The position numbers and the translations under genes are program-made. From assembly GCF_016433145.1 (NCBI RefSeq), contig NC_058131.1, positions 31,255,705 through 31,319,027 on the forward strand: a stretch of DNA of 63,323 nucleotides. Reading direction: 5' to 3'. This stretch comes from Gracilinanus agilis. Lineage: Eukaryota. The notes below the pieces were generated by a model. The model ran no database searches. It worked only from the letters and a program-made list of their open reading frames with translations, and was not told where the DNA came from. Below, one piece after another: positions 1-63,323 of the stretch; position 1 is the first letter of the stretch, and each line of letters begins with the position of its first letter.

Positions 1-76
<76 letters not shown>
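1..76. repeat. (TC)n microsatellite
   Basis: Pure TC run. Confidence 0.98.
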
Positions 77-80
<4 letters not shown>

Positions 81-159
81 AGATTTGCCACTGTGGACTC
101 TCTCTCCTGACTCTTTGTTTCTGGCCATTGTCATCACTTTCCCTTGGGTTTCCTGCTCT

Positions 160-385
160 CTATAAGCCATTTTTAATACTGTCCAGAGGGTTTTCTTGGC
201 AAAGATAATGGAATGGTTTGCTATTTTCTTGTCCAATTCATTTTTCAGATAAGAAAACTAAGTCAGAATTAAGTTATTTGCCTCAGGTCACACAACTAGT
301 AAGTGTCTGAGGCCAGATTTGAATTCAAGAAGATGAATTTTCCTGACTTCAGCTCCAGCACTATTCACTGTACCATCTATTGTAT
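160..385 (-). mobile_element. MIR/MAR1-like CORE SINE
   Basis: Core motif cagataagaaaactaag...ggtcacacaactagtaagtgtctgaggccagatttgaa. Confidence 0.75.
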
Positions 386-399
386 AGCTTAAAAAATCT

Positions 400-1500
400 T
401 TCTTTTATTATTTTCTTCAAATACATGTTGAAACAATTTTTGAAAATAGTTTTCTGACATTTTGTGATTCAGATTCTCTCCCTCCTTCACTCTTCCCCCT
501 GCAAGATGGTAAATAGTCTGACAAAGGTTATACCAGTGCTTTCAAGCACTATATATTTCTATATTCCCCATGCCATGACAGAGGACACATATCACACATA
601 CAATAAAGAAACTCATGAAGGAAATAAAGTGAAAAATGGCATGCTTTGATTGGCAATCAGATTCTGACAGTTCCTTCTCTGGCTGTGGAGAGCACTTTTT
701 ATAGTGAATTCCTTGGGGTTATCTTGGGACCTTATTTTGCTGATAATATAATATTCTTGTTCTGGGGCTTCTCACCTTACTTTGAATCAGTTATGGAAGT
801 CTTTCCAAATTTTTCTGAACTCATCCTGTTCATTTCTTATGGTGCAACAGTATTCTATTACAATCATATACTACAATGTGGCAAGCCATTCCCCAATTGA
901 TGGACTTCCCCTCAATTTCCAATTCTTTACCTTATAAAAATAACTGTTAAAAACATTTTTGTACAAATAGGTCCTTTCCCCTATCTCTGATATCTTTGAG
1001 ATACAGTCCAAGTAGAGGTATTGCTGGTTCAAAGGGTATGCACAACCTTATGGTGCTTTGGATGTAGTTCCTTATTGCTCTCCAGAATGGCTGTATCAGT
1101 TCACAGCTCCACTAGCAATGTATTACTGTCCCAAATTTCCCACATCCTCTCCAACATTTATCATTTTCCTTTTTGGTCATGCTAACCATCTGAGAGGTAT
1201 GGAGTGGTATCTCAGAGTTGTTTTAATTTGTATTTCTTTAACAAATAGTGATTCCGAGCATTTTTTCATGACTATTTAATTTCTCAAGCTGAGAACTACT
1301 TGTTGATATCCTTTGATCATTTGTCAGTTGTGGAATGCTTTGCATTCTTATAAATTTGACTCAGTTCTCTCTCTATTTGATAAATGAGGACTTTGTCAGA
1401 GACACTTGCTATAAAGATGTTTTCCCAATTTGTTGTTTCTCCTCTAATCTTGGCTGCATTGGTTTTGTTTGTACAAAACCTTTTTAGTTTGATGTGTTCA
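400..1500 (-). mobile_element. L1 3' fragment (ORF2 C-terminus/3'UTR), degenerate
   Basis: Antisense L1 hallmarks such as gagtggtatctcagagttgttttaatttgtatttc and ttggctgcattggttttgtttgtacaaaac. Confidence 0.8.
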
Positions 1501-4289
1501 AAATTCTATTTGTCATATAGCTTTAAGAATTCCAAGTTGAATTAGAGAGTTCAAACCAAAACATTCAAATGACAGTAGTTTAATAATACAGTTAAGCTCT
1601 GTTTAGTGAATAAAACATCAGTATTTTCTAACACTGGAGGTGAACTTCACTTATTCTTGCTATTCCATCTTGAGTCCCCAAGACTTATTAAAGTCACCAA
1701 ATTATCTAAGTTATGGATAACACTAGAATAATTTCTCCTGAATAGTCTAAATCAGGAGAGAACAGATCCAGCATTTAGTAACATTCAAGTCTTTAGCTAA
1801 CTGATATGATATGTGTAGAAAAGCATTGCTGTATTCACTCACATAAGGGGTGGTTTCCTTGTTTAAAACAGCAGTTCAGTCCTTTTGACATCTTTCATCA
1901 ATTTTCTGACTGATCAGCTTAGAAACTATCCTTGATTAGTTCATGAAAGCCCAGCCAGGAGGCAATCCACCTTTGGAAACCCCTTTGGGAGCCAAGAACT
2001 AGGTAGGAACCTTTTTCCTTATCTAGGAAGCAGAGTTGAGATGCTGTGGCAAATGATCTGTACTTTGAATCTGCAAATCCTCTTCCCCAATGGGTGACTG
2101 ACTGACCTACTACCTACCTACTCTCCTGCTGGCTAATGTAGCACATGCTTAGAGTTCATTCTCCCAACACTCACTAGCACTGGCAGTTCAGGTTATCAGA
2201 GGTATGCTGCTACATCTTCCCCTAGAGTCTAGAGGAAGTCCCCAAGTGTTGAAAGGAAGGTAACTATCTTTCTTTCGATACTCTAACTCAAGAGCCCCCA
2301 TTGGTGTGCTTCCTTTTCCTCCTATGATTATCAGTTGAGATGAATTAGCCACACTTGGCTTTAAAAAGGTGATACTTATTATCTCTTCTATTACATTGTA
2401 AATAAGGATTGTTTTGCCCTTTGTACTTATAACCTAGCACTAACCAAAGTGCCTGGCACATAATTGACACTTAATATACATGTTGATTGATTGATTGGCA
2501 ATTTACTTCATACTCTTGAGGTCTAAAGGCTTGGCACCTTGCCATTTAAATCCATTCTCAGGACAAAATTTAATTATATTATTCTTAAGAATTATTCTTA
2601 CTGCCATTACAGAAAAGTTATATAGACAGTAAAAATGCTATTGAATCTGCAGAGCTTTGCCAATTTTCCTTCCAATCTGTCCTGGAAGATGACTCCCTCT
2701 GTCACTATGGATACCAAATCTAGGAATAAGAAAGGTTAGTCTTTAAGTAACTGTCATATCTGATTTCTTGCTAGCCACCTGATAGTTATGAAGTGGTATC
2801 TCATAGTTGTTTTAATTTGTATTTCTTTAACAAATAGTGATTTGGAGCATTTTTTCATGACTAATTTCTCAAACTGAGAACTACTTGTTGATATCCTTTT
2901 CTTGATTTCTTGAAAGGAAAAGCTTAAATCCATCCTGAATACTGTTATCCAGGAAATTTGAAGCAAACTAATGTCCCTTGGCTAAAAACAAAACAAAATA
3001 ATAACAATAATGTCTTTTAATTCTTTTTATCCTTGTTCCCACCATCCCACCACCCACACCACTCTTTCCTCCCACTTATTATTTCCTTGTACATGTGAGT
3101 ACCATATATCTCTGAGGGAAGGAAGGCTAAAAGGTTCCAGAATGGCTGCTGCTTCAGGGGGTTCTGTAAGACAGTTTATGAACAAAAGCTCACTTTTCCT
3201 CCTCCTTTGATCAGCCACATCTCCTTGGACATAATAAGACTCATTAAAGAAATCAAGAAATATAGGATTGAGGAACACATTTTTGTTGCCTGAGAAAGTC
3301 AAGCTGGCAAGCACTTATTAAGCACCTACTACATGCTGTTCACTGTGTTAAGTGCTGGGGATTCAAAGAAGGCAAAAAAACAGTCCATATACTTAGGGAG
3401 CTCACAGTCAAAAGGGGGAAGACCACATGTAAATTGCTATGTACAAACTACATTTATATATGACTGAAGATAATCTCAGAGAGAAGAGGGAATCCAGGAG
3501 ATTAAAGGAAATTGGAAAGTATATCAAGGGTTCAATGATGAGTTAGAAAGATCGAGCTAGGCTTCTCTTCACCTAGGCAATGGGAGTAAAATGACTTCCC
3601 AGGGTCACACAGCTAGAGAATATTCAAGGCTAGATTTGAACTTAGGTTCTCCTGACTCCAGAACTGGCCCTCTATCCACTGAGCCACCTTAGCTATCCTA
3701 TAATTTTTCATTTTTCCTATTTCCTCATATTTTACCAGAGAAAGATGTCCAGTCTAGAACCAGGTGTTTTGTGCTTAAAGTGAATTCATTCATTTCTTTC
3801 CTTTGCCTACTATTGCCATTTGCCCTGGATTCATTGTTCTAGTCTCACCTTTCACCTCAGTAGGAGAATTTGATTTCATACCTCAAATTCTAAACCTACT
3901 TTAGATTTCTAGGGAATAATTTTATTTTTTATTCTAATTGAAAGGGGCTTCCCCATTTAGGTGGCTGAAGGACAGTTAAAAAATGGATGGGGGAGGGGGA
4001 ATTTGCTATCAATAATGAAACAAACCCAGGAAGAGAAAATTTAAAGGAGTTTATTGTAGCACCCAAGGCAAAAGCATGTTAAATGGAGCCAGGTAACGAA
4101 ATTCAAGCCTCTTCCCAGTTTTTAGGTCCACATTTCCTAGTAAGGGTAAGACAGTCCTAATAGATGCACATTTCTAAAAAGGAATGGACTAGCTTCACAG
4201 ATTCTCCCTTATTGCTGCTTCATAGGGAAATGATACTGTTATCTGTTCTTCATTTTTCAAAGATTAATGGCATAATGGAGAGAGGTCTT

Positions 4290-4735
4290 GACTTGTGTGT
4301 GAATTGGATTTAAGTGAGGCAGAGCAGCACAAAGTCAGCAGCCTCACTCTCTTCTAGCTTCCACTGAAGTTCAGTAGCAAGACAAAAATCAGGATGACTG
4401 GCGATGGCCTGGGTTGCCGTGGATGACCTTGGTATCTTTGATGTCTGATCAAGTGTGTTTGAGCTGCCTTCAAGGGCCTTGGATTAAACTGTTCTCATCG
4501 GCCCCTTCTGCTGGGGAAAGTCTTCACATGCTTGGAGTAGACATCCCTCTAACTCACCAATGGGTCGGCAATATGCCAGTTACCTTCGACTTGGTTTAGC
4601 CCATCGTCTGAGATGGTTTACCAGGATATGGATGCTGCACATGCTACAGCTCCTTAGAGACGCAGTTGAGAGTTGGGTCACAGGTAGACACCAAAGGTGG
4701 ATGAGCGGCCCTCACACCAGAAATGCTGGTCCTCA
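4290..4735 (+). mobile_element. Marsupial RTE-related SINE/fragment
   Basis: gtgtgaattggatttaagtgaggcagag...gatgactggcgatggcc...caccaaaggtggatgagcggccc, recognised from memory of marsupial repeats; family uncertain. Confidence 0.45.
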
Positions 4736-6405
4736 CTAGGCAGCAAAGTGCCAGGCCAAGAGTCAGGAAGATAAGTTCAAATCCCAGCCTTAGATATGTA
4801 CTATCTGTGTGACCCTGGGAAAATCACTTAACCCTGTTGGCCTCAGTTTCCTCGTCTTTCATATGAGCTGGAGAAGAGAATGGTAAACCATTCCAATATC
4901 TCTGCCAAGAAAACCCCAAATAGGCACATAAAGAGTTGGACACATGTGAATATCATCAGGGAAATGAGCCTAGAGATAAGGAGATGGGTTGAAAGTTCAT
5001 ACAGCTATAAAAGACAAAGGTTGATATCAAAGTACGTGCCACCTTTTCCTACAGACTGACTGTCACATACTCTGGAAGACTAGCAAGACTGGAAGCAATG
5101 AGGTGGACTGACTCAACACACAGTTCAATAAGAAAAAAGGAATAAAAAAGATTACCAGAATGAAAGAACAGTCAGGAATCAGGCTCTGTTACATGTCTCT
5201 ATCACAGATTCTAGAAAATTTATTCTTACCATTATGCTAAAAAATTTCTAACCTTTAACCTATAATTCTATTGTGAGACATATTTATATTCCAAGCAGGG
5301 CAAAAACAAAAATAAATGTCCCACATACATCAAAATATTCAGAGGAACATGTTCTGTGTTGGCCCCCAAAAAATTAGAAATAAAGTTAATATCCATCCAG
5401 AGGGGGATGGTTTTACTTAAATTCTGACACATGCCACAGGAACAATGAAATATTCCTATGCTCCAAGTAATGATGAAAAAGTCAGGGAAGCATTGGAAGC
5501 CTTTCCTGAACTGATACAGAGAGAAGCAATAAGAACCAGAGAAACAATGTACAATAATGATGGCAGCTTTGTAAATAAAAGAATAGCAACAACAAAAAAC
5601 AAAGCCAGAAATAATAATAGGCTTGTTTTTCAGTGAAGAGAAAATGCCACAACTTCCTCCTTTTTAGGGGTGAGAGACTATGGAGGTAGACCATTAAAAG
5701 TGCTATCTGATTCACTTGATATTTTGGTTAATCTTTCTGAACTGTCTTTGTCCTTTTTAGTTCTTTCTTTAAAAGGACAGGGAAGGGGAGAGACATATTT
5801 GGAAATGTGGGTGGTAAAAAATAAAGTTCTCAATAAACATGAAACATTTAAGAAAAAAAATTTAAGTTTAACAAAAATGTGTCCTTGGTAATTAGGGAAC
5901 AATGAGGGGGTTTTCCAGTCTGCTGAATCTTTCCTCCTGGATTTCTAGGAATGACTCTACAGAGAGGATAGAGGTCAGTTATCTTGGGAGCTTTATTCCA
6001 TTAGCCTGGCTCCCCCATTAGCCTAGGCTCCAGGGCTGAGCTCCCAATCTATTCTAGGACTTTATAACACTTTCCCCTCAATCCACAATCAGGTTCTTGT
6101 TGAAAGGTGCTCTTCCCTTGAATCTGTGCCCAGCATTACAGGAATGGGGAGCAAGAATCTTCCAGAAAAGGGGCTTAACCTGTGCCCCTCCCAGAACAAA
6201 CTTTGTGTCTCTGCCTTAGGAAGTGGGAATTGCCAGTTTCTATCTGCTGCTTGGAAAAGACCAGACAGATTTCTAGAATCATCCCATTGCTCATTGGTGC
6301 ATGTACTCTGACCCCATATTACTATTCCTCTACCTTCCACCTTTCTCAGCTCCTTATCAGCTACTTTTCTTTCCTGCCCATGTTCCCTCCCTCTGAAACT
6401 CAAAC

Positions 6406-6456
6406 TATAAAGGTCCTGTCACTCATTGCCTGCTCAGACACAGAACTGCCAGACAG
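6406..6456 (+). promoter_or_regulatory. TATA box (6406-6411) and short non-coding exon 1 of the REG-like gene
   Basis: TATAAA followed about 45 nt later by the strong donor cag|gtaagt (GT at 6457); REG genes have a non-coding first exon. Confidence 0.75.
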
Positions 6457-6877
6457 GTAAGTAGAGGAAGGACCTGGGGAGGAAGGGTCACCTGGGATTC
6501 CAGCCTCACTCTCTGAAGAGGAGCAACCAAACCTCAGGGACAGGGCTGTCTTTGGGAGAGGGGTCAGCAGATGGCTATGGCAGAAGAAGCCTGCTGGAGG
6601 GGCCCTTGAGCCTCAAACCTGCCATCAGCTTCTCTGTTGTTTCTTGAGTCCCTGGTTTTCCACAGATCTGGGAAAGAAGAAAAGGGGTTCTCATGAGAAT
6701 ATGCCACCAGGTCTAGAGGGAGAGAGGAGGGGAGCACAATGCTCTTTTGTCCTTTCTTCCCTTTCATGATCTCATCTCTGGGCTCTCCTCCTAGCTGGGG
6801 TTGGCAGTGGGGGTTGAGGGGTTCATGGTGCTCTGTATCTTATGTCTATGCTCTCTGTCCCTTCAGATTCTGAGGCA

Positions 6878-6941
6878 ATGCTGCCCCTCAACTTCTCAGG
6901 GCTGCTCTTGGCCTGCCTGCTGCTCACAGGCCTGGCCCGTG
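6878..6941 (+). CDS. REG-like exon 2: signal peptide MLPLNFSGLLLACLLLTGLAR(G)
   Basis: Acceptor cttcag ends at 6866, ATG at 6878, hydrophobic core, donor gtgag at 6942 (phase 1). Confidence 0.9.
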
Positions 6942-9915
6942 GTGAGTCCTTCTTGTCCCTCCTCCTCCTTCACTTCCTAGCTGTGCTTGGGGACAGCCTG
7001 TGTGTATGTGGAGATGTAGAGGAGGAGCAGACCCAGAGGGAAAAGTGCAGGGGCTGTGATGTTGGAGAGGGGATGGGGCAGCCAAGAAGAGGGAAAAAGG
7101 ACATTCGGGAATTGAAGAGGATAGTTGTTCCAGGTCTCCCGTTATCTAGCCTCTTGTCATTCCTCTTTCAGGTGTGGATGCTGCTGCTGCCCCTGCTGCT
7201 GCTGCCCCTGCTGCTGCTGCTGCCGCCGCTGCCCCTGATGCTTCTGCTGTTGCTGCCCCTGATGCTGCCCCTAAAGCTGCCCCTGATGCTGCCCCTAAAG
7301 ATACCCCTGATGATGCTGCTGTAGCTGCCCCTGATGCTGCTGCTGAAGCTGCCTCTAATGCTGCCGCTGAAGCTACCTCTGATGGTGCCCCTGAAGGTAC
7401 CCCCGAAGCTGCCCCTGAAGGTGCCCCTGAAGCTGCCCCTGATGCTGCTGCTGAAGCTGTCCCTGATGCTGCCGCTGAAGCTGCCTCTGATGCTGCTGCT
7501 GAAGCTGCCTCTGATGCTGCCCCTGAAGGTGCCCCTGAAGCTGCCCCTGATGCTGCCCCTGAAGCTGCCTCTGATGCTGCCCCTGAAGGTGCCCCTGAAG
7601 CTGCCTCTGATGCTGCTCCTGAAGCTGTCCCTGATGCTGCCCCTGATGCTGCTGTTGTTGCTGCCCCCGCTGCTGCCGCTGCTGCTCTTCGGAGGTCCTG
7701 TCCTGAAGGGTCCAAGGCATTTGGCTCCTACTGCTATGGCTACTTCAGTTTTGAGGAGACGTGGTATGCTGCAGAGGTTGGTTAGGGGAAAATCTCCCAG
7801 CAGGGATGGGGATGCCTTTCTACTTATTTCTTTGTTGTTGTGTTTATCCCACTACCACTGACAACTTAGTCATTGGTAATAAGCCCTTCCTCTCTCTCTA
7901 GAAGGGTCCCAAAATCTTGTTTCTCCTTTTTCTCTGATCCAAGACTTTCCTTCTCCTCTGGCTCCATTTACTCTCCCCCTGTGGCTCTCTATCTGTGTCC
8001 CTTTGTCGGGCGGCCCCAGCCCTCTTGTCTTCTTTCTGTGGACCATCCTGTCTCCATACTGCTCTTGAAAGTCGGATGTCTATCTTGTCTTTTTTCTCCA
8101 CCTTTCATGAGGAAAGGCCCCATTCTCTCTTCTTTCCTTATAGCTTAGCTGCCAGAGACAGACCTCAGGCCACCTGGCCTCCCTGATGAATGGGGCTGAA
8201 GCTTCCTTTGTGGCCTCCCTGGTGGCTGAGAGTGGGGGCAGCCGGAATGCCATCTGGATTGGCCTCCAAGATCCTAACAAGGTTTGTCTCACACACCTGC
8301 CAGCCCCTCTGTTATCCCAGGTAATAGGGCTCTGGATGCATTTTCAGGCCATGCCAGCCCTCCTCCATTTGGAGTTTGGGAAAGAAGGAATTGGGAAGAA
8401 GTGGTGGGGCTGCTGAGGAGGAAGGCTCATTTCTGGGGGGATCTAATTTTCATGGCTCTGCCCAAGAGTCCTCAGTCAGAGTCAATCTGTTCATTTAAGA
8501 ACAATCTCTTTCACACGCATACCCAGACCTTCAAACTCCTCTTCCTCTTTCTCACAATCATTTATTTAATTGGAGGTCCGTCTCCATCTTGATGGAGATA
8601 AGACACAAAATTACCTAAGCTTTCCTAAGAGAACCAAGCAAACAGCAGACCAGGGAGGGCTGTTCACAAATGCTAAAGGAAAAATAGAGTGTGAACACTT
8701 TTTAAATACATGAATATCTCATCACCTGTGATTACATCATGTTAGGAGGATTCATGTAGTATCTAAGTACAAGATAGAGAGCCCATCCCCATCCCCATCC
8801 CCAGATCCTTGACATAGTCACAGGATGTAATCACTGATTTGAACACCTTTTTGTCCCTATCTGATGGGCTGAAAAGGCAGAGTCTTGGATGAGGACTCCA
8901 TTCGTTGGTAGGTCTACTTGTGCTTTAGATGGTGAGATTTGGGCCAGATCAGTGAGGGAGAAGTGAGGGAAGCTTCTATGAGAAGATGGGCTTCCTGTTA
9001 GATTCTGCAGATGGGAAATTACAGAATTTCAGATTTTGAAGGTATCTTGAGGTGGTCATCTAGTCCAACCTCTGCCCAAAATAGAATCTCCAATACACCA
9101 GACTCCCTACAATTAGCCTTTGCTTGAAGACCTCCAGGGAGAAGGACTGCAAAGTGACCTATCCTACTGCTGGGTCCCACTTCTTGTTGGGAGGACTCTT
9201 CTTTGTGCTTTCTTGCACTCGGTGCTTCTAAATGTGGTTGAGAGGAACAAGGCCAATCTCCTGTCCACATGACAGGGCTACAAGAAGGATTATGTAGGAT
9301 TTTGATGAATGGATGATTGTATTATTGGAAGAATTCAAGGAAAGAGCAAGTGTGGGGAGTTTTGAGGAGAATGAGGCATAGTTGTGGATGTGTTCGAAGG
9401 GGTTTTCTCTACCAACTGCCCTCCCCCTATAGAATGGTCGCTGGTTATGGAGCAGCACTGCCTTATTCACCTACCAAGCCTGGACAAAAAATGCCCCAAG
9501 CAGCAACAATCCTGGATACTGTGCAACCTTGACACCAGAAACAGGTGAGAGCAGAAGAGGGAGAACCAGCCAACCCCAATTCTCCTAACCTCACAATCAA
9601 TTTGTATCTAATCAACCTGGGCCCCCTCTATTTGCTAGACTATGCTTTTGGGGAGGAGAACCCCTCTTCACTATGAGGAATATATTTTCTCTGTGTTCTT
9701 CTTGTAACCACTAGCCTAAAACTGGTTACAAGTTTGTTAATGGGTTGGGGGTGTCTGTCACAAGGCTGGGGGCTGGGGCTACCAGAGTGGGGGCCAGAAG
9801 CTGCACCCTATCTGCTGGCCAACTCGATGAATCCCATTTCTCTCTAGGATTCCTAAAATGGAAAGATCAGCTATGTTTGAACAAGAACTTCTACATCTGC
9901 AAATTCAAACGCTAG
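6878..9915 (+). CDS. Secreted REG-family (REG1/lithostathine-like) C-type lectin, 328 aa, with an extended acidic Ala-rich N-terminal repeat region
   Basis: Coding exons 6878-6941, 7172-7776, 8144-8281, 9433-9544 and 9848-9915 all have AG/GT ends, and the intron phases (1,0,0,1) match REG genes. The spliced product has a signal peptide, SCPEGSKAFGSYCY, LSCQ, IWIGLQDP, WxWSS, PGYC and WKDxxC...YICKFK, with six conserved Cys. It lacks the REG3 EPN loop, so it is closer to REG1. The exact orthologue is not assignable. Confidence 0.93.
7172..7686 (+). repeat. Coding minisatellite, 12-bp unit GCTGCCCCTGA(T/A), about 35 units
   Basis: Encodes AAPD/AAPE/GAPE/AASD/AAAE tetrapeptides; 7501-7560 and 7561-7620 differ at only 2 positions. 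Confidence 0.95.
7172..7776 (+). CDS. REG-like exon 3: 171-aa Ala/Pro/Asp/Glu repeat followed by the start of the C-type lectin domain
   Basis: Acceptor tttcag ends at 7171; the frame is open for 605 nt and ends ...LRRSCPEGSKAFGSYCYGYFSFEETWYAAE; donor GT at 7777. Confidence 0.9.
8144..8281 (+). CDS. REG-like exon 4 (LSCQRQTSGHLASLMNGAEASFVASLV...IWIGLQDPNK)
   Basis: 138 nt, AG/GT bounded, WIGL motif, matches the REG exon 4 pattern. Confidence 0.93.
9433..9544 (+). CDS. REG-like exon 5 (NGRWLWSSTALFTYQAW...PSSNNPGYCATLTPETG)
   Basis: 112 nt, acceptor tatag, donor gtgag; resembles REG1 NRRWHWSSGSLVSYKSW...PSSVNPGYC. Confidence 0.93.
9848..9915 (+). CDS. REG-like exon 6 (FLKWKDQLCLNKNFYICKFKR*)
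   Basis: Acceptor ctctag ends at 9847, stop TAG 9913-9915, typical REG C-terminus. Confidence 0.93.
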
Positions 9916-10076
9916 AGATTACAAGCTCTCTGCCCTCTCAGAAACATCTCTCCACTCTCTTTACAAGCTGGCATTTCCCGACCCTTTGCCATCGCCCTCT
10001 TGCTCCCTCCTTTCCATGTCCTTCCCCTATTTATATTTCCTTGCGGTCTGCCTGGTGCAAAACCTCAGACAATCAG

Positions 10077-10082
10077 AATAAA
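10077..10082 (+). terminator. Polyadenylation signal of the REG-like gene
   Basis: First AATAAA after the stop, about 160 nt downstream. Confidence 0.7.
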
Positions 10083-10364
10083 CCATCATCTCTCTGAATC
10101 TGCTCTTCCTTGTATTCTCTTTGATTGAAGACTGACATTTCAATTAGGGTCATGGGTGGGGGGTGATGGAGAGAAAAAGAAAGAGAGAGGTGCTGGGGTG
10201 CGTGAGATGGGTCCTTTGGTATCTTCCTCCCAGAGGCCACGTTCCTTCTCCTATTAAGTCTTTGTGGAACTTTGTTGACCAGAATGATGCTGAGTCCCAT
10301 GGAGGGCGAAGGGAACATCTCCTCCATCCCAAAGGGTTGTGCAATAGGTATAGGCTTTAAAAGT

Positions 10365-10605
10365 ACAAAAGCAGATTTTTGCAAGCATATTAGGGAAAGC
10401 CTTTTTTTTAACCCCTTACCTTCCATCTTGGAGTCAATACTGTATATTGGCTCCAAGGCAGAAGAGCGGTAAGGGTAGGCAATGAGAGTTAAGTGACTTG
10501 CCCAGGGTCACACAGCTGGGAAGTGTCTGAGGCCAGATTTGAACCTAGGACCTCCCGTCTCTAGGCCTGGCTCTCAATCCACTGAGCTACCCAGCTACTG
10601 CCTAG
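10365..10605 (-). mobile_element. Opossum-type tRNA-derived SINE
   Basis: aaccccttaccttccatcttggagtcaatac...gtgacttgcccagggtcacacagctggg...actgagctacccagct. Confidence 0.85.
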
Positions 10606-10682
10606 GGAAAGTCTTTGCTGGAAGTCGTGGACATTCTGAATGGAATGCAGGGGGTAGAGAGGAGAGAACTAAGCAATAGACA

Positions 10683-11350
10683 TTTTGTGAGGGGTTAGAG
10701 CAGAAGTGCAATCAGCAGTCCCTATTTGACCTGGGATCTTGGAGAGTGGTGAAGGTTGTAAGGCTGAAGATATCATCCTGCAAGTCAACTCTGAGTAGGG
10801 GAGAGGCCTGTGTTCTGGTGGACAGTTTGCAGACATCTTTCCCTACCTGGTTACTTTTGGATCATCTGCTGTGGAGGAGTTGGTTCCCGGTATCGTGAAG
10901 ACATCTCTGGATCAGTTGTGAGAACTCAAACCCAAGCCCTCTCCCTCAGGTCCTTAGCCAAGCTGTCAATCTGGCAGAAGCCACGTTGGCTAAGGAACTT
11001 ACCCCTTTGGCTCCAGTCCTGGGCAGTTAGACATAGTTTCCTCTCCTATCCTCTCAAATTACAATTAAACTGTTTCTTGTTTTCTTCATACCTTAAAGTT
11101 CTCATAGCATGTGTATTTGTTAAACTCTGTGTTTATCCCTGGCTAGGTGGATCTGAGTTGGCAGTTAAGGCCTAACTGTCACTCCTGTCAACTGTCATTT
11201 CCCCAAACTAAACTAAACCCAGCTTCCCTGCTTGTTTGGTCCCAGACTATTGTCCATTCCTGTCTCCTACTCACCCTTCTGAACCCGGATAAATATTTAA
11301 GTTAACTCCCCTCTTTTCCCCATAAGAATTGCCAAACTGATTTTGTGAGC
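10683..11350 (+). mobile_element. Solo-LTR-like element
   Basis: Begins TGTGAGGGG and resembles the LTR-like insert at 22500; boundaries approximate. Confidence 0.4.
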
Positions 11351-14299
11351 CACAGTTTACATTTATCCCTATTGCTTCATGTAATTTGATTGGGACCAAC
11401 ATTCTACCCCACAAATCTTTTTGGATCCTGCCTCTTCCAGTGTGTTAGAGCTCTCTCCCAGCTACGTAGCATCTGCATATATGATGAGTATGCTAGCTGT
11501 GCCTTTTTTCAGTCTCTCATAAAAACAATTTAAAAAAACAGCAGAATCCAGTTCTACCTCTGGCGTCGGGGACAACATGACCCTAGTTAAATTATTTAGC
11601 CTCTCAGTGACTCCAGGCAACTTTCCAACATTAAAAAAATGTTTTAGCCCTTACCTTCAGTCTTAGAATTGATACTAAGTATGGGTTCTAAGACAGAAAA
11701 ATGGTAAGGGGGAGGCAATCAGAGTTAAGTGACTTGCCCAGGGCCCCACAATTAGGAAGTATCTGAGGTCACATTTGAACTCAGAACCTCCTGTCTCCCA
11801 GCTTGGCTCTCTAGCCATTGAGCCACCTAGCTGTTCCTTTTAACACTTTGATTTGTAGAACAGTTCCCCATTGGCTTTGTAAAGGATAATTCCTCACTGG
11901 AAGTTCTATACTGAGATAAATTACAGTTTTAGACACACTTGAACTCTTCTTCCCTTGTTGTGGGAGAAAGACATCCGAGTTTGTAACAAGCTTTTGCCCT
12001 AAGAATGGGAGATTCAAGCTCTGTTCAAACCAGAAGGGAAAAAAGAATTTTATTTGAAGTAGAAATTTAAGGTGGTATAATAGCCTAATAGCTGGTGGGA
12101 TAGCCTTGGGACTAATCAGGTAGCCCTGGGGCTGATGGATTAGCCTAGAGGGGCTAGTGGAGTAGTATAGCCTCTCTGGAGCTGATGGAATAGCAGCTCT
12201 TGGGGTGATGGAATAAACTTTGGGGCTGACAAAATAGCCCAATAGGTAATGGAGTAGCAACTCAAGGTATGGATCAGAGTTTGCATATTTATTAGAGTCT
12301 AGGGGCTCCCATTCCAGGGAAGTCTCTACCTTTCCTGAAAATCCTGGAAAATGGGCATGGCCAAATTCAGGTGGAGGCATGGTTTGGAGCTTGATGTGTA
12401 TATCACAGAGAATAAAGAGCATGCACAGGTTTGGTGGATCCTTCTGGAATGCCAGAGTCCCCAATGCACATGTCTCATGTTTCTTCCACTGTCCACCTAG
12501 TCATCATTTGTCAATATGGGAGAGGTCTCGCTACCCTTGTGGAATGTTTCCTTCAGTGATGAGAGCGGGAGGGAGACGGAGTCCATTGGAGGACCACGTT
12601 GGGCAATTAATTATGTCTAACAGTTCAGAACGAAAGCAAACACAGAGTAACAACAATAATAAATAAGTAATAATAAAACAGCAACACAGAGAGAATGGGT
12701 CACTGATCAACAATACAGATTCTGCAGTTCACATTTCTCTAATGCTGTTTGCCATTGATGTTTCACTAGTGCTAACTGGTGAGAAGTGCAAGATTTCAGA
12801 GCATGGGGGTCCTGACCCTAGAACTGCCCCTCGCTGCCCACTGTCAGTGTCCTTCACCCTCAACCCACCCCAAAGTGTAGATCAAGGGGATGTCAGAGAC
12901 ACAGTGTGTAGCCGTGTAGAAAGGAGGAGTTTCTGAGAGGAACGTAGGCATGACTCTTATCAAACACCTTTGGCCCTTTATGATATCTGTGTCCCCAGGA
13001 AGAGGGCTATTGCCTTGGTGTTCTCACTCATGCCTGACACCGAGAAGGGGTGCCAACCCCATTCTACCTTGGGTTTGGTTACACCATCCCACATTGTAAA
13101 GAATAGAAACAGAGGTTGGGTATCTTGTGGCTTGAGTCAGGGAAGTCAATCTGGGTACACCAAAGCTCTGCCTTGTTTGGCCCAGAAAGATAGGCATTGG
13201 TGAAGGGGATAGATAGGAAGGAGAGCTAAGAAATGGTAGGCCAAGTTCTATTTGCTTTCCTATGAATACTAGGGGTAGGTCCTCCTCAAAGACTTGCCCA
13301 AGGTCGCACAAGTAGTCATCACCTTCCTTCCTCAGTGGGTCTTGGAGAAGAACCTGGGCAGACACAAGCCCATAATATAATCCCTGCCATGGTCAGGACT
13401 GAGACTGGTGGACCTCTTGAGCTTGGGAGGAGCAGATCTGAGCTGGCATCCTTACTAAATTCAACATGACTGTGTTGGTCCCTGGGTCAGGGAGGTCACT
13501 GGATTGCCTAAGGAAGAGTGAACTGGTCCAGGTTGGAAATCAAGCAGGTCAAAGGTTTTGTGTGTCATCATTATCTTCACTGTCATCATGATAGATAACA
13601 TATCTATGGTGCTTACTACGTATCAGGCACTGTGCTAAGTTCCTTACAATTATTATCCCCTTTGATCCTCACGACAACTCTGGGAGATAGGTGCTATTAT
13701 TATTCCCATGTTATAGATGAGGAACCTGAGGCTAAAAGAGATGAAATGACTTGCCCAAAGTGGCAGTGGCAAGATTTGAACTCAGGTCTTCTTGCCTCTA
13801 AGTCCAGCCCCCTATAGGCTGTGACACAAGAGACTTAGATTGGGTCTGTGAATCGCCCCAGCATTTCCAACCTAAGCCAGATAGGAAGAAGGAAGAGGAG
13901 TAGGAGGAAGAAAAAAAGAAGGAAAAGGAGGATTGGGAATGGTGAGAAGAAGAAAGGAGAGGGAAGGAAGATGGGGAGGTGGAAGGGGAAAGAGGAAGGA
14001 TTGTGGAGGCTTTCACATTCCAGGTTTCAGAGTCTATATATTACCCCAGAAGCAATAGAGCCATCAAGGGCATTTGGTTTTTGATTGGTGTGGGAGGGTT
14101 TTCAGAGGTCTGGACTTTTGCTGTGTCTAAGCCACCATCTTCCCAGAATTCCCCATCAAGGGCATTTGGGAAAGGGTGAGACCTTGAGATGATTATTTTG
14201 GCAGCTAAACAAATGATGGGTTGAAGAGAGAAACCAGAATGAGGAGTCTGTTACAGGTTAGAAAATATGGTGACGTGAAAGATGAATCTGTCAGCAAAC

Positions 14300-14915
14300 A
14301 ATTCTTAAATGCTTACTAGGTACCAGTCACTATGCTAGGTCCTGGGGATACAAAGAGCAGGTCAGAACAATCCCTGTCCTCTAGGGGCTTACATTCTAAT
14401 GAAGGAGAACATCTGAGCACAAAGAGTGAAATTTGAGAAGACAAATAGATGGAAGGTAACCTTAGAGGGGTGGTCACTAGAGGGTGCAGGAAGGTCCTTC
14501 TCTGGAACATGGTAAGGAAGGGGAGTCTTGAAGGAATCCAAGGACTCCAAGGGGTGGAGAGGAGATCATTCTCAAGGAGTAAGGAAGTCAATCCAAAGCC
14601 AATGTGGTGGGAGAAGAGACCGAGAAACAGCAAGTGAGTCCATAGAGCTGGATCATAGAGTGTGGAGGGCAGCAATAGGTTAGGAGAATGGAGCCAGGTT
14701 ACGAAGAGCTTTAAGTGCCAGACAGACGTGTTCCTCTCTGATTCTAGAGGTAACAGGGAGCCAGGAGAGTGTATTGAGTGGTGGAGGGAGTGAGAAAGAA
14801 GAGAGAAAAGATGTTTACACTTGAGACAGCTATGTGAAGGCTGGATTGGAGTGAGGAGAGAGCAAAGGCAGGGAGAGTATTTGACAAACATCAGAGTCCT
14901 GCTTAATGATTATTA
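14300..14915 (-). mobile_element. L2 3' fragment
   Basis: L2-type tail followed by purine-rich antisense L2 ORF2 sequence (ggagccaggttacgaagagctttaagtgcc...ggtaacagggagcc). Confidence 0.7.
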
Positions 14916-15329
14916 TCAGGAGTGTGTTACAGGTAAGTAAGAGGCTATGATGACTTGAAAGATGAATCTATCAACAAATAATTCTTCAGTGCTTACTAGT
15001 AATTAGTATTACTTATTAAGAAATGGTAAGGATGTGGTCAACTGTAGAATATCTCTTGGGAAAGCTTGTTTATTTCTAATTAATAAGCAACACTTATTAA
15101 ATTATTATTTATAATATAGTATAAATTACTTATTAAAATATTATTTATAACATATAAATTACTTATTAAATCATAAAAGACTTATTATTTATTATTAAAT
15201 TATTAAACATTTATTAAAGACACTTCAATTCATTTGTAGATGATTCTCATGGAGATTCGTAAAAGTGATGAGAAGGCACATAAGGACTTAGTATTGTTCT
15301 CAGTTGCCCTTTTTGTACCAATAAAGTGT

Positions 15330-15590
15330 CTTTGTTATTGTTCATTCATTTCAATTGTGTCTGACTCTTTGTCACCCCATTTGGGGTTTTCTTGACAAGG
15401 ATACTAAAGTTCTTGGCCATTTCCTTCTCCAGTTCATTTTTCAGATGAGGAAACTGAGGCAAACAAGGTTAAGTGATTTGTCCAGGGTCACACAGGCAGT
15501 AAATGTCTGGGGCCAGATTTGAACTCAGGAAGATGAGTCTTCTTGACTTTAGGCCTGGCACTCTATTCATTGCACCTCCTAGCTGCCCTA
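15330..15590 (-). mobile_element. MIR/MAR1-like CORE SINE
   Basis: ttgtcaccccatttggggttttcttgac...cagatgaggaaactgaggcaaac...ttgcacctcctagctgccc. Confidence 0.8.
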
Positions 15591-18233
15591 ATAAGGGGAT
15601 ACAACACAAGAAAGGGAAGAGTCACTGATTTTTCTCTTCTGGCCTTTTGTCAATCCTCCTTCAGATTGTTTCTGCCACCTTTAACACCGCCAATTCTCTC
15701 CCTCTCCTCCTCCATGTCTTAGCCTATCTGAACTGAAATGGATAACCAGGCAGTATCCAGATAAGTGGCAGAGCTGGGATTTGAACCCACAAAGTGGACA
15801 CAAAGAACCAGCAAGATTTTGTCAAAAACAGGTTATAAATATGAGGAATTCAGAGAAATGAGAGAAACTAAGATACGCCATTGGATACATTGCCAAGCAC
15901 AACCTCTGTCCTGGATGTTTAAACTTAACTGCTTTTCTTTATCAAAGATAGTTTAGTCCAGAGGATGGCTGGTGAGAAATAACGGGTACAATAAAGACAA
16001 AGGGCACCAATAAATTTTTTAAATTTATTTATTTACTGTCTTTAAAAATAGGTCTTCATGCTTTACTTGTAGCCATTTTGGGTGGTGTAGGGGATCCATT
16101 GATTTCCTCTTGACCCACCTGATGAAATCCTGGAATATAAAAAGAGCAAGCAACAGAAGCCAAGACTGGTAAGCTAATAATTAATGAGTTAGCATTGATA
16201 GAGCATCTTATAAAGCACTTTTTATCTCCAACTTATGATGAGGAAACTGAGGCAGACAGAGGTTAAGGGACTTGCCCAGGGACATACAATTAGTGTATGC
16301 CTAGGGCTGGATTTGAGTTCAGGTCTTTCTTACTCCAAGTCCTGTGTTTTATTTATTGTTACTTTGGATCTTAAAAAATGTGAAAACATTCCTTAGCCAG
16401 GATTGATGGGATTAGAGGATGACTAGGAAGCCCAGGGTTCAGGATGCTACAATGTTCTTTCCTTTATGTACTTCTCTTTTTAGGTGAATGGGTTACCAGT
16501 TCGATTTATTTGAGAAATACTATAGAATTTACTCAGATTTTAGCAAAACATTTAGGAAAGTCTTTCATGTTCTTCTTTGGGGAAAGATGGAAAGATATGT
16601 GCTAAACAATTGTACAGTTGGATGGGTTCGGAAAAAATGGAATGTTCACATGGACTAGAGCAAAGATCCATGGTTAAATGGCGATCTGGAAGGAAATCTC
16701 AAGTGGGGGAGTGCCCCAGGCATCGGTGAGTGGCCCCATCCTATTAAAATTGCAATCAGTGACTCAGATAAAAGTAGAGATGACACGCTTAGTGCAAATT
16801 TCCAAATAACGTCAGAATAGGAGAGATGACATTCAGGATCCCGACAGGCTAGAACATCGGATCTAGTATTTTTAAAATGGAATTTAATAGTAAGAAATGC
16901 AAAGTCTTGTATTTGAATTAAAAACATTAATTTTGAGGGGACAAGATGTGAAAGTTATGCCTGGAGAGATTCATGTGAAAAGATCTGGAGAGTTTAGAGG
17001 GCAGAATATTCAATATGAGGCACCAGAGGCATGTGGCAGCCTAAAAAGTGAATGTGTGAGGATCAAAGGAAATCATTCTGATGAAGGTGTTTGTGTAGTG
17101 CCTGGCACAGAGTAGGCACTGTATAAATGATAACTATCATCGCCATTTTCCTCCTCCTTCTCATCATGATGCTCTGTTCTAGGGTTCCAGATTTAGTCTA
17201 GACACTGATGAACTGGAGGGTGTCCAGAAGAAAGGAACCACAATGGTATGAGACTTCAGCTCTTGCCATTTGAAGAAGAATTCTTCTGAAAGAATTAGGA
17301 GGGGTTAGCTTGGTGGCTCAATGAATAGAGAGCCAGGCTTAGAGATAAGGAGGTGCTGGGTTCAAATTTGACTTCAGACACTTTCTAGATATGTGATCCA
17401 GGGCAATTCATTTAACCCTCATAACCTAGTCCTTACTTCTCTTCTGTCTTGGAACTGATGTTTAGTATTAATTCAAAGACAGGAGGTAATTTTAAAAAAT
17501 TTAAAATTAAAAAATGGGGCTTAAATTTTAAATTTAAAAATTTAAATTTTTTAAAATGGGTTTTTAAAAATTTTAATTAAAAAAATGGGGATGTTTCACA
17601 TGGAGAAGAAAGGACTTAGAGGGTGAGAAGGTTTGAATGGGAAGCATAGTAATTGTCTTCAACTATCTGAAGGGCTGATTTGTAGACATTTCCCCTTTTC
17701 CCATTGCTAATTATGTCTTATTAAACCCCAGTTTTGAATTACTCCCACTGATGTGGATTGAAATGCCCCACAAACCCTGCTAAGTGGCTGTACACAATCA
17801 AAAGAACATAAAAACAGTAACTAGTTGATTAGTATAGGGCCACCTTTCAGATATGATGTATGAGGTGCTTAGATTCACAATTATTAGAAAACTCCTCACA
17901 TCAGTCTTTAAACATAACCTGGGTTGTTGGTTGGGGGTCTCTGGGCAGCAAGTACAGGTGACTCAGCTCCCCGGTCACACAGGATTAGGTTCAAACAAGG
18001 CTCAGTTTCCACACTCACTGCCTTCTTTAGAGTCTGCCAGAGTAAAACTTGACCTAAAGTTGCTCCTGGTTGTTTAATATATCATTAGTATGCCATTTAC
18101 TAATAGCAGTTTGCTCCCTCCTTCCCAGTGGGCAAACAGAATGGATCATGAGTAAAGCCACACACTGCCCAAACAAATGACCCCTTCCTTAGTAACTAAT
18201 CAAGATAAAAAGCATTCTTGAAAACCCCTATCT

Positions 18234-18237
<4 letters not shown>

Positions 18238-18302
<65 letters not shown>

Positions 18303-18479
18303 AATCTCTCTCTCTCTCTGGCTCTCTATGTCTCTCTNNNNNNNNNNNNNNNNNNNNNNNNNNNNNNNNNNNNNNNNNNNNNNNNNNNNNNNNNNNNNNN
18401 NNNNNNNNNNNNNNNNNNNNNNNNNNNNNNNNNNNNNNNNNNNNNNNNNNNNNNNNNNNNNNNNNNNNNNNNNNNNNNN
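18238..18479. repeat. (TC)n microsatellite running into an assembly gap (N 18338-18479)
   Basis: Direct reading. Confidence 0.97.
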
Positions 18480-18619
18480 CTTACCTCCTTACCTTATCTT
18501 ACTACCATAGCTATTCTGTTACTATATTCTCTTATAACAGTTTGTTTCCTCAAAATAGAACCAGTTTGGGCCATCAATCAATTCCTTGAATGGGACCCGA
18601 TCATCTTAGCCATATCAGA

Positions 18620-18875
18620 CATAAATGCGCAGTTGTTTTTCAGTCATTTCTGACTCTTCCTGACCTCTTTTGGGGTTTTCTTGGCAAAGATACTGGAATA
18701 GTTTGACATTTCCTTCTCCAGTTCATTTTACAGATGAGAAAACTGAGGCAAAAAGGGGATAAGTATCTTGCCCAGGGTCACATAGCTAGTAAATGTCTGA
18801 GGCCAGATTTGAACTTGAGAAGATGAATCTTCTGGACTCCAGGTCCAGCACTCTATCCACTGCGCCTCTTATGCG
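18620..18875 (-). mobile_element. MIR/MAR1-like CORE SINE
   Basis: Same core as the copy at 15330. Confidence 0.8.
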
Positions 18876-19569
18876 CTGCACAGCTAACTAGCTTTTAGCT
18901 AAAGCATTTACTGAGATTGTATAGAGAACTCATTTGGTACAAAATATCCCTAAAAGCCTGGGTCTTTTTCCCTACAAAAACCTTCAGCATCAATGGAAAG
19001 AGTGAGCTCAAACTACAGTATATTCAGTATAGTGATAGTGAGGATACACCAGTGGCAAAAGTGGAACTCATAACTTCTATTACTGGAAATCCCTTCACCT
19101 GTTATGGTCTTTCTAAAGCTTTTTGCTGGGCAGAATAACTACTAGGCTTCTAGAGTGTGTGTCTCTTTTTGGAGCCCATTGCTGGCACTTCTCTCTGCCA
19201 TTAAGGGCCATATCACCTAAAGCTGCTTTTGACTATCTCTCCAGGAGAGAAAAGTAGGGAACCTTCTGGCAGGAGAATCCTGAGGATAAACCCTCTACAA
19301 TCTGGCTTCTAGTTTTATCAACCAACTGAATCTGTTTTCTTCAAGGTTGCCAATGGTTTCTTAAATTTCCAATTTTAAAGGTTGTTTCTCAGTCCTCATC
19401 CTTTGTCTCCCCAGTGCTTAGCACATTGCCTGGCATACAGGAAACATTTAATAAATGCTTATTCTCTGACAGAAGAGAGGTATAGCATGTTCTACTTTGA
19501 GTCAAAGATGAGAATTAGGAGCCTTGGGTAAAAGAAATGCAGACTTAGATATATTGTAACAAAGAAACT

Positions 19570-20144
19570 TCCTTCTTTTCTTCCTTCTCCCTCCTTCCTC
19601 CCTCCTTCCTCCCTTCTTTCTTTCTTTCTTTCTTTCTTCCTTCCTTCCCCCCTCTCTCCTTCCTTCCTNNNNNNNNNNNNNNNNNNNNNNNNNNNNNNNN
19701 NNNNNNNNNNNNNNNNNNNNNNNNNNNNNNNNNNNNNNNNNNNNNNNNNNNNNNNNNNNNNNNNNNNNNNNNNNNNNNNNNNNNNNNNNNNNNNNNNNNN
19801 NNNNNNNNNNNNNNNNNNNNNNNNNNNNNNNNNNNNNNNNNNNNNNNNNNNNNNNNNNNNNNNNNNNNNNNNNNNNNNNNNNNNNNNNNNNNNNNNNNNN
19901 NNNNNNNNNNNNNNNNNNNNNNNNNNNNNNNNNNNNNNNNNNNNNNNNNNNNNNNNNNNNNNNNNNNNNNNNNNNNNNNNNNNNNNNNNNNNNNNNNNNN
20001 NNNNNNNNNNNNNNNNNNNNNNNNNNNNNNNNNNNNNNNNNNNNNNNNNNNNNNNNNNNNNNNNNNNNNNNNNNNNNNNNNNNNNNNNNNNNNNNNNNNN
20101 NNNNNNNNNNNNNNNNNNNNNNNNNNNNNNNNNNNNNNNNNNNN
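19570..20144. repeat. (TTCC/TTTC)n simple repeat running into an assembly gap (N 19669-20144)
   Basis: Direct reading. Confidence 0.97.
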
Positions 20145-22068
20145 GTCCACCTGGCTGATTATTGATGGGATGCACACTTGTAGGGGCTTATGAACTATAG
20201 AACTAGATAGAACCAATGTATAGCAATAGTAAGCTATACATACACACACATACACACACACACACACACACATATATACATATATTTCTAGAAGACTAAG
20301 AATTGTTCATTTTTCTAAGATTCGGTCATCGGTGGTGCTTAATAAATGCTTACTGATTGATAGGTAGCAAAATCTTCATTTTGTAAACGAGAAAACTGAA
20401 ACTTGGAAAATATGAATGATTTGTCCATAATCACATAGGTATTACTGGTTGCAAGGAGCCAAGGAGCACAGGGTTGAAGTAACACTGATCCATTCCAATA
20501 TCTAAGGAAGTTTAACCCTATCCCTAATTTTGCATAGTTCATCTAAAACCTGAATACCATCAGAAAAATGGTTGAGGAAGAGGGTAGTTTCTTCTACCAC
20601 GTGTCAAAAAATAATCATTTGCTCATGCATTATTTTCAGAGAGTAGGGACATCCAGACAGGCAGGCAGGAAGAAAGAACTTATAAAGTAGTTACTAGGTT
20701 CTAGGCACTGTGCTTGGGACACCAGATGTCAGGCAGAGACTAGTAGAGGTAAAGATGGACAAGTCAGCACCCATAGCGTCTATGGTCTGCAGATTCTTCA
20801 AGAAAGAAAAGAAAACCTTATAGAGTGTTTTGGGCTGGATGGTGAGGAAGTCAATAGAAAAGTTTAGCTGGGCAGGTAGGTTGTATAGTGGTCAATGTTG
20901 GACATGAAGACTTGAGTTCAAATCCTTTATCAGACTTTTTTGTGACTCTATTTGAGGTAAATTTTTTTGCAGAAAGTTAACAGTTCTTAACAAAGGTTCC
21001 CCCCACCACCACCCCAGGTCAAATCTGAGGGCCTCTCTGGGAACATGGGGAGAAGAGGAACTGAGATAGTGGGGAAATTTAAACCTTGGACCAGTACTTC
21101 TCTTTTTATCTGCTATCTTCTGACTCTTCTTAGGCTACTTGGCGCCACTTCCATTCTGTGGAACTGGGTGTCTCATAAACCTTACCATAGATTTTAATGC
21201 TTGGTTTATCTGGAGAATGGAACTAAACCTATAATCATGGTCCCCTCCAGACCTTTTAAATCTCTCTCCACACAGGAGAAAGCCAACATATGTCTATATT
21301 CTCTTCTGACTAAGGGTTTTACCTCCTTGAACCTCGTTTCTAGCCTGAGACATGGCCATATTAGACCTAGTAGCTGGGTCATGAAATCATAGGTTCAGAG
21401 CTGCAAGCAGATTTGAAGATCATTTAGTCCATTCCTTTTATAGACAAGTAAATTGAGGCTCAGAAGAGAAATGATTTATCTAAAGTTACTCGTGAAGTAA
21501 ATGGAAGAGTCCAGGATTCAAACCCAGGTTTTCTTACTCCCACTAGAGCTTACTCTATGTTGCTCTTCATTGTCTCTTCTTCATAGACAAACATACCCCA
21601 CCTGACCTACTCTTAGTAAATAAATCATACTTCACGTGCTTGTTCTATTTTAAATAATAAAGATATACATGACAATGCTCTGATTGCACTCCAGAACACT
21701 GTAGAACCACTCATAGATTTTGGGCTTGACCATCCGTAGAGTAGACATTCTGAATCTTTTGGGGGAGGGGGGATCCTAGACCCATTATACAATGTCTGGT
21801 GAAATGTTATGCCCCTTCTCAGAAGATGACATTTAATGCATATGATAAAACACATAAGATTACAAAGGAAACCAATTATATTTGTGTGTGTGTTGCTATA
21901 TAGTATTCAACAAAAAATATAGAGTGATTTGGGTCCAGAGTGGAATGGGAGGAAGAGAGTGGACTGGATTGCATTTGGGAAATCACAAAGCTCTTTTAAT
22001 GAACCCAATCATTGGAATAAGTGGATCTTTCTTTAAGAAATCTATCTACAATCAAGAGCCAACATTGG

Positions 22069-22280
22069 GGCAGCTGGGTGACTCAGTGGATGGAGAGCCA
22101 GGCTCAGAGACAGGAGGTCCTGGGTTCAAATCTGACTTCGGACACTTCCTAGCTGTGTGACCCTGGACAAGTCACTAAACCCCCATTGCCTAGCCCTTAC
22201 CACTCTTCTGCCTTGGAACCAATACATAGTATTGATTCCAAGATGGAAGGTGAGGGTTAAAAAAAAATAAAAAATAATTA
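22069..22280 (+). mobile_element. Opossum-type SINE
   Basis: gggcagctgggtgactcagtggatggagagcc...gggttaaaaaaaa. Confidence 0.85.
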
Positions 22281-22499
22281 AAAAAAGAGCCAGCATTGAT
22301 GTAATGGAGAAATGTGAAACCTAGAATCCTTTCTAATAAATCAAAGGTAAAGCAAGGATACCCATTACTAACACTATTATATGATAGTAGTTATAGAAAT
22401 GCTAGTCATAGTCATACAATAAGAAAAAGAAATTTAAAAAATAAGTACAGGTGAAGAGGAAATACAGCTATTGTCTTTTGCAGACCACTAGAGAGCTTT

Positions 22500-23186
22500 T
22501 GTGAGGGTTATTTAGCAATTAATTTAGTATTAGTGTTGGACCTAGCAGGAAGGGCTGGAGGATTCCAAGATGGAATGAAGGAGCAGGAAGTGGGGGCTTG
22601 GACTCTGGAAGAGACTCCATAGTAGTTGGGGACATTAACTGTTGCTAATCCTGGGAGATCTCAGAGTTAGGGCAAAACTGCATCCAGATTCCCTGGGATC
22701 CTAAGAGGTGGAGGCTTTCAGCAGTGGACAACAGACCTGCAGAGCAGCACCAAGTGGGGAAGTGGTTTGGGATCTGGTGGACAGCGTTGCAAACTCACTC
22801 TCCCTACCTGGGTACCTTGGATCACCTGTCCTGGTGGAGTTGGCTCCTGGCCTCCTGTGACCATCCTTGGATTTACCCTGAGACCCCAATTGAAAGCCAT
22901 CCTCAGGCCCTTTAGCTGAGCTGATCAAACCTGGCTGGAACCAGGTTTGGAGGAGCTTCCCTGTGACTTCAGTACTGCTTCCTTTGGGCCCTGCCTGGCT
23001 TAGGTCAATAGAAGAGTGTAGTCAAGTCCTTCCCTTGCCCCTGTGGTTTGCCCTTAGGTTGTAAGTATAGAATCCCTTATTCCCATCCTTCATTATCGTT
23101 TCCCTCAATTAAACTGTTATAAACTTTTTACCTTTTGCCTGCTGGTTCCATAGACCCTGGCCTATCTAGAAACCCCAAAATAATCA
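22500..23186 (+). mobile_element. Solo-LTR-like element inserted in an old L1 ORF2 fragment
   Basis: TGTGAGGG...TAATCA interrupts L1 reverse-transcriptase-region sequence that continues on both sides. Confidence 0.55.
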
Positions 23187-23261
23187 ACTAGAAATTAGAA
23201 TAATAACTTCAGCAAAACTACACGATATAAAATAAATTGATAAAAACCATGAGTGTTTTTT

Positions 23262-23440
23262 TTAAAACCTTGTACTTTGGTGTATTGTCTCATAGGTGGA
23301 AGAGTGGTAAGGGTGGGCAATGGGGGTCAAGTGACTTGCCCAGGGTCACACAGCTGGGAAGTGGCTGAGGCCGGGTTTGAACCTAGGACCTCCTGTCTCG
23401 AGGCCTGACTCTCACTCCACTGAGCTACCCAGCTGCCCCC
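23262..23440 (-). mobile_element. Young opossum SINE
   Basis: Near reverse complement of the copy at 29839-30029. Confidence 0.9.
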
Positions 23441-24199
23441 CTGTTTTTTATATTATGAACTAAACCCAGCTAGAAGAGATTAAAAAAAGAAATTCCATTC
23501 AAAATGATGATAGAATATGTAAAATATTTATTTAATAAGACATGCATAATTAGAAGATATTCTTTACAGAAATGAAAATAGTTTTAAATAATTAGAGAAA
23601 TTATTAATTGTGCCTGGGAAAGCTATGAAAATATGTTACAGTTGAGATGTCAGGCAATCCTGAAGCCCTTCTCACTCAAATTCAGCCTAGCAGTTTCTAC
23701 AGAGTCAGCAAGGATCTGGGGTTAAATGCCATCTGTGTACAGCACAGGGTCATAGGCTTATAAAGGCCATCAGGATGGCTAGGCTTTACTTCCCATGACT
23801 GTTTCTGGAAGAAAAATGAAAGGGAAGGAGTCCAAGAGGCTCATTTCAGTGCACCTCACTAGTGTATCTTCCTGTGGCCCCAAGGTGAGCCTGCCAGAAC
23901 TCCACTACATCAGCTGTCCTTCCACATCCTTTCCCCTCAGATGCTCTCCAAGGCAGACCTGAAGCTCTCACTGTGGCTTCTCTGGCTCTCACCTTGTTTC
24001 CTCTGCATGTATCTTGCAAGCACCTATTTATTGTCTGTAGCTTCCCTTAAAGTGTGAGCTCTTAGAGAGCAGGACCTGGTTTTGCCTTTCTTTGTAACCC
24101 CAATGTCTAACTGAGCTCCTGGTAGGTAGTGAGCCATTCTTTTTGACTGGTGCTTGGACCTTCAGTCAGAAGGAGGGAATAAGTGAGTTAAATGGAGCC

Positions 24200-24700
24200 A
24201 AAGGACCAGTCCTTCCTATGCCTCTAGGGGACATCTTTATTCATGGATGGGACTAGGGGGAAGCATAACCAGGGATCTGTCAGGCAAAAATGTGTTTCCT
24301 AAGGCCCTAGCAGCTGGGGGTCTTGGGGAAAGAGGTCTCCTGGAGAAGGTGGGATCTGAGCTGAATCTTGAAGGCGGTAATGAAAGCTGAGAGTCCGAGG
24401 TAAGGAGGGAAAGCATTCCAGGCATGGAGGATTCCAGGGCAAAAGTGAGTGTTGTAGATGAAGAACTACAGGAAAAACAGTGTTGTTCCACTGTAGAATG
24501 TGTTGAGAAATAAAGACTAAAAGACTGGGAAGGAGAAGATTGTGAAAGGTTTTAAATATCAGGGAATTCTTTATTTGATCCTGGAGGTAATAGGGAACCA
24601 CCACTACAATTTATTGAGTAGGAAAGTGAAGGGAGTGGCGCAGTCAGAACTACTCTTCGGAAAATCACTTTGGTAGCTGAATGGTAGATAAATCAGAGAT
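24200..24700 (-). mobile_element. L2 fragment
   Basis: gagctgaatcttgaagg...gcattccaggcatgg...ggtaatagggaaccac...ggaaaatcactttggtagctg. Confidence 0.65.
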
Positions 24701-26539
24701 TTGGGGTAGTCCCTGGGGTTCTTACTTGAGAGCATCTAATGGTGTCATTAGCAATGATCCATTTTATTTATTGCTAAGCAAAAGAACTTAGTGAGTACAA
24801 ACACTCACTTTTATTCTCTGGCCCATTTTGGCCGGCTTCCTTTTCCTCATACATGTTTCATCTCTATTTCTGTACCCTTGAAGACTGTCAGCCATGCCTA
24901 GAATTCTCACCCTCCTCACCTCTGCCTCTTCAGATTTCTATCTATCTCCATAGAACTCAGCAAAAAAATATCACTTCCTACTTGAACCTTTTCTGTTACA
25001 AAGAGTACTGGATGTTATTGATCCCATTTTTTTGATAAGGAACAATAAAATTGAAACAGGTGCCTATGTTGACTTCTGATATTGAATATAAACTTCTGAA
25101 ATCCAAGTATTTCCCCTTTTTTCCTTTGTATCTCTAGCCCCTAGCATAAGGTCTGGTCCCTATCCTTATCCCTCACCCCTAGAACAGGACTGGTACACAC
25201 TAATCACTTAATAAATGTTTGTTGGTTTCCTAAGCTGGAACACACAACCATGTGGAACATCTGGCTTAGACATTAAACCTCCTGAAGACTGAGAATGGAT
25301 AAACTGTTCCATTGAGATCTCTTCTGGTTCCAGGCTATATTTTTCTACACTTATTTTCTAGATTTAGGAACAAGGTTCTGCTGTACCAGCTGCTATCTTG
25401 GCCTTCATCTCCCTTCTCAGTGTAGAATAGCAACAGCAGGTGCCTGAGTACAATGTAACACAGTATAGCACAATTTCTGTGGCTTTTGATAAATCCTCAC
25501 TGAAAATTACATAGGGTAGCCATCCGAAGCTCAAGACCAGGTTTGTCCAGTTTAGGAAGAAGTCATCACTCAAGAGATCTTACTCAACTCATCCAGAGTC
25601 AGAGTCTTGCCTTTCTTGACTTCTAAGTTTCCTCTTATTAGCCTCCAAGATCTGAGACCCCATTTCCTCTCTCAAAAGTTTCTGACCACTAAAGAACCTT
25701 GACCACTCAAAAATTTCATAATGTTTTATTATTAATCCATTAATTTCTATTGTTGCTTTCATTTAGTCTTTGATCTCCATTATTGCCTCCAAGACATTTT
25801 GGATTCTATCAAGACCTGATCATTTGGCCACATTTTCTTTTTTAATATGTTTTTAATTGTGTGATGTTCTAACAGAGAGTTCCAGGTTTTCTTCATTTAT
25901 TTTTTTCTCTATGCCTTAGATAAGTGAAAGTCCTGTGAAACTGTTTTTTAAAATTTATTCAACATTTCAAATTTTAATTCAAATTTCCTCCTTCCCTACT
26001 ACTCCTCTGCATCTATTGGAAGAAAAACAAAACCCATTATATGTTGAAGTGGTGCACTTCATAAAGCAAGTCCAGACATCCAGAAGTTTGAATTAATGGA
26101 AACAATATTTATTCATTAATCTACTGATTAATAAATGTACCTACTGGCCAGGACAGACTTTCTTAGTGAAAGCTGTGCTGGACTGAAATTACAATGCAGT
26201 TTTTATAGGGTGCAAGATACAAAACAAACAATGTTCATTAATGGGGCATAACCTTAATGAAGCAAACAAACCTTATTGTCTAGAAGCTATATTCATCAGT
26301 AGTGTGGGGTACAGGAAGTTCCATTGTATATTTTATCCTGGACTGGCTGCTTGTTAGTAAGGGAGTCACTTTGGTTCTGAGCTGACCGACCTTCACAGGA
26401 AGGCTCATTTCAGATTTCTACTTTTTCAAGGGAGAAACAGGCTTTTGATCAATGGCTTAGTTTACCTCACTTCAAAATATGTAGTCATGCAAAACAAATC
26501 CTATGTTAGTCATATCAAAAAAAGAAAACATTTCAATCT

Positions 26540-27720
26540 GCATTCAGTCTATAGGTCTAATCAAGAGGTAGATAGTATGTTTCATCATGTTGGTTTGTTG
26601 TTGTTGTTTTTTCTAAGTTGGGTTTGGTCATTGTAATGACCAGAGTTCCCAAGTTTTCCAAAGTTGATTGTTTTGACATGTGTTGCTATTATATAAATTA
26701 TTCTCCTATTCTCCTTACTTCACTTTGCATCAGTTCATAAAAATCTCAGATGTTTCTGAAACCTTCTCCTTCATTATTTTTAATAGCTTCTTAGGTATAG
26801 TTCTAAAAATAATTTGGAACTATACCTAAGAAGCTATTAAATCATGCATACCTTTTGACCTACTGAAATTAGTCCTTTGCTTCAAAGAGATCAAAGAAGA
26901 AAAGGACCTGTAATTACAAAAATTGGAAACAATATAATGGGACACTGTTATGCTATAAATTTATAAATTTATGCTATAGATATATAAAATATATATTTTG
27001 TTGAATAGTGAGTTCTTACCCTGGGTTTGAGGGCTTATCAAACATTTTGCTACTGTGTTCATCTGCTTCTGTATTTCATACCTAATCTATTCCACCAATC
27101 ATCCTACTTGTTACCCAGGATTACCCAACAAAAAATTGTTTTGATGACTCCAGCTTTGTAGTATAGTTTGAAATCTTTCCTATTTGTTTTCCATTGAGTC
27201 CTTTAATGTTCTTGACCTTTTGTTCCTCCAGATATTTTATTTTTTAACTCTTAAAAAGCCTTTGGCATTTTGATTAGTATAGTACTGAATAATTAATTTA
27301 GGTAGTATTGTCATTTTTTATATTGGTTCAGTCTATCCATGAGCAATTAACACATTTGTTTACTCTGTTTCCATAAAAAATGTTGTTATTGTGTTCATAC
27401 AATTCCTGTGTGTTTCTTGAAAGGTAGACTCCTACATATTTATACCTTCTGCAGTCATTTTAAATGCAATTTCCCTATTTCTTCCAGCTGGATTTTATTG
27501 GTAATATACAGAAAAGTTGATGATTTCTGTGGACTTATTTTATATACAACTTTACTACAATTAAATCTCATGCATCTGCATAAAAGTATATTATATAAGG
27601 CCATTAATTTCTCTAGAATCAAATCAAGTTTTTTAACATTCCAGACAATTATGTAACTTCTTTATTTTCTTTCATTTTTAATTAGAATATGCCAAAATTG
27701 TTATGTTGAACTATCTCATT
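26540..27720 (-). mobile_element. Old L1 fragments
   Basis: Antisense L1 ORF2/3' pieces (gatgatttctgtggacttattttatat, ggtagtattgtcatttttt). Confidence 0.6.
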
Positions 27721-28206
27721 ATTAATCTTTTAAAAAAATCTATATCCTTTTATAATTCAATTAATCTTTTCCTTTTGTTGTTATTCAGTACTGTCTGACT
27801 TTTTGAGATCCCATGGACTAAACAAATGGCCTAGGAATTTTCTTGACAAAAATAATGGAGTGGTTTCCCATTTCCTTCTCCAATGGATTAGAGTAAACAG
27901 AGGTTAAGTGACTTGCCCAGGATCACACAGTTAATAAGGGTCTGAGACCACCAGGCCCATCTCTCTATCCCCTGAGTCATCCGGTTGCCTCCATCTTTTC
28001 CTTGAAAATTTAGTAATTATGTTGCTAGGTTTATATACATAATATTAACATATAATCAGTCAATAGGGCAGCTAAGTGGTGCAGTGGATAGAGTGCCAGG
28101 GCTAGAGTCAGGAAGACTCATCTTCCTGAATTGAAATCTGGCCTAATATACTTATTACCTGTGTGACCCTGAGCAAGTCACTTGGCCCTCTTTACCTCCA
28201 TATCCT

Positions 28207-28248
<42 letters not shown>

Positions 28249-29838
28249 AGAGTGGGTCATAAAGAGTCAGACAGAACTGAAAAATGACTGAACTATTTCC
28301 TTATCCCCATGCTGTTGTATTTTCCCCGTGTAAATATTGTATGTACCTTAGTTAATTATGTTTAAAATGATCCAAAGGATCACAGGGGGGAATGTGCAGG
28401 TTGAAAATTTGCCACACTTGAACTACATTCCCAGCATCCTTTTAAGTAACATCCTTATTTGACATACAGAGGCTTGGGAGATAAATTTAGCTGAGACCCA
28501 AGCTGCGGGGCTCCTTTTTTATGGGGATTGTGCTTTTTGGTAAAGTGCTTCAGGTGTGGGTCTCTGGCTCTCTGTGCTATGCTCACTTGGCTAAAAGAAT
28601 TTTTTCCCTTTCTCATATTATTTATTATTAAATACTTCATAATAAATTCTTTTTTTTCACATAGTCAACCTGGTGTTTCATTATAAGTCCATAAACATTT
28701 ACTTATCATCTACCTCGGGCCAGGTACTGTGCCAAGTACTGAGCATACAAAGAAAAGCAGAAAGTATCTGTTGTCAAGGAGCTCACAGTCTAAATGACAC
28801 AAGAGGTAAAATACTGTGTTCAAATAAGAAATATAAAGGGCCTGAGGAATTATTCTTTCTCTCTCTTATTGTACATTTTATTCCTTTATTTAGGAACATT
28901 TTATCTATCCTTGTTTGAGAAGGGGTTATGACTGAGGAACTTGGTGGCCTCTTCCATCTTGCCAAAAGAATACTTTATCTGCATTTTCCAGACAAGAAAA
29001 CTGAGTCTTCTGATGGTTAGATGAAATATTCAGACACGGGACAATTCTTTAGACACTGATTTTATTTATCCTCCAGGGTTTATTCTCTGAGAAAGAAGTA
29101 CCTTCGTTCTTTAGGAAGTCCAAGATGGTCAGAGACAGCTGAACATTTCTGGTTGTGCTCCTTCCTTGGGGTCTTCACCAGTTTAAATTCCCCTGGAACC
29201 CTAGAGCGTATTCAACAATGACCTTGGTTTTTAGGGCCCAGACACCTCTTTCACTTCTAGTGTGACCTAAAATAGACTTCTCTTAGGTGTTCTGGGCCCG
29301 TGGACAAATAAGGCTGCCTCCAGTTTGCAGGCCCAGCTCTAGGGCCTCAGGGACCTCAAGTAACGCCTATCTCTAAGGAAATCCAGTTGTAGTCTCATAG
29401 GTCAGATGGGTTCCCCCCATCTCTACTGAACCCTGGCTATGGCTCCTTGCTAAATCTTATCTCTAGATGGAGTAACTGCTTCTTTCCCTAGACCCTCATC
29501 CCCACCTTTTGGGGCTACCGTGGTTCTACTCTTGAAAACATCAAGCTAGTAGGGCCATGGAGCCTCAGAATAGGGGGGCTCTGCCTCACTAAGGCAACTT
29601 ATGTGCCACCCACTGATGATACAAATAAAGGCAAAAATATTGCTCCAGCCCTTGAGGAAGTCACCACACTCTAAAAGGAGACAGTGTGTGATGTTTATGA
29701 TGAATAAGACACAGAGCAGATGGCCTCAGAGGGAAAGCAATGAGGAGGGAACTAGAAGCCAAGCTTGGGCAGCAATGACACCCAATGGTCATGGTTGGAG
29801 CCAGATGATGGGGAGAAGCTGCCAATTAAGATTTATCA

Positions 29839-30029
29839 GGGGGCAGCTGGGTAGTTCAGTGGAGTGAGAGTCAGGCCTAGAGACAGGAGGTCCTGGGTTC
29901 AAACCCGGCCTCAGCCACTTCCCAGCTGTGTGACCCTGGGCAAGTCACTTGACCCCCATTGCCCACCCTTACCACTCTTCCACCTATGAGACAATACACC
30001 GAAGTACAAGGGTTTAAAAAAAAAAAAAA
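29839..30029 (+). mobile_element. Young opossum SINE with TSD
   Basis: Full length with poly(A); TSD AAGATTTATCA at 29828-29838 and 30030-30040. Confidence 0.93.
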
Positions 30030-30478
30030 AAGATTTATCAAGAGTGGTTCCCTGGTGACCACTAGCTTGCCCTGTCCCTACTGTCTCATCCTCTACCCTT
30101 CTGTCCCTTTACCCAGAAAGGCTGAAGTGGCTGCATTCCCAGATCCCATGGTCTGTCCTCAAGCCTCTCCTTCAGACGGGCTTTTGGCATTTTTTGCAAT
30201 TCTGGGGCACACAGTCTTCTCCATTAGGAACCAGGCATTAGATATTATGAGGTCTTTCTGCCTCTTCCCCCTTTTACTGGGGAGCAGTCAGTATGCAGCC
30301 AGGAAAAGTGTGTCTGTGGTAGGCTGTGCGGTGAATCAGTGGGCAGCATCCAGGAGAGCCTGGCGATGGTGTTGGTCTTCATCCACTAGATGTCCTGAAG
30401 CATCCCAGCTGCCCAAAGCTCATTCGCACACCTCCCCCAGGCACTCCTCCCTAGATGACCGGTTTAGTTGCTCTAGAG

Positions 30479-30669
30479 CAGTGATTCCCAAAGTGGGCGC
30501 CACCGCCCCCTGGTGGGTGCTGCAGCAATCCAGGGAGGCGGTGATGGCCACAGGGGCATTTATCTTTCCTATTAATTGCTATTAAAATTTTTTAAAAATT
30601 AATTTCCAGGGGAACTATAATTTTTTTCTGGAAAGGGGGTGATAGGCCAAGAAAGTTTGGGAACCGCTG
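30479..30669. mobile_element. Non-autonomous hAT (Charlie-type) MITE
   Basis: Terminal inverted repeats CAGTGATTCCCAAA / TTTGGGAACCGCTG; perfect 8-bp TSD CTCTAGAG at 30471-30478 and 30670-30677. Confidence 0.9.
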
Positions 30670-30899
30670 CTCTAGAGGTTCAGGCTCAGCTCTTGAATAA
30701 CTCTTTCAAAAGAATTGGATCTAAAGATGTGGCAGCAAAGGTATCTCAGTCACATCCTTGTGATTCAAACAACAGACTCGAGTGGCCTTTGGGAACCCCA
30801 AGAAGGAATAAAAATTAGAGTTGAGAAAAGGAGGAGTGAGGGATTGTATTCTGGATGCAGCCTGCTGCGGAGATGGCCTAGGAATGTGGGGTGGCCCCT

Positions 30900-33090
30900 G
30901 TGGGCTCCAAGCAAGAGAAGGCAAAGCCCAAGGTCCCAGATGGCGGCACCTTCTGTGGATTGTTCTAATGCTTCTTGGCAGTGACTCTTTATCAGCCTCA
31001 GGATCTCTTCCCACCTCCTCCGGATTCCTCCGGTGCTCGGCAAGGTAGCAGATATTCAGACATCCATCCGGATGCTTTCAGGTATCTTGGAGACTGCCCG
31101 CTTCAAGCCCAGATGCTAAGTGCTTAGATGGGAAATGCCAGTGGCGAGATCGAGGCATTACAAAAAGGTGTGGAAAATGCCAGTGCTCAGATCCAGCTGG
31201 CAAACAGCAATCTAAAGAATGCCAGGGCTGAGATCCAGGTGTTAAAAAAGGATCTGGAAGATGCCAGTGCTCAGATCCAGAGGGCAAATAGCAGCATAAA
31301 GAATGCCAGCGAGGAGATCAGAAGGGGAAAGAAAGACTGGACAAATGCTTTAAATTCTGAGGCCCACAAGTTAGGAAGTAGTTTGAAGAAAGCCAGTGGA
31401 GAAATCTGGAAGATAATGGGAAGTGCGTGAAATACCAATAACCTAAAAGCTGAACTCCGAAGCTTAAAGAAAGCTCAAAAGTCCAGCTAGAGAATCTTAC
31501 AGCAGCACCCTGTCAGCAAGTCAATAAGGACAGTAACAGTGACAATAGCTTTTATTACAGAGGATTGCTGGGCGGGGGGCAGATTCTTCTGGCTGTAGGA
31601 TACAGAGATAGAAGGGATCTTAGAGACCATTCTAGCCTCCTTTGTGTAGAGATGAGGAGCCCAAGACTCAGTCCGTTATTCCTGATATTCCACCACTTGA
31701 GATTCATTTCCTTGGCTGAAAATGCAAATACTCCTAGGAGGCAGCTCATCCCATAGAAAAATGGCCCAACACATACAGCCATGAGTCATAATCCTAATTT
31801 TTGTAATGGAAAAAGCCCCTGCTCGGGCAGAGCACAGGACAAGGAGTCCAGAGGCCCGGGTTCCAGTCTTGAAAGGAAATAGGGATTCTAAGATGCACAG
31901 GAGAGGGAGAGCACTGCAGGCCTGGGAGAAAGCCAGCGCTAAGGACCAGAGACATCTCAGGCCCTAATTTGTTCTCTCCCTCCAGTCTCCTTTTAACATA
32001 TTTACTCCTGTACACGTTCTATCCTCCCAACAGTTCCTGGAGAGTCATGACTGTTTAGTTTTTGTCCTTCTGTCTTCTAATATAGTGCTTAATAAATATT
32101 TATGGAACATAAGTGAATTTATGATCCTAACGGAGCTATTGTGGTCCGGGTCTCTGTTATACCATTATCTTCTGAAGGACGAAGGATTACTATTCATTAT
32201 TATGAGCAGCGGAATTTGCCACAGCATTCTTCTTCTCTGTGCTCTTGGGGAACTACAGGAACGCTTGAAGAGGGGCCTGTGGGCTGTGTATTAGGGAACA
32301 GTCGCCTCAGGAGACAGACCATGGAGGATCAAGTGCTGAACTCTGCTGCACCCAAGATGAAAAGGGCATTTGTGAATGGAGTTTGGGTTGTGGGGGTGAT
32401 GGGGAAAAGAGAGAGGACCTGAGGGGGGTGGGTGGGAAATAAGAGACAATAATGCAAAGAGAGAGAGAAATGGAAAGAGAGACAGAGCCAGAGACGGAGA
32501 GAAAGAGAGATACGGAGAGATGGATACAGAGAAAAGCAGAGAAATGGAGAGACAGGCAGATACCTTCTCCCTCTGTCTGTAGGGGCTACTCTCAGGAAAT
32601 GAGAACTTTCACCCATAGACACCCAGATCCACAAGAGGGACTCTCTGCCAGTTCCACTCTGTAGGAATTTCTCAGAAAGGGGACACGTGGAGTTTATTAT
32701 TGGATTGGCCTGACAAGGATGCTGAGGGCACCTGGCATGGGTGGATGGCTCTCCATATGAGAGCAGAGGGTAAGGATGGCCAGCCTCCTCAGGCCCAGGA
32801 CTTCCCAGTGCTAGAGCTAAATTATGGAGATCTGAATCCCAGACTTCAAAAGGACTTTAGAGGGCATCTGGTCCAACAAAGGCCTGGACATGAATCCCTT
32901 ATATCATTCACTCAAGAAGCATCTATTAAGTGTCTACTGTAATCCAGGATCAGGATGTGCATCTTTTTCTGGAGCCTCATCCCTCCCTCCTGTCCAGCCA
33001 GCATTTTGCAGACTGCCTCCTCAAGGGGCTACTCCTCAGTGACTGTGTTTGTCAGTGGATTCATGCCCAAGCAGCCTTCACCTTTGGGGG
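30900..33090 (+). pseudogene. CLEC4F: CLEC4F/CD207 (Kupffer-cell receptor/langerin) family type II C-type lectin pseudogene
   Basis: Neck repeats at about 31050-31520 (QIQLANSNLKNARAEIQVLK, resembling CLEC4F QAQLANSSLKNANAEIYVL) contain in-frame stops TAG 31125-31127 and TGA 31428-31430 and a frameshift near 31100. The lectin-domain exon 32665-32769 (EFLRKGTRGVYYWIGLT..KDAEGTWH..VDGSPY) has AG/GT ends but two frameshifts. There are possible transmembrane (about 30930-30990) and last-exon (about 33010-33070) remnants. CLEC4F versus CD207 is not fully resolved. Confidence 0.72.
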
Positions 33091-33948
33091 CAGAGAGCTC
33101 AGCCCTCTGGTGGGCAAGTTTAGGGAAATATTTCTCCTCTCCTCTGCCTTGGCTCAGGCTGACTGTCCTTCATGCCTGGAAGCTTTGTGTTTTACATTGT
33201 ACAGACTTTGTTCCTCCTATTCCTGTGTCTCCACACTATGTTTCTCTCTAGAACAGAAGCTCCTTGTGTGCAGGAACTGGATTATCATCTGCACTGCCCC
33301 AGCCCCAGCCCCAGGCCCGCCATCTCATCTTCTTGTTGGCCTGCTGCTGCTTGACCCCTCCTGCCCATCTGAAATGCCACTTATGTCCTGAAGCTTCCTC
33401 TGGTCCCACACCAGTAACAAACCTTCTTCAGACTTCACATGGCATTTTGTTTGGCAATTCTGCAATATTCTGAGAAAAGGGCCAGAGCGAGAAAGGCTCA
33501 CACTCAAAGGTCACCCAGTCCTGCCATTCACTTTAAAGAGGAGGAAATAGAGGACAGTCACACAGCTGGCTAAGGGGAGAGCTGTAACTTTTGGCCTCTG
33601 GACTGCCAGGGCAGCAATCTACCCCTTACACCATGCCATCTTTTAATTATGGTTAGAATAATGGGCATTTGGTGCCTCACAGTACCTCATCTTGGTGGCA
33701 TGAGAACAGTGAAGCAGGTACTTTCTATCTTATGGATGAGGAAACTAAAGCCAAGATAAAGTGATTAGTTCATCATCCCATAACTAGTCATTGTTAAGAG
33801 GTGGGATCTGAACTCGGGTCTTCCTGCCTTCTAAGCCATGAAGCTACAAAGGCAGCAGCTCTTTTGTGAACTGGGTCTCCCTTACATTCCTGGCATAGCT
33901 TTGTCCACAGAAGGAAAGCTATCCACCAAGGCCCACAGGCTTCTCACA

Positions 33949-34483
33949 TGAGGGCTGTTTTTGCCAACAGGTTTTAGAACAAGAACCAGCTGGACAATTC
34001 CAAGTACGAGAAGGGCCTGAATGAAATGCCTGGATCTGTAAGGAGGACAGCCCCCATAGATATGGGTAGGATCAACACTTCCCCGCTCCCCCATCTTCCC
34101 CCACAAGGCTGCAAATGCTTCTCCCATCTACAGTGAAACTTCCAACAATGAATCCTACCCATCCTTCGAGACCCAACTCAAGCCTCTCCTATGCTGGGCC
34201 ATTCTGGCCATAGGGAGCTCTCCCTCCTCCGAACCCCCCGATTTATTAGTCAGGACCTTACTGCGTCATTAGAATCTGCTCCCCAGGACTCTAAATCCCA
34301 GCATCCCACTTTCGTTCTCACATTACGCCCTTACATTTTAGAGATAGTGTGCGTGACGCTGCCTCTCTCTCTTCTCCCCGCTAACTCAGGCTTTTATTTG
34401 TCTTTTATTTCTTCTACTTTATTATTAATAAATCTTATAAAACATAATACTTGGAGTTATTGGGTATTAATTTTAATCTTACA
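33949..34483 (+). mobile_element. Solo LTR (about 535 bp)
   Basis: TG...CA ends, AATAAA at 34427-34432, 5-bp flanking repeat TCACA at 33944-33948 and 34484-34488. Confidence 0.65.
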
Positions 34484-34857
34484 TCACAATTCCCTGATGC
34501 AGGCCTGCTCCAGTCACAGGTCCCCAGCCATGAGGGCCACCTTTTCAGTTCTAGAACTTTAACAATCCAACGGATAAAGTCACTGCTATCAAAGGGGGAT
34601 GTCAAACTGCCACCCTCGTCCTCTACTCACCATCCATATTATTTTCCAAACGAGGATACCTTGACCTGGACACCACCCTACTACAGTTGCCTCTCCTTGT
34701 CAGAATATAGGACAAAACTTTCTGCTATTGTGTACCCCCATTTGCTAGGTACACAGTGCTAGGCACATAGAGCCCCTTAATAAATGCTTTCCATTCTTTG
34801 ATTGTGTAGCATTCAGTCACAATCATTGTTATCTCCTCTGCTTGAAAGACAATGTGA

Positions 34858-34888
<31 letters not shown>

Positions 34889-35554
34889 AAGGCTTGTAGT
34901 TGGAAGACTAAGATTCAAGTCCAGACCAACAAGTTGTGTAACCCTGGGACACTATATAGAAAACAGGGGTGCCTGGCACTGGGAGTTTCTCAAAAAGGGC
35001 AGAGGTAAACTGAGGCATCCAGATTTCATGTTGACAGCAGGAACTTAATGAATGCTTGTTAATTGATGGCTTGACCCTTCCATTTCCTTTAGGGGGAATT
35101 CCATTTCCTTTTTCTTCTTTTTTAAAACCTTTCCCTTCTTAGAATCGATGCTGTTCATTGGTCACAAAGCAGAAGAGCAGCAGAGGGCTAGGTAATAGGG
35201 ATTAAGGGACTTGCCCAGGGTCACACAGATAGGCAGCTCCGTTTCCCTCCCGTCTATCAGCTCTGTCCAAGCCGTCTGTGACTCAGCCTGGAATTGTTCC
35301 CCTCCCCCACGGGGCCTCCCTCTCGAAAGGCGAGCCACTGGGGTAGGAGGCTCTTTAGCCGTCAAAGTGCCTACTGTGTGCTAGGCCGGGCGCTGGGGGT
35401 ACAAAGACATGCAAAACCGGAACCCAGGTTCGTGGGGCTGACTGACCAACCCAGGAGGCAATATTTAACGTGCTACAAATAAAGCCGGAACAAATGGGGG
35501 GCACCCCAGCATACAGTAGACGCTTAATCAATGCTTTCTTAACAAACAAAGTGA

Positions 35555-36110
35555 ATCTAGCCCCGCCCCCTCGAGTCTAAGAAGCTACATCGCTCCGTAG
35601 TGGACGAAGGGAGACAATCCTCCGAAGTCCGGGATCCGAAATGCGGTGGCAGACTGCTCAGACGCCGCAAACCGGAAACGGAAGCGCGCGAAGGGACGGG
35701 ACACAGAAGCCGAAGAGAGACTGGCACCGAGGGCGCGTGCGCGAGCGGAAAGCGGGGACAAGTACAAGCCGGCGGAAGTCGTGAAGAGAAAGGACGCCAT
35801 TTCCGGTAGAAGGGGGTTCAGTAGGGGACAAGTCGGAGCCATGTAAGTCCTCCTCTGAGAAGGGTGGCACCAGAGGCTGGGGAGCGGGGGCCGTAGCAGG
35901 GTCAGACCCGGCCAAGGCCTCCCGGCACCCTGGGAACTAGGAGCACCTAGCGGTTGGCAGTCATGGCTGTCCGGGCCGAGACCGTGAAGACGTTTGAGAG
36001 TCATGGGTGACGTCACGGCGTCTGGCGTCTTGGGCGGCCGCGGGCGAAACCAAACTACCTTTTGGGGGCGTGTTTTGTCCAGGATTGTGCCCGAAGGGCT
36101 GGGCTTCCAG
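35555..36110 (+). promoter_or_regulatory. TPRKB: CpG-island promoter and non-coding exon 1 of TPRKB
   Basis: Densest CpG stretch in the window. GC box 35561-35570, NRF1-like GCGCGTGCGC 35733-35742, ETS GCGGAAGT 35772-35779, YY1-like CGCCATTT 35795-35802, CRE TGACGTCA 36008-36015, donor gtaagt at 35843. Confidence 0.8.
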
Positions 36111-38220
36111 GAGAACCTCCGAGCTTTTTAGGAAACCCTCACCTTCCCTGGTGTTGTTTTCACTCGGTTCGATGAATGAGTGAATGAAGCCGTCAATGAA
36201 ATTATTTCTGAAGTGGATATAGAACGTTAAAATCCTGCCTTGATACTTAACCCGCCCTGGACAAATTACTTACCGCTCTGTGCCTCAGTTTTCTCATTTC
36301 TAAAACGGATGTGATGTTGAGGACCAGAAAGGCAGCATGGCAGAGAGCTCAGCCTTTGGGGGCAAATCACTTGTCGGCCTTAAAAACCAAACAAACTCTC
36401 TAGCAAAGATGTTTGTTTCCATTGAGAGAATTCATAAACACAGTGGGGGGTGATGGTTAGGGCTAATACACTTAAGCACTGCCTTGCCTCAGTTTCCTCA
36501 TCTGTAAAATGGAGATAAAATTGAGGATAAAGCTGACAATTATGACTACTTACTCTGTGCCAGTCATTGCCATATATGCTAAGGGTACAAAAGGAAAACA
36601 GTCCTTACCTTCAAGAGACTTACGGTTAAATAGGCACACAGGATACATCCTGGGCAGATGACCATCTTCATTGTGAGAAAGCTCCTGGGCTTGAGGGAAG
36701 ACTTAGGCGAGCATCAGAGCGAGGCACCCACGGGTCACAACCTTTCATTAGAGAGTATTTGCACATTGATGAGATTGCAGAGCCATTTGAGTATTTGGAG
36801 TATGGAGGAGCTTCATCTGTCTAAAAGTCTTCCTGAGCTGCTGCCCTCGAGAACAAATGGCAAATGTGTGACTTCACCCACACAGGGGCTCCTCCATAAT
36901 CCTTAAGGGTCTCAGTAGCTCCAGCATTGCTTCTGCTGACCTCAAGACAGATCTTGAGAAGTTCAAGAATCAGACAGAAAACACTTGTTTTCTCTCTCTC
37001 TTTTTTAATCACAAACATTTCTACATACAAAGATTATCAGTGAAATAAGCTGGATATGTGACTTAAAGGAGTGGACAAACATAATAGATTTTTACTCCAG
37101 CCTGTTATTTTCATTTTGTTTGGCTCTTTTTGTTTTAAGTGTATTTCTTATAAATGACATATTGTTGGAATCTGCTTCCCTTTTTTTCATAGATGAGATT
37201 GTTAATTTCATATTTCTCCCCATCCTATTATCTTAGACTTTTCCCTCTCTTTGCCCATTCCCTATTTACAAAGTAAAGTGTTTTGGTAGGCCTATGATCT
37301 TAGGGGGCTCTCTAGTACAAAACAATGACAGTAATAGAAACTGAGATATAACAGAGGTTTATAGAACACTTTACATAAATCAGCTTTGATATAAATGCCT
37401 GGAGAAAGGTCCATGGACTTGGTGAGGCTTATCTTACATTCTCTTAAGTCATTCATAAAATTGGGAAGTCAGGAGCTTTTTATTTATTGGTATTATTAAT
37501 AATAGTATATTTTAAAAGCATTTTAAAGTTTGCAAAGTGCTTTACAGATGTGTGTGTGTGTGTGTGTGTGTTAGTTTGGCCCAATGGAAAGAGTACTAGA
37601 TTTGAAATCAGATGACTTAGTCAGTGACTGGATATTAATTAAGCAGCTACTATGTGCCAGGCACTGTGCTAAGCACTGGGAATACAAAAAAGATGCTAAA
37701 GACAGCCCCTGCCCTCAGGGAGTTCACAGTCTAATGAGGGAGATGACAATTGAACAAATACATATAAACAAACTATAGGCAGGATGAATTGGAGATAATT
37801 AACAGAATGGTGGGCACTTGAGGTAGGATTCTGGCTGAGCCACCCATATGACCTTGGGTACCATTTTACTAATGAGGAAACAGTTCAAGTGAGGTGATTC
37901 TCCAAAGGTCACTTAAGTGACAGTGGAGGAATTTGTACGCAAGTATTTCTGACTCCCAAATTTAAGGCTTTATGCATTATGCCTCATAGCTGCCACAATT
38001 TATAGATTTTTCTTTCATAAATTGGAACAGAATGATAAGTGTAACTAAATTTACTTAACCTCAATACCTTTTACTGTGTGGATAAGAGCCCACATCTTAA
38101 AGAAGCATGATTTAAATTGCTTTTATCTGGGTAAGCTAAATTAAAGTGCAGAGTTTTAAGATTGGAAGGAGGGGTGTAAGTAATTCTCACTGAGGTCTTT
38201 AATATTCTATAGTAACTTTT

Positions 38221-38391
38221 TTTTTTTAAAACCCTTAACATCTGTGTTTTGGCTCCTTGGTGGAAGAGGCAATGGGGGTCAAGTGACTTGCCCAGGGTCA
38301 CACAGCTGAGAAGTGTCTGAGGCCAGATTTGAACCCAGGACCTCCCTTCTCTAGGCCTGACTCTCAATCCACTGAGCTACCCAGCTGCCCC
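38221..38391 (-). mobile_element. Young opossum SINE in TPRKB intron 1
   Basis: TSD CTATAGTAACTTTT at 38207-38220 and 38393-38406, about 75 nt upstream of the exon 2 acceptor. Confidence 0.92.
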
Positions 38392-38472
38392 TCTATAGTA
38401 ACTTTTAAGTAACATGATTCTCTAGGTTTTCTTTTCTTTCTTTCTTCTTTTTTTGGTCTGGTGCAGTGGAAA

Positions 38473-40888
38473 ATGCAGTTAACCTATCAATTGGACCTGT
38501 TTCCTGAGTGCACAGTAACTCTTCTCTTGTTTTGTGATGTAAAAAATGCTGGAGATTTAAGAAAAAAGGCCATGGAAGGTAGCATCAATGGAGCATTAAT
38601 TAATGCAACAATGGTAAGTGTGTGGTTTTAGATAGATTAAATCATTGATGTTGTGAGCCCATTTTATAGATATTATAGTATGTATTTGATATTTTCTCTC
38701 TTTTATTAAAGCATCTCCAATATTAGCCTAAAATTCTCCTAACATCAAACACATTTGAAAAAGAACTTGTCCTAGAATCTTGATGGGCAAGGACTTGCCC
38801 CAAAATAAGCCACCACAGATTATGAAAAGAAAGCAGAAAGAAACTTGGAGCCCTAAAATGATATCTCTTTGAAAGAAGAAAAAAAATCTATTTAAAAGTA
38901 TATAAATTTACTATATTAGTATATGTCTGTATTCATTTTAAATATTTCCATTCAAATCAACTTGCTTTATTTTTATCATCCCTTTCGTGTTTTTAACTTT
39001 TGTTGTCATCGTGAAATCACAGTTCAGAGTCAGGTTCTTTGTAACCCAGACTGGGGCGAGAAAAAAGAATGGCCACTATTTGAATCAATATGGTAAAGAG
39101 GGCAGGATACATGGCCAGATTTTACTGGCCTTGAATGTGTGTAGTTGATAGAATTCTGTCATAGGAGGCCTGGTCACTGCTATTAATAATCTGAGTGACC
39201 TTGGAGAAACTTCTTCCCCTGCTGGACTTCAGTTTTTTTATCTATGAAGTGGGAGGCTTGAACTAGGTGTTGTCACAGGTTCTTCTCCTCCCTGCCCCCA
39301 CTCCTTCTAAAATTTAGGGGCCCAGAATTTCTCAGTTCTACCGGGATTTTTTTAACCCTTCCCTTCTGTCCCAGTGATAGCTCTAGATCAGAAGAGCAAT
39401 AAGTGCTAGACAATTGGGGTCAAGCGATTTGCCCACAGTCACGCAGCGAGGAAGTGTCTGAGTTCAGATTTGAACCCAGACCTCTTATCTCCAGACCTGG
39501 TTCTTTATCAAATAAGCCACCCATTCTAAACAAGGGGTGTAGGACCCCTCTGCAACATGCTCTACATCCTTGGCCTGGCCTTTTTCCTCTTCTCCTTCTT
39601 GTAGGTGGTGGATCCATTCCAGTTACTTGTGGCAGCAAACAAAGCCGTCCACCTCCACAAACTTGGGAAAATGAAGACAAGAACTCTGTGCACTGAAATC
39701 ATTTTCAACCTTTCCCCCAACAATAGCGTAAGGACACTTTCCTCACTCACTTCTGCAGGGGCCATCGTGGAGAGTCCTAGGGGGTTCAGTGGGAGTTTGG
39801 ATGTTGAGCTCATTCAGACCTGGGGAAAGGCGATGATTGGGCTTTTCTAAGGCCCTGGCAAATCCTCATCAGGTGGGAGGAGGATCCTCAGCCTTGGTTA
39901 GGCACATCCTAGTGTAATGCAGGATTGGTGCAAGTTCTCTTGCATTTGCAAATTCACCTGAGGCAATCCTGGCTGTTAGGGAAACAGAATGTTGACCCAG
40001 CAAATCTGGTGAGCTCAAGACCAGACCTTTGGAGCTGGCACTATAAATATCCCTGGAGAACCAACCTGAGGGTTCTGATTTCCTTGACCTCACCCAGACA
40101 TCCAGCTACCCCTTGAACTCCCCTTGGGCCCTGGGAGGAGGGACTTTGGTGGGAGGTGGAACATGAGAAATTAGTTTACTTAGTCAGGCAGGGACCCCCG
40201 TAAACCAGATCATCACCCTCATTTTGTTAATCTGATAGACTACTCTATATTGGGGCAGCGGAATTTATCCCTGGCTGAGGGGCTGGTTCCCTCAGCCTGA
40301 CCCTACCTTCTGAGACCCTCTGCCAGCACTGGTCTTCACCCATAGCAACAGCTTTCCCAGACCTCAACCCTCTTCCCTCAGTTTATCCTTATATTTAATA
40401 AACCCCTTTGATCATATTCAGAGAGCTTCAGTGATTCATTTATATCACCAATAAGGCCAGGGACTGAGGAGAAGGAAGATAACTATCACTTGTTTCCTGA
40501 GGGCTAGACAGGCATCCATCTTAGCTCAGGAAGCGAACCAGGTTCCTTTCCTGTTGGCTTCCAGTTTCTTACCAGAAGGGAGGGGCCTACAGACAGTGAG
40601 GCCGACTAGTCCTCTCTATTCAAGGATCTCACATCCCTGGCTGTCCCAAATCTAAATATAGGGAAGCTGTTAGCTCCCTGGCCCAGGAGACTCACGGGTA
40701 CCACCAGCTACCCTATTACCAGCCTGATTAGCGCCTTTATAACACTAAGAGCCTTCATTTGGCATCCAGGCCCCTGAGAAGAAAAATGAAAAGAGACACA
40801 TAAACGCACACAGACACACAGACATGGGGACAGACGCACACAACGGCAGATACACACTCAGAGGGACAGACAGACAGACAGACAGACA

Positions 40889-40925
<37 letters not shown>

Positions 40926-41901
40926 ACATACACAGTGATGGCTGTTGACATCAGAATTGCTGAGATCAAAAATTTCACCCTTTGCCCAGAAACACACTGT
41001 AGACATTTAGAGCAATTGGAGCTAGGCCTTCCTGAGGTGGTGAGTTCACAGTGCCCACGCCACTAGGAGAAAAGTTAAGGCCAAACATTGCTGTGAGTGT
41101 CATTTAAACAAAGAGGCCCTTTTAAATGGGAAAGACTCGTCCCTTACCCTGGGCCTGGTCCCCCTTCCCACTGGCCAGGGTGTCATCTACCCTGACATTG
41201 TCAGAGCTGCTCGTTCTTTCAAGGCTGCTCAAGAGCCTTTTCTCTTTTGTGGCAGATCTCAGAGGCCTTGAAGAAGTTTGGCGTCTCAGACAGTGACACC
41301 TCAGTTTTAATCGTGTATGTTGAAGAAGGAGAAAAGCGAATGAATCCAGAAGACCTCATAGCTCAGGTGGATGGTCACCAGGTCTCCTTTGACAAGCTTC
41401 CAGAAATAACAGATGTGACTAGACTAAAAAAGGTTTGAGGAATCTTTGTTTTCAGATTGAAAGTGAAGGTATGGAAAGAGTTGTTAGTTTGATCATGGGT
41501 CAGGAAGGTTCCCCTCTGGATTCTCTGGACTTGGTGGTGGGAACAGATATTTCCTTCCGGTTTTTCAAGGCAGCTGAACTTTGGGCAGATCCGAGTGGAA
41601 TGCTGGGGAAATCACTTGAGAAATGTTTCTAGATTCCCACGCCTTAGAGGCTCGTTGGCCAATGCCTCCTTTCTCTATTCCTTTATTGTTTGCTCTTGAG
41701 AGAGTTGACAGTTTTCCTTACTAGAAAGTGATGACAATGAGTTTCTCTTGATTCTGTATGTGTAAAATTGAGTTGGTCAAGTCCGATGAGCCTTATGTGA
41801 CTTTATTTTTACAGACATACAAACTGACTCCCCAAGAAGAAAAGATCGGGACGTTACTAGAAAGTATCATTTGCAGAATGTCAACTAAAGATGTTTTGTG
41901 A
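38473..41901 (+). CDS. TPRKB: TP53RK-binding protein (CGI-121, EKC/KEOPS subunit), 175 aa
   Basis: Exons 38473-38613 ([13 protein letters not shown]...), 39605-39727 ([16 protein letters not shown]...), 41256-41432 ([11 protein letters not shown]...) and 41815-41901 (...CRMSTKDVL*) are all phase 0 and AG/GT bounded. They give 47+41+59+28 = 175 aa, the same length as human TPRKB as I recall it. Confidence 0.97.
39950..40447 (+). mobile_element. LTR-like element in TPRKB intron 3
   Basis: TATAAA at about 40041, AATAAA at about 40398, ends ...TATATCA; start uncertain. Confidence 0.4.
40864..40932. repeat. (GACA)n(CA)n compound microsatellite
   Basis: Direct reading. Confidence 0.95.
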
Positions 41902-43387
41902 AGTGAAAAAAAGAAGAAGAAATGTTTTTTGGCATTATTTCAGTGATAATCTTTTTGTAGTTTTATTCTTGGAAGTCATGATGTGTGAATTCTCCAGTAA
42001 AGTCCTCTCCTGACAGTCTCCCTGAAGAGTGAAGGCTCTGCTACTTGAATACCCGCTCTGCCCTTTCCTTCCAGCCTGGCCAGACTAGGTGCAAGGGACG
42101 GTGCCCAGGACTGGCATCACTCTGTCAGGAGATACCCAACCACCCCCAAGACTGAGAGAGACATCCTCACTGGGCAGCCTGTGGGTAATAATAGGAAGAG
42201 GGCTAGCCTTGGAGTTTGGAGACCTGGACTCAAATCCTGCCTGGTTTCAAGGAAAAGAGGCAGCCCCTCACCCAGATTATTTACCTCCTATTATAGGTCA
42301 TGAGAACCAGCATTTATATAGCCCTGAGAGGTTTGCAAAGTGCCTTAGACAGGTTTTTTTCATTTGATCCTCCTGCAGAGAAGTGCTGTTATTATCCCCA
42401 TTTTACATTTGGGGAAACTGAGGCTGAGTAGAGTTCAGTAACCTACCCAGAGTCACACAGCTCTGAAGTGTTTGAGTTAGAATTTGAACTCAGGTCTCCA
42501 AGGCCAGCATTCTTTCTCCCAGTGGAGGGAAAAAAAGTTTCAAAAGAATATAAGGAAAGACAGCTAAGTGGCTTAGTGGATAGAGAGGCAGGCCTGGAAA
42601 CAGTAGGTCTTGGGTTCAAATTTGGTGTCAGACACTTCTGAGCTGTATGATCCCAAGCAAGTCACTTAATCCCCATTGTCAAGTCCTTACTGCTTTTCTT
42701 CCTTGGAATCAATATACATTATTGATTCTAAGACAGAAGGTAAGGATTTTTTAAAAGATTGAGAGACAGACTATAAGGAGATTGTCATCATCTTCACGGA
42801 ATTTTTTGTTTTCAGTCAGACGCCTGGGGACAAACCAGCCAGGGTCTGGCCAGAAACGCAGGCCCCGGGGACTGACAGAAGCTCCTACAGTGTAAGAAGT
42901 TGCATACAAGGACTCGTCTGTTATTATTCTAGCTGTTTTCTGTGTCCTCTTTTCTTTAGGGAAGAGACCTCGTCTAACCAGCCTGTTCTTGCTGCCATGC
43001 ACAAGCCACCTAACATTTGAAATCCTCAGTTTCTCTTTTGTAAAGTGGGGATCTTAGTTCTGTCTGCCTCTCAGGGTTATTGGGAGAAAAAGGGCATTTG
43101 CAAATGTTATAGCCCTTTGGAAATGGGAGTTTCCATCATCACCTTCATTATAAGGGACTTGACACATTTGTATTGTGCAGGATGGGTGGCCACGGATGGT
43201 CACGGGGACCTCACAAGTTGATGAGAAGATGACAGGCCCATTTGAGTATTTCAGATATTTGAATATTTGTCATCTTAGGGAGAATCAACAACTGATGAGC
43301 CCAGGACTTGTCTTAATCATTAATCCTTCAGACAAGAGAGGAAGTCCATCAGACCAGTTACTTAGGTCCAGTTAAAAAAGAGCCCAG

Positions 43388-43595
43388 GGGACAGGTAGGT
43401 GGCTCAGGGATTAGAGAGCCAGACCTGGAGATGGGAGGCCTTGGGTTCAAATCTGGCCTCAGACACTTCCTTGCAGTGTGACCCTGGGCAAGCCATTTAA
43501 CCCCAATTGCCTAGTCCTTACTGCTTTTTTTTTTTTTCCCCTGTCTTTGAACAAATACACAATTTTGATTCTAAGACAGGAAGTAAGGGTTAAAA
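43388..43595 (+). mobile_element. Opossum-type SINE
   Basis: ggggacaggtaggtggctcaggg...gtaagggttaaaaaac. Confidence 0.8.
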
Positions 43596-44641
43596 AACAA
43601 ACAAACCCCAAGGATAGCTCTGCCTCTCTGCCTTGTCTCTGAGCTCCAGATGACAGATCATGGAGGCCCCTACCTTGAGGAGGAGTTACTAAAGCATCCA
43701 GAAGTTGGAATTCCTCTAGAGTGAAGGAGAGATGAACCCTACTTGATAATGGCATCTCAAATGGAAAAGAGAATAAATCCAAGAGCAACCCCTTTCATCT
43801 CAGGTCATAAGTGACCAAGCTGGGATTTGAACTCAGGTCCTCAGGTTCTCTTCTGAAATAGCACAGCAGGATCCTATGTGTTTTTTTCTCTCAAGTCTCT
43901 CAGATCTTGAATCCAACTCACATTTAGCTGCCATAGGGCTATCCTGAAACCCTTCCCTCCTCACAAAACTCCTGGGGCTCCTTATTATCTCTAGGATCAA
44001 TCCTGAATTCCTCTGTTTGGCCTTCAGAGCTCTTCAAAGTTGAAGTCAAACCTACTGCTCCATGAATTTCTCATCATGCACTTTTCAGTCAAGCCAGACT
44101 AGCTTTCTTGTTGCTCCTCCTATAAGATCCCATCTCCACACCTTTGCACAGATGGTGCCCCAAGCTGGGAATGCACTCACTCCCATCCCGTCTCCTTCCA
44201 TTTTTTTCTCTACATGCTTTAAAAAAAACCTGTGCAGACCTAACTGTCTCTTTAGGTGACTCCCATTTTTTCTCCTCATTAGGATAATTTTTGCTCGAGC
44301 CTTCAGAATTTCCTACCCTTTGTGGGCCAGTTTCCCTCTTAAAACATTAGGTTGTTGGATCCCTCCTGGCTGGTTTTTATCTGAATCCTTTGAAATGTGA
44401 CCTCCCAGCATCTAGGATGAGTGGCAGAAAATGTCCTTTCTTCGTTCCTGCTCTTTCTACTTCAGTAACCAACTCTTACTTCTTCCATCAGAATTAGGTT
44501 CACATGAAGCTGAGCTCTTCTTCTCTGGCTGCTACCCAGGTAGCCATTGGTAGCCCAGAATTTTGGTTATAGAGAGTCCTTTTTCGGAGGACATTTTGCA
44601 ACTAAAAAACAACCATTCAAGGCTAAGGATGAGTCAAAACC

Positions 44642-44647
44642 TTTATT
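44642..44647 (-). terminator. Probable poly(A) signal of NAT8-like copy 1
   Basis: tttatt on + (AATAAA on -), about 60 nt after the stop. Confidence 0.55.
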
Positions 44648-44706
44648 GCCAGTAACTCTGGAAACTACCAATCAACAGCCACAAAGTCGGCGGGGGCCGG
44701 GGGCTT

Positions 44707-45378
44707 TCAGGAAGAGAGGGGCAAGGCGTATTTGTAATGAGTTAAAGAAATGGTTATGATGGACCATTTGACAGATTTCAGTGTTTCATGGGATTTCCAG
44801 AAGCCAAGACTCTCATACAATCTTCTTGCTGGGAAATTCAGGCTAGAAGTGACCAGGACAATGCCATTGTACCCCTGGTCCTGGGCAAAATGGATCACAG
44901 ACTGAGTCAAGGTCTTGGCAATACCCTGGCCCCGGTGGTCCTGTCTCACAGATAAGTGTAACAGTTCCAGATGTTTCTGTACCCCTGAAGCCTTTTGGGC
45001 TGGGCAGGCACACACCAAGCCCACCACCTGACCCCTTGCCTCTGCCACCCAAAAACAGGACCCCCTGTCATTGAGGTAGGATGCCCTGATGTCCCACATG
45101 TCAGTGCGCAAAGTGTCATGTACATAATAGGAGAAGGGATACCTAGCAACCAGCCACAGCACAGCCAAGAGGCCTGGGATGGCCAGGAGAGACAGGAGGA
45201 GGGAGCCAGAGCCAAGGAGCAGGGCCCCCGGGCCCCCCAACAGGAGCAGGAAGCTTATTGGCTGCTTCAGCAAATTCCAGAAGTTGGGAACCACTTGCTG
45301 CAGCATCCCCTCTGCAAAAATGGCCCTCACCGAGCACCAGTCTTGGTCCTGGTATCTCCGGATTTCATAGGGAGCCAT
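44707..45378 (-). CDS. NAT8: NAT8/Camello-family GNAT N-acetyltransferase, copy 1 (223 aa)
   Basis: Starts MAPYEIRRYQ; hydrophobic segment at about aa 43-78; GSCFWVAE; motif A HRGQGIAK; FAQDQGY; LYESLGF. A splice acceptor just upstream (ctgcag, exon from 45407) indicates that the upstream extension in the ORF track is intronic. The symbol marks the family; 1:1 orthology is not established. Confidence 0.92.
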   Translation of the reverse strand: MAPYEIRRYQDQDWCSVRAIFAEGMLQQVVPNFWNLLKQPISFLLLLGGPGALLLGSGSLLLSLLAIPGLLAVLWLVARYPFSYYVHDTLRTDMWDIRASYLNDRGSCFWVAEARGQVVGLVCACPAQKASGVQKHLELLHLSVRQDHRGQGIAKTLTQSVIHFAQDQGYNGIVLVTSSLNFPARRLYESLGFWKSHETLKSVKWSIITISLTHYKYALPLSS

Positions 45379-48300
45379 GAAAGCTGCTGCTTCTAGTCCT
45401 TGGAGTCCTGCAGATGAAATCCAAGTGAGTCTATTCCCCACCCCCATCCCCAATGCCTGCCTTAATCACTCATTTTCCTCCCAAAGCCCAGCTCCTGACT
45501 CAGAACCCCAAAGAGGCCCCTGCCAGATGGGGGGTAAAAGAGCTCAAATTCAGCCCTCCACCTGCTCCAAATACTCCTCATGCCCTCTAGAGACATGCCG
45601 TGAAGGGATGTTTAAGGGGCTGACACAGCTGGAGACAGAAAAAATACCATGGCTCTCTCGACCCATCCAGGGCTGACTTTTCTAGGAAGAGTGGAAGGAC
45701 TGCTTGCTCTGGAAGGACCCAGGCTCTGAGGCAGAGGATTTCCCCCAAGAAAATGCCCCTTTCCCTCTCCCCTCACCTGCTCTCCAGATCGCTTCTCATC
45801 TCTTGTGGAAGCTTCCAGTCTGCCCCAGTGTACTGCAAACTCTGAACTGTCCTCCTCCCTGGCCACTCCCCAAGGTCTCCTTGGGAACTCCCCTAAGAGC
45901 CTGTCACAGGACAATAACCTTCCTTATGCTGGGATTGTCTGAGGGCAGCAGGGTGCTGCCTCTTACTCTCTGTGGGACTATCTGCCCTACTTTCTCCTCA
46001 TTAAAGGCTTGGAGGGGGAAGGAGGGAACTTCCTTCATAGCTTGTCTTTTCCAAAAAAACAAACAAACTATGCTGAGATACTTAAATATAGATTTATATC
46101 TACATTTTACAAAATTGCAACCAAGAAAAAGTCCATTATTTCAATTATAAATTCTTTTAAATGTTTAAATTAATATTATAAATGACCACGAATCTCTATT
46201 TTTCTTTTATTCTTAGTAGCAACATGAGATAGTAGGTAGAATTCTGTTTGGAATCGGGGGATCCTGGATTCAAATCCTACCTTCGACACTTACTTGCTGC
46301 TATATGACTGTTCACAAATCATTTATGCTTTAAAGGCATCTCGGAGCAGAACAGCTAGTCTGAGGGAAATCCCAAGGTCAGCTCTTACCCCAACTTCTCT
46401 TTCTAATATCTGCTGTAGCGCAGAGAGAGGGGGTCATGACAGTTTTTCAAGCTTTGGCTGAGTTCTGAAATCAGTTAGGAGTTTAGAATCTTGAAGGAGA
46501 GAAGTCAGTTGGTTTGGGGATTTCGTGGAGAGAGTCAGACCAGCTGAGCTGCTTCCTTCAAGATTCTAAACTCCTAACTGATTTCAGAACTCAGCCAAAG
46601 CTTGAAAAAACTGTCATGACCCCCTCTCTCTGCACTACACTGCCCACCTACAGATACGTTAATATAATTTTTTTGTTTTGTTACACAAATACTTCCAGTA
46701 AGCCAAACTTTACCTCAACCGCAAAGAAACTAGGAGTTACCTAAAGATAGATATAACTGCAGACATAGGCAGAAAGTCCAACCTCTGCCTAGATATTAAA
46801 AAATTTTCCTAAGTGGGGGCTTAGAGTGATTAAAATTGAACTTGACTTCTTACCTAAAATAAACTCCCTAAAACTGAACAGAGGGAACTACTGGGGCCTT
46901 ATAGGCCCTTGCCTCATTCCTTAGGCTTAAAATGAATCATTCTAAAAGGACATTACAAATAGGTAGTGCAGTGAAATCAAGAAGACTCATCTTCCTGAGT
47001 TCGAATTTGACTCCAGACACTTACTAGCTGGTTGATCCTAGGCAAGTCTTAACCTCCATCACTTAGCCCTTGCCGCTCTGTGTTAGAACTGATACTAAGA
47101 CAGGGTAAAGGTTTAAAAAAGACAACAAAGTGTCTAAGGCTGGTCTGTATGTTCCTGTACTGATAAAATAAAAGATTCACAGCAAAAACCTTAAAATTAA
47201 AAGAGAGAAAGAAAGAAAGTAAAGAAAGAGAAATGCTGACTACAAAGGATGAGAAGCCTTATGTAAAGACACGATGGTGACAAAGTGTTATGACGTTATA
47301 ATAACCGAGCTTGGCCCCAAAGGAGAGAGAAGTGAGGGCCATCTTCTTACTGCCTATAAGGCCAGACGGTTTTTACATGATGTCTTTCTTCTTCCTTAGA
47401 ATATGGGCTCCTTGAGATGTGATTTTGTCCTTTTGGGTGTATCCTTACTATTTAGCACAGTTTGTGGCATACAGTAAGCACTTAAGTGCTTATTTACATG
47501 GTTTTGCTAATTTCCTTTTTTTTGTTATAAAGGTTAATTCTTTGGGCAGGGAAAGGAGAAAGGATACAGAAGGAATGTAGGTGATAGAAAAACCAAAAGA
47601 TCAATAAAAATGTATTTTTAAAAGAGGCAAAGAAGAACCAGAGCAGCAGAGAATGAGGCCTGAGAGATAGAGATCCAGATGGGAGACCTTGAGATCCAGC
47701 CTCATTCCCTGGAGAGGACCCTTCTCTATCTCTGAGTCCTTTCCGGGGAACACTGTGACCCCAAGAGAGGAGGAAGCCACACGCCTCCAAGGATAACAAT
47801 CCAGAAGAGCTATGGAAGAGTAACAAAGTGTTCTTCCCAAAGACCAAATTCCTGACCTTAAGGGGAAGAGTTTCAAGACCAAATAAGAACCAGAGCCAAG
47901 TGTTACAAAGGGACATAGTGATAGGGAGGAGGAATAAACACACCTATTGGCCTTGGATCATAGTGGGAACCATGTGGAACATGTAAGGTGAGGGGGAGGG
48001 AGTTCACTTTCCAGCGTCCATGAGGGATTTCTTTCCCCTTGCAAAGAGTCAACCCTAAGGCATCATATAAGGCAGGAGGCCTGGATAGGCCCCAGAGGGA
48101 TTCAGGGCCCTTTAAGGGAGAAGTACAACTCTGTGACTGAAGTGTTATCTTCAAAGGAGAGAACTTTGCCCCTAGAGAAGTGTCCTCTCAGGGTTCCAGA
48201 CTGGAAGGATCTCTGTTGACAGTAAGGCTCACCCTAGTGAAGAGTTGCTTGTCTAACAAAGCCTAGTTCCAGGAGAAGCTCAAATTGAGCGTGGTATGCT

Positions 48301-48579
48301 AAATCTGGAAAGCTGTTCAGGTCCCTGGGGAAAGCAGAGACCCGCTGGAGAGAGGACAGAAGTTTGATTTGTTCGTGGGCTCAGGTGTGAGTCTTTTCTG
48401 TTTTCTATTTTCTCAGTGGGGTAAATAAAGGTTCTTCTATATTGTTCGCAGGAATACTCATATGGAAGTTAATGGAGAGTGTATTAGAAAATGTTTAATG
48501 ACTGGCTTTCTGGGAGAAAAAAATACCTTTTTAGTTCAATCTGCATTACATTTTCTCCATCACTTTCTTAGGTCTAGAT

Positions 48580-48773
48580 CAGTGATTCCCAAAGTGGACG
48601 CCATCGCCCCCTGGTGGGTGCTGCAGCGATCCAGGAGAGCAGTGATGGCCACACTTTTTTTGTATTACATTCTATTCTGAGTTCAATAAATAATTTCATA
48701 ATTTCCAGGGGGCGCTAAGTAATATTTTTTTCTGGAAAGGGGGCGGTAGGCCAAAAAAGTTGGGGAGCCACTG
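48580..48773. mobile_element. Non-autonomous hAT MITE, same family as 30479-30669
   Basis: CAGTGATTCCCAAAG ... TTGGGGAGCCACTG; the first 80 bp or so closely match the 30479 copy; NTCTAGAN flanks. Confidence 0.88.
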
Positions 48774-49199
48774 ATCTAGACAATCAACAGAGCAATAATC
48801 AAGTCCTGATTTGTAGTTTTGCTGGTTTCTGAGGTATAAGTACTCACCCTGAAAATTTAACAATCAGCTCCTAGGAGGTGGCTTCAGCACACCCCTGAAG
48901 CTAAGGTGGTTTTTATTTTCTTTTATTACTTTTTCTGCAGAAACCTGAGAAAACTTGAGAAAAAGGTGGGAGTTCCCAGAGGAAAGTAGGGGCTTGAGCT
49001 AAGGAGAGTTATTTGTGAAACCTTCCACCACCTTCCTCCCAACACATTTGTGCATACAAACACACACAGACTGACCCTCTTCCTCCCACTCCCCACCTCC
49101 ACATTTAGCCTCCTCATGGAACCTTTGATTTGGGGCCACAGGCCATTGCATGCTGACTCTTCTAGGTTTACTTTCTCCATGCAAAGTATTCAAGCTATT

Positions 49200-49660
49200 C
49201 AAAATAATGTACTATATATAGGATATGAGGGAGATGGTTTATCAGGCCAGGCTCTCAGGAGGAAGTAGCGCTTAAGCTAGACTTTGAAGGAAGGATGGAA
49301 ATTCAAAAGGAGAATTAAAAATGAGGAGCATTATGGGAAAAGGTGTGCAGATGAGAAAATGCTGGGCCCATGGGGGCTACGGAATATCGTCCACTTAGGG
49401 AGCAGAAAGTATGTGAAGTGCGTAAAAGGAAATGATGCTGAAGAGAAAGGGGCCAGAATGTGAAGGGCCTCAAATGTCAGGGAAAGGAGTTGGACATTCA
49501 CCGAGTATGCAATAAGGAGACACTGACAGTATCGGGCTGGAGTCAAGTCAACAAGCACTCATTAGGTATTTACTATGTGCCAGGCGCTGGGCTAAAACTG
49601 AGCATACAAATGTAATAAAAAGCTGTTCTCTGCCCTCACAGAGCTCATATTCTAAGGGGG
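49200..49660 (-). mobile_element. L2 fragments
   Basis: cttaagctagactttgaagga..., and the tail caacaagcactcattaggtatttactatgtgccaggcgc. Confidence 0.55.
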
Positions 49661-49851
49661 AAAGACAATATTTACAAAGAAACTGAAAAGCAAGAGGTAA
49701 AGGAGAAGATACCCTTAGCAGGGCAATATTCAGAGAATCGGGAACTTACCAATGGAAGGAGGGGGCCTCAGGGGTAGGGGGGAAAAGGGAATTGTTTTTA
49801 CAGAGGAAGAGGAATAAAATAAGAAAAAAAAAGCCATATTAAAGACTAATA

Positions 49852-50230
49852 GGGGGCAGCTGGGTAGCTCAGTGGATTGAGAGTCAGGCCTAGAGACGGG
49901 AGGTCCTGGGTTCAAATTTGGCCTCAGACACTTCCCAGCTGGGTGACCCTGGGCAAGTCACTTGACCCCCATTGCCCACCCTTACCACTCTTCCACCTTA
50001 GGAGCCAATACACAGAAGTTAAGGGTTTAAAAAAAAAAAAAAAGACTAATAGGGGCAGGTAGGTAGTTCAGTGATAAAGAGAGCTAGGCTTAGAGATGAG
50101 AAGTCCCTGAGTTCAAATGTGACCTAAAATACATCCTAGCTGTAGGACCATGGGCAAGTCACTTAACCCCAATTTCCTTTATCACTCACTATTGATTCTA
50201 AGTCAGAAGGTAAAGGTTTAAAAAAAAAAA
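49852..50230 (+). mobile_element. Two tandem SINEs (young 49852-50040, older 50052-50227)
   Basis: AAAGACTAAT occurs three times, at 49841, 50041 and 50228. Confidence 0.9.
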
Positions 50231-51434
50231 GACTAATGGAGGAAAATATAAACCTAATTCTTATAACTTTAAATGTGAATGAATTAAATAATCCAGTAAA
50301 ATGAAAGAGGAACAGATTGGATAAGAAAACAAAACAAAAAATGCATCTAAAAAGCATATACATAAAAAAAATTTTAAAGGAATGAAAATGAGAGACTGGA
50401 ACAAAATTTGCTATGTATTAGGTGAATTCAGAAAAGTAGGAATTGAAATTATGCTATTAGGTAAAACAAAAACAATTCACAATATAAAAAGAGATAAACA
50501 AGGAAGCTACATTATTCTGAAAGGAACTATAGACTATAAGCCCATATCAACATTAGATTGATATGGTCTAAATATCTTGCCATCTAACCTTTGCAAACAG
50601 AAAATTAACTGGCTTATGGAAGACAAAGTAACATAATAGTAACAAGAGTTTAATATTTTTAATGATCAAAATTCTCAGGAGGCTGTAGTTCTTAATTTTA
50701 AAATAATTTATTAATTGACAGCTCAAGAGGTCCTAAGCTGGTCAGTTAACTCCCTCCACAATTCAAATGGGTAACCAATATATCAAAAGAGGCCAAACCC
50801 CTCTCACATAACTCTTTATGTATCCCTTGTGACCTCACCACTCAGTCCCTCCCCTGGACATCCCAAGGCATTTCTGATTGGTAAATAGCACTGAGGAGCT
50901 GGACTTAGAGAGCCCAACACTTCCCTCCTTACTTCATCACAAGAGAAGAGTGTCTTTGCTTTAATACATAAGATTCTAACACATTCAGTGGAGTCCAACA
51001 AGACTGTTAGTGTGCTGACTTCCTCTAATCTCCAGGGTAGGACAGGGAATAATCTATCCTTAATCCTTTTATCCTTTTAAGATCTAAACAAAAAGAAGGG
51101 AGGACTCAACCCAGGTTCATAGCCTGGGGGAAAAACTGTTTCAGCCTGAATTTATAATCAGACTGTTCTTGGAGGGGTGAAGGGGTGGTTAAGGGAAAAT
51201 TACTTCACAAAAATATTCCAATTCAATATTAATTTTCCACATGTTCCTCTCTCAATTCTGGACAAATCCAAAAAAAGATAATAAATGGAAAATGTAAAAT
51301 TGAACAAATTGGAGAAATTAGAACTAAAGGAGTTATACTATCTTCTAAATCTAAATGAAACTAGATTATATGCTTAGCAAGGACCAAGGGGCTTGTGCTT
51401 TCAAATGCCTTGGGGAGGATGGATTCTTTTTTTT

Positions 51435-53440
51435 AGAATTTTTTTCCATGGCTACATGATTCATGATTTCCCCCCACTCTCTTCCCTCCTTGCTTCCTGG
51501 AGCTGACAAGCAGTTCCACTGGGTTATCCATGTATCATTGTTCAAAACCCATTTCCATGTTATTCATATTTGCAGTAGAGTGATCCTTTAACACCAAAAT
51601 CCTAATCCTACCCCCATCAAACCATGTGATGGATAGTATGTTTTTCTTCTGTGTTTTTGCTCCCACAGTTCTTTCTCTGGATGTGGATACATTCTTTCTC
51701 CTAAGACCCTCAGGATTGTCCTGAGTCATTGCGTTGCTGCTAGTAGCAAAGTCAGTTACATTCGATTTTACCACAGTATATCCATCTCTGTGTACAATGT
51801 TTTCCTGGTTCTGATCCTTTCACTCTGCATCACTTCCTGGAGGTCTTTCCAGTTCACATGGAATTCCTCCAGTTCGTCATTTCTTTTAGCACAATGATAT
51901 TCCATCCCCATCAGATACCACAATTTGTTCAGCTATTCCCCAATTGATGGACACCCCCACTTTTTCCAATTTTTTGTCACTATAAAAAGCATGGCTATAA
52001 ATATTTTTGTACAGATATTTTTCCTTATTATCTCTTTGGGGTACAAACCCAGCAGTGGTATGGCTGGATCAAAGGGCAGGCAATCTTTTAAAACCCTTTA
52101 GGTATAGTTCCAAATTGCCCTCCAGAATAGTTGGACCAATTCACAACTCCACCAGCAATGCTTTAGTGTCCCAATTTTACATCATCCCCTCACTTTTTCT
52201 TTACTGTCATATTGGCCAGTTTGATAGGTATAAGGTGGTACCTCAGAGTTGTTCTAACTTGTATTTCTCTAATCAGGAGGGATTTAGAATACTTTTTCAT
52301 GTGCTTATTAATAGTTTTTATTTCTTCATCTGAAAACTGTCTATTCATGTCCCTTGACTATCGATTAGGGAATGGCTTGATTTTTTGTAAACTTGACTTA
52401 GTTCCTTATATGTTGGGAAATTAAACCTTTGTCAGAAAGTTTTGTTATAAAAATGTTCACCCAGTTTATTGCTTTCTTTCTAATTTTGGTTGCATTGGTT
52501 TTGTTTGTACAAAACCTTTTTAATTTGATATAATCATACTCATTCATTTTACTTTTTGCAATGTTCTCTATTTCTTGCTTGGTCTTAAATTCCTTCCTTT
52601 CCCACAGATCTGACAGGTATACAATTCTATGTTCACCTAATTTATTTATGATTTCACTCTTTATAATTAAGTCCTTTACACATTTTGAATTTATCTTAGT
52701 ATAGTGTGTGAGTTGTTGAGCTAAAAACCTAATTTTTCCCATACTCTTTTCTAATTTTCCCAGAAGTCTTTGTCAAATAGTGAGTTCTTGTCCCAAAAGC
52801 TGGGCTCTTTGGATTTATTGAACACTCTCTTGCTGAGGTCATTTACCCCTAATCTATTCCATTGATTCATCCTTCTGTCTCTTAGCCAGTACCATATTGT
52901 TTTGATGACCACTGCCTTATGGTACAGTTAAAGGTTTAGTACTGCCAGACCCCCATCCTTCACATTTTTTCCATTAGTTCCCTTGATATTCTTGATCTCT
53001 TGTTCTTCCAGATGAACTTTGTTACAATTTTTTCTAATTCTATAAAAATGTTTTTTCATAGTTTGATAGGTATGGCACTAAATAAGTAGATTAATTTGGG
53101 TAGGATGGCCATTTTTATTATATTAGCTCATCCTTCCCATGAGTTATTAATGTTTTTCCAGATATTTAGATCTAGTATTATTTGTGTAAGAGTGTTTTGT
53201 AGTTGTGTTCATATAATTACCGTGTTTGTCTTGGCAAATAGATTCCTAAATATTTTATAATGTCTAAAGTGATTTTAAATGGAGTTTCTCTAACTCCTGC
53301 TGCTGAATTTTGTTAGAAATATATAGAAATGCTGATGATTTATGTGGGTTTATTTTGTACCCTGCAACTTTGCTAACGTTAATTATTTCCACTAGCCTTT
53401 TAGTTGATTTTCTGGTATTCTTTAACTATACCATCATTGA
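51435..53440 (-). mobile_element. 5'-truncated L1 (about 2 kb; ORF2 C-terminus plus 3'UTR)
   Basis: ORF-track peptide 52398-52742 (YTKINSKCVKDL...YIKLKRFCTNK...SDKGLISQ) is L1 ORF2; flanking repeat ATTCTTTTTT at 51423 and 53441. Confidence 0.9.
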
Positions 53441-53479
53441 ATTCTTTTTTATAGATAAGTATCAACCCTTTAACAAAAG

Positions 53480-56170
53480 AAAAAAGTCAGAGTTCGGTTA
53501 GACGCCTTGTTGCCTAGAAGTAATTACATTGCCTTGAGAACTGAACTGCCTGAACTTCAGAAACTGGAAGCTGAGAAAATGAATGGATTCATATAGAAAT
53601 ATTACCAATAAATAATATAATTTGACATCAACTCTCCTCATATATTTATTGGGAAAGATTCTAGTCTATCTTTATTGCATATGTTGGCGCTCGCTTTTGT
53701 CTTAAAATAGATGCTTTTTTATGTTATTAAAATGTTATCTCTGTGTTTTGTAAAGTTTCATTACTCTCGTTTGTTAGTATAAGTGAGTGCTATACTTTGT
53801 CAAAGGCTAACTACTGGGAAAATCCTATGATTCCAGAAGATTTTGTTTTCAATATGAATAATTATGTTGGTTGTTTTACTAATGTTGAACTATCTTTTCT
53901 GTCCTAGTCTAAATCATAATGAGTAATTTTGGGGATACTTTTCTGTAAGCTATTTATATGTTTTAATATATAGCTTCCAAATTCATATTCATTAATGTTT
54001 TTCTTCTTTCCATATTTTAATATTAGAACTGTGTCCCATGGAAGGAATTTGGTAGAGTGATTTTATTCTCAAAAATTGAAAGTATTTTGTATAGTTTTCT
54101 AAAATTTTGATTATAGTTCTCCTGTGAATTCAACAACAAGAAGAGGTTGTGCGTGAGGGCACGGGGGTGGGGGTGGGGGGGCAGTATTTGTTTGTTTTTT
54201 CTCTCCTTTGATACTTCCTTTACATCTTGATCAGTCTCTGCTTCTGAAAGTGAATTATTTAAGCTCTCTCCATTTGGTGTTCTGTTAGTTTGTGTGCTCT
54301 GTATTTTTTTAAAGTAATCCTTTCTTTTTTGTTATCAGATTTATTGGCATATCACTATGTATATTAGTAATAAGCATTGCATATAGTAAGTTCTGATAAT
54401 TATTTTATTTATTTTGTTTTTTTATTTTACCTTGTTCATTTGTCATTTTATTGATTTGATTTTCTATTCTCTCTTATATCAGCTTGACTAGTTAGTTTTT
54501 GTTTTTTTTTTTAAGAACAAGCTTTTTTTATGGCTTATTTGATTTATCTATTTTTCCTTTCCTCCTTTTGAGATATTCTGTTTTGTATTTATTTTGTGTT
54601 TTGTTTATTTCAGGAGTCGGCAACGTATGGCTCTTTCTGCAGGAGCCATAAAGTCCTTTTTTTTTTTTTTTTCAGGCGCTGTTACAGGAGTGGCACTGTG
54701 AGCACTGCACGGCTCTCACGAAATTACATTTTAAAAAATGTGGCGTTTATAGCTCTCACGGCCAAAAAGGTTGCCGATCCCTGGTTTATTTAGTAGGTTT
54801 CTAATTTTTAAAAGTGGTTATTCAATTCTTTAATCCTCACTTTTATATTTTGTTCATATAGGTTTTTAGATAAATATTTACCCCTACAATTGCTGTATTC
54901 CAGGAACTTTGATTTGTTGTTTTGTCATTATCATTTTGCATAATTATTAATTATTTCTAAAGGTTTTATGTGGCCTATTCATTATTTGGGATTTAATTAT
55001 TAAGCCTCCAATTAGGTCTATGTTGTTGGTTATGATTTCTGAACCACGTATTATTTTTTATTGTGGTATAGTCTTCAAAGAATGTGTTCATGACCTGTCT
55101 TTTTAAATTTATTTACATCTTTGTGTCTTTATCTGGTCAAATTTTGTGCAGATTTCATGTAACTTTGAGAAATATTCAAAACAATGTCATCAGAAGATAC
55201 CATGAACTTTTTAAGTCTAATTTCCCAGAAATTTGTTCTATTTTACATTTTCCTTTTATTTTCATTTTCCCTTTGGTTGATCTATCTTTAGATTTTTTTC
55301 CAACACAGATAAAAGAAAATTAAAGTTTCTTTCTATAATTATATAGTGTCTATGCTTTCTGGCAACTGGAATAATAATTCCTCTATGAATTTAGATACGG
55401 CACCACTTAGATAATATAATTTTGATATTGGCATTCGTTGGATGTCTATGTTTCCTTTCAGCATAATTTAAGTTCCATGCTTATCTTTGTTTGTAGTGTT
55501 AGCTTCAAATCTTGCTTTGTCTGAGAGCACACTTTCAAAGTCCGTTTGCTCCAGTCTTTCATTTTTATTCTGTGAATATCTTTATAGATGTCTTTCTTAT
55601 AAGCAACAGCTTGTAGAGTTTTGGGTTTTTTTTATTCACTCTCTCATTCTGTCATTTCATTGAATTGTTTAATCCAGTCACATTTAGTTATGGAAAGTTT
55701 ACGCTTTCCTCTATTTTTGTCTCTAGTATTGTTTCATTTTTCTGAATTAGGATTTGGGGGGAGGTTCCCTTTCCTCCTTCGAAACAGTACTTTTGTATCT
55801 AATTCGTTTTGCTTACTCTATTTTAAGACCACCCTATTTCCACAGGTTCTCTCCCTTTCCTCCTCAACCTTTCATTCTTCCACTGGTCAACTCTTTCGTC
55901 TTATAATTTTACTTGCTATTTATTCCATTTTATTTCTTCTTTCTATTTAGTTATCAGATTAAAGTCCTTTTCTATAATTGTAGTATTGTCTGTGCTTTCT
56001 GGCAACTTGGTTCATTCTTCCTCTCTGAATTTAGATACAGTTCCATTTCGATAATAAATATATAATAATTTTTATTTATAATAAGTATATAATGATATTT
56101 AGATAATAATAATTTTGATATTGGCATTGGTTTGTTGTATCTGGTTCCTTTCAGCATAAGTTTTCTGTTG
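53480..56170 (-). mobile_element. Old, fragmented L1 ORF2 (endonuclease to RT region)
   Basis: AT-rich degenerate antisense L1; peptide MLKGT... in ORF 55972-56193; an internal segment is repeated (about 55320-55470 versus about 55960-56160). Confidence 0.6.
54611..54783. mobile_element. Non-autonomous hAT MITE (second family), 173 bp
   Basis: Terminal inverted repeats CAGGAGTCGGCAAC / GTTGCCGATCCCTG; perfect 8-bp TSD GTTTATTT at 54603-54610 and 54784-54791. Confidence 0.9.
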
Positions 56171-57274
56171 GGCCTCATTCTTAGAAACAGCAATTCCTAA
56201 GGGAGGTGATGAGGACAGAAATATTTTCCCATATTGGCAATTTCTCTGGGCCCCAAATCCTTGGGCTCAATTCTAACTCCTGCCTCCCTATGATCTTTTT
56301 TCTTTATTATTTCCCATGTGATCTTCTCTCTAAATCCATGCCCTCCTGACTTTGTGGATGCAAGTCACATCCAGAAACCCTCCTGAGGAAAGATGTGGCC
56401 CAGGGAGGCACAATCCTCTTCTAGAGGAAGCGGTCTGGCTGTCTCCAGTGTCTGCCATGCTGCCCATCCACACCTCTACTGCCTGAAAGCCCCAACCAAA
56501 GCTGCACCTTCTACAGGAGCCTTTCCCAAGTCTGAATCTTTGCACTTTTGCTTTGTTAATGATTTCCGATTTATCCTGTATATGGCTCACGTGGCGAAGA
56601 TCAAAGCCCTGGTCCTGCACGAGGGCTTGGTGCAGAGCTGGTAAGAGTGAGGGAGAAGAGAATCCAGATCCTTCTGGCTTCCAGCTTCAAGAGAAAAAGA
56701 AAATGGGGCCATTCCAATCTCTCTTCAAGTTTCTGATGGGAGAGAACGACTCTAGGAAGAAGCTGAAGTGAGAAGAACTGCCCAGTCTTTATCATCAGCT
56801 TGCCTCACTAGAGACTTTGGGGAAATTTCCCCCCTTATCTGATAGGCTTATATGCTAATAATTTGGGGTGAGAAACTTTGGAGGAAGGATTTTTTCCTAG
56901 AATGTTTTCGTGCTGATGAGTTCTGAGCCCATTTCATTTGTCTCCTTTCTTACCTAGATAATGTTCTTATCCCAGCTTGCTCTACTAAAGAATGGGGGGA
57001 CTTCCTCCTTTCGGGGAGGTCTGAGACTTGAGTGGTCCAGCTGAGACATCTCGCTTCCAGTGAGAGAGCCCCTTCGGTCTGTATCGCCCGATAGATATTA
57101 TCCCACGTCTACTTGCTCCCATTTCTTTGTTGCTATCGACCTGGATAAATGGGTTTTTTGCCATTTGGTGTGTGTCCATTGTGAAACTGACATTTGAAGA
57201 GAAAGAAACCAAGACGTGGCTATGAAGCTTTTGACGCCCGACGTTCCTCCTTAATGAACAGTCATCAGAAGCTT

Positions 57275-57510
57275 GTGGCCAGCTAGTGGATAGAGTGCCA
57301 AGCCTGAAGTCAGCAAGACTCATCTTCCTGAGTTCAAGTCTGGACTTAGATGCTTACTAGCTGGGTGATCTTGGGCAAGTCACTTAACCCTATTTGCCTC
57401 CGTTTCCTGGAGAAGAAAATGACAGACCCTTCTAGGATCTCTGCCAAGAAAACCCTAAATTGCATCACGAAGAGTTGGACATAATTGACAAATGACTGAA
57501 CAACAACAAA
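57275..57510 (+). mobile_element. MIR/MAR1-like CORE SINE
   Basis: ctagtggatagagtgccaagcctgaagtcagcaagactcatc...gccaagaaaaccctaaat. Confidence 0.75.
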
Positions 57511-58259
57511 CTGTTTTGGTCATCTTACAGTTGAGGATATTGTGGCAGACAAAGGTTAAGTGACTTGCCTACGGTCACACATCTACTCAGTGCCTGATAT
57601 TGGATTTAAGCTCAGATCTTCCTTTCTCCAAGTATAGCACTCTATCCACTGAGTCATTTATCTTACTCGAGTAATGGCAGAGTTTAGAACCAAAGAGGCT
57701 TAGAAGGCCAGACTGACTGAGATACAGTCTAGTAGATATACAAGAAAACTTTTTAATTTTGGTTAAAAAAAATGTTTGCAAGCATGAGATGAGGAATGAG
57801 ATGAATCCATTTGAAAAAAAAAAAGGAGGTTAGAATGGAAGTTATTTATGAGTTAGTAGTGTGATATGTCAGTCAAAAAAACTACTTGAATTTCAGGCTG
57901 TACATAGTTCCAGGACGTGGTACCTACTGTTTCCTGGTTAGAGCACAACTGAAATATTTTGTTCAGTTTGAGGCACTATATTTTAAGAACTATGTCACCA
58001 GGATGGTGAAGGGCTCTGAGAGCATGCCATATGAATTCTGATAGAAGGAACTGGGGATAGTTATACTGGAGATATTCCAACCTGCATCTATTGCCCTGCC
58101 TGGTTTCAGTTTCTTGGAGCTAGCTGTCCCTCACTTGGGAACCCCTTCTGACATTTCCCTTTTGTGATTCCTTTTGAATATTGTCTCCCTTTTTAGACTG
58201 TAAGCTCCTTGGAGGCAAGGATTATCTTTATGATGATGATGATGATGATTAATTATATT

Positions 58260-58645
58260 CCCTAAGGGACCATCTAGTGGATTGAGAGCCAAGCTTGAAG
58301 ACTAGAGGTCCTAGGTTCAAATCTGGCTTTAGACACTTCCTAGCTGAGCACAACTTTTTTTTTTTTAAACCCATACCTTCTGGTATTGGCTCCAAGGCAG
58401 AAGAGTGGTAAGGGTAGGCAATGGGGATCAAGTGACTTGCCCAGGGTCACACAGCTGAGAAGTGTCTGAGGCCAGATTTGAACCTAGGATCTCCCATCTC
58501 TAGGCCTGGCTTTCCATCCACTGAGCTACCCAGCTGCCTCCTGGGCACAACTTTTAGCCTCTATTTCCTAGCACTTTCTGCTCTTCTGCATTGGAACCAA
58601 TACACAGTATTGACTCCAAGACAGAAGGTAAGGGTTTAAAAAAAA
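58260..58645. mobile_element. SINE nested in a SINE (inner copy on -, 58360-58543)
   Basis: TSD GCACAACTTTT at 58348-58358 and 58545-58555; the outer + strand SINE resumes afterwards. Confidence 0.88.
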
Positions 58646-59876
58646 TTGTAGCCCCAGAGCTTCTGTATGTAGTAGGCATTGAATAAGTGTGTTTTGAATT
58701 AGATGGATTAAAGAGAATTGTCTTCACCAAGAATGTGAAGGAAGCTATTTTTATATAGTAGAGGAATCCAACTAAACTCACTTGGTCCCAGAAGCAAGAA
58801 TGAAGAATAAGCAGGGGAAGCCACAGAGAAAGAGAATAGGCAGCATGTAATGAAATCTTCCTGACCATCAGAGCTATCCCAAAGTGGACAGCGAGGTGGC
58901 ACAGTGGATAATGCACCAGGCTTGGAATCAAGATTCATCTTCATGAATTCAAATCTGGTGTCAGATACTAGCTGTGGGACCTTAGGCAAGTCAGTTAACT
59001 CTATTAGTCCCAGTCTCCTCCTCTGAAAAATGAGCTGGAGAAGGGAATGGCTGTCAACTGAAAAAATACACAATTCCCCAAGTAGTTATAATATTGGGTC
59101 TTTAATAGGAGTAAGAAGATTATAGTTGAGAAAAAGCACATTAGAGCCTTAGCCCTCGGATTATAACCTGGGAAAACACACAGAGATGCAGTCCCCAAAC
59201 TTCCACTAAACTACAGAAAAGGGGTGCTTGAACAATCTTTTGAAAAAAAGTGAAGAGACAACAGACAGGTCTCAAGTTCAGAGGAGGTGGGGAAAGATTT
59301 GATAGCTGTAGGCTAGAGGGACTGGGAATACATCTCTGGTTCTTCATGTTTGTTTATCTTCCTTCAATTCAATCCTCTGGTGAGGGGTATTTTGGGGGAA
59401 CCAGCCAAGATCCATTCATAGTCAATTCAATAAATTCAGTCTTTGGAGTTCTTTGTTTTAAAACTGGGAGTGTCTGAAAATAAGGTTACCATGGGAAAGC
59501 ACACCAGTATCTTTGCCAAGAAAACCCCAAATGGGGTCACGAAGAGAAAGCCAAGCCTGAACAACAAAAGCAGCACGGGCCGCCTTCCAAGGCAGCGCAT
59601 TTCTCCTCGCTGAGGGAGTATGAACAGAGGATGAATGGCCACTAACCATTATATTGTGATTGTGGTTGTTGTTTAGCTCCTGTTGAACCTTTCCAACTCT
59701 GCAATTCTGTGATTCTACCCATCTTAAATCCTGGTTTTGGCAGGGAGACTTTTGCTCCAAAGTGAGAGTTAATGGTGGCAGTTGACAGTCTTTAATGAGT
59801 GCTGGTGGTATGTGGGATACTCTTGTAAATGAATAGATATAGAAAGGGCAAAAGACAAAGATGGTTCAAGGAACTT

Positions 59877-60548
59877 TTAGCTTGAAGAAGAGACTGCATA
59901 CTTATAGAACAAAAAAGGGATAGCTGCCATCTTCCATTTCAGAGAATCAAAGGCTTCGTGTGATTTCCAGAAGCCCAGGCGCTCGTACAGTCTTTGAGCT
60001 GGGTAATTGAGGGCATGAGTACTCAGGACCACATTGTCATATCCCTGATCCTGGGCAAACTGGATCAAAGTCTGGGTCAGGGATTTGGCAATACCCTGGC
60101 CCCGATGTTCTTGGTCCACTGACAAATGTAGCAACTCCAGGTTTTTCCATCTTTCTGAAGCCTCTTGTGCTGGGTGGGCACCCACCATGCCCACCACCCG
60201 ACCCTCTGACTCTGCTACCCAGAAACAAGATCCTCTGTCACGGAGGTAGAATTTCTTGATGTCCCTCATGTCTGTGTGCAAGGCGTGGTCCACCATAGAG
60301 GAGAAGGGATATCTAGCAACCCACCACAGGACAGCCAGGAGGCCCAAGAAGGCCAGGAGAGACAGGATGTAAGAACCAGACTCAAGGAACAGGGCACCTG
60401 GGCCCCCCAACAGGAGCAGGAAGCCTCTTGGCTGCTTCAGCAGATGAAGGAAGCAAGAAGGAATGTCATTCAGTGTTCCCTTAGTGAATATGTCTATCAC
60501 TGTCTCCCTGTCTTGGTCTTGATATTTCCGTATGTGATAGGGAGCCAT
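59877..60548 (-). CDS. NAT8: NAT8/Camello-family GNAT N-acetyltransferase, copy 2 (223 aa)
   Basis: Starts MAPYHIRKYQ; LLLLGGP hydrophobic segment; GSCFWVAESEGRVVGMVGA; HRGQGIAK; FAQDQGY; LYERLGF. Intact ORF with a pyrimidine-rich acceptor (ctatag) 30 nt upstream of the ATG. The symbol marks the family. Confidence 0.94.
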   Translation of the reverse strand: MAPYHIRKYQDQDRETVIDIFTKGTLNDIPSCFLHLLKQPRGFLLLLGGPGALFLESGSYILSLLAFLGLLAVLWWVARYPFSSMVDHALHTDMRDIKKFYLRDRGSCFWVAESEGRVVGMVGAHPAQEASERWKNLELLHLSVDQEHRGQGIAKSLTQTLIQFAQDQGYDNVVLSTHALNYPAQRLYERLGFWKSHEAFDSLKWKMAAIPFLFYKYAVSSSS

Positions 60549-61168
60549 GGACTCTTCAGTCTCCTCCTCCTGTGGCCCCTATAGAAGGGAGAACATTGGC
60601 ACTCTCTTTATCTAATCCGGCTCCCTCCCCAGAACTCACTTTCAGTTCTTGGAAAGGAAGACATCATTGCCAGAAGATGGGGGGATTGGGAGGCACATGA
60701 GGGAAACCACTCTCGTTCTACCCTATTGTAGCCCTAGAGCTGCTTGTTTCGTTCCCATCTGGAGTTGGCCTGCAAGACACCAAATGGGTTGAGGATGGAG
60801 AAGTAAGGACTAAAGACATCCAGGAGTGTGATTCTGAGCCATCCAGAATAGACAGACTCTCCAGATGAGATTGAAATATCTTTTCTCCCTCCAGAGCCTT
60901 CCATGGCCCCAGACTATGGAAGAATGACCTAGCATGGAGAGGTGGAGTCAGAAGTTTGGGGTTCTAAACCTGCCTTTGTCACTTCCTCCTTGAATGACTG
61001 TGGGTAAGTCACTTAACCTGTCCATGCTGGTTTCTAATCTGTAAAAGAGAGGTGGAGGAGGGTAAAGGCATTTTAGGTCCCTTTCAGCTCTAAGTCTATT
61101 GTCCTATGAAAAGAACTCCTGGGTTGAAGAAACTTCTTCCAGGCGAGTTCCCACTCCTGTCTCCTTAC

Positions 61169-61230
61169 CTGTGATTTTTGCAGAATCAGGCACTCCTGTC
61201 TTTTGCAGCTGCTGTCTCTGCAATTTGTAT
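61169..61230 (-). other. Candidate non-coding exon 1 of NAT8-like copy 2
   Basis: Strong minus-strand donor cag|gtaagg (exon ends at 61169) about 0.6 kb upstream of the coding-exon acceptor. The 5' end is a guess. Confidence 0.3.
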
Positions 61231-63323
61231 TTTCTTCTTGGCTACTCCTATAAATGTTTGCCTGAGTGCTTCCACACCGAAGTGTGAGGCAAAAGGTCAA
61301 GGTCCTAGACCTGCAGGGAGCAGAATAATCTCTTTTTTACCCCTTCTCCTACCAGCTCCTCCCAGTACCCAAACCCACCCACTTATGCATCCAATGCTCA
61401 GATATTGAGTGTGGCATCTGCTCAACCCAACATGTGGCTCCTCCCATCTCAGAGAGAGGCAGCCTAGTCCTAGATTTGGGGAAGACGCCAACCCACACCT
61501 CCAAAGCCTCTGGATCCTCTTTTTCTTTGTGCTTCTCCCTCCCCACACACAGCCCTCTGACTGTTACTTGGACTGACCCAGAGGTAGGATGGAATCCTAG
61601 TATGAATATCTTGTAAATCCTTCCTCTGATCTGTGTCTGGTCTTGTAGCTACAGTGCTGTCAGCAATCAGCAACCAGGACTATACTCAGGCTTTCCTTAG
61701 GTCTGGACACTGAGAAAGAGCCCACCAGAAGTCACTGAATGCCAGAGCCAGAGGAGGCTTCAGAAGGAATGGGCTTTCCCATTTCCAGAAGTCTTCAAGC
61801 CTTCTTGAAGGCCCTAGGCTGGATGGGCACCCTGGAGAGAGAATTCCTATTCCACTCTGCTTTGCACTGGGGAATCCTTAAGGGTTCTTGTCCCTTAATG
61901 GTTCTGTGATACATGATTTCTTTTAGACCTTTAACAAACCAGAAGGACACTCGCATTATATTGATAACATTGATTTTTTTTAATCAATCGATAATGTAAA
62001 TTGATATTTTTATAACAATTGATAACATAATGATATTGATTATTAACATATTGATAACATAAATGAATGAAAGACTTTTCTTAAGAGCCAAATATGTACA
62101 AAGTAGTATGCTAATCAATGGGAATAGAAATTCAAAAGGGAGACAGACAGTCCCTGCCCTCAAGGATCTTCCTTCTCCAATAAGAAGAAAGTAGCAGCCA
62201 GGAAGGAGAGTTTGGATGAGAGGAATAAAATTTATTTAGCTATTTTCCAATAGACAGACGCCTCTTTAATTTCTGGTACCCAGTGTAAGGAATTACATTT
62301 TATGGTTGGACTAAATATATGAGAATTTTAAGATAATACTGTGGCGGCGGATTTTAAAATGAATACAACTCAAGTCAAAATGACTTTTAGCAGCTTTTAT
62401 GTATAAAGAGGTGGAGAGAGTGAAAGTAGAGAAATGTAAAAGAGGGTAGAGTAAGAAGTCTAGCTTATCACCCTAAATGCTGCTCTAGCCCATGGCTCAA
62501 CCCACTCAGGGCTTGTTAACCCCTCGGCCAGAGGACTTGGTGATGAATTAAGCAAGGGTTCAACCCATGCGGCCTCCTCCAAGAAGAGGAGGCCTCTCTG
62601 GAACTAATCTCTCCAGAAGCCAGGAAAGGTCAGCTTTTCACTCACCAGACTGAAGTCCAAGGGAGGAGATCCAGGAGCAGTCTTACCAGAAGCAGTACAG
62701 GAGCCAGAGTCCCAGGTCCAAGGAAAACTGAAGACCGAAGTCCCAAAGAGAAGTCCTGAAGGAGAAGATCCTCCAACCAGAAAATTCATAACCACCAGCT
62801 CAGATGAATTGTTCAGGCCATGGGGCCAGAGGGTTCAATTTTTTCAAATCTGAAGTGGAAGCAAGGGTGTTCATTTGTGTTCTTATAGTATTCTTTTCCT
62901 AATAATAATAATGCCGATAATCCTACACCTCCAATAATGATGAAAGGAGTATAGACAAAGCTAGAAGGAAGCTTAGACACTATATAGAAGAGACTGGAGA
63001 CCTGGGGAGGTTAAGTGATTTGTCTAAGATCACACAGCTAGTATGTGTCAAAGGCAGGATTCAAACCCAGAACCTCCAGGTTCCAAAACCTGTGCATCTT
63101 ACTTTGTACCACACAATACTTCCAAGATCTCTGATTTTATATATGTGGGTCCTTCTTCCATCTATACCCTGGACAGCTCCCTTTTCATAGACTGGGGACC
63201 CTTATACTGGGGATATGCTTTTGCTTTTAAAAGATAGGTTTATAATTTAATTCAACCCAGGTCTCAAGTCTATTTACATATGGCCATTCATGAAGGATGA
63301 TAATTCAGTGATCCTTCCCTGAA

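What the first reader, a model, noticed from the sequence alone, without database searches (positions are those of the whole stretch)
7172..7776. REG1-like secreted lectin with a roughly 170-residue acidic Ala/Pro tetrapeptide prosegment
Seen: exon 3 is 605 nt, bounded by AG (7170-71) and GT (7777-78) in the phases REG genes require. It encodes 171 residues of AAPD/AAPE/GAPE/AASD/AAAE-type units before LRRSCP. By hand count this segment has 33 Asp/Glu, only 2 Lys, and no aromatic residue or Cys. The rest of the gene is intact (TATA box, signal peptide, six Cys, stop, AATAAA). Established: REG1/REG3 proteins are about 165-175 aa, with only a short N-terminal segment (roughly 10 aa) between signal peptide and lectin domain. 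Inference: the 328-aa product is a structurally new REG type in which that segment has expanded more than tenfold into a disordered polyanion. Possible roles are a strong inhibitory or solubilising propeptide, a Ca2+/mineral-binding crystal modifier (REG1 and bird eggshell REG-like lectins are linked to CaCO3), or a released bioactive peptide.
Basis: partly seen in the sequence, partly recalled or inferred. Interest (0 to 1): 0.88.

Follow-up and report, generated by a model that had tools for sequence, protein, structure and literature searches.

The report
Opossum REG1 lectin with expanded acidic propeptide
In the agile gracile opossum, a 12-base repeat has expanded in frame inside the REG1 (lithostathine) gene, so the short propeptide becomes about 171 acidic Ala/Pro-rich residues; this is real in the DNA and hidden by the public annotation, but it is unproven in RNA or protein and may be functionally neutral.

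Summary
The window is Gracilinanus agilis chromosome sequence (GCA_016433145.1).

**Gene model.** It holds one intact REG1/lithostathine-like gene. Coding exons are 64/605/138/112/68 nt, all with AG/GT borders, giving 328 aa.

**The expansion.** Exon 3 carries a 12-nt (higher-order 24-nt) minisatellite. It encodes 171 residues (88 A, 25 P, 18 D, 15 E, 2 K, no aromatic residue or Cys), net charge about -31. This segment lies between the signal peptide and a conserved Arg-Arg site that aligns with the Arg11 tryptic site of human lithostathine.

**Comparison with relatives.** In genomic DNA of five other marsupials the same exon is about 119-140 nt, behind the same acceptor, and encodes a 12-18 aa Ala-rich propeptide. 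So this is a lineage-private, in-frame +486 nt expansion of an existing Ala/Pro tract.

**Public annotation.** The RefSeq model (212 aa) skips the repeat only through a non-canonical junction that reads into intron 2. The species' published RNA-seq (kidney, muscle, liver) covers no REG-expressing tissue.

**Evidence on function.** Codon use in the repeat is uniform (a DNA-slippage signature) and shows no sign of amino-acid-level selection. The lectin core is not decaying.

**Best reading.** An oversized, disordered, trypsin-removable acidic prosegment on an otherwise ordinary REG1. Translation and any new function remain untested. It is a new variant of a known kind, of moderate interest.

The parts
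6406..6411 (+). TATAAA box upstream of the putative 5'-UTR exon 1 (exon 1 donor GACAG|GTAAGT, last exon base 6456)
   Evidence: Pattern positions; sequence read. Promoter function and transcription start are inferred, not tested.
6867..6941 (+). Exon 2: start codon at 6878 and a 22-residue signal peptide ending ...LARG. Phase-1 donor G|GTGAGT.
   Evidence: borders and translation. One search aligns it with the signal peptides of 8 marsupial orthologues. predicts a helix at residues 6-20.
7172..7776 (+). Exon 3, 605 nt (about 119-140 nt in five other marsupials). It holds the repeat, the dibasic site and the start of the lectin domain.
   Evidence: The acceptor tract is nearly identical to that of Monodelphis: 17 of 20 pyrimidines and CAG|G.
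7174..7686 (+). In-frame minisatellite with a 12-nt unit (CCT GAT/GAA GCT GCC) and a 24-nt higher-order unit. It encodes the 171-aa acidic Ala/Pro prosegment (net charge about -31, pI 4.05).
   Evidence: AlphaFold2 gives pLDDT below 50 and no secondary structure over nearly all of residues 22-193.
7690..7695 (+). Arg-Arg codons just before Ser-Cys-Pro-Glu-Gly. This is the predicted tryptic activation site and aligns with Arg11 of mature human lithostathine.
   Evidence: alignment (query R2 to chain residue 11). Conserved as R-R or R-K in 5 of 7 other marsupial species. The Arg11-Ile12 trypsin cleavage of human REG1A is taken from PMC9369050.
8144..8281 (+). Exon 4 (138 nt), lectin domain
   Evidence: same size as in Monodelphis.
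9433..9544 (+). Exon 5 (112 nt), lectin domain
9848..9915 (+). Exon 6 coding part (68 nt) with stop TAG at 9913-9915. The AATAAA signal lies at 10077-10082.
4560..4682 (+). Upstream exon used by the RefSeq model to add 45 residues ahead of the signal-peptide Met. Probably a modelling artefact.
   Evidence: No Pfam family matches it. It would bury the signal peptide inside the protein.

Best explanation
This is a REG1/lithostathine-type secreted C-type lectin gene of Gracilinanus agilis. The short Ala/Pro-rich propeptide tract typical of marsupial REG1 (roughly E-A-A-P-A-A-A-A-A-x-x-R-R) has expanded by replication slippage or unequal exchange. The gain is 486 nt, about 40 units of 12 nt, all in frame. 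With the conserved canonical splice sites, the gene encodes a 328-aa precursor made of four parts: a signal peptide; a 171-aa disordered polyanionic Ala/Pro/Asp/Glu prosegment with ten Ser/Thr that could carry O-glycans; a conserved Arg-Arg site; and an ordinary 132-aa, mildly basic REG1 lectin core. The most likely mode of action is that of other REG proteins, exaggerated. The anionic flexible prosegment keeps the lectin soluble or inactive during secretion. Trypsin then removes it at Arg-Arg in the gut or pancreatic duct, releasing a normal REG1 core plus a 131-residue Lys/Arg-free acidic peptide. Shown: the DNA structure, its lineage specificity, the frame, the conserved splice sites and the intact core. 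Inferred: that the repeat is in the mRNA and protein, that trypsin removes it, and that it modulates solubility or activity. It may equally be a tolerated, near-neutral length variant.
For: The gene model and residue counts come, and the repeat. REG1 identity rests on Pfam Lectin_C and human lithostathine 1LIT at 1.2e-45, with Arg aligned to Arg11. The REG3-type loop insertion is absent. The window is identical to GCA_016433145.1 CM028236.1. Monodelphis has exon sizes 64/119/138/112/68 against 64/605/138/112/68 here, with a near-identical acceptor tract. Exon 3 is about 119-140 nt and contiguous in the genomic DNA of Monodelphis, Macrotis, Dromiciops, Sminthopsis and Sarcophilus, always behind ...cag|GTGAG. 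A Logan RNA-derived contig (SRR8048115) encodes the Sarcophilus protein contiguously, so the homologous exon 2-3 junction is used in vivo in a relative. Both ends of the array resemble the ancestral GCC CCT GCT GCT GCT GCC tract. The RefSeq model can be reproduced only with CC..TG, CT..GC or TT..CT junctions that read 6-8 nt into intron 2. The RNA-seq reported with the genome paper is from kidney, muscle and liver only (PMC8390783). The authentic acceptor has 17 of 20 pyrimidines and CAG|G. The 18 in-frame internal AGs have 12-14 of 20 pyrimidines, and 17 of them are AAG. The core is not decaying: dN/dS is 0.45 against Monodelphis, it has fewer private changes than Monodelphis (7-10 against 13-16), and all six Cys and 29 invariant columns are kept. 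Charges are prosegment -31 and core +2.5, pI 8.5. AlphaFold2 predicts disorder. For precedent, the anionic flexible REG3 prosegment is removed by trypsin and inhibits activity (PMC2643518), and the REG1A undecapeptide is cut at Arg11-Ile12 and O-glycosylated at Thr5 (PMC9369050).
Against: There is no transcript or protein evidence for this species in any relevant tissue. The one public gene model leaves the repeat out. A 605-nt internal exon is unusually long. The repeat contains 18 in-frame AG sites and 5 phase-compatible xxG|GT sites (4 AAG|GT, 1 ATG|GT), so shorter in-frame isoforms are possible. Codon use in the repeat is uniform (Asp always GAT, Glu always GAA, Ser always TCT), and variation between units is mostly non-synonymous. 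This gives no sign of protein-level selection and fits neutral slippage. The assembly was built from 100-bp linked reads with gap closing, so the exact copy number is uncertain. The database searches found no second species with the expansion.
Confidence: 0.6

Rival explanations
1. The repeat is real DNA but is removed from most mRNA, either by one of the in-frame internal acceptors or as an in-frame 'exitron'. The secreted protein would then be a normal REG1 of about 166-200 aa, as the RefSeq model implies.
For: The RefSeq protein P0001 lacks the repeat. There are 18 in-frame AG sites and 5 phase-1 xxG|GT sites (4 AAG|GT, 1 ATG|GT) inside the array. Long internal exons are uncommon (general knowledge).
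Against: The RefSeq junction is non-canonical and reads into intron 2, mimicking the 'GE..' start of orthologues. It cannot rest on RNA from REG-expressing tissue. The authentic acceptor is conserved and much stronger than the internal AAG sites. The internal donors lack the +4 to +6 consensus.
Confidence: 0.17
2. The expansion is a recent, effectively neutral or mildly harmful VNTR allele, possibly polymorphic or private to the sequenced animal. Alternatively the gene is silent or on its way to becoming a pseudogene. Either way the repeat has no function.
For: Codon homogeneity and mostly non-synonymous differences between units. The expansion is seen in only one species. Prosegment length already varies from 12 to 18 aa among marsupials, showing a slippage-prone tract.
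Against: The rest of the gene is fully intact, with constrained evolution. The units have diverged to 75-84% identity, so the array is not brand new. The frame and the Arg-Arg site are preserved.
Confidence: 0.15
3. Assembly artefact: linked-read assembly or gap closing inflated or created the array.
For: The assembly comes from 100-bp stLFR reads, with mate-pair polishing and short-read gap closing. Gaps exist elsewhere in the window at 18338-18479 and 19669-20144.
Against: The longest exact internal repeat is 47 nt, shorter than the reads. The units carry many distinct variants (AAA, AAT, ACC, GTA, GGT, GTC, CCC) that must come from real reads. No N lies within 10 kb. Collapse, not expansion, is the usual error.
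Confidence: 0.06

Closest known systems
Human REG1A / lithostathine / pancreatic stone protein (PDB 1LIT, 1QDD)
   Same: A single C-type lectin-like domain with six Cys, E 1.2e-45 over 133 residues. The tryptic Arg sits at the same position before S/I-C-P-E-G. The gene has coding exons in the same phases. The N-terminal peptide is released by trypsin (PMC9369050).
   Different: The prosegment is 11 aa in human REG1A against 171-174 aa here. The human peptide is not a tandem repeat and is only weakly acidic.
Other marsupial REG1-like proteins (Monodelphis, Dromiciops, Vombatus, Sminthopsis, Sarcophilus, Trichosurus, Macrotis)
   Same: 71-78% identical over signal peptide plus core. They share the acceptor, the exon sizes, the Ala/Pro-rich propeptide beginning just after the signal-peptide cleavage site, and mostly the R-R/R-K site.
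   Different: Their propeptides are 12-18 aa with one or no acidic residue beyond the first Glu. Exon 3 is about 119-140 nt against 605 nt here.
REG3A (HIP/PAP) and Reg3-gamma anionic prosegment
   Same: [quoted passage not shown] This is the closest known mechanism.
   Different: The REG3 prosegment is about 11 aa. REG3 proteins carry a loop insertion that is absent here. Bactericidal activity has not been shown for marsupial REG1.
proMBP-1 / PRG2 (eosinophil major basic protein precursor)
   Same: An acidic propiece of about 90 aa lies N-terminal to a C-type lectin domain. It is thought to neutralise the core until cleavage (PMC11483036).
   Different: The propiece is unrelated and non-repetitive. 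The MBP core is strongly basic (pI 11.4) against pI 8.5 here. This gene is REG1 by sequence and gene structure.
Coding minisatellite (VNTR) expansions in secreted proteins such as mucins and salivary proline-rich proteins (general knowledge)
   Same: In-frame tandem DNA units with uniform codons give low-complexity, probably O-glycosylated, disordered segments whose length changes quickly between lineages.
   Different: Here the repeat sits in the activation peptide of a lectin zymogen-like precursor, not in a structural mucin domain.

Membership tests
REG family (REG1 subtype) of secreted C-type lectin-like proteins | Single C-type lectin-like domain of about 130 aa as the only folded domain | tested here: met
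   Pfam PF00059 at residues 217-326, E 2.4e-18, with no other family.
REG family (REG1 subtype) of secreted C-type lectin-like proteins | Closest solved or known relatives are REG1 proteins, without the REG3-type loop insertion | tested here: met
   1LIT scores 1.2e-45 against REG3A 2.6e-38. The 5-residue REG3 insertion is absent in alignment A1.
REG family (REG1 subtype) of secreted C-type lectin-like proteins | Six conserved Cys (three disulfides) | tested here: met
   Six Cys in the core. C198, C209, C226, C299 and C316 are invariant and C324 is nearly invariant across 14 sequences.
REG family (REG1 subtype) of secreted C-type lectin-like proteins | N-terminal secretion signal | tested here: met
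   A hydrophobic 22-residue N-terminus aligns with orthologue signal peptides and is predicted helical at residues 6-20. No dedicated signal-peptide predictor was available.
REG family (REG1 subtype) of secreted C-type lectin-like proteins | Conserved exon-intron structure and phases | tested here: met
   Coding exons of 64, 138, 112 and 68 nt are identical to Monodelphis. Only exon 3 differs, 605 against 119 nt.
REG family (REG1 subtype) of secreted C-type lectin-like proteins | Tryptic Arg immediately upstream of the first Cys | tested here: met
   R-R-S-C-P-E-G aligns to R11-I-S-C-P-E-G of lithostathine. Actual cleavage is not testable here.
REG family (REG1 subtype) of secreted C-type lectin-like proteins | Short (about 11-18 aa) N-terminal prosegment, total length about 165-180 aa | tested here: not met
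   171 aa (174 with L-R-R), 328 aa in total. This is the departure that makes it a variant. It does not affect homology-based membership.
REG family (REG1 subtype) of secreted C-type lectin-like proteins | Expression in exocrine pancreas or gut epithelium | not testable with these tools
   The only RNA-seq reported with the genome paper is from kidney, muscle and liver.
proMBP / PRG2-type acidic-propiece lectins | Strongly basic lectin core (pI about 11) neutralised by the propiece | tested here: not met
   The core has pI 8.5 and net charge +2.5. The MBP-1 pI of 11.4 is from PMC11483036.

The most novel reading that the evidence does not exclude
The giant polyanionic Ala/Pro prosegment is translated, fixed in the Gracilinanus lineage and kept by selection as a new functional module. 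It could be a much stronger intramolecular inhibitor or solubiliser of a fibril-prone REG1 core. It could also act after tryptic release as a 131-residue protease-resistant acidic (probably O-glycosylated) peptide with its own activity, for example binding Ca2+ or mineral, binding cationic antimicrobials, or serving as a decoy substrate for Glu/Asp-specific bacterial proteases.
Probability: 0.2. Interest if true: 0.6.

Novelty: new variant of a known kind. Interest (0 to 1): 0.42.

Why it matters
If translated, this is a natural experiment on the REG activation peptide, with a roughly 15-fold longer and 30-fold more charged prosegment on an otherwise ordinary lectin core. It could show how prosegment length and charge control REG solubility, fibril formation and activity. 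It also shows how a homology-guided annotation can hide a lineage-specific coding expansion behind a non-canonical intron. If it proves neutral or unspliced, it is only a species-specific coding minisatellite of local interest.

Tried and rejected
(1) I searched for any repeat-bearing relative. I used the lectin region with the length window of the whole protein, the exon-3 ORF and an exhaustive HMMER scan of 1.84 billion representatives. These returned only bacterial low-complexity hits and mis-modelled or multi-domain lectins. None had an acidic Ala/Pro N-terminal repeat.

(2) I looked for independent (Logan) contigs of the G. agilis exon or transcript and found none.

(3) I tried to reproduce the RefSeq junction with canonical splice sites. 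This is impossible; only CC..TG, CT..GC or TT..CT junctions fit.

(4) I looked for a selection signal inside the repeat. Codon use is uniform and most variants are non-synonymous, so the test is uninformative or leans neutral. The absence of stop codons is expected for this unit and is not evidence of coding constraint.

(5) I suspected a mosaic or paralogous history because global MAFFT intron alignments gave K of about 0.5-0.7. Local blastn shows 71-78% identity along the whole gene, so the MAFFT figures were alignment artefacts. Only intron 2 and exon 2 are unusually similar, at 88-97%.

(6) I looked for other REG genes in the window and found none. There is only a weak, stop-ridden hit near 17797-17937 on the minus strand.

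(7) The AlphaFold2 model is poor overall (mean pLDDT 48), so I ran no fold search.
Full report
**What is there**

The window is identical over 11.4 kb to Gracilinanus agilis assembly GCA_016433145.1, chromosome record CM028236.1, near 31.26 Mb. Reading the sequence and joining 6878-6941, 7172-7776, 8144-8281, 9433-9544 and 9848-9915 gives a 987-nt ORF of 328 aa. Every internal border is AG/GT.

The C-terminal 135 residues are a C-type lectin-like domain (Pfam PF00059, E 2.4e-18). Its best solved relative is human lithostathine/REG1A (1LIT, E 1.2e-45), ahead of REG3A (2.6e-38) and REG4. The domain has six Cys and lacks the loop insertion of REG3 proteins. No second REG gene lies in the window.

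**The repeat**

Tandem Repeats Finder reports a period-12 array of 40.7 copies at 7196-7686, score 458. Self-similarity peaks at a 24-nt lag (0.84).

- In codons, the unit is CCT-GAT/GAA-GCT-GCC (P-D/E-A-A).
- Net charge is about -31 and pI 4.05.
- The core left after Arg-Arg is 132 aa with pI 8.5 and charge +2.5.
- The motif occurs nowhere else in the window.
- AlphaFold2 gives pLDDT below 50 and no secondary structure over nearly all of residues 22-193. The model as a whole is poor.

**Origin**

Protein searches returned REG1-like proteins from eight other marsupial species. All have a 12-18 aa Ala-rich (mostly Ala/Pro-rich) segment after the signal-peptide cleavage site, such as E-N-A-P-A-A-A-A-A-V-R-R in Monodelphis. 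This is followed by S/A-C-P-E-G.

I checked the genomic DNA of five of them: Monodelphis L003, Macrotis L001, Dromiciops L004, Sminthopsis L005 and Sarcophilus L006. In each, exon 3 is contiguous, about 119-140 nt, and begins at the same ...cag|GTGAG acceptor. Monodelphis coding exons are 64/119/138/112/68 nt, against 64/605/138/112/68 nt here. The difference is therefore a single in-frame gain of 486 nt.

Both ends of the G. agilis array still resemble the ancestral GCC-CCT-GCT-GCT-GCT-GCC tract. The expansion therefore grew out of the existing propeptide and was not inserted from elsewhere.

**Is it in the mRNA?**

No direct evidence exists. The acceptor at 7171|7172 is conserved almost base for base with Monodelphis. 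It has 17 of 20 pyrimidines and CAG|G. A Logan contig from run SRR8048115 encodes the Sarcophilus protein contiguously, so the homologous junction is used in a relative.

The RefSeq protein for this gene (P0001, 212 aa) omits the repeat. I enumerated all two-piece joins, and the RefSeq sequence can arise only from junctions 6948-7660, 6949-7661 or 6950-7662. These are CC..TG, CT..GC or TT..CT, and they read 6-8 nt into intron 2 to produce 'G-E-S'. The same read-through in Monodelphis also spells G-E-S, which suggests a homology-guided artefact.

[quoted passage not shown] The RefSeq model also adds 45 residues from an exon at 4560-4682, which would bury the signal peptide.

Against full inclusion, a 605-nt internal exon is long. 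The array holds 18 in-frame AG sites and 5 phase-compatible xxG|GT sites (4 AAG|GT, 1 ATG|GT). These sites are weak: 12-14 of 20 pyrimidines, A at -3 in 17 of 18, and donors without the +4 to +6 consensus. In-frame shorter isoforms still cannot be excluded.

**Is it an artefact?**

The assembly used 100-bp stLFR reads with gap closing. The longest exact repeat inside the array is 47 nt. The units carry many distinct variants, and the nearest N run is 10 kb away. The array is very likely real, though its exact copy number is less certain.

**Selection**

Inside the repeat, Asp is always GAT, Glu always GAA and Ser always TCT. Most differences between units change the amino acid. This is the signature of DNA-level slippage and gives no evidence for protein-level constraint. 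The open frame is an automatic property of the unit.

Outside the repeat the gene looks functional:

- dN/dS is 0.45 against Monodelphis.
- The core has fewer private substitutions than the Monodelphis gene, 7-10 against 13-16 with six outgroups.
- All invariant family columns are kept.

Unit divergence (75-84% identity) suggests the array is not brand new, so the gene has probably stayed intact while carrying it. This last step is inference.

**Mechanism**

In human REG1A, trypsin cuts Arg11-Ile12, freeing an O-glycosylated undecapeptide and a fibril-prone core (PMC9369050). In REG3A and Reg3-gamma, an anionic flexible prosegment inhibits the lectin through charge contacts with the basic core until trypsin removes it (PMC2643518).

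Here the Arg-Arg aligns with Arg11. I therefore read the repeat as an oversized version of that prosegment. A tryptic map predicts cuts after K56, K64 and R195/R196, leaving a 131-residue Lys/Arg-free acidic peptide. Ten Ser/Thr in an Ala/Pro context could carry O-glycans, which is inference.

proMBP-1 is an analogue with an acidic propiece of about 90 aa before a lectin domain (PMC11483036). It is not homologous in that part, and its core is far more basic.

**Novelty and verdict**

The searches found no REG-like protein with such a segment. They covered 5.8 billion clustered proteins and the best 150 hits from 1.84 billion representatives. Literature searches found no marsupial REG paper.

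It is a member of the REG1 family with one non-standard feature, so it is a new variant of a known kind. Interest is moderate. It is a neat lineage-private coding expansion hidden by the public annotation, possibly a useful natural experiment on REG prosegments, and possibly neutral.

The earlier scan note s1-171012 (Arg-Arg site between a polyanionic propeptide and a mildly cationic core) agrees with my charge calculation.

Noticed in passing
window 4560-4682 and 6942-7662: The RefSeq model of this gene (lithostathine-1-alpha-like, 212 aa) needs a non-canonical intron (CC..TG, CT..GC or TT..CT) that reads into intron 2. It also adds a 45-aa N-terminal extension from an exon 2.2 kb upstream, which buries the signal peptide. 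It is probably a homology-driven mis-annotation.
   Followed up: yes
window 44707-45453 (-) and 59877-60548 (-): Two uninterrupted ORFs (248 and 223 aa) on the minus strand both carry a GNAT acetyltransferase domain (Pfam PF00583, E 4e-20 and 2e-22). They are 65% identical to each other and look like tandem single-exon N-acetyltransferase genes (possibly NAT8-like; that name is from memory and was not tested).
   Followed up: partly
window 7277-7625: Every GAA-G in the repeat creates an AG in the same phase as the true acceptor (18 sites). Five xxG|GT sites (4 AAG|GT, 1 ATG|GT) are in the matching donor phase. Any internal splicing event would therefore stay in frame and only shorten the prosegment.
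   Followed up: partly
window 6878-7171 versus L003 4543-4835: Exon 2 and intron 2 are much more similar to Monodelphis (97% and 88%) than the rest of the gene (71-78% by blastn). The G. agilis core is closer to Australian marsupial sequences than the Monodelphis core is. This suggests uneven rates or past exchange between REG copies and remains unexplained.
   Followed up: partly
window 17797-17937 (-): A weak, stop-interrupted tblastn match (E 0.2-1.0) to the C-terminal part of the lectin domain lies next to the assembly gap at 18338-18479. It could be a decayed REG exon or chance.
   Followed up: no
L009 (Logan SRR8048115 contig, 1041 nt): A spliced transcript-like contig encodes the complete 173-aa Sarcophilus REG1-like protein with its short Ala-rich propeptide. 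This shows the orthologue is expressed and that the homologous exon 2-3 junction is used.
   Followed up: partly
window about 10400-10600: Just downstream of the poly(A) signal is a stretch that reads like a marsupial SINE/MIR-type element. I recognised it by eye only and did not test it.
   Followed up: no
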